Source of the DNA: an uncultured virus (IMG/VR IMGVR_UViG_3300031555_010821)
Taxonomy: Duplodnaviria; Heunggongvirae; Uroviricota; Caudoviricetes
Length of the DNA: 23,773 nucleotides
IMG/VR virus record: IMGVR_UViG_3300031555_010821
Direction: 5' to 3' (one strand)
A model generated the notes under the pieces. It made no database searches, had not been told where the DNA came from, and saw only the letters and a list, made by a program, of their open reading frames with translations. Below are positions 1 to 23,773 of the stretch, piece after piece; positions within the stretch are counted from its first letter, which is position 1, and every line of letters begins with the position of its first letter. The position numbers and the translations under genes are program-made.

Positions 1-146
1 TAAACGGGAACACCTTCCACAGTGCCGGTTTTATAGTCATCAACGAAAGCCAGCACATGAAAGCCGTTCTCCGTTGCCAGTCTTTTGCAGATGCGGCCCT
101 GCTGGCCTGCACCGCAAATTACGATATTAACAGCATCATTCTTCAT
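1..146 (-). CDS. NeuD/PglD-family sugar acetyltransferase-like protein, N-terminal fragment (runs off the window; absent from ORF track)
   Basis: Manual translation from ATG 146: MKNDAVNIVICGAGQQGRICKRLATENGFHVLAFVDDYKTGTVEGVPV. GAGxxG, FVDD and GVPV match the PglD N-terminal Rossmann-like domain. Overlaps the end of the ParB-like gene. Confidence 0.7.
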   Translation of the reverse strand, partial: MKNDAVNIVICGAGQQGRICKRLATENGFHVLAFVDDYKTGTVEGVPV

Positions 147-831
147 CCGTCCAGACCTCCTGCTCTTCAGTTTCCTCGGAGAGTTCTTCGGGGACGGTCT
201 GTTCCTCCGGCTGCTCCGAAGGCTTCTGATATCCAGGCAGCTCTTCGAACGGAATGATCGCCGCCTGCATCTGATCGTACCAGATTGCGCGGGCGTTAAT
301 CTTTCTGTTCGCAATTCTGACCTTGGCGCCCTCAATACCGAGAGCTCGTACCAGGTTGTTATAGTCCAACTGATTGCGGCAGACGATCATGACGTAATCG
401 TACTTCTCGTAATGGATGAGCTCCATTTCCTTGATGTCACGCTCATTGACCGGCTTCTGCTTGTCGACCTCTTCGCGGAGCGTCATGTCCATCATGTTAT
501 CAACGCCCCAATCGTTCAGAATGTCCAAATCCCAATCACCTGCGTGGGTGTTGAGCTTGACGTTGACCACTTTCTGTTCCTGAACCGTGAAGCCGATTAG
601 CATTTTGCAGTCCACCATCATGTCGGGATCCTGCTCCTGGAAGATGGCCACACGCTGATTTCCGCCGATTACCTGGTTCTCTTCATTGATAACGATGATG
701 TCGAAATCGCCGTACATGTCGAGCGATGCCTTGAGGTCTTTCTTTCGCTGTGTCTTAATCTTTCGGGGATTCCCGAAGTCAAGTCGCAAGTCACCAACGC
801 GGCGCTTGACGACCTCAATGGTCTTTTCCAT
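136..831 (-). CDS. ParB-like N-terminal domain protein
   Basis: NPRKI...LKASLDMYG...IVINEENQVIGGNQR...NVKLN.HAGDWD..L motif set; start moved to ATG 831 after GGAGG RBS. Confidence 0.8.
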   Translation of the reverse strand: MEKTIEVVKRRVGDLRLDFGNPRKIKTQRKKDLKASLDMYGDFDIIVINEENQVIGGNQRVAIFQEQDPDMMVDCKMLIGFTVQEQKVVNVKLNTHAGDWDLDILNDWGVDNMMDMTLREEVDKQKPVNERDIKEMELIHYEKYDYVMIVCRNQLDYNNLVRALGIEGAKVRIANRKINARAIWYDQMQAAIIPFEELPGYQKPSEQPEEQTVPEELSEETEEQEVWTDEE

Positions 832-928
832 TGCTTGCACCTCCATGTTCATAAAAAAAGCACTGCTCATCAGCAGTGCATCGTGGATTTCCCGTCCCCT
901 AACGGTTCATCCGATTTTTCTGTTTTAC

Positions 929-993
929 AAAATAGTACATGAAGTGCGTGTCTTTCAATGACATTTAGTGCGATTACATGACATTGCATGACA
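929..993 (-). promoter_or_regulatory. putative late promoter with phased TGTCAT repeats
   Basis: ATGACA (+) at 958, 978 and 988; TTGAAA (-) at 953-958 and an AT-rich -10-like box at about 929-937. Confidence 0.4.
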
Positions 994-1042
994 GATTCAG
1001 GAAATATTTTGTGATTTTTGCGCCCGAATGGCTTCATCGCCC

Positions 1043-1082
1043 AAAAAAAGAAAGCCGGCACCGAGAATTGGTGCCGGCTTTC
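1043..1082 (-). terminator. Rho-independent terminator
   Basis: GAAAGCCGGCACC/GGTGCCGGCTTTC 13-bp stem followed by T7 on the - strand, just after the BRO gene. Confidence 0.85.
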
Positions 1083-1096
1083 GCTCTGGATGTGTT

Positions 1097-1588
1097 TTAT
1101 CTGGCTGCTAGATGCAGTTGTTTCTTGATGTCTAAGATGGCAAATAGTGCTTGGTCAATGGCCTTATCTAACACCTCAACATTTACCGATTCTTTGTAAG
1201 GGGCCTCGATGGGCTCGATTTCTTTTTTTGGAGCTTCTTGGATTGTATATGTAAATACGTCTTTTTCCAGCCACGACCTGATATCAGATGCAGGGCGTAA
1301 CTTCTCCATAATTTCCTTTGCGGCGGTCAGGTCTGCGAATTGAATATGTGTATAGCTGAATCCACCATTCTTTTCTACGGGATACAGAATCTTTGTCTTA
1401 TCTCCTGCAATGGTGGGGTCATTCACATAATAGTAAGTTCTTCTTCCGCTTTTGGTTCCTGTGCAGGCACCGACAATGTCACATATGGCAAACATAGGAT
1501 TGCCCGAAACAACTGCGATACGAACAGTGTGGGATTTGCTGGTAACGGACGCTGTCTGGAGCTTGTCGATCTTTTTCGAGGCGGTCAT
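1097..1588 (-). CDS. BRO-N domain antirepressor-like protein
   Basis: VRIAVVSGNPMFAICDIVGAC resembles the Bro-N signature; start ATG 1588 after AAGGAGG. Confidence 0.6.
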   Translation of the reverse strand: MTASKKIDKLQTASVTSKSHTVRIAVVSGNPMFAICDIVGACTGTKSGRRTYYYVNDPTIAGDKTKILYPVEKNGGFSYTHIQFADLTAAKEIMEKLRPASDIRSWLEKDVFTYTIQEAPKKEIEPIEAPYKESVNVEVLDKAIDQALFAILDIKKQLHLAAR

Positions 1589-1589
1589 C

Positions 1590-1880
1590 TTACTTCGCCT
1601 CCTTTGCTTCTCTGCGAGCTTTTTCCGCTGCTGCAAATGCATCACACACATGAATGTGGCCAGCCAGTTCTTCAAGTTCCTTGACGAGGATCTCCAGCAT
1701 ATCATGCAAAGCATAAAATGCGTAGCTACCTTTGTTCCTCATGTCTCTCTCGTCATCTCCATGCTCCATGAGATAGAGGTAGCAGCTTTCGAATGCTTCC
1801 ATGATGGCGGTGATCGTAATGGCGGTGTTTCTTACGTTCTGTGGGCTTGCTTTCTTTGTTTTCGAATCGAATAAATACAT
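1590..1880 (-). CDS. hypothetical protein
   Basis: 96-aa ORF, AAAGGAGG RBS, abuts the BRO gene. Confidence 0.7.
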   Translation of the reverse strand: MYLFDSKTKKASPQNVRNTAITITAIMEAFESCYLYLMEHGDDERDMRNKGSYAFYALHDMLEILVKELEELAGHIHVCDAFAAAEKARREAKEAK

Positions 1881-1913
1881 TATCGATTCCTCCTTTCATT
1901 TTCGAGGAATGCA

Positions 1914-2022
1914 TGATATAATGCAGGCAAGACATTTCGATGTCTTCCTTTCATTTGGAGCGCCGCTTTTATTTTCGGCGGTTCTCCTTAGAGGGCCTGG
2001 ATGCTACCCGGGCCCTCTTTTT
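1914..2022 (+). ncRNA. candidate antisense small RNA (promoter plus terminator)
   Basis: TGnTATAAT at 1914-1922; hairpin 1990-2018 followed by a T-run on the + strand. Confidence 0.35.
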
Positions 2023-2043
2023 ATATCTTTTCCCCGTGTCTTT

Positions 2044-2071
2044 ACTATAACACACCTACCTATTAAGTCAA
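2044..2071 (-). promoter_or_regulatory. sigmaA-type promoter of the BRO cassette
   Basis: TTGACT-16 nt-TATAGT with TGn extension. Confidence 0.65.
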
Positions 2072-2092
2072 TAAAAAGCCGCATTATTTTGC

Positions 2093-2106
2093 TTGCCAAA
2101 TGGTAA
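2093..2106. promoter_or_regulatory. putative remote repressor operator
   Basis: TTGCCAAATGGTAA, 11/14 identical to TTACCAATCGGTAA at 20618. Confidence 0.4.
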
Positions 2107-2214
2107 TTACTAGTGCATATGTGGGTAAATGTCGTTGTTTTTGGCTCGCAAAGTTCGGATTTCACATAAACCTATTTCTCCTATATCACCATAATGAATT
2201 TAAGTTTTTTTCAC

Positions 2215-2249
2215 AAAAAAGCCCGCGCCAACTTAGGCACGGGCTTTTT
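2215..2249. terminator. Rho-independent terminator (bidirectional)
   Basis: AAAAAGCCCGCGCC...GGCACGGGCTTTTT. Confidence 0.8.
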
Positions 2250-2341
2250 CTGCAATCAAGATAGAATGGTGATATTTGCCGTAACCCTTAGTGAAGAGGG
2301 GGTTACAGGCTTGTTGTAGGAATGGCCATATTCGGGTCTTA

Positions 2342-2785
2342 TCAGAAGCATTCCTCCTTTTCTTCATCTTCGTTTTGATTATCGGACAGTATATCAGAGA
2401 ACTCCAGAAGAGACTCCATTTTCCAGCCACAAAGCGACGTCAGTATTTCATCGATGAGTTCCGGGTCTTTTCGATAAGCATTCCACACGTCCTTTGCTTT
2501 ACGAACCCAACTTTCGTCATCCGAGATAATCTGTTCGTATAGAGTCGCCCCAAGGCGTTCGAATGTTTCTTCCTCCCTGTGAAGAGAAATCAACTCTTCG
2601 ACTTTTTTGATCGTATCTGATGTATCATTCAAACAGGTAGCGGGACACAAGGAGTCAAGGGCCATTCGCATCGCCTCATGGAGCTTGCTTCCCTCCCCGT
2701 TTTTTTGCACCCATTCAATGGGCATTAACATTCCGCACTGCATCAAATGCATACTTAGGACTCTTGTTGCTTCTTCTCCGGTCAT
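2342..2785 (-). CDS. hypothetical protein
   Basis: 147-aa ORF, AAGGAG RBS. Confidence 0.7.
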   Translation of the reverse strand: MTGEEATRVLSMHLMQCGMLMPIEWVQKNGEGSKLHEAMRMALDSLCPATCLNDTSDTIKKVEELISLHREEETFERLGATLYEQIISDDESWVRKAKDVWNAYRKDPELIDEILTSLCGWKMESLLEFSDILSDNQNEDEEKEECF

Positions 2786-2817
2786 ATGTCTTTTTCTCCT
2801 TCAGTTCCTGTCGCTTT

Positions 2818-3444
2818 TTACGCTTTTGTGAATACTGAATAAAACCCATTTGGATTTTTTCTTGTCTCATGGATGTTGTCCAGGATCTCCTTCTCTGTCC
2901 ATCGCGTCGCACTTCTGCACCAAAGAATCGCAGATATCTTACTTGCGAAAACCAGGACCTGCCCGTGTTCATTTCCCGCAGTGATGTAGTATAGGCGATC
3001 ATCAATGACGTTATCAGCGTCTGCAAGCCGCTGAGCTTCTTCGAAGGTAATCGTTCTGCAACCATAGATCCAGGCACTCAAAGAGTTCAGGTCGATCTTT
3101 CCATCTTTGGAGTATAGATAGGCCCTGGCAATCAGGTTCCAGAGCTGCGTCCGATTGATGTACGGGCCATAGGCATAGGCAAAATCCTTACAATCGAAGA
3201 TAGCGTAGTCAAATTCCAGTCCCGTGTGGCCGAGCGATTCAATAATCGCCTCTTCTCCTCTTGCACCATATGTGCCCTTAGCTGCAAGATCAGCCCAACA
3301 CTTATAGGCGCAGTCGACGTATTTGAAAACATCATTCTCCTGAGTGTCGTCATTCCACCCGATGAAGATGACCTTATCGCAGCGGGTAGCTTCATATACG
3401 ATCGAATGTTGATAATCTGATAGGGTAAGCTTCTTCTTATGCAT
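2818..3444 (-). CDS. hypothetical protein
   Basis: 208-aa ORF, AAGGAGG RBS. Confidence 0.75.
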   Translation of the reverse strand: MHKKKLTLSDYQHSIVYEATRCDKVIFIGWNDDTQENDVFKYVDCAYKCWADLAAKGTYGARGEEAIIESLGHTGLEFDYAIFDCKDFAYAYGPYINRTQLWNLIARAYLYSKDGKIDLNSLSAWIYGCRTITFEEAQRLADADNVIDDRLYYITAGNEHGQVLVFASKISAILWCRSATRWTEKEILDNIHETRKNPNGFYSVFTKA

Positions 3445-3467
3445 TGCTTCCTCCTTTTATGGCCGCA

Positions 3468-4055
3468 TCACATAATGACCGGTGCATCGGCATAACCATA
3501 GGCATCAAGGATGGCCCTGAGCAAATCATTTCCTGCGTTTGCAGCACGGCTATAACAACCAAGCGCCGGCAGTACGGAGTTGTTGTGCTCATTGTACTCC
3601 TTACACGAGGACACATACTGTTTAACAAGATCTTCGATGCCGTTCCTGAAGTACAATTCAAGATATCCTTTTGCCATGCAAAGCGTGCTGCGATCTCTGT
3701 TTGTGTAGGTGTCAGGCTGTTCGTCGATCATCTGCTGTAAATCGTCCAACAGGTCTTGGGGCTCCCATGGCTTTGCAATAATCTTCGTTTCTGCTGCCTC
3801 ATTATGACGCTCACCATACCACGTCCAGCCCTCAACGGGGCCGTCAATGGAATCCTGTCCATCACTCAATACAACGTACTCAGCGCCGCATCTGCAACAC
3901 TGAAACGGCCCATAAGCCGGCTCGGCATCGTAGATGTCATAAGAAATGTCTTTATGGATGCCGTCGATATAGTCACCGCTGCCATCCACCAAGACATCCA
4001 TACGGACGATCTGATGGCCGACGAACTCATCTCCGCCGCAATGTTTGCACTTCAT
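3468..4055 (-). CDS. hypothetical protein with putative Zn ribbon
   Basis: CKHCG...CCRCG; AGGAGG RBS. Confidence 0.75.
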   Translation of the reverse strand: MKCKHCGGDEFVGHQIVRMDVLVDGSGDYIDGIHKDISYDIYDAEPAYGPFQCCRCGAEYVVLSDGQDSIDGPVEGWTWYGERHNEAAETKIIAKPWEPQDLLDDLQQMIDEQPDTYTNRDRSTLCMAKGYLELYFRNGIEDLVKQYVSSCKEYNEHNNSVLPALGCYSRAANAGNDLLRAILDAYGYADAPVIM

Positions 4056-4083
4056 AATCAGTTCCTCCTAAAATCAGATTTCT

Positions 4084-4335
4084 TTACTCTTGTATAATCA
4101 GCTTCTCAATGAACAGCTTCATCAACTCTTTAATAAAGTCTTTATCTTCGTTGCTGTCCATATGTTCAGAATCCGCCTTCCACTCTTTGGAGCCTTTGTG
4201 CTGATACACTGTATACTCGCCAAAACCGATGTCGGAATACCATAGGATGATGAATCCGGCACCTCGATCATTGCTGAAGGGAATCAGATCTTCGATCTGC
4301 AAATGTATTGCATCAACTTTGTGCCTTCTTGCCAT
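4084..4335 (-). CDS. hypothetical protein
   Basis: ORF with GAGGTG RBS before ATG 4335. Confidence 0.7.
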   Translation of the reverse strand: MARRHKVDAIHLQIEDLIPFSNDRGAGFIILWYSDIGFGEYTVYQHKGSKEWKADSEHMDSNEDKDFIKELMKLFIEKLIIQE

Positions 4336-4396
4336 AGTTTTCACCTCATAAAATCGTTATTTCATCCACATCTCATTTTAGGTCCAGTCAAGATCC

Positions 4397-4828
4397 TTAT
4401 TCTTCCACAGGTGCGAGAGTTGCCATAACCATACAGTGCTTGTCAAAGTTGTTCGGCATCTTCATCAGTTGGACTGTGCACATCTTCTTGGACGGCCAGT
4501 CCTGAACAAGCACAACGGTATCACCTTTATGGATGAGCGGCGTGTTGGCCCATTCCACCATTTCAAGAACATCCTCCCGTCCGAAGTCTGCTTTCAACAT
4601 AGTACCGTGACCGGAAATCTGAATCTTCCCCTCCGTATGAATAACAGTGCCACGGCTCGTCATGCCTTCGTATTCTCGATTCGGGTCATCCCATGCAATA
4701 CGGACATTGCAGCCTCGCGCATAATCTGATTCTTCAAATGGCCGGTTCTCCATATTCAGGATGAGTACGGGATGCTTTCCGAAATTGATTGCGCGGGCAA
4801 TTTCTTGGCGATCTGTCAGATACTTCAT
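4397..4828 (-). CDS. hypothetical protein
   Basis: 143-aa ORF, AAGGAG RBS. Confidence 0.75.
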   Translation of the reverse strand: MKYLTDRQEIARAINFGKHPVLILNMENRPFEESDYARGCNVRIAWDDPNREYEGMTSRGTVIHTEGKIQISGHGTMLKADFGREDVLEMVEWANTPLIHKGDTVVLVQDWPSKKMCTVQLMKMPNNFDKHCMVMATLAPVEE

Positions 4829-4947
4829 TGTTCAGCTCCTTCTTTCTCACTGTTCTTTCCACGGTGCATTTTAAGCAATCCAACGATTGCGTCCAGCTCA
4901 TTCGGAAGAAATGTAGTGGACCAGCCACCTTATAGAGTCGCCCCTCC

Positions 4948-5313
4948 TTAAACGTCAAAGCCGACAGAGTGGTATACAAACCACTTTTCCTGTCTGCGGA
5001 AAATCTTGTACCATCTAGTGAACGGTGCGCCGGTGCAATCGTATAACGAATTGCGCGGCTGGATGTAGCAGCGGTCTTCAAACCACTCGACTACATCCGA
5101 CTTTCTCCAATCAGCCATGTATTCTGGGAGCTGCTCTATCTTGATGTAACCATCAAAGTCGGAGCGAATGATTCGGCCGCTATTAGGCAGCTTCAGGAAC
5201 GAGCGGATCTTCCGCTTGATTTCACCAACGATAGGATGGTCGCCCATGCCACTGTTCTGGAGAACCTGAATTACCTCATATGCATTTCTGAGTTCCCGGG
5301 CATTCTTAATCAT
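4948..5313 (-). CDS. hypothetical protein
   Basis: 121-aa ORF, AGGAGG RBS. Confidence 0.75.
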   Translation of the reverse strand: MIKNARELRNAYEVIQVLQNSGMGDHPIVGEIKRKIRSFLKLPNSGRIIRSDFDGYIKIEQLPEYMADWRKSDVVEWFEDRCYIQPRNSLYDCTGAPFTRWYKIFRRQEKWFVYHSVGFDV

Positions 5314-5352
5314 GTTGTCCTCCTGATTCTGATTGAAAAATTTGTCTGTCTC

Positions 5353-5550
5353 TTAATACTTGTATCGGATCCGAAGTCGGTATCTAAACGCTAGGCCAAC
5401 GCTTTCGGAGACAGTAAGATACCCACAGTCTCTAAGCGCAGCGCAATAGGCGCCAATCTTCTCGGACCAAAGCTCCAAATCGTCCTCCGATTCGCTGCTG
5501 TTCGCATTGTTCACATACGACTGAAGCCGTTCATGAATCTTATCGTTCAT
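5353..5550 (-). CDS. hypothetical protein
   Basis: 65-aa ORF, AAGGAGG RBS, first gene after a promoter. Confidence 0.7.
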   Translation of the reverse strand: MNDKIHERLQSYVNNANSSESEDDLELWSEKIGAYCAALRDCGYLTVSESVGLAFRYRLRIRYKY

Positions 5551-5578
5551 GGAATCCTCCTTGTTTTTCTGTGACTAT

Positions 5579-5606
5579 ATCGTAACTTACCTACCGACCT
5601 AGTCAA
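5579..5606 (-). promoter_or_regulatory. sigmaA-type promoter of accessory cassette 2
   Basis: TTGACT-16 nt-TACGAT; shares TTTCTGTGACTATA and ACTTACCT with the 8.6-kb promoter. Confidence 0.6.
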
Positions 5607-5640
5607 GTGATTTCCGTTGATTTGCGGAAAATATTTTTGC

Positions 5641-5886
5641 TTAATCCTGAATCACGCTGATGTGGTCGTTTGTGCTTTTAAGAAGCGACTCCACAAAGGC
5701 GATGCATTCCTTGCGGTTTCCATGGTATAACGTCTTAGAACCAAAGGTTAGTTCAGCAACGACCATTGAAAGCCCTTTGACTGGCATCCCGTTTTGATAT
5801 GAGTCTCTGATAGAAAACGAACGAACATGAGAGAGGTTAAGATAGCTGACCTCGTAAGAAAGATCGACTCTAACAAATTCATTCAT
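5641..5886 (-). CDS. hypothetical protein
   Basis: ORF, start moved to ATG 5886 after GGAGG. Confidence 0.65.
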   Translation of the reverse strand: MNEFVRVDLSYEVSYLNLSHVRSFSIRDSYQNGMPVKGLSMVVAELTFGSKTLYHGNRKECIAFVESLLKSTNDHISVIQD

Positions 5887-6097
5887 CAGCGTTGTCCTCC
5901 ATTTCAATGTCTGAAATTAGTTTTAGAACTTCTTCCACCGCCAACGCCTTTCCCTTATATACGTTGTATGCATTGCAAACATCAGCATAGGATTCTGTTC
6001 CTTCTGTTGTCCGATCGAGCAAATCAAGATACAAGTTCCATTTTCGGACATAGAATTCATAACGCTCCTCAAGCAGTTCCTTCAGCTTGTTCATCAT
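5879..6097 (-). CDS. hypothetical protein (paralog of 6069-6338)
   Basis: GGAGG RBS; shared DR.TEG...AY...KG.A.A..EVL.LI motif. Confidence 0.7.
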   Translation of the reverse strand: MMNKLKELLEERYEFYVRKWNLYLDLLDRTTEGTESYADVCNAYNVYKGKALAVEEVLKLISDIEMEDNADE

Positions 6098-6338
6098 CAA
6101 AACCTCCGATCAGATCGAGAACTTCCTTAATTGCCGCTGCGCGGCCCTTGTTGTAGCTGTATGCCCTCAGAATCTCCTGCTGGATGCTGCTCCCTTCTGT
6201 AGCTCGGTCTGCTCTGTTCTTCTCCCACTCTGCGTGTTTGACATAATGGTGATACATGCGGACCAGATCGGCCTTGAAAGTCTGAAAGTCCTTTTCGAGA
6301 TTCTCCTTGATTCTGTCGAAGTAGCTGAGCTTACTCAT
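6069..6338 (-). CDS. hypothetical protein (paralog of 5879-6097)
   Basis: start MSKLSY overlaps the end of the upstream gene; shared motif. Confidence 0.7.
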   Translation of the reverse strand: MSKLSYFDRIKENLEKDFQTFKADLVRMYHHYVKHAEWEKNRADRATEGSSIQQEILRAYSYNKGRAAAIKEVLDLIGGFDDEQAEGTA

Positions 6339-6519
6339 CGTCTTTTCCCTTTCGCATTTCCTTTTCCATCCACTTTTTAAGACCTTCAACGGGAACTAAA
6401 ACTCGGCGCCCGATGTGAATAACCGGAAAATCCGCTCTGTGTACCAGCTCGTAAGCCTTCGGGCGACTGATCTGCAAAACCTGTGCGAGTTCGTGTACCG
6501 TAAGTGTCATCTTCTCCAA
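6331..6519 (-). CDS. excisionase-family (HTH_17-like) DNA-binding protein
   Basis: LTVHELAQVLQISRPKAYELVH..DFPVIHIGRRVLVP; GGAGG RBS. Confidence 0.85.
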   Translation of the reverse strand: MEKMTLTVHELAQVLQISRPKAYELVHRADFPVIHIGRRVLVPVEGLKKWMEKEMRKGKDDE

Positions 6520-6988
6520 TTTCTTTTACCTCCTGCATATTGAGACGAAGCGCTTCGTTCATGCTGTCAATCACTGCCGCGAGCGTTTTGATACTTCTGT
6601 ATTTATTAACAAAGGCTTCCATGTCTTTTCTGGCGCTTTGCTCCAGAACTTCCATCATCGACGGGCTTTTGATCGCCACCTGAATCGGCGTATAGTCGCG
6701 CTTTCCCTCGATCACCTTGACGAAAGCGCGGATAGGAGCTTCTTCTGTTTCCTCGGTCTTAATGACCAAACAACGAATGATGTGCGCAGCCTGGTTTTCA
6801 CGATAGGCTTCAGCCGCAACAGAGTCATTCCATTCAAATTCATTATGAAGCGGAGCATCTTCTGCTCTGTTGGCATCTACCAACCGCTTCGGTGTCAATC
6901 CGCCGCTACGAGCAAGCTGCTCACACATTTCACCTGCAACCTGTGCAGGGGTTTTAATCATAGATTTCGCTTTATACTGGTAAACCAT
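6386..6988 (-). CDS. conserved-looking phage protein downstream of the RAMP/repeat module
   Basis: AAGGAGG RBS before ATG 6988 (MVYQYK); motif LTP..LVD..R....PLH..FEW.D..AAE.YR...A..IIR. Confidence 0.75.
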   Translation of the reverse strand: MVYQYKAKSMIKTPAQVAGEMCEQLARSGGLTPKRLVDANRAEDAPLHNEFEWNDSVAAEAYRENQAAHIIRCLVIKTEETEEAPIRAFVKVIEGKRDYTPIQVAIKSPSMMEVLEQSARKDMEAFVNKYRSIKTLAAVIDSMNEALRLNMQEVKEIGEDDTYGTRTRTGFADQSPEGLRAGTQSGFSGYSHRAPSFSSR

Positions 6989-7013
6989 AAAGTTCCTCCT
7001 TTTTTCATCCTGG

Positions 7014-7042
7014 CAGTCGGTGAGCATTATGCCCACCGACTG
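7014..7042 (-). other. strong RNA hairpin closing the repeat tract
   Basis: CAGTCGGTGGGCA-TAA-TGCTCACCGACTG on the - strand; 13 bp with one G-U pair; no U-tract. Confidence 0.8.
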
Positions 7043-7045
7043 TTA

Positions 7046-7131
7046 GCCAGCCGTGTCGCGCCAAACCCGGCCTCACCAAGCCGTGCCTCGCCCGGCCCCA
7101 CCCTGCCTCACCATGCCCCGCCTCGCCTGCC
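7046..7131 (-). repeat. period-5 GGY-NN tract: 15 pentamers (14 GGY, 1 GAC) flanked by GGCA and GGCT-GGC
   Basis: GGCA GGCGA GGCGG GGCAT GGTGA GGCAG GGTGG GGCCG GGCGA GGCAC GGCTT GGTGA GGCCG GGTTT GGCGC GACAC GGCT GGC. Confidence 0.95.
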
Positions 7132-7146
7132 GAGGATTGACGGTCG

Positions 7147-7803
7147 TCAGTTTACTTCCACATGGAACATACCGAACTGGCCGTCACGCTCAGGTCTGTA
7201 TTCGCCAATGCCGCACACAAAGCCGCCGGCGTTGATGATGTTGATAATGTTCTCCAGGCTGAACGGGCCGTGCTCGTTGTAGCTCACAACAATATCAGCG
7301 TACCAGTTGCGGATCTCACCGCGATAACGAATATCAGCAGTACCCATGCCGACTCGTACCATGTCTTCACGCATAATGGGTGCATCACCCTTGATTTCAA
7401 CCATTCCGTCAACGTCATCGTCGATGAAGAAAGCACCTCTCAGAGCCATCTGATTCTTGACCCAGCCCATTCTGTATGCTGCGCTGATTGCTGCCTGCTT
7501 CAGTCCAGTTACCGGGAAACCGAACCGAGCGCCGTTGCTGATTGCTTCATCATAAGCCTCTTTGGTCATCTCAGTAGGCTTTTCGGTCAGCCAGTACAGG
7601 GAATCGATAAAATCCGCCATCGGGTTCTTGTACTCCTTCTTTTTGCCCTTGGCCAGACCCATCTGAGCATCCAGCATCATTTTCTTGGCCTTCTCGCTCC
7701 ATGCGTGAACGATCAGAGGAGAATCGCCCGAGATGCGGATTTTGACCTTCTTGATCTTGATAGGGGTGATTTCGATTACTTCACTGTTCTTCTTAACTGC
7801 CAT
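7147..7803 (-). CDS. stand-alone Cas7/RAMP-like RNA-binding protein (Vipr-like)
   Basis: IRISGDSPLIVH (RAMP beta1), FPVTGLKQAAISAA (P...lK..l..a helix), beta-hairpin thumb-like EDMVRV...IRYR, C-terminal Gly-rich loop GGFVCGIGEYRPERDGQFGMFHV; AAAGGAG RBS. Confidence 0.8.
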   Translation of the reverse strand: MAVKKNSEVIEITPIKIKKVKIRISGDSPLIVHAWSEKAKKMMLDAQMGLAKGKKKEYKNPMADFIDSLYWLTEKPTEMTKEAYDEAISNGARFGFPVTGLKQAAISAAYRMGWVKNQMALRGAFFIDDDVDGMVEIKGDAPIMREDMVRVGMGTADIRYRGEIRNWYADIVVSYNEHGPFSLENIINIINAGGFVCGIGEYRPERDGQFGMFHVEVN

Positions 7804-7824
7804 TTTCAGTTTCTCCTTTTCAAA

Positions 7825-8091
7825 TTAAAAACTTTTTCTTCCGCTGGGTTCGAACGTCGGGATGCCTGAGTAGTTCATCTCGGTCTTCCTCCAACGCTGT
7901 GTCTTTATGGTTCCAATCCAATCCTGATAAATTCGGAAATAGCCATCGTGAACTGGAACGCGAATGTTCATGTAGCCGAAATCTGCACTCACATCTACAA
8001 ACTGAAGACCGGCTTCCGTGAGCTTCTGTCTAACCGCTTCCGGTGTAGTGGCGCCCTCGATATACATGTCGATGGAAAACTGCTCAATCAC
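7825..8091 (-). CDS. hypothetical protein
   Basis: start moved to GTG 8091 after GAGGTG. Confidence 0.65.
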   Translation of the reverse strand: MIEQFSIDMYIEGATTPEAVRQKLTEAGLQFVDVSADFGYMNIRVPVHDGYFRIYQDWIGTIKTQRWRKTEMNYSGIPTFEPSGRKSF

Positions 8092-8095
8092 TTCA

Positions 8096-8329
8096 TCACC
8101 TCGCTTCCTTTGCCGGTGTCCATCCAGCCCAATGAGAATAGTTCTGATGGACGGTAAAGATACCGGCATATTCAAAACCATTGCGCTCCAACGATATCCG
8201 AGCTGCTGTTCTGGTCCGCCAGGTGCCGCCCTTTCCGATGTATGCTCCCTGTTCATCAACCAGGTAGTAGACTCTGTCGCCTTTGCGCTTGAGGGTATAA
8301 TCAATAACCTCTTTGATTCTGACCTTCAT
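8096..8329 (-). CDS. hypothetical protein
   Basis: start ATG 8329 after GGGAGG. Confidence 0.7.
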   Translation of the reverse strand: MKVRIKEVIDYTLKRKGDRVYYLVDEQGAYIGKGGTWRTRTAARISLERNGFEYAGIFTVHQNYSHWAGWTPAKEAR

Positions 8330-8342
8330 AACGAATCCTCCC

Positions 8343-8534
8343 TTAGATGACACCACCATCGGCAGTTACGATGCAGAAACCAGCTTTGCTCATATAGTAT
8401 TCGTTACCGGCCTCATCGATATATGCTCGCTGCTTACTAGTGCCAGAAACATCAGCTTCGCCCTTTGGGAATCTGGTCAGCTTGCCAACCACTTCATGTC
8501 CAACTTCAGCGGCGTATTTTCTAATGGTATTCAT
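8343..8534 (-). CDS. hypothetical protein
   Basis: 63-aa ORF, GGAGG RBS, first gene after a promoter. Confidence 0.75.
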   Translation of the reverse strand: MNTIRKYAAEVGHEVVGKLTRFPKGEADVSGTSKQRAYIDEAGNEYYMSKAGFCIVTADGGVI

Positions 8535-8581
8535 CGTTTTTCCTCCAGCTTTTAACTATTTGTATTGGTTTCTGTGACTAT

Positions 8582-8609
8582 ACGTTAACACACTTACCTG
8601 TCATGTCAA
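8582..8609 (-). promoter_or_regulatory. sigmaA-type promoter of the cassette carrying the RAMP gene
   Basis: TTGACA (8604-8609)-16 nt-TAACGT with TGn extension; lies just after a terminator. Confidence 0.6.
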
Positions 8610-8669
8610 TGGATATTTCTTTATTTTCGGGAATAATTTTTGTGTAATAATCAGTTGCGTAGATGAAGA

Positions 8670-8698
8670 AAAAGAGGCTGCAGTCCGCAGCCTCTTTT
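8670..8698. terminator. Rho-independent terminator ending the replication operon
   Basis: AAAAGAGGCTGC/GCAGCCTCTTTT. Confidence 0.8.
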
Positions 8699-8701
8699 AC
8701 A

Positions 8702-8944
8702 TTACAGGAGTTTGGCAACGTCTTCCGGGAATTCACCGAGGGCATGAACCTGATAGACGAGGCAGTTCCGGGCAATGGCTCTCACTTCATCTTCCGTATG
8801 GTTTTCGATCAACTGCTTCGTCGTAAGAACTTTAAGGACTTTGCCTTTATCAGAGGCCATGACAGCGTTCTTGTTGGCAAATCTCCCAAACAACCAGTGG
8901 CTGCGGTTGTCACCATACTTTACTTGGTAGAAATAGTCTTTCAC
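8702..8944 (-). CDS. hypothetical protein
   Basis: 80-aa ORF, GGGAGG RBS. Confidence 0.7.
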   Translation of the reverse strand: MKDYFYQVKYGDNRSHWLFGRFANKNAVMASDKGKVLKVLTTKQLIENHTEDEVRAIARNCLVYQVHALGEFPEDVAKLL

Positions 8945-9011
8945 GGTCGAATCCTCCCTTCTGTCAAATAGTCTCCTTGAACATTTAGCGATGTGTCTAA
9001 TGATGGGGTGG

Positions 9012-9530
9012 TTACGATTGGTTCGCAGAAACCGCTGCCTTCTGGTCGGCGGTTTCTTCTATGTATTTCGCCATGTTCAACAGAGCTGTGTCATGTACGC
9101 GATGTGCGCGCCGTAAGTATGTATCCTCTTTTCCCTCGAAATCCGGCCGGTTGCCGAACAGCATATCCCGGACACCCAGCCAACTCGAACGATCAAAGTA
9201 CCGCATTCTGATTACGGCGCGTTCGTCAGGGTTTCTGATGTGTTGGAGAATCGACTCAAGTTCGTTTCTCTCTCTGCTCACCTCCGAGACGGAGCCACGA
9301 ATGAGGGCTTCCAATTCGTCTTTTTGACTGAGCAAACTGGCAAGCCGATCATCCGCGGCGCTCGGCGCCTTTGGCATATCGGTGAGAACCTGAGCTCCCA
9401 AGCCGATCATCCTTGCGTTCAGATGTTCCAAGCGCTCAATTTGGTTGTCGATCTCCCTCTCATTTTCCATGTACCGAACCAACCTGTCCTTGACGGCGCA
9501 GACATCGTATCGCTTTTCCTCCATAACCAT
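9012..9530 (-). CDS. ArpU/DUF1492-like late transcription activator
   Basis: coiled coil, LTDMPKAPS, ERAVIRMRYFD..SW..V sigma-region-4-like HTH; position at the end of the replication module. Confidence 0.7.
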   Translation of the reverse strand: MVMEEKRYDVCAVKDRLVRYMENEREIDNQIERLEHLNARMIGLGAQVLTDMPKAPSAADDRLASLLSQKDELEALIRGSVSEVSRERNELESILQHIRNPDERAVIRMRYFDRSSWLGVRDMLFGNRPDFEGKEDTYLRRAHRVHDTALLNMAKYIEETADQKAAVSANQS

Positions 9531-9559
9531 AGGAAGCTCTCTCACCTCTTTCCCACAAC

Positions 9560-9895
9560 TTATGTTTTGTCCTTCAGCCAAGGATACCGCTCCCCAAAGC
9601 GTGGTATATCCTCACCGAAGATTGCCTCAAGACGCTGGTCGAGCTTTATCTGTTGATAATCCGCCTCGTCGTTTTTCTCAAGTGCCGCATGGTATCTGTC
9701 GAAGACTTTCTCCCACGCTCGAATCACTTTGTTTAACCGAGTCTTACCGAATACATCCTTCCCCATAACATCTGGGTCGTTCAGGGTTAGGACAAGTGTA
9801 TCGGTCATGTACTGGATATAGGTGTCCTTTTCCGCCTTCAGGTACACCTCCAGGCGGGCCTGTTGTTTCTGGAGAAATGCATTCTGCTTTGCCAC
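9560..9895 (-). CDS. hypothetical phage protein
   Basis: 111-aa ORF, GGAGG RBS. Confidence 0.75.
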   Translation of the reverse strand: MAKQNAFLQKQQARLEVYLKAEKDTYIQYMTDTLVLTLNDPDVMGKDVFGKTRLNKVIRAWEKVFDRYHAALEKNDEADYQQIKLDQRLEAIFGEDIPRFGERYPWLKDKT

Positions 9896-9907
9896 AGCTT
9901 ACGCCTC

Positions 9908-10681
9908 CTACTTCTTGTTCCAAGGCAACTCGGTAATGATGTCTTCGCCCCAGATGGGCTTCATGCTGTCTTTCATAAAGACCGGAATGTTGTTCTTCTG
10001 GCAGAACTCCACATAGGGTTCAACCCAACTGCGCTCAGGAGACACCCTGTTTGTACGACTTCCTGTTTCAGCGCCCATGATAATCCAGTTATCTCGCAGA
10101 GCCTCCGGGCTATCAGGATACGGGAACGGCTTCAGAATAGGCTCCATGCTGACAAAGGTATTGTGATAGTCAGATTTGAAAATGTCTGCATCCGGGTTGT
10201 CAGCGGTACTGCCGTACCAGAAGTTGTCTAGCTCAGGAAGCAAACCGTCTTCGTGTAGCCACACATACCGCTTCGGGTTCTTCGTCAGGAATAAGTATCG
10301 ATGCCCTTCTGCGGCCTTGCAAGCTTCGAAGATCTCGACAATCCATTCGTCTGGAATCCAATCTCCAAACATATCCGCCATCGAGCAGACAAAAATTGTT
10401 TCGCCAAACCCTTTGGTCAGTGGGTCTTTCAGCCTGTACTTATGGAACGTCGGTGTGAATCCATACGGATAGGCAGCGCCTCGGGTTCCACCGCTCTTGC
10501 TAGTAACCTTCATGCGCTCATTCAGAACGACAATCGGCTGATCGGTATGCCCGTCCGGAGCCGCGTCACATCCCTTGAACCGATTCGCAGTACCACGAGC
10601 GTAGCAATATGGGCAAGTGTTGTAGCATCCACTGATCGGATTCCAACTAGAATCTGCCCACTCAATCTTGGTCTTTTCCAT
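9908..10681 (-). CDS. DUF5131 (phage Gp37/Gp68, radical-SAM-like) protein
   Basis: TKIEWAD.SWNPISGC...CPYCYA, IFVCSMADMF, LTKNPKR, SMEP, WIIMGAETG. Confidence 0.9.
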   Translation of the reverse strand: MEKTKIEWADSSWNPISGCYNTCPYCYARGTANRFKGCDAAPDGHTDQPIVVLNERMKVTSKSGGTRGAAYPYGFTPTFHKYRLKDPLTKGFGETIFVCSMADMFGDWIPDEWIVEIFEACKAAEGHRYLFLTKNPKRYVWLHEDGLLPELDNFWYGSTADNPDADIFKSDYHNTFVSMEPILKPFPYPDSPEALRDNWIIMGAETGSRTNRVSPERSWVEPYVEFCQKNNIPVFMKDSMKPIWGEDIITELPWNKK

Positions 10682-10692
10682 AAATACCTCCG

Positions 10693-11133
10693 TTAGAACG
10701 GCAGTTCACCATCATCGTCGTCCAAGACCGGATAGCTCTCATTGCCGGAGTCGCCAGTGCCGGAGCCGTGGTTGCTTCCATACGAAGAATTCGTAGTACC
10801 GTTGTCATCGCGCTTGCTGTCCGCAAAATAGATGTTTTCGGCAATGATTTCTGCCACGCGCCTTTTCACGTTTTCTTTATCTGTGTAGTTGCGGATCTCG
10901 AGCCGGCCGCTTACGACAGCAGCTCTTCCCTTCGAGAAATACTTTGAAGCAAATTCTCCGAGGTGTCTCCATGCGACAATATCAATAAAATCAGTTTCTC
11001 GTTCAGCGTCTTTGGCTTTGTAGTCTCTATCTACCGCCAATGTGAACGATGCGACCGGGATGCCCGATCCGGTATGCCGAAGTTCGGGGTCTCGTGTGAG
11101 TCTGCCCATAACTACGATGTGATTCAGTGCCAT
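10693..11133 (-). CDS. ssb: single-stranded DNA-binding protein
   Basis: LNHIVVMGRLTRDPELR...FTLAVDR, acidic tail DDDDGELPF. Confidence 0.97.
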   Translation of the reverse strand: MALNHIVVMGRLTRDPELRHTGSGIPVASFTLAVDRDYKAKDAERETDFIDIVAWRHLGEFASKYFSKGRAAVVSGRLEIRNYTDKENVKRRVAEIIAENIYFADSKRDDNGTTNSSYGSNHGSGTGDSGNESYPVLDDDDGELPF

Positions 11134-11826
11134 TTAATTTATCTCCTTATTCGTCTTCAGATCGTAAATTTTACAAAGCTTCTTGTCCAGAATGATTCCA
11201 TGTGGTATGTGATACCGTTCAAGGAACGCTCTTTCGCCGATCGTATGCGCAATGATATGGTGGCCTCTGCAAGCAGGAAGCACCTCCATGCCCTCATGAA
11301 TGATTTCTTCACGGTTTCTGCCAGCTCCGACATGATCGACATGATGCAAGTCAGCGTGACCACCGCAAATAAAGCATTTCTTTTTCACCAGGCAGGCATA
11401 CAAGTAGTCGCTGATGTCATCCACATAGTCTAAAAGCGGGAAGTTGCAGGGAATGTCCCAATCCAGAATGAACCGAACCAGGAACCTCTGAAACGAACAG
11501 ACAAGCGACATCGGAGCATTGGAGAGGCTGAATATCTTATCAGCCGTCTCCTGCAAATCTTCAGCCAAAAATTTCAGCTTCAGATACTCCTTGGCCGGGT
11601 CCATACCCATGCCGGTAAAATCCGATATCTCACGGATGAGCGCATAACAGGCTTTTCGCTGCTTATCAGAAAGCGGGCGACTGTCCAGCATCTGTACCAG
11701 ACACTCTTTGTACTCGCGCTTGGTCATCATGTGCCAGTCGTCGTATCGCGCTTTGATGGTAAGCTCTTGGGTGCGAGGGTCATAATCAACGATTCTTCCC
11801 TTTACAGTATCGATTGGAGATTTCAT
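11134..11826 (-). CDS. putative HNHc nuclease (DUF968-like)
   Basis: SDKQRK..YALI, CFICG..ADLHH...G.GR, C..HH...H. Confidence 0.8.
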   Translation of the reverse strand: MKSPIDTVKGRIVDYDPRTQELTIKARYDDWHMMTKREYKECLVQMLDSRPLSDKQRKACYALIREISDFTGMGMDPAKEYLKLKFLAEDLQETADKIFSLSNAPMSLVCSFQRFLVRFILDWDIPCNFPLLDYVDDISDYLYACLVKKKCFICGGHADLHHVDHVGAGRNREEIIHEGMEVLPACRGHHIIAHTIGERAFLERYHIPHGIILDKKLCKIYDLKTNKEIN

Positions 11827-11856
11827 GTTTCTCCTCCGTGAGCGCCGGGGAGAGGA

Positions 11857-12693
11857 TTACTCCTCATCCTCCGGGCTTTCATATTCGTAGTCTTCCTCGT
11901 CGCCTTCCTCTTCCGCGTCGATCGCTTCAACGATATCAGCGGCTGCGTCCAGCGCCTCGGAAACCAGCTCTTCATCCTCATCCTCAGGCGGATAATCGGG
12001 AATGTCGAGGTCAAACAGTACCTGGTGGCAGTCCTCACATTCGATGGCCACATTGACGATCTCATCGGGGCCGTAGCCTGCACAGACGATCTCATGGCCA
12101 ACGTGAGCTTCAAGCTTTTCTGCCGGGCAGTAGAAGGGGCTGTCAGGACTGGTTGCAGAGGAAAGAACGACCTTGTTGTCTTCGGTTCTGACCGTAAAGT
12201 TGCCCATTGCCTCCGTTACATGCAGCGACTCACCAATGAACTGGCACAGCCAACTAAACGGGGTTTCAGGAACTTCCTTGACTTCATCGGCGGTTTCAAC
12301 ATCTTCATCCGGCATATCCAGGAATCGGATGCCAGCGTCGTCATCGAACATGGTCATCTGGCCGTTGTCGATCTTGCGCAGCACCCAAATCTGGTTGTCT
12401 TCGTCCCAGACCATGCCATACTCGCCTTTGAACTGGCCAGTCATCTTATCTCTGATCTGCATGACAGAACTGATAGTATGACTGAATGAGGGCTTTGTAA
12501 TCTCACGGATGCCATCAGGCGTAGAAACAGCGCTGTTCTCCAGGCTGACGCCAAGTTTCAACGTAAGTACCGCATCGGAAGCTCCCTTCATTGTCATATT
12601 GCCGATCGTGCGAGCCAAAACGGTGTCGAAGTCGCTCTTGAGAGCGGCGAATGTGTCGCTGTTCAGGCTCAGAATCATGTCTTTGCTATTCAT
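11857..12693 (-). CDS. acidic hypothetical protein
   Basis: 278-aa ORF, GGAGG RBS, H.GH...CEDC motif. Confidence 0.8.
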   Translation of the reverse strand: MNSKDMILSLNSDTFAALKSDFDTVLARTIGNMTMKGASDAVLTLKLGVSLENSAVSTPDGIREITKPSFSHTISSVMQIRDKMTGQFKGEYGMVWDEDNQIWVLRKIDNGQMTMFDDDAGIRFLDMPDEDVETADEVKEVPETPFSWLCQFIGESLHVTEAMGNFTVRTEDNKVVLSSATSPDSPFYCPAEKLEAHVGHEIVCAGYGPDEIVNVAIECEDCHQVLFDLDIPDYPPEDEDEELVSEALDAAADIVEAIDAEEEGDEEDYEYESPEDEE

Positions 12694-12708
12694 TTTTGTT
12701 TCCTCCTG

Positions 12709-12939
12709 TCAGATGGTGTTTTTTCTGATGTACTGATTTCTGCACCGCTCACAGCAGAAGTCTTTCCACAGGCCGTTGACCTGAGTGAAAACCCATCCCT
12801 GTTTGCGGAGTTCTGCTTTGTGTTCTTTCGTCCCGACATCTTCGCTGTCGAAAAGGAAACCTTTCTCACGGCCGCAGTTGTCGCAGGTAAAGACCTCTTT
12901 CCCCTCCCACCAGCCGTCAAAAACGAGTTCTTTACTCAT
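12709..12939 (-). CDS. small Cys-rich hypothetical protein
   Basis: CDNC...CCERC; start ATG 12939 after GGAGG. Confidence 0.75.
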   Translation of the reverse strand: MSKELVFDGWWEGKEVFTCDNCGREKGFLFDSEDVGTKEHKAELRKQGWVFTQVNGLWKDFCCERCRNQYIRKNTI

Positions 12940-13633
12940 TTGGTTCCTCCTCGGCCTTAGCTTCACGTTCAAGACGCTCTCTCAGCTCTTGCAGAAGGTC
13001 TACAGTGCTGACACGACTGAGATCCACATGGTAATTGTCGCACTCGCAGAATCCATCGCATTCTTCACAATCGTCTTCTGCGTCGCTGATCGAAACCAAA
13101 ACCTCAGGGTCGAGCTTCAATGCAGGCCGCACACCTAATTCTTCTTCACAGATGCCAGTGCAAACGAAGCCTGCGTCATCAACGTAAAATACTGCGTTAA
13201 CGCCATCGATGTAAGGAGAATTTTGCCGACGAGTCGCATAAGGCGTGGCGAGCCACCATTTGTAATTCACTGAAGGAATGATGCCCCTGAATTTGCCGTA
13301 TTGCCAAAGTGTCAGCGGCGCTGCATAAACCGCAAGATCACCATAACCTCCACTCATATCAGTTTCATTTCTGTCGAGTACGAATGGAACGAAGTCATCA
13401 TTACTTGCGCCTGATGCGCCAAGGAGATTTACAAAGCCTTCAATAGTCTTCTTGAGTTCAGATGACAGATAATCGTTCATCGTATCGCTCATTTCGGTCT
13501 GAAATGCGGAGTCTTCACACTTTTCGCAGGCCAGGATGAGGACGCCATCGTCGCTATGTTCCAGAACGACAAAGTCCTCACCTGCGTAGGTAAAGATGTC
13601 GCCGGGTGCCAGTTCTTTAATCGCTTTCTTCAT
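12932..13633 (-). CDS. DUF6273-like phage protein
   Basis: GD.F..AG..FVVLEH, NDY.SS.L, WWLATPY, GVRPAL. Confidence 0.6.
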   Translation of the reverse strand: MKKAIKELAPGDIFTYAGEDFVVLEHSDDGVLILACEKCEDSAFQTEMSDTMNDYLSSELKKTIEGFVNLLGASGASNDDFVPFVLDRNETDMSGGYGDLAVYAAPLTLWQYGKFRGIIPSVNYKWWLATPYATRRQNSPYIDGVNAVFYVDDAGFVCTGICEEELGVRPALKLDPEVLVSISDAEDDCEECDGFCECDNYHVDLSRVSTVDLLQELRERLEREAKAEEEPNE

Positions 13634-13681
13634 TTGATTACCTCCTAATATAGATAATGAATCACTTTTTCTAGCAAGCCA

Positions 13682-13993
13682 TCAGTATTGGCTCCCATAA
13701 ATTGTTTTTCGCATCTCAAGCTCCGCTGCTTCAGCCATTTCCTTTGTCCAATTCTCGCCGATGCGAATACGAGACTTAACGGTGAGGCGCTTGATGCCTA
13801 TTTTGGTCATCGTGGTTTTAAAGCGCTTTGCTAGTGACATGCCGGACATTTCTTCTCCTTTTTCATTCTTGTGATAGCTTCGCTCCGGTACAGAAATGTA
13901 AACAACAAGGTCTTCGATGTTCTCTTGAGTCTTTTCGATTCTCAATCCAAGACTAGCAAGTGCGAGCATCATGCCCTCTCCTATTGCGCTCAT
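13682..13993 (-). CDS. hypothetical protein
   Basis: 103-aa ORF in the operon. Confidence 0.75.
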   Translation of the reverse strand: MSAIGEGMMLALASLGLRIEKTQENIEDLVVYISVPERSYHKNEKGEEMSGMSLAKRFKTTMTKIGIKRLTVKSRIRIGENWTKEMAEAAELEMRKTIYGSQY

Positions 13994-14004
13994 CTTTCAT
14001 TCTC

Positions 14005-14448
14005 CTATTTTCCCTTTATGTGAGGCCCTTTTGCCTCCTGGATCGTGACCACCAGTCTGGGGTCACGGCTGTAAAACCTTCTGATTTGCAGATCAACGAC
14101 CTGGGTGTCGTCGTGATATGCAATCTTGTTGAGTGAGTCGAGAACGACCTTGATGACATTGTCAGCATCAGGTTTCTTCAACGGCCGCAGGACATGCTCC
14201 TCCATCATCTTCTGGGCTTTCTTTGATTTGCTTTTCGGGATACCGTAGTATGCCGTGATTCTGACATCCAATTGGTCGTTGTCCTCAAACTTGAAATCCC
14301 GGCACTGACGGCGGTACTCCGTCTTAATAAGGTTTTCATACGAAACCGTTTCGTCTGGTGTGTATGTACTCACATACTTGCCAGTTTTTCGAAACCTCGG
14401 TCGTCCCTTTCCTTCCGGTTCTCCAAGGATAGTAAACTTAACCTTCAT
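14005..14448 (-). CDS. rusA: RusA-family Holliday junction resolvase
   Basis: GEPEGKGRPR, KPDADNVIKVVLDSLN..AYHDDTQVV. Confidence 0.93.
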   Translation of the reverse strand: MKVKFTILGEPEGKGRPRFRKTGKYVSTYTPDETVSYENLIKTEYRRQCRDFKFEDNDQLDVRITAYYGIPKSKSKKAQKMMEEHVLRPLKKPDADNVIKVVLDSLNKIAYHDDTQVVDLQIRRFYSRDPRLVVTIQEAKGPHIKGK

Positions 14449-14635
14449 AAGCATCCCCTCCCGGCATATCGTCTGGGTTTGCAAGCTCGTAGCTCACAAA
14501 ATACTCAAACGCCTTTCCGTTCTTTTTCCGACGTACCTTTTTTACCGTGTATCCGTTGGCGAACAGAATCGAGGCAACCGTCAAACGGTCAGCCTCATTC
14601 ATAATCCTGAGGTAGCCGGATTCAATGTTTTCCAT
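14438..14635 (-). CDS. hypothetical protein
   Basis: 65-aa ORF, AAGGAG RBS, overlaps the rusA start. Confidence 0.75.
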   Translation of the reverse strand: MENIESGYLRIMNEADRLTVASILFANGYTVKKVRRKKNGKAFEYFVSYELANPDDMPGGDAYEG

Positions 14636-14649
14636 TTCGAGCTCCTTCC

Positions 14650-15543
14650 TTATACATCCTCAAAGAGCTTGTTCATCTCGAAGTACCGATTTTTCGCTTC
14701 CACGCGACGCCAACTTGGGCCTGTGAATTGAATCGGATAGCAGCACTCAAAGATTCGGTCATAGATACGACTGAATCTAGGTTCGATCTCCGACTTCATC
14801 TGGTCCATTGTGAGGTTCGTAGTGAGAATCATCGGCCGCTGATTGCTGTATCTGTCATCAATCAGGTTGTACACCTTTTCCAATGCATAGCTGGTAGACC
14901 GTTCAGCACCCAGGTCGTCAAAGATAACAAGCTTTGCACGAGAGAGCCTGTCCATCAGAGCAGTCTCTTTTTCACCACCATCCTGGATGATTTCCAGGAC
15001 GCGAACGAACGAAGTCATCACCACCGAAACTTTATGGTCTAGCAAGTAGTTGGCAATACAGGCAGCCGCAAAGCTCTTTCCGGTTCCAACATCACCCCAC
15101 AGGATGAGTCCTTGGTTCTTCTCAACCATCTGGTCAAACGCGGTAGCATACCGATAACAGACCTTGTAGTTTCGATCGTTGTACTTGTTCGGCTTGAACT
15201 TATCGAAGGTCGCGCTAAGAAGCTTGTTATCCATCATGCTTCCGCGTCGGAGCCTATCAATAAGCTCTCGATCTTCACGTTCCCGCTTTTCCTTCTGCTC
15301 TCTGGCGTCCTTTTCCCTTTCACAGCGGCAGGAAGCAACTGCTAGAATATTCACTTTGCGGTCAGGTTCTTCAGGCGTTGGATCTGGAGCGGATATGTAG
15401 GTCTGCTTCCGCTCCTTACAAAATCCACAGCACAAAAGACCCTCTTCGTCTACAAAATCGGAGGGGTCTCGCTTCTGCTTGCTAAGACCAAGCTGCGCGA
15501 TCAGTCGTGTCGCATCTGAAGGACGATTGAACATGCCGGCCAT
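14650..15543 (-). CDS. DnaC/IstB-like ATPase (helicase loader)
   Basis: Walker A GDVGTGKS, Walker B IFDDLGAE, TTN, RIYDRI; N-terminal Cys pairs. Confidence 0.93.
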   Translation of the reverse strand: MAGMFNRPSDATRLIAQLGLSKQKRDPSDFVDEEGLLCCGFCKERKQTYISAPDPTPEEPDRKVNILAVASCRCEREKDAREQKEKREREDRELIDRLRRGSMMDNKLLSATFDKFKPNKYNDRNYKVCYRYATAFDQMVEKNQGLILWGDVGTGKSFAAACIANYLLDHKVSVVMTSFVRVLEIIQDGGEKETALMDRLSRAKLVIFDDLGAERSTSYALEKVYNLIDDRYSNQRPMILTTNLTMDQMKSEIEPRFSRIYDRIFECCYPIQFTGPSWRRVEAKNRYFEMNKLFEDV

Positions 15544-15545
15544 AA

Positions 15546-16388
15546 TCAGGGCTCCTCTCCGTAGCTCTCAAAGGGGTTTGTGGTATCAGGAAGCTGTATC
15601 GTTTGCTGCACTTCCTTCTTTGGGATAAAATCCAAAAACGGTAAGCTGTCGCTCAAGAACGTCTTTGGATGCTTGATGTATTCCTTCTCGGTGCCGAGTT
15701 TTCTGCACTGATTGGCATACTGTCGTGCTGCTTCGATCAACTCATTTGCAGAATAGCCATCGTTACGCCGAGCCCTGTATTTCTTGTAGGCGTCTCCCTT
15801 TCCAATCGAACGAGGGTACACCTTCCAGAACTCCTCGAAATCCTTTGTGTATTTCGGTGGGTCAACAGGTTTTGGCGGGGCTGGCGGCTTTGGCGGTGCA
15901 GGTTGCGCTTGTGGCTCGCCATCACCTGCATGTTCTTCAGGATGTTTTTCGGGCGGAACGGAATCGGCTTGTTTTTGCTGAGCATCGGCTGCTTGAGCTT
16001 TCTTCGCGGCTCTTTCCTCTGCCTTTTCCCTTTTCCGATCAACGTCATGCTTGCGACGCGCCTTCGCTTTGTACCAAAGCTCTTGCCACCCGGCCCAATC
16101 ATGGAGAAACATCCCGTCATTCGTAAGGTCGATCCACCCTGTATCGATCAGAGCGCTTACAACCTTTTTCATATCCAGGTCGCATCCTATCGCAACGCCG
16201 TAAAGATGTCTTTCGATATCCTCGGTCGTTGCGTCAAGGATGCGGCCATTTTCATCAGCATTGTTCAGGCCCCAAAGCCAAAGGCAATTCAGAATGCCAA
16301 GGCACTCAAAAGACGAAGTATCAAGCTGCTTCAATAGCCTTCTGAGTTTGGGGCCAAGTACACTTTCGTGTACGCTTATCCATGCCAT
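15546..16388 (-). CDS. phage replication initiator
   Basis: MAWI...LW.W wHTH-like N-terminus, Pro-rich linker, FEEFWKVYPR..GK..A and YIKHPKTFL; upstream of the DnaC-like gene. Confidence 0.85.
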   Translation of the reverse strand: MAWISVHESVLGPKLRRLLKQLDTSSFECLGILNCLWLWGLNNADENGRILDATTEDIERHLYGVAIGCDLDMKKVVSALIDTGWIDLTNDGMFLHDWAGWQELWYKAKARRKHDVDRKREKAEERAAKKAQAADAQQKQADSVPPEKHPEEHAGDGEPQAQPAPPKPPAPPKPVDPPKYTKDFEEFWKVYPRSIGKGDAYKKYRARRNDGYSANELIEAARQYANQCRKLGTEKEYIKHPKTFLSDSLPFLDFIPKKEVQQTIQLPDTTNPFESYGEEP

Positions 16389-16435
16389 TGTTACACCTGC
16401 CTATCTGCGGCACCCTGCCGCGTGTTGTTGTTGCC

Positions 16436-17335
16436 TTATTCGGCAGGAGTCTCAATGTCCTCCGGTTCGCCCTCGCTCTGTTGCAGTTCACGGGCGATAT
16501 CCATTACCCTGCCCATGACCTTATTGAAAACAGAGAGCGTTAAGCCATCAGTGGATTCGAAACCGTTCTCAGAAAGAAGTGCCTTGATAACATCATTCGC
16601 CGTCGGGCCGAGATGCTGCTTTGCGACATTGAACAGCAGCTTCTTCTGTTCGAACGAAACGAGAGGATCTTCTTCGGGGGCGTCTGTCGGGGCGCCCTCG
16701 CCAGACTGACCGACCACGTTGAAGTTGGGCGGGATGGCGCCAGAGGCGACCATTTCTTCTTCAGAGTACAGGCCCTCATAGTCTTTCGGGAAGGCTTCTC
16801 TCACGCACTGGCTGATTGCCACCTTGGAAATCATGGTGGCGGGCTTGCTCTTCCAGTTGGCCTGCCCCTTGTCATACTCAGACAGCGACACTTCTTTGAA
16901 ACAGGAACGCTCCTGGCCATTGCGCATGAAATGCACTCTGCACCAGCCGCCAATCAAAGTCTCACCCGGGTAGAGGCAACAGCCCTCTTTCTGGAAGACC
17001 TCGTTTCCTCTCAGAACGACGATTCCATCTTCTTTGTAAAGGTAATCGGGATGCTCGAAAGCGCGGCGGAGATAAGCGCCTTTGCCAACGACCATCTGAG
17101 CAGGTTCGCTGCCAAATTTGATACAGTAAACCTCGCCCGCGACGAGCGGATTCAGCTTCTGCATCTTACAGGTGTTCATAAAGAACACAATTTCCTGATC
17201 GGTGATTTTCTCAGGACTGCCTCTTACGAGGTACTTCTTGACGAACTGCAAGTCCAGTTCGACCCGAGTGCCGAGCAAGTCATAGCTGACCGACAGGGCG
17301 TTCTGTTCTGCTTTACTCAATGCTGTGGATGCCAT
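16436..17335 (-). CDS. bet: Bet/RecT-family single-strand annealing protein
   Basis: F...CK...LNPL..EVY.IK, LIGGWC.V, W..KPATMI.KVA..Q..R.AFP....GLY..EE. Confidence 0.9.
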   Translation of the reverse strand: MASTALSKAEQNALSVSYDLLGTRVELDLQFVKKYLVRGSPEKITDQEIVFFMNTCKMQKLNPLVAGEVYCIKFGSEPAQMVVGKGAYLRRAFEHPDYLYKEDGIVVLRGNEVFQKEGCCLYPGETLIGGWCRVHFMRNGQERSCFKEVSLSEYDKGQANWKSKPATMISKVAISQCVREAFPKDYEGLYSEEEMVASGAIPPNFNVVGQSGEGAPTDAPEEDPLVSFEQKKLLFNVAKQHLGPTANDVIKALLSENGFESTDGLTLSVFNKVMGRVMDIARELQQSEGEPEDIETPAE

Positions 17336-17370
17336 GTTTTTTACCTCCTGTGTATAATTCTAGTTCCGCG

Positions 17371-18081
17371 TTAAGCTCGAACTGCAATGTCTACCGTTTC
17401 CTTGTATTCGATTCCAGGAATCTTAATGGAGCCCTTCGTGGCCTTAATCAACTGCATGACGGCCTTTTCATCTACCGGGCGAATGACAGCGCCGGCAATC
17501 TCAGTAGGAACCTTTTCCAGATCGACTTTGGTAATCACCCACGACTTCCGAGTCGATACGCCGGAGACCTTCGGAGCAGCAGTAGTTCCAACAGAATTCT
17601 TCGAGGCGGCTTCCATCACTTCCGCCTCTGCCATAGCAAACTCAGCACCAAGGGGGTCGCCCTCGGCCTCTGCCTTTGCCGCTTCTGCAAGCTTTTTTTC
17701 CATTTCCTTTCGTGCAAGCTCCTGCAACGCTCTCTCGCGGTCTCTTCGTTCCTGTTCTTTCCGATCGGCATAGGCTGCCATTTTGCCCTTCAGGATCTTT
17801 TCTGCGGACTCAACCGGTGCGAGCATGGCTTTCTTCTTGGCAAGAATCGCGTTGTAGTTCTCATGAGCGGTTTTTCGCACCGGCTCCCAATAATCGGAAA
17901 CGTGTTTGTTCATCTGCTTAATTGCGCGGATGACTTCGCCAGCCCGCGCATAGTCATCGTCGCTTTTCACGACAATGCGCAAAGCATCCGCTTCGATTTT
18001 ACTGACTTCTCTGAGAAGAGAATCTTCCAAAGAGTCAAGGACAAGGGCGTTGCTGCCTGTGGTAGCGATTGCGTCGTTCAT
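17371..18081 (-). CDS. coiled-coil phage protein of the recombination module
   Basis: 236-aa ORF between the exonuclease and bet; ends IPGIEY. Confidence 0.8.
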   Translation of the reverse strand: MNDAIATTGSNALVLDSLEDSLLREVSKIEADALRIVVKSDDDYARAGEVIRAIKQMNKHVSDYWEPVRKTAHENYNAILAKKKAMLAPVESAEKILKGKMAAYADRKEQERRDRERALQELARKEMEKKLAEAAKAEAEGDPLGAEFAMAEAEVMEAASKNSVGTTAAPKVSGVSTRKSWVITKVDLEKVPTEIAGAVIRPVDEKAVMQLIKATKGSIKIPGIEYKETVDIAVRA

Positions 18082-18104
18082 ACTGACATCTTCCTTTCAT
18101 TTTT

Positions 18105-18725
18105 CTATTTGTAAGACTGAATGTAGTCGTACACACATTTCAAACTGCCGAAAACGCGCCACCTGGCCGCATCATTGACGGCGTAGCTGTGTTCTTTGTA
18201 TTTCCCGTTATTTTTCAAATGAAGAATCATCTTGTCCTCAACGGGAATACCGTGACTGACCAGGGCTTGTGCATACGCTTCGAGCTGTACGCCGCAGGTC
18301 ATATCGACCAGAGACGATGTGGTCTTGAAATCGACAAGAGTTAACTTATCGTCGATATATGCGAGCAGGTCTACTGTGCCGCCATAACGCAGGATGCGGT
18401 GATACACCCTAACTTCAGAGCCGACAACAATTGGCTTCTTCAAATCCCACCATTCTCTGAATGCGCTAAAGTATCCGCGATGCTCCGGGTTTACATCTTC
18501 GATCTCATACTTTATCCAGACCTCAATGCTGTTATGGACGGAGGTTCCTCTATTCGCTGCATTCTGAAGCGTCTTTTCGCGGATATGTGCATAATTTGCC
18601 CCACTTAACGGTTCAAGAATAGTAGATACGCTCGGTATGCTTTCGCCATCCAGCCGGTACTGATGCGGACCATCATCAAAAGCCAGTTCAGGAAAATCCG
18701 GGACTGCTATAATGCGATCGCTCAT
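18105..18725 (-). CDS. PD-(D/E)XK exonuclease (Bet partner)
   Basis: H.Y...G..IPSVSTIL, RGT.VH, YGGTVDL...LVDFKT, QLEAY. Confidence 0.88.
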   Translation of the reverse strand: MSDRIIAVPDFPELAFDDGPHQYRLDGESIPSVSTILEPLSGANYAHIREKTLQNAANRGTSVHNSIEVWIKYEIEDVNPEHRGYFSAFREWWDLKKPIVVGSEVRVYHRILRYGGTVDLLAYIDDKLTLVDFKTTSSLVDMTCGVQLEAYAQALVSHGIPVEDKMILHLKNNGKYKEHSYAVNDAARWRVFGSLKCVYDYIQSYK

Positions 18726-18952
18726 CAATTCTCCTCCTCTGCGGTTTTCCACTCGCCGCCCATCAGAGTGACGAGTTCGCTGTATGGCATATCTTCGATA
18801 CAGGTCAAACAGTAGTCATCGCCGTTGATAACCGCGTACTCATCGCCGGCAAGAATGCCTTCTTTGCAGCGGCGGCAGGTAGTGACCGGCGCAGGGTCAG
18901 AAGCGTTGGGGCATCTGGGATGGCAGGGATTCTTCAGGCATACATCACACAC
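18725..18952 (-). CDS. small Zn-finger-like protein
   Basis: CDVC...PC...CP, CRRC, CLTC. Confidence 0.75.
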   Translation of the reverse strand: MCDVCLKNPCHPRCPNASDPAPVTTCRRCKEGILAGDEYAVINGDDYCLTCIEDMPYSELVTLMGGEWKTAEEEN

Positions 18953-19173
18953 GAATTCATCTCTCCAATTCTGTTGATTTCTTTTCTGTGTACATAGTCT
19001 CTTATCTCATCGGCAAGCAGGACGCTTATGTAGCTGGCACTCTTGCCCTTGATCTGGCACTTGCGGATGGTCAGCTCGATAATCTCGTATACCTCCGCCA
19101 GATCCAGAACGCATCTGAGTCGCTTCTGCTCTGCAAGTACGATATCTACCAAAGTGTCGATTTTTACGTTCAT
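18934..19173 (-). CDS. hypothetical protein
   Basis: 79-aa ORF, GAGGT RBS. Confidence 0.7.
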   Translation of the reverse strand: MNVKIDTLVDIVLAEQKRLRCVLDLAEVYEIIELTIRKCQIKGKSASYISVLLADEIRDYVHRKEINRIGEMNSCVMYA

Positions 19174-19181
19174 TTCTTACC

Positions 19182-19919
19182 TCAGGTTTCATACGGGCTG
19201 TTCAGGCTCCAGTCATATGTAATACCGCCCTGATACTCCGTTGTGTAATGATTGCGAAATCCATCTCCGTAGAAAAAACAAAACTCCGCAGGAAGAGTTC
19301 GGCCTACGTCCGTTGCGCCTGCCTTCTCAGCCGCCCATCTGCTGAGTACGTCCCGAGCAAGATTCTCCAGACGCTCCATAACAGGATGATTCGGGCTGTA
19401 TCCGTGAAACTGCATATTCTGAGAAACAATGTCGTAGACACTGTCACAGCTTGCATAGAACGGATCTCCACTGTCTAACCGGTTGAGAGCACACCACATA
19501 CTCGCGGCCATCTCTGTATCCGACTGTGTGACCCATGCTTCGCCGTATGCCATTTGAGCCAGTGCAATAACATCTGCTTCGGAGTACAGGCCGTAGTCGA
19601 TATCGAGCACCGTAACAGGAGCCTCTGGAGCGACCTGTGCGGCCTTTTCCTCTTTGGGGATGTCCGTGGATTCATTCGCCGCATTCTTGTGCTCCAGCTT
19701 TAAGAGCGCGATTTTCAGTGGATAATTTTCTTCTGGCTCGATGTGCCACTGCGCAGCGATCGGCTCCGGTGCAATAACCGGAACAACCTCCACCTGCGGA
19801 ATGCTGTTGCCTCGAGTGAAGCCTGTGCTGATCGCAACGGTTGCTGCGACAATAACCAGCGACAGAGCTGTCGAGATGATGCGGTTTCTGTTGGTTCTGT
19901 GTGTTCTTGAATGATTCAT
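19182..19919 (-). CDS. SleB/Hydrolase_2-family cell wall hydrolase with N-terminal hydrophobic segment
   Basis: LAQMAYGEA...V/M..C.LNR.DS...IVSQ..QFHGY; IISTALSLVIVAATVAI; start ATG 19919. Confidence 0.8.
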   Translation of the reverse strand: MNHSRTHRTNRNRIISTALSLVIVAATVAISTGFTRGNSIPQVEVVPVIAPEPIAAQWHIEPEENYPLKIALLKLEHKNAANESTDIPKEEKAAQVAPEAPVTVLDIDYGLYSEADVIALAQMAYGEAWVTQSDTEMAASMWCALNRLDSGDPFYASCDSVYDIVSQNMQFHGYSPNHPVMERLENLARDVLSRWAAEKAGATDVGRTLPAEFCFFYGDGFRNHYTTEYQGGITYDWSLNSPYET

Positions 19920-20065
19920 AATGCACTTTCCTTTCTTATCGGTGGCGTAGAACAAAACGTAGAAATATCTATCAGGCCAAGCTTTAGAATGGCTTCCTGG
20001 AGTTGCTCCATTGTTTCAATTCCGTATTCAGTTTTCAGAATCTCAACAATGCCGGGCACATCCAT
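19916..20065 (-). CDS. 49-aa hypothetical protein (absent from ORF track)
   Basis: MDVPGIVEILKTEYGIETMEQLQEAILKLGLIDISTFCSTPPIRKESAL; TGATG overlap upstream and ATGA overlap downstream. Confidence 0.7.
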   Translation of the reverse strand: MDVPGIVEILKTEYGIETMEQLQEAILKLGLIDISTFCSTPPIRKESAL

Positions 20066-20568
20066 CAGTCGTCATTTCCTCCGTTCAGCGCGATTTGACC
20101 AATGATCTTCAGTTCGCTGACCGTCTTGGCCAGCTCATCCAAATACGAAATGATTTCTTTTATTTCAGGCTTTTCGTTATCCGTGATGACGCCATCAGCG
20201 GCGATGTCGACCAGCTTATCCTTGATATCCGAAAGCTGATCCACCCTCAGTCCTTTCAAGAGCTTGACGGTAACTCGCTCGATGGACAGCACGTCTTCCG
20301 AAAGAGACTGTCGGCATCCGATTGGGCACTCATTCAAGCAATAGTGATTCAGCAAATGCGGAGCGTTGTACTTATCAGCCATCAGAACGGCCATATCAAC
20401 TGACATGCATTTGTTGAGTCCGTTTTCAATCCTGTCGATCGTATCGATAGAACAATGGAACATATCAGCGGCTCCTGCTCTGCTGGATAGCATATCGTTC
20501 CATTTTGCGGCCTCTAATCTGGCTTTATACCAGGGATTACTAGCTGCTTTTGTGGCACCACGTCCCAT
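20065..20568 (-). CDS. XRE-HTH / CII-like phage regulator
   Basis: HTH-like SRAGAAD...IDRIENG, Y.APHL...YC..ECPIG, DIAADG.I...E. Confidence 0.7.
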   Translation of the reverse strand: MGRGATKAASNPWYKARLEAAKWNDMLSSRAGAADMFHCSIDTIDRIENGLNKCMSVDMAVLMADKYNAPHLLNHYCLNECPIGCRQSLSEDVLSIERVTVKLLKGLRVDQLSDIKDKLVDIAADGVITDNEKPEIKEIISYLDELAKTVSELKIIGQIALNGGNDD

Positions 20569-20617
20569 TTTCTTTCCTCCAAATTTGACTTATAATTTCC
20601 AATGTAATCACCGCGAA

Positions 20618-20631
20618 TTACCAATCGGTAA
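20618..20631. promoter_or_regulatory. putative operator
   Basis: TTACC-AATC-GGTAA inverted repeat. Confidence 0.7.
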
Positions 20632-20651
20632 ACGCAAGGGATAAAAAAGAG

Positions 20652-20891
20652 CTAGGGCTCCTCAGTGGCGATCGTGCCTGCCGGTAGCTTGCCGTCAAAA
20701 AGAAAATCATTGAACTGAGCTAGGCTAAGCTCAAGGATATGAGCCAGTTGGATTTTCTCTTCATCAGTGAACCGAACTTTGCCACTCTCCTTCTTGTGAT
20801 AGGAGTTTTCCGCAATGCCAAGATGGTCCGCCATGTACTTCTGAGTGTATCCAAGCCTTGTTCGGGCTCCTTTGATTTCAAGCGGTTTCAT
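20652..20891 (-). CDS. Cro-like XRE HTH protein
   Basis: IKGARTRLGYTQKYMA..LGI...SY.KKESG; divergent from the repressor. Confidence 0.88.
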   Translation of the reverse strand: MKPLEIKGARTRLGYTQKYMADHLGIAENSYHKKESGKVRFTDEEKIQLAHILELSLAQFNDFLFDGKLPAGTIATEEP

Positions 20892-20943
20892 AAGGTTTCA
20901 CCTCTTTCGTCTGAAAAATCTCGGTATTTTTACCGACGTATTT

Positions 20944-20972
20944 ATTATAAATTACCAGTCGGTAAAAGTCAA
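20944..20972 (-). promoter_or_regulatory. lytic (Cro) promoter with an operator in its spacer
   Basis: TTGACT-17 nt-TATAAT; TTACCAGTCGGTAA at 20952-20965. Confidence 0.85.
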
Positions 20973-21002
20973 TTATATTTTTCCACTTTTCGCTTTTTTT
21001 AA

Positions 21003-21031
21003 TTGAAAAATCTATAAAACAGCCTTATGAT
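21003..21031 (+). promoter_or_regulatory. repressor promoter
   Basis: TTGAAA-17 nt-TATGAT; TGGTAA half-sites at 21031 and 21053. Confidence 0.7.
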
Positions 21032-21072
21032 GGTAAAATAAAACAACCACACTGGTAAAAGGAGATTCTACT

Positions 21073-21402
21073 ATGGACTTGACGATTTTTCAGCAGCGTT
21101 TTTCTTCTCTTTTAGAAAGCAACAGGTTTACCAAAAAGGATGTGGCTCTAGCAGTTGGCGTATCGCCCGCTGCGATCAGCCGCTACTTGAACGGCGACCG
21201 CGTCCCCGATCTGAGGGGCATCGTTAAAATCTCCGAGTATTTCAACGTCTCAATTGACTGGCTGCTCGGAAAAGATGATGACCGTTATGCCCCTCTTCCC
21301 AAGGACGACCGCGAACTCATCGAGCTTTATGCCCTTTCCACCCCTGACGACAAGCGCGTCATTTGGGCTGTGCTGGGTAAGTACAAAGATAACAAGGAGT
21401 GA
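21073..21402 (+). CDS. CI-like XRE repressor
   Basis: VALAVGVSPAAISRYLNGDRVP...ISEYFNVSIDWLLG; no peptidase domain. Confidence 0.9.
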   Translation: MDLTIFQQRFSSLLESNRFTKKDVALAVGVSPAAISRYLNGDRVPDLRGIVKISEYFNVSIDWLLGKDDDRYAPLPKDDRELIELYALSTPDDKRVIWAVLGKYKDNKE

Positions 21403-21914
21403 TTTCAATGCTATTCAATGGCGACAAGGCGTATTACCCGCTTATCTGTGTTGGCAAAAATATTGAGGTGTCTTCTGGCGGGCGTACAGAGACGATCCCA
21501 AGCATCTGTGTTTCTCCGTCTGGCCGTATCGCCATTGTTATGAGCGACCCGTTCAGCGCAGGAGTCTCGACCGACGACTTTCTTGCAACAGTCAGCACCT
21601 GCATCCAGGCACTTCGGAAATGGGACTGTGACGTGCTCGACGGAGTGGCGGCGGACTATTTCTACGAAACAACCGGCCAAGCTGCTCGCGGTGTTGATAT
21701 TATGGCACGAAACGGCTATCTCGAATTTACATCCAATCACAATTTCTTCGCAAATGTAGATGAAGGGCTTCAGCTCCATCATATACTCGTCATTGTATCT
21801 GTGCCCGGGGATGAGCTGCCTATGCGTTCCGTTGAGTTCTCCAACGGGAAGCTGCGCGATGCTGATATATTATTCTCTCTTGTGGACTGCAATATTTGTG
21901 TCAGCTTCGGCTGA
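21399..21914 (+). CDS. hypothetical lysogeny-module protein
   Basis: 171-aa ORF with GTGA overlap to the repressor. Confidence 0.7.
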   Translation: MISMLFNGDKAYYPLICVGKNIEVSSGGRTETIPSICVSPSGRIAIVMSDPFSAGVSTDDFLATVSTCIQALRKWDCDVLDGVAADYFYETTGQAARGVDIMARNGYLEFTSNHNFFANVDEGLQLHHILVIVSVPGDELPMRSVEFSNGKLRDADILFSLVDCNICVSFG

Positions 21915-21957
21915 GCCCTTTCAAGAACAGTCGGCCCAACATATCAAATAATAAGAT

Positions 21958-22028
21958 ACGGTTAGGTTAGGTTACGGTAAGGTTACGGTTATGTCTGGAA
22001 ATTCCGCGGATTTTCCATGGATTTTCCA
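21958..22028. repeat. GGTTA-type short repeats plus three 11-bp YGGAWWTTCCR direct repeats
   Basis: ACGGTTAGGTTAGGTTACGGTAAGGTTACGGTTA; TGGAAATTCCG, CGGATTTTCCA, TGGATTTTCCA at 21996, 22007 and 22018. Confidence 0.85.
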
Positions 22029-22051
22029 CTGCAAAACACGGAGGTGCAAGC

Positions 22052-23773
22052 GTGGCAAAACTTTCTGATGCTCTCAAGACTTCAAAAGCCGCTATTTATA
22101 TTCGAGTATCTACACAGTGGCAGATAGACAAAGATTCTCTTCATGTGCAGCGCCGTGAGCTGATTGCTTATGTCGAAATGGTTCTCGGTATCACAGACTA
22201 TGTTGTGTTCGAAGATCCTGGCTATTCCGCCAAAAACACAGAGCGGCCCGACTACCAGAAAATGATGAGCCGAATCCGCGCCGGTGAGTTCTCTCACATT
22301 GTAGTCTGGAAGATTGACCGTATCAGCCGCAACGTCCTCGACTTCGCCAATATGTATGTAGAGCTGAAAAGCCTGGGCGTAACATTCGTTTCCAAAAACG
22401 AGCAATTCGACACGAGCACTGCGATCGGTGAAGCCATGCTGAAAATCATTTTGGTCTTTGCTGAGCTTGAGCGCAACATGACTGCTGAGCGCGTCACCGC
22501 CGTTATGCTTTCCCGAGCAAACAATGGTCAGTGGAATGGCGGACATGTTCCATATGGATACAAGTACGACAGTGCAGCAAAGACCTTCAGCGTTAACGAG
22601 GACGAGGCGCGTATCGTGCGAACAATCTTCAAAATGTATGAACGCGAGCAGTCTCTGGTTTCCGTCACGCGGGACCTAAACGACAAAGGCATCCTGACAA
22701 GAAATGGGAAACAATGGTCTCCGACGACCGTTCACATCGTCCTGAAGAATACGTTCTATATCGGCCAGTACCGGTACAATACGCACAAACAGCTTCCTGG
22801 CAAAAAATATACTGTACCACGCGACGAATCCGAATGGATTGTAGTAGACAATCATCATGAGCCGATTGTCGACGAAGAGCTGTTTAATCGGATTCAGTTC
22901 CTTCTGGAGCGTAACCGGCGCAGACGAACCAGTGAAAACAAGACCTATGCAAAAAAGAATGTCCACATCTTTGCCGGATTGCTTCGCTGCGGTGTCTGTG
23001 GTTCTAACATGAGTGCCACCACAGATCGCGTCAGAGCAAACGGTTTACGGCCATCAATGTACGGTTGCTCAAAGCGCCGAGCCAGTTTTGCGGAATGCCA
23101 AAACAAATATGTAAACGATATTGTTATAGGCCCATTCATTTTCAATTATCTCGCAAATATCATACGAGCAAAAAGCTCCATTTCATCTCGTACCCCTTTG
23201 GAAACGCTCGAAAGCAAGCTCCTCAGAGGGTATATGTTTGAGGGCGTTAAGCTTGCCCACGAAACATTGCAATCTGTTCAGGAAATGCTTTTAAGCGGAG
23301 TGACAGGAATGGAGTACAAGCCGGCAGGCGCTCTTTCAGATCTTGAAGAAAAGCGCGATGAACGGTCAATTCTTCTTGAGCAAAAGCGAAAGCATACGAC
23401 TGCGCTCAAGCGCCTGAATTCAATCTACCTGTATAACGAGGACGACGTTCCGCCCGACGATTTTCTGGAGTCTCGCAAGAACATCACCGATCAGCTCAAA
23501 GACATTGAGGAACGCCTTAGCCAATTGGAGGATACAGAGGATTCTATTGCCTCCAACGAACAATTCATGGAGAAGGCCAGCTACTTCCTCATGGTGGAAA
23601 GCCTTCTAAGCGACCGATATATCGATTACGAAAAGTATATCCGCAAAATCGACCCGACCGTTCCGAAAGCATTTCTTAATACAATCATTTCTACAATCAC
23701 AATCAACAAAGGCAGGGTCATGTCAATTGAATTCAAAAACGGCATGGTCCACAAATTCTTATACGATCAATAA
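22052..23773 (+). CDS. large serine recombinase (integrase)
   Basis: YIRVST catalytic motif, KIDRISRN, GHVPYGY recombinase domain, CGVCG...C...C Zn ribbon, coiled coil. Confidence 0.96.
   Translation: MAKLSDALKTSKAAIYIRVSTQWQIDKDSLHVQRRELIAYVEMVLGITDYVVFEDPGYSAKNTERPDYQKMMSRIRAGEFSHIVVWKIDRISRNVLDFANMYVELKSLGVTFVSKNEQFDTSTAIGEAMLKIILVFAELERNMTAERVTAVMLSRANNGQWNGGHVPYGYKYDSAAKTFSVNEDEARIVRTIFKMYEREQSLVSVTRDLNDKGILTRNGKQWSPTTVHIVLKNTFYIGQYRYNTHKQLPGKKYTVPRDESEWIVVDNHHEPIVDEELFNRIQFLLERNRRRRTSENKTYAKKNVHIFAGLLRCGVCGSNMSATTDRVRANGLRPSMYGCSKRRASFAECQNKYVNDIVIGPFIFNYLANIIRAKSSISSRTPLETLESKLLRGYMFEGVKLAHETLQSVQEMLLSGVTGMEYKPAGALSDLEEKRDERSILLEQKRKHTTALKRLNSIYLYNEDDVPPDDFLESRKNITDQLKDIEERLSQLEDTEDSIASNEQFMEKASYFLMVESLLSDRYIDYEKYIRKIDPTVPKAFLNTIISTITINKGRVMSIEFKNGMVHKFLYDQ

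Follow-up and report, generated by a model that had tools for sequence, protein, structure and literature searches.

VIPR (Viral Interference Programmable Repeat) is a CRISPR-like, DNA-silencing system that was first described in 2026 (10.64898/2026.04.26.720920), with two companion preprints (10.64898/2026.04.26.720927; 10.64898/2026.10.15.759431); all three appeared on bioRxiv between April and October 2026. The published systems comprise types I-VII, and the accessory genes named there are vap1-6. According to the accessible parts of the first source, the vrRNA that serves as the guide consists of 9-16 YNNGG repeats and a structured 3' tail and is encoded beside vipr; at least four tandem YNNGG/GGYNN pentamers are needed for a vrRNA to be called, 9-16 being typical (10.64898/2026.04.26.720920). 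Systems with a single vrRNA were reported there as functional types. The Vipr protein of phage SUSP1 was described in the accessible portion of a companion preprint as contacting the GGY through thumb and G-loop residues (R138, D177, W178 and R179, the arginines R138 and R179 belonging to the thumb and the G-loop respectively), while H17 of the RRM sheet contacts G1 and K33 is a bundle lysine (10.64898/2026.04.26.720927). Binding of the target rather than cutting is in print, as far as the accessible text of these sources goes, for type II VIPR only (10.64898/2026.04.26.720920; 10.64898/2026.04.26.720927).

We analysed a 23.8-kb stretch of viral DNA, referred to here as the window. Its minus strand very probably carries a VIPR system, made up of vipr, one vrRNA and a conserved accessory gene, that belongs to a temperate phage infecting a Clostridia-type gut bacterium (Table 1).

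Table 1. Positions of the VIPR features in the window.
Feature	Position	Strand	Basis
Probable accessory gene (vap-like), 201 aa, phrog_15946	6386..6991	minus	linkage; PHROG E 5.9e-19
Guide 3' tail hairpin, 5-bp outer and 12-bp inner stem	7010..7050	minus	fold
vrRNA tract, 16 GGY-NN units	7048..7127	minus	GGY-phase score 14.5
GGCA, 4 nt, directly ahead of the first full unit	7128..7131	minus	sequence
Spacer from the vipr stop codon to the guide, 15 nt	7132..7146	minus	sequence
vipr, 218-aa Cas7-like RAMP protein (Vipr)	7147..7803	minus	ORF, sequence profile, AF2 model

The original prediction had described a 218-aa ORF with three motifs, and translation of the vipr gene recovered all of them (I.G.SPL..H, FP...LK.A...A and a terminal G-rich loop). 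The product had no match in Pfam, in NCBIfam (its Cas7 models included) or in PADLOC; the PHROGs search placed it in phrog_4652, a family of unknown function, at E 3.9e-27. When the single sequence was compared with PDB chains using phmmer, it matched 36pp_D, 'SUSP1 Vipr protein', at E 3e-4. A profile built from 81 homologs (35-78% identity) matched the same chain at E 1.7e-13, and the runner-up had an E-value of 0.31. hhalign, run against the vipr ORF from the SUSP1 record, gave a probability of 98.3% across the C-terminal 67 columns, and the alignment to SUSP1 Vipr was significant over the C-terminal ~70 residues only, that is, the C-terminal third. The single-sequence and profile alignments both placed the SUSP1 thumb residue R138 at R161 and the G-loop residue R179 at R203; both arginines were invariant in the 81 homologs. 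D177 and W178 of SUSP1 were replaced by E201 and Y202, conservative changes at positions where the family consensus is E and W. SUSP1 H17 corresponded to H33 through the N-terminal alignment alone, which was non-significant (phmmer domain 1, 0.4 bits). Histidine was the majority residue at this position in the 81-homolog alignment, and K38 was conserved in at least 90% of the sequences (the bundle lysine of SUSP1 being K33).

The AF2 model of the Vipr protein had a pLDDT of 95.7. Foldseek matched it to 48 PDB chains at E <= 1e-3, and the matches listed were all CRISPR RAMPs, namely Csm3, Cmr subunits, type VII Cas7 or gRAMP. The motif order had been taken as that of RAMP/Cas7 proteins, with AlphaFold and Foldseek against Cas7, Csm3 and Cmr4 suggested as a check; the Csm3, Cmr and Cas7 matches of this confident model agreed with that reading, and a RAMP fold was found. 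As modelled, the window protein is thus of the RAMP/Cas7 fold, and on the alignments above it is homologous to the solved SUSP1 Vipr.

Sixteen GGYNN units followed one another in phase downstream of the vipr stop codon (7149-7147, minus strand). GGY was perfect in 15 of the 16, unit 15 reading GAC, and the 16 NN dinucleotides were of nine different kinds. The 86-nt period-5 tract that had been noticed about 15 nt past the stop corresponds to 7131-7046; it was confirmed as these 16 units behind a 15-nt spacer. GGCA preceded the first unit, and CTAACA came after the last. When both strands of the window were scanned, this was the one tract with a GGY-phase score of 4 or more (14.5); mononucleotide shuffles of the window (200) never exceeded 4, a score that eight of them reached. 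Tandem Repeats Finder gave just a weak period-10 row at the tract (7084-7117), an expected outcome with two variable bases in every five, and Rfam had no match within the window. To judge from its repeat pattern, the tract fits the published vrRNA form. The original prediction was correct in its caution that this may be a new VIPR member rather than a new class.

The 152 nt at 6995-7146 folded with a predicted energy of -66.9 kcal/mol (z -3.2), and none of 200 shuffles folded as well. A 13-bp hairpin had been reported after the tract. The hairpin was recovered; its pair count was not, the fold having an inner stem of 12 bp (7041-7030 with 7026-7015, closing a 3-nt loop) and an outer stem of 5 bp (7050-7046 with 7014-7010) that takes in part of the last unit. 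The hairpin was followed by an A-run and then by a ribosome-binding site (GGAGG), ahead of the next gene, whose ATG is at 6991. Scans for promoter and terminator consensus found no such sites between vipr and the tract and no U-run after the hairpin. DNA of the locus occurred in runs from faecal metagenomes of animals, with no RNA run among the seven runs listed. The guide was unchanged in contigs of four further faecal metagenome DNA runs; being identical in all four, it was uninformative on NN turnover.

Two side observations concern similar sequences. A short run of six units, GGTTA or GGTAA, with two insertions of one base each, occupied 21960-21991 (plus strand) in the gap that immediately precedes the serine integrase gene, and an 11-nt direct repeat came after it (22008-22028). 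This run has the GGY-NN form but its NN is nearly invariant (TA) and its strand is opposite to that of vipr; it could represent regulatory repeats or a degenerate solo guide. Separately, runs X3-X6 contained short contigs that matched parts of vipr (7200-7730) with many differences, most being less than 90% alike, and several different Vipr-carrying elements seem to coexist in one faecal sample.

The window covers the early region of a temperate phage. Pfam identified a serine integrase, CI-like and Cro-like repressors, a PD-(D/E)XK exonuclease and RecT, together with a DnaC-like loader, RusA, an HNH nuclease, SSB, a DUF5131 protein and an ArpU-like regulator. All of these were encoded on the vipr strand except the integrase and the CI-like repressor, which shared the other strand with one intervening gene of unknown function. 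Over 6300-8400 the window was 100% identical to an IMG/VR record classified there as a provirus, and the closest genomic relative (75%) was found in a MAG labelled Oscillospiraceae; the host is probably a Clostridia-type gut bacterium. No cas gene or CRISPR array was found in the 23.8-kb window by Tandem Repeats Finder, Pfam (39 ORFs) or PADLOC (38 ORFs), as had been stated in the original prediction, bar a weak and generic Cas4_II-like match (E 2.2e-5). This lone Cas-related match belonged to the PD-(D/E)XK exonuclease (18105-18752), two genes from RecT and about 10 kb from the locus. The DUF5131 (Gp37/Gp68-type) gene at 9908-10681 on the minus strand matched the PADLOC candidate defence models PDC-M41B (E 4e-34) and PDC-M30B (E 1.9e-33).

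Vipr homologs of 43-78% identity were collected in 39 IMG/VR viral loci, and 36 of these had at least one GGY-phase tract downstream on the vipr strand; the opposite strand had none. The three loci without a scored tract (L022, L026 and L027) still showed a 10-nt periodicity. A second test scanned the non-coding DNA adjoining vipr for the lag at which GG recurs, with no motif presupposed. The peak fell at lag 5 in 24 loci and at lag 10 in 19, that is, in 43 of 45, and at neither lag in any of 44 vipr coding regions. As for the two exceptions, the rule took the wrong interval in L005, and the array stood upstream of vipr in L045. The original prediction had proposed looking for period-5 GGY near homologs, and the 43 loci show a GG periodicity of 5 or 10 nt; its comparison of the locus with VIPR was right.

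The guides of the relatives kept GGY, or a relaxed form of it, and differed in NN. Most relatives carried several guides back to back, with a one-base register shift at a GGCA|GGC junction; such arrays, with a 1-nt overlap, are called staggered in the legend of fig. S18 in the accessible part of the first preprint (10.64898/2026.04.26.720920). Three to eight tracts were counted in most relatives as against one guide in the window phage. In the closest viral relative, L001, the guides were separated by YTAACA. Inspection by eye showed that many arrays end in a short GGC...GCC hairpin followed by A-rich sequence, which is absent from the two closest relatives (L001 and L040). The terminal hairpin had 17 bp in the window as against about 3-6 bp in relatives. 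The order vipr, array, partner held in most loci; the order vipr, partner, array occurred in a subclade that includes L043-L045, MAG loci labelled Alphaproteobacteria or Sphingomonadaceae.

Some loci had features of their own. The array of the closest genomic relative contained about six near-identical 10-nt units (GGCAA GGAYA; L040 3789-3853), as if two pentamers had recently been duplicated in place. A large DNA methylase gene (N6_N4_Mtase) followed the array in 10 of 12 loci of the subclade with the alphaproteobacterial MAG loci (among them L031-L039, L043 and L045), and two of these ten also had a weak, sub-threshold ParB_N match. In the window, the gene at 136-870 matched PHROG families of ParB-like and of DNA-methyltransferase type.

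The original prediction had called vipr solitary, which did not hold. A homolog of the gene at 6386-6991 adjoined vipr in 43 of the 45 related loci, and the two misses (L024 and L042) were contigs that ended first. When nine other neighbour genes were tested in the same way, 3 of 45 loci had the ArpU-like gene and no locus had any of the remaining eight. Because of this linkage to vipr across loci, the gene was taken as a probable vap, the vap of this clade. The phrog_15946 family has a winged-helix-like N-domain and a helical hairpin. The AF2 model of the accessory protein had a pLDDT of 84.5, its last ~50 residues being unstructured and of low confidence. hhalign found no detectable similarity to SUSP1 Vap1 (probability 0.35%), Foldseek returned no significant match (best E 0.43), the sequence profile search of the PDB gave a best E of 0.078, and there was no Pfam or NCBIfam family for the protein. 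Prediction of a complex between Vipr and the accessory protein gave a score of 0.00, a value that does not speak for or against contact.

The accessory ORF extends some 50 codons beyond the usual end of its homologs (~150 aa), at 6386-6540 on the minus strand. The extension was present in one other protein cluster only (P0272, 82% identity), and the ORF overlapped the start of an HTH_17/excisionase family gene (6331-6519) by about 130 nt. This excisionase-type gene was considered as a third gene of the module because phage Quico and cyanophage Cy-LDV1 have Xis-like genes at the same place. It was rejected because none of 150 ORFs located on the downstream side of the accessory gene matched PF12728. 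The count covered 39 loci, after removal of near-duplicates (L002, L005, L006 and L029) and of L024 and L042, where no accessory gene was visible.

Both genes also occurred in cultured phages. A Vipr homolog was found in 35 cultured phage records (27 Mycobacterium, 5 Gordonia, one cyanophage, one Salmonella and one Pseudomonas) and an accessory homolog in 33 (27 Mycobacterium, 5 Gordonia and one cyanophage), adjoining vipr in all rows compared. The identities for vipr and the accessory gene were, respectively, 36-38% and 28-36% in Mycobacterium phage Quico (gp57/gp58) and Gordonia phage UmaThurman (gp39/gp41), and 28 and 34% in Cyanophage Cy-LDV1 (g34/g33). In all three phages these genes are annotated as hypothetical proteins only. 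Quico had an array of about 240 nt (L048 1620-1860) in an unannotated gap upstream of QUICO_57, the vipr homolog. Nearly all of its units are GGC-NN, and its junctions read GGCA|GGC. The array stands two genes after an antirepressor gene and a gene annotated as putative Cro. In UmaThurman an array of about 310 nt (L049, tracts at 2620-2930) lay between the vipr and accessory homologs; gp40, a 'hypothetical protein' CDS (L049 2628-2951), sits almost wholly inside this GGY-NN array and is probably not a protein gene. The arrays of Cy-LDV1 flanked the accessory gene on both sides. Beyond cultured phages, the Vipr clade of the window comprised thousands of metagenomic clusters and was very abundant in gut and rumen metagenomes.

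Targets of the guide were searched under the published rule of a one-base skip, in which GGY is read as one N, and the published threshold is an 80% NN match. The best match in the window had 18 of 32 bases and the best in related loci 20 of 32, in each case equal to the control (for the window, the reversed guide). No site with up to three mismatches was found in 401 genomes from the family of the closest host MAG, and the controls likewise gave none. Exact seeds of nine NN in three patterns had no match in IMG/VR; seeds of eight NN in four patterns hit 58 loci there, the best with 10 of 16 NN. For the JGI metagenomes, a 10-NN seed had no match and a 9-NN seed hit 37 loci, the best with 11 of 16 NN. 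All these partial matches were below the 80% threshold and look like chance. The searches, confined to the collections named above, relied on exact seeds or at most three mismatches and were much less sensitive than the nhmmer pipeline of the VIPR authors.

Three other explanations of the locus were weighed. The least credible, which we regard as close to dismissed, is that vipr is a stray Csm3/Cmr4 gene captured by the phage, a fragment of a degenerate type III CRISPR-Cas system. The best structural matches were indeed Csm3 chains, but identity to Csm3 was just 10-14%, no Cas7 model of Pfam or NCBIfam matched, the window had no CRISPR array, cas10 or other cas gene, and the sequence homology goes to SUSP1 Vipr. 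Scarcely more plausible is a period-5 G-rich tract that has nothing to do with the protein and acts as a structural or regulatory element, such as an attenuator, a terminator region or a recombination site. Its stable fold on its own and its place between two genes of one operon would suit such an element; yet the tract accompanied vipr homologs (41-78% identity) across MAGs whose labels name different phyla and across phages whose hosts belong to different phyla. Its strand was always that of vipr, its GGY was retained and its NN varied, and no U-run followed the hairpin.

A decaying or idle remnant, with the array shrunk to one targetless guide and the locus carried passively, deserved somewhat more weight and was still judged improbable. 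The single guide where most relatives have three to eight tracts, the target searches without a match, the degenerate unit (GAC) and the accessory ORF with its unusual low-confidence tail of about 50 aa, shared with one other cluster only, are all compatible with decay. However, both ORFs were intact and of full length, GGY was perfect in 15 of 16 units, the guide was identical in contigs of four further faecal metagenome runs and the target searches were insensitive; moreover, single-vrRNA systems were reported as functional in the accessible part of the first preprint (10.64898/2026.04.26.720920). The preferred reading is a VIPR system of vipr, one guide and the accessory gene.

If this VIPR system works as type II does, the guide would be transcribed together with vipr or just after it, and some 16 Vipr protomers would polymerise on it, one per five-base unit. 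Each protomer would hide GGY and display NN, so that the filament could bind double-stranded DNA, reading NNx sixteen times with one skipped base per unit. Such binding might keep a gene that belongs to a rival mobile element from being transcribed. By the same analogy, we infer binding rather than cutting for the clade of the window, and the hairpin may take the role of the 3' cap that the pseudoknot has in SUSP1. The accessory protein probably helps on the DNA side. A bolder proposal, to which we give a low likelihood, is that phrog_15946 forms a separate, so far uncharacterised Vap class that has no relation to Vap1, is obligatory for the clade and could handle staggered arrays or DNA hand-off. 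In that case the single long guide and its enlarged cap hairpin would represent a streamlined form with one target, directed against something not yet sequenced, possibly a host gene instead of a rival phage.

The finding is not a new class of system, and the published VIPR type data may well already include this clade. The particulars of the locus are the single 16-unit guide, the enlarged terminal hairpin, the position of the guide between vipr and the helper gene, and a helper without detectable similarity to Vap1. With a single protein, a single guide and a single helper, all carried by a prophage, the locus offers a clean, minimal example of a system that so far rests on three preprints. 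The same Vipr clade is present without annotation in well-studied cultured actinophages and is directly testable there, and the near-constant accessory gene is a practical entry point to what is least understood in VIPR biology.

Compared with type III CRISPR-Cas, the window is without the CRISPR array, Cas10 and further Csm/Cmr subunits of those systems. Csm3 and Cmr4 step by 6 nt with one base flipped, whereas VIPR steps by 5 nt with three bases hidden, and the published VIPR target is double-stranded DNA, unlike that of type III Csm3/Cmr4 systems. The type II system of Escherichia phage SUSP1 (Vipr, Vap1 and four vrRNAs; PDB 36pp) has a homologous Vipr with the G-loop and thumb arginines kept, and SUSP1 and the window both have guides of the GGY/NN form, the 3' end in the window being predicted to be structured. 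The window has its guide between vipr and the accessory gene, whereas the guides of SUSP1 lie upstream of vipr and downstream of vap1, and the tail is a hairpin in the window as against the published pseudoknot of SUSP1. With staggered-array VIPR, as presented in the accessible part of its preprint (10.64898/2026.04.26.720920), the locus shares a Vipr RAMP, GGY/NN guides on the same strand, an adjacent accessory gene and the viral setting. Relatives of the window Vipr have such back-to-back guides with GGCA|GGC junctions; the window has a single 16-unit guide with a larger hairpin. Quico, UmaThurman and Cy-LDV1 carry the same pair of vipr and accessory gene as the window, but their arrays hold many guides where the window holds one.

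Follow-up and report, generated by a model that had tools for sequence, protein, structure and literature searches.

VIPR is a CRISPR-related phage weapon that was first described in 2026 preprints (10.64898/2026.04.26.720920). According to that work, Vipr is a small stand-alone RAMP protein with an RRM core, a G-loop and a thumb, usually encoded with one accessory gene (vap), and its guide RNAs, the vrRNAs, are made of 9–16 GGY/NN pentamers. A vrRNA is expected to be an RNA of about 100 nt or less that co-purifies with Vipr. The NN dinucleotides are reported to recognize double-stranded DNA; in each unit one target base, in most cases the wobble base of a codon, is skipped, and the system silences competing phages and satellites (10.64898/2026.04.26.720920). 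The same preprint distinguishes seven VIPR types, which include staggered arrays, ribozyme-spaced arrays and single-vrRNA systems. In the staggered arrays the vrRNAs overlap by one base, an arrangement given in the legend of its Fig. S18 (10.64898/2026.04.26.720920). A further preprint reports the recovery of 99 VIPR-like array clusters (10.64898/2026.10.21.760802), and decoy and solo vrRNAs are described in the Lopez et al. preprint.

Escherichia phage SUSP1 has a type II VIPR that consists of Vipr (agp039), Vap1 (agp038) and four vrRNAs (10.64898/2026.04.26.720920, 10.64898/2026.04.26.720927, 10.64898/2026.10.15.759431). Its pentamer tracts are reported to be transcribed and bound by Vipr (10.64898/2026.04.26.720920, 10.64898/2026.04.26.720927), and this is the system against which we compare the locus described here.

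The locus comes from a stretch of 23,773 nt, which we call the window, from an uncultured virus of the Caudoviricetes (IMG/VR record IMGVR_UViG_3300031555_010821). We believe that a pentamer tract in this window encodes a single VIPR guide RNA, and that it is carried by a prophage or temperate phage whose hosts are gut Clostridia of the Oscillospirales type. This is the best explanation we have, and for the reading as a whole, mechanism included, we would put the probability at roughly 0.88. It draws on the anatomy of the repeat, on a neighboring Vipr homologue with conserved GGY-contact residues, on a conserved cassette of three parts and on hypervariable NN positions in the relatives.

The tract lies within a 158-base spacer between two minus-strand ORFs (7803..7147 and 6988..6386). 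Read on the minus strand from 7131 to 7040, it contains in order GGCA, 15 pentamers, GGCT and GGCTAACAG. GGCA, the 5' boundary (7131..7128), belongs to a GGCAG boundary unit, the final G of which doubles as the first G of guide unit 1. The guide body (7127..7053, minus strand) consists of the pentamers GGCGA GGCGG GGCAT GGTGA GGCAG GGTGG GGCCG GGCGA GGCAC GGCTT GGTGA GGCCG GGTTT GGCGC GACAC, which gives the NN string GA GG AT GA AG GG CG GA AC TT GA CG TT GC AC. GGY is present in 14 of the 15 units, the exception being a degenerate last unit that has GAC in its place, and adjacent units are never identical. At the 3' boundary (7052..7040, minus strand), GGCT (7052..7049) is followed by GGCTAACAG (7048..7040), and TAACAG is also the separator motif of L001, the closest relative. 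Alternatively, the "GGCT + GGCTA" of this boundary can be read as a 16th unit, GGCTG, whose last G is common to the next unit; the guides of relatives end likewise in an overlapping boundary unit (GGCAG). Our re-reading of the tract agreed with the first-pass annotation on the GGY/NN pattern, the list of NN dinucleotides, the lack of identical neighbors and the GGCA and GGCT brackets.

VIPR requires at least four tandem GGY+NN units (YNNGG) and typically has 9–16; the window has 15, of which 14 are perfect. The longest perfect GGY run at period 5 was 14 units on the minus strand and 3 units on the plus strand, and in 300 first-order Markov surrogates of the window the longest run averaged 2.6 units and never exceeded 4. 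When we scanned both strands of the window for at least five GGY per eight consecutive units, we found this tract only. Tandem Repeats Finder sees the tract in part (7084..7117, period 10, score 40), because the NN positions vary. The tract sequence was constant, with 0 other letters, in contigs from 4/4 fecal-metagenome runs, one of which is possibly the source sample. Among the sequencing runs listed as containing the stretch, there was no RNA run.

A repeat of this kind might also be a slippage microsatellite or a short coding repeat. Two plus-strand ORFs (7053..7235 and 6638..7282) cross the tract, and gene callers do annotate such tracts as proteins, as happened with the CDS gp40 of Gordonia phage UmaThurman, an array that we return to below. 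However, a period of five breaks the reading frame, the units differ at NN only, unlike the products of slippage, and in 67 relatives the tract holds a fixed place between two conserved genes. We give this explanation next to no chance.

The gene directly upstream of the tract (7147..7803, minus strand; P0001) encodes a 218-aa stand-alone RAMP (Cas7-like) protein with a match to phrog_4652, which we presume to be the vrRNA-binding filament subunit. A phmmer search of the PDB with the single sequence found 36pp_D, "SUSP1 Vipr protein", at E 3e-4, and a profile built with 29 relatives matched the same chain at E 3.4e-10. With hhalign, the family aligned to SUSP1 agp039 at 97.6% (E 3.5e-12, 172 columns). 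SUSP1 residues H17, R138, C173, D177, W178 and R179, which are the G1/G2/Y3 contacts by cryo-EM (10.64898/2026.04.26.720927), align with H33, R161, C197, E201, Y202 and R203 in the window. H33, R161, E201 and R203 are invariant among the 29 relatives; the changes from D to E and from W to Y at contact positions are conservative, and the consensus shows W in most relatives. Judged by sequence comparison, this gene is a Vipr homologue in which the GGY-contacting residues are conserved.

The fold of the protein is predicted to be Cas7-like or RAMP-like. Its AF2 model (pLDDT 83.5) matched chains of type III Csm/Cmr, type VII and Cas7-11 (III-E) in Foldseek (E 4.5e-5 to 2e-3, TM 0.30–0.49), and every row listed was a chain of a type III, type VII or III-E effector complex. 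A predicted RRM/RAMP fold with a glycine-rich loop is what the protein has in common with the Cas7-family backbone subunits (Csm3, Cmr4, type VII Cas7 and Cas7-11). Unlike in the class 1 CRISPR effectors, the guide here is a pentamer repeat and not a repeat-flanked spacer. Pfam, NCBIfam and PADLOC gave no family for the protein. We found no CRISPR array (repeats of about 25–40 bp) in the window and no Cas family among the ORFs scanned, and noticed no RAMP fold besides Vipr in the annotated part of the window.

On the other side of the tract is the accessory gene (6386..6988, minus strand; P0002 family, phrog_15946), which AGGAGG at 7000..6995 precedes. Its conserved part is about 150 aa long (6988..about 6536). 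The ORF extends about 50 codons beyond the ends of its homologues (6386..6536, minus strand), in low-complexity sequence, and this extension overlaps the start of the next gene, an excisionase-like HTH_17 gene at 6331..6519 (minus strand). The extension may be due to a lost stop codon or to an assembly frameshift.

The accessory protein gave a confident AF2 model (pLDDT 94.5). With this model Foldseek found no match at E ≤0.001, its weak rows being mostly winged-helix regulators, and the best VIA-align hit (Z 6.8) covered the C-terminal helical hairpin only. A PDB profile search with the family returned nothing below E 0.088, Pfam, NCBIfam and PADLOC returned nothing, and the Atlas search returned viral hypothetical clusters only. 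The family profile also has no similarity to SUSP1 Vap1 (hhalign 0.1%), and therefore the locus is not type II by that criterion.

In several respects the locus is nevertheless like the type II VIPR of SUSP1. In both, a two-gene phage cassette encodes a small stand-alone RAMP whose GGY-contact residues are the same, and both have GGY+NN guides of 9–16 units on the vipr strand. In contrast to these likenesses, the window's Vipr is distant, with a significant sequence match confined to the C-terminal third, and the accessory protein is unrelated in sequence to Vap1. The guide lies between vipr and the accessory gene, whereas SUSP1 has its guides ahead of vipr and behind vap1. As in the single-vrRNA VIPR systems, there is only one guide in the window, compared with four vrRNAs in SUSP1. 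Type II (the SUSP1 / P. fulva clade) is defined by Vap1 and by an invariable 3' pseudoknot tail on each guide, and neither is found here: the long conserved tail between the SUSP1 guides is absent, and the window has GGCAG/TAACAG boundary units and a 17-bp hairpin.

This hairpin (7050..7010, minus strand) has a stem of 5 + 12 base pairs with a bulge of 4 nt and a loop of 3 nt, and it overlaps the 3' boundary of the tract. The fold of 7146..6989 has an MFE of -67.7 kcal/mol (z -3.0), and 0/200 shuffles were as stable. On its 3' side come AGGAGG (7000..6995) and then the ATG of the accessory gene at 6988. No U run follows the hairpin, and it is absent from the list of our terminator scan. In many relatives this position, behind the last boundary unit, is taken by a short GGC...GCC hairpin; the one in the window is much longer than these. 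Our guess is that the hairpin may cap or stabilize the 3' end of the guide like the type II pseudoknot, or may separate the guide from the accessory-gene mRNA. Promoter-like and terminator-like sites were in no excess over shuffles in the window scan, and none was directly upstream of the tract. Rfam gave no match in the window and only four tRNAs in 20 related loci, with no hammerhead ribozymes in either.

The window represents a temperate-phage early region, with a serine integrase at 22052..23773. The early genes are a repressor, a cro-like gene, two exonucleases, RecT, a replication initiator, a DnaC-like loader, RusA, SSB, DUF5131 and a DUF1492 regulator, followed by the VIPR cassette, and there is a ParB-like gene at 136..870. 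The nearest record is classed as a provirus and is identical over the tract. A mainly viral or proviral location is expected for VIPR, and the cassette sits in a prophage early region, with 39 homologous loci on viral contigs. Just upstream of the integrase gene we observed a tandem repeat (21957..21991, plus strand) with period 16 and 2.1 copies, which can also be read with a period of 5 or 11 (GGTTA/CGGTAA). It is not GGY/NN-like and could be a binding site for a recombinase or a regulator.

Homologues of the window's Vipr were found on 39 viral contigs at 43–78% identity and in 79 genome loci at 37–72%. The closest genome loci are in MAGs of Acutalibacteraceae, Oscillospiraceae and Ruminococcaceae. 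A VIPR locus is expected to be a minimal two-gene locus with a conserved accessory (vap) gene, and in 106 of the 118 related loci an accessory homologue (tblastn) lies downstream of vipr in the same orientation. In 67 of those 106 loci, the spacer between vipr and the accessory gene holds at least six chained G[GT]Y units. Among the loci that have no array in the spacer we checked 31, and 25 of these have a GGY run of at least five units, always on the vipr strand and mostly starting within about 300 bases after the accessory gene. In the distant relatives (L031–L039 and L076–L118, from Proteobacteria and others), vipr and the accessory gene abut or overlap and the array usually comes after the accessory gene, which amounts to a second gene order within one Vipr clade.

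When we cut the arrays of relatives at GGCA|G or AACA|G, 273 of the 398 pieces had a length of 5k+4, and therefore the guides in these arrays abut, without tails, with one shared G. This is like the staggered arrays of VIPR as the Fig. S18 legend describes them. Guides typically have 8–14 units in the relatives, and 6 of 230 have 15 units, so the window's guide is at the upper end; with 14/15 perfect GGY it is also more regular than the relatives' guides. L001, which has 78% Vipr identity to the window, carries three guides with unrelated NN and with GG-YY-TAACA|G as the separator. Against the single guide of the window, relatives have arrays of 3 to >15 guides.

For conservation we used 230 unique guides (2458 units) from the arrays of 66 relatives. 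G occupies position 1 in 91% of the units and position 2 in 74%, with T at position 2 in a further 21%, and position 3 is C or T in 89%. The information content is 1.45, 0.94 and 0.56 bit at positions 1–3 and 0.12 and 0.09 bit at positions 4–5, and all 16 dinucleotides occur at NN. The first-pass annotation had proposed comparing related phages for conserved GGY and diverged NN, and this is what the 2458 units show, with NN near-random.

These numbers bear on another explanation, in which the pentamers act as DNA and not as an RNA guide, as an iteron-like array (an origin or operator) bound by the accessory protein. The winged-helix regulators that dominate the weak, non-significant Foldseek rows of the accessory protein would fit with this, as would the position of the tract among replication genes. 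However, binding sites would conserve their sequence, yet NN is near-random in the relatives. The arrays are also always on the vipr strand, and the homologous tracts of SUSP1 are transcribed and Vipr-bound according to the preprints. We regard a DNA array as very improbable, and continue with the reading of the tract as a guide-RNA gene.

There are also cultured phages with this cassette. We found a Vipr homologue of about 36% identity in 33 cultured phage records, which by organism name are 27 Mycobacterium phages, 5 Gordonia phages and 1 cyanophage, and in these records the homologues are annotated as hypothetical. In Gordonia phage UmaThurman (L120 3115..3440; NC_031249.1 about 33349..33674), a GGY+NN vrRNA array has been annotated as a CDS, gp40, under the name "hypothetical protein". 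The array is flanked by the Vipr homologue gp39 and by gp41, which occupies the place of the accessory gene in relatives, and the cassette comes directly after integrase, repressor and excise.

In the same fecal metagenomes as the window, other contigs are 80–90% identical to parts of vipr and then diverge a few bases before the vipr stop (window positions 7156 and 7191). One of them, read as the reverse complement, continues with a different pentamer start that is led by GGCAG. Several VIPR variants seem to coexist in these fecal samples, because the contigs diverge near the vipr stop.

Target scoring followed the published procedure, in which an ungapped placement of the guide is scored by the share of its NN positions that match. 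We applied it to 219 guides from relatives and to ten sets of shuffled guides; the sequence scanned was 0.67 Mb of related loci in which the arrays had been masked. With a skip of one base, 3 matches reached ≥90% compared with a shuffle mean of 0.3 (range 0–2), while skips of 0, 2 and 3 bases gave 0, 1 and 0 matches at that level. At ≥85%, a one-base skip gave 16 matches compared with a shuffle mean of 7.7 (range 4–13). Inside ORFs, 12 of the 15 real matches were in wobble phase, compared with 50 of the 86 shuffled matches.

The best of these matches fall on genes of rivals. A guide of L065 matches the vipr gene of L001 at 19/20 in codon phase, over the conserved DMVKVGMGTA, and a guide of L054 matches the start of vipr in L050 at 20/22, again in codon phase. 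A guide of L087 matches a PolA-like polymerase in L090 at 18/20 in codon phase. On that DNA polymerase gene (L090 5197..5313), guides from L019, L023 and L087 converge in frame (19/22, 17/20 and 18/20), and those of L019 and L023 fall on polymerase motif B in codon phase. The exact 10-unit pattern of the L065 anti-vipr guide had 0 matches in viral_contigs. By a hand count, this guide matches the window's own vipr at 17/20. A 9-unit guide of L020 matches the ribosome binding site and start codon of the window's vipr (7818..7792, minus strand) at 16/18 NN, in frame; shuffled guides also reach that level, and we treat the match only as a lead that rival phages aim at the window's vipr.

Taken from a small database, these matches are coherent but statistically weak support for the published one-base-skip rule in this clade. 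The rule had been given in the first-pass annotation in the form that the preprint reports, and the idea put forward there that the skip passes over wobble positions has likewise been published and fits the best matches of the relatives' guides.

We also searched for the target of the window's own guide. In the window and 39 related loci, none of the gap models of 0–3 bases, which the first-pass annotation had suggested comparing with shuffled NN, rose above 200 shuffled controls, and the sole "hit" of the 3-base gap model was the tract itself. With a one-base skip the best scores were 18/30 in the window and 19/30 in the 39 loci, which were equaled in 188/200 and 197/200 shuffles. In viral_contigs, exact seeds of units 4–12, 1–9, 7–15 and 1–6+10–15 gave 0 matches each, and seeds of units 1–3+10–15 and 1–6+13–15 gave 1 match each, at 22/30 and 19/30, which is chance. 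An exact seed of units 3–12 gave 0 matches in genome_contigs. In metagenome_contigs, units 4–12 gave 17 matches, all at 19–23/30, and these are at chance level because 18 forced matches plus chance give such scores. The full pattern with at most 3 mismatches gave 0 matches in 5 genomes, in 0/401 genomes from the order and in 0/151 from the family to which an Acutalibacteraceae MAG belongs, this being the likely host family; controls also gave 0. The seeds recover every site that is mismatched in a single unit and miss many sites with mismatches in two units, and the collections hold one genome per species and are sparse for gut mobile elements.

The 44-nt one-base-skip target therefore remains a prediction, since the searches gave nothing beyond chance. 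It had been put forward as a 44-bp site in the first-pass annotation, and our seed-limited searches of the viral, metagenome and genome collections returned no match to it beyond chance. The broader claim made there, that NN carries the target information, is supported to the extent that the locus is a VIPR locus and that NN is the guide in VIPR. The reading of the string as an "HTH-like" peptide is not supported.

It is also conceivable that this is a genuine vrRNA gene without a live target, either a relic guide whose target element is gone or a guide that serves, for example, as a decoy or in self-regulation. None of the collections that we searched yielded a target, the window has a single guide where relatives have arrays of several, and the last unit is degenerate; decoy and solo vrRNAs are also on record in the Lopez et al. 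preprint. A guide with no live target sits less well with Vipr and accessory genes that are intact, with all of the invariant residues present, and with a tract that is more regular than those of relatives and unchanged in 4/4 runs. Gut mobile elements are also thinly represented in the collections, and to be found a site had to contain an exact seed or have at most 3 mismatches. We consider this version unlikely, though not as far-fetched as the DNA array, and we keep to the reading of the tract as a VIPR guide with a target.

For RNA expression, processing, binding, filament formation, the one-base-skip rule and silencing, we infer from the preprints on SUSP1 and P. fulva how the locus would work. 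The guide would probably be co-transcribed with vipr in a leftward early operon and would then be cut to length at its boundary units of the GGCAG type. Each pentamer would be covered by one Vipr protomer, with two neighboring protomers holding G1, G2 and Y3 and exposing N4 and N5. Through its 15 NN dinucleotides the resulting filament would pair with double-stranded DNA, leaving out each third base of the target, and would occupy a 44-bp site in which the NN string is on one strand with one free base between dinucleotides. It would thereby silence transcription of a competing mobile element.

Since the tract is best read as a VIPR guide-RNA gene, it is real and readable, but of an already known kind, and the locus leaves the knowledge of how VIPR works unchanged. 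What it offers is a clean minimal example, in which about 1.4 kb holds a single Vipr gene, a single guide of 15 units and a single accessory gene, in a host group, the gut Clostridia, in which VIPR systems are unstudied. By profile comparison and structure prediction, the accessory protein appears to be distinct from Vap1 and to be without a known fold.

We also put forward, tentatively, a wider picture that we think is possible but would not bet on. The locus may belong to an experimentally uncharacterized VIPR lineage that extends over gut Clostridia prophages, Gordonia and Mycobacterium phages and Proteobacteria, has an accessory protein without a recognizable fold, and cuts its guides at GGCAG-type overlapping units. 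These guides may be aimed largely at the vipr and DNA-polymerase genes of rivals. The window would then be a minimal form with one long guide, which the 17-bp hairpin caps in the role that the pseudoknot tail has in type II, and the target would be a competitor that has not yet been sequenced. The same cassette has gone unrecognized in cultured Gordonia and Mycobacterium phages, where annotators have entered the guide array as a protein, and in those phages it could be tested at the bench.
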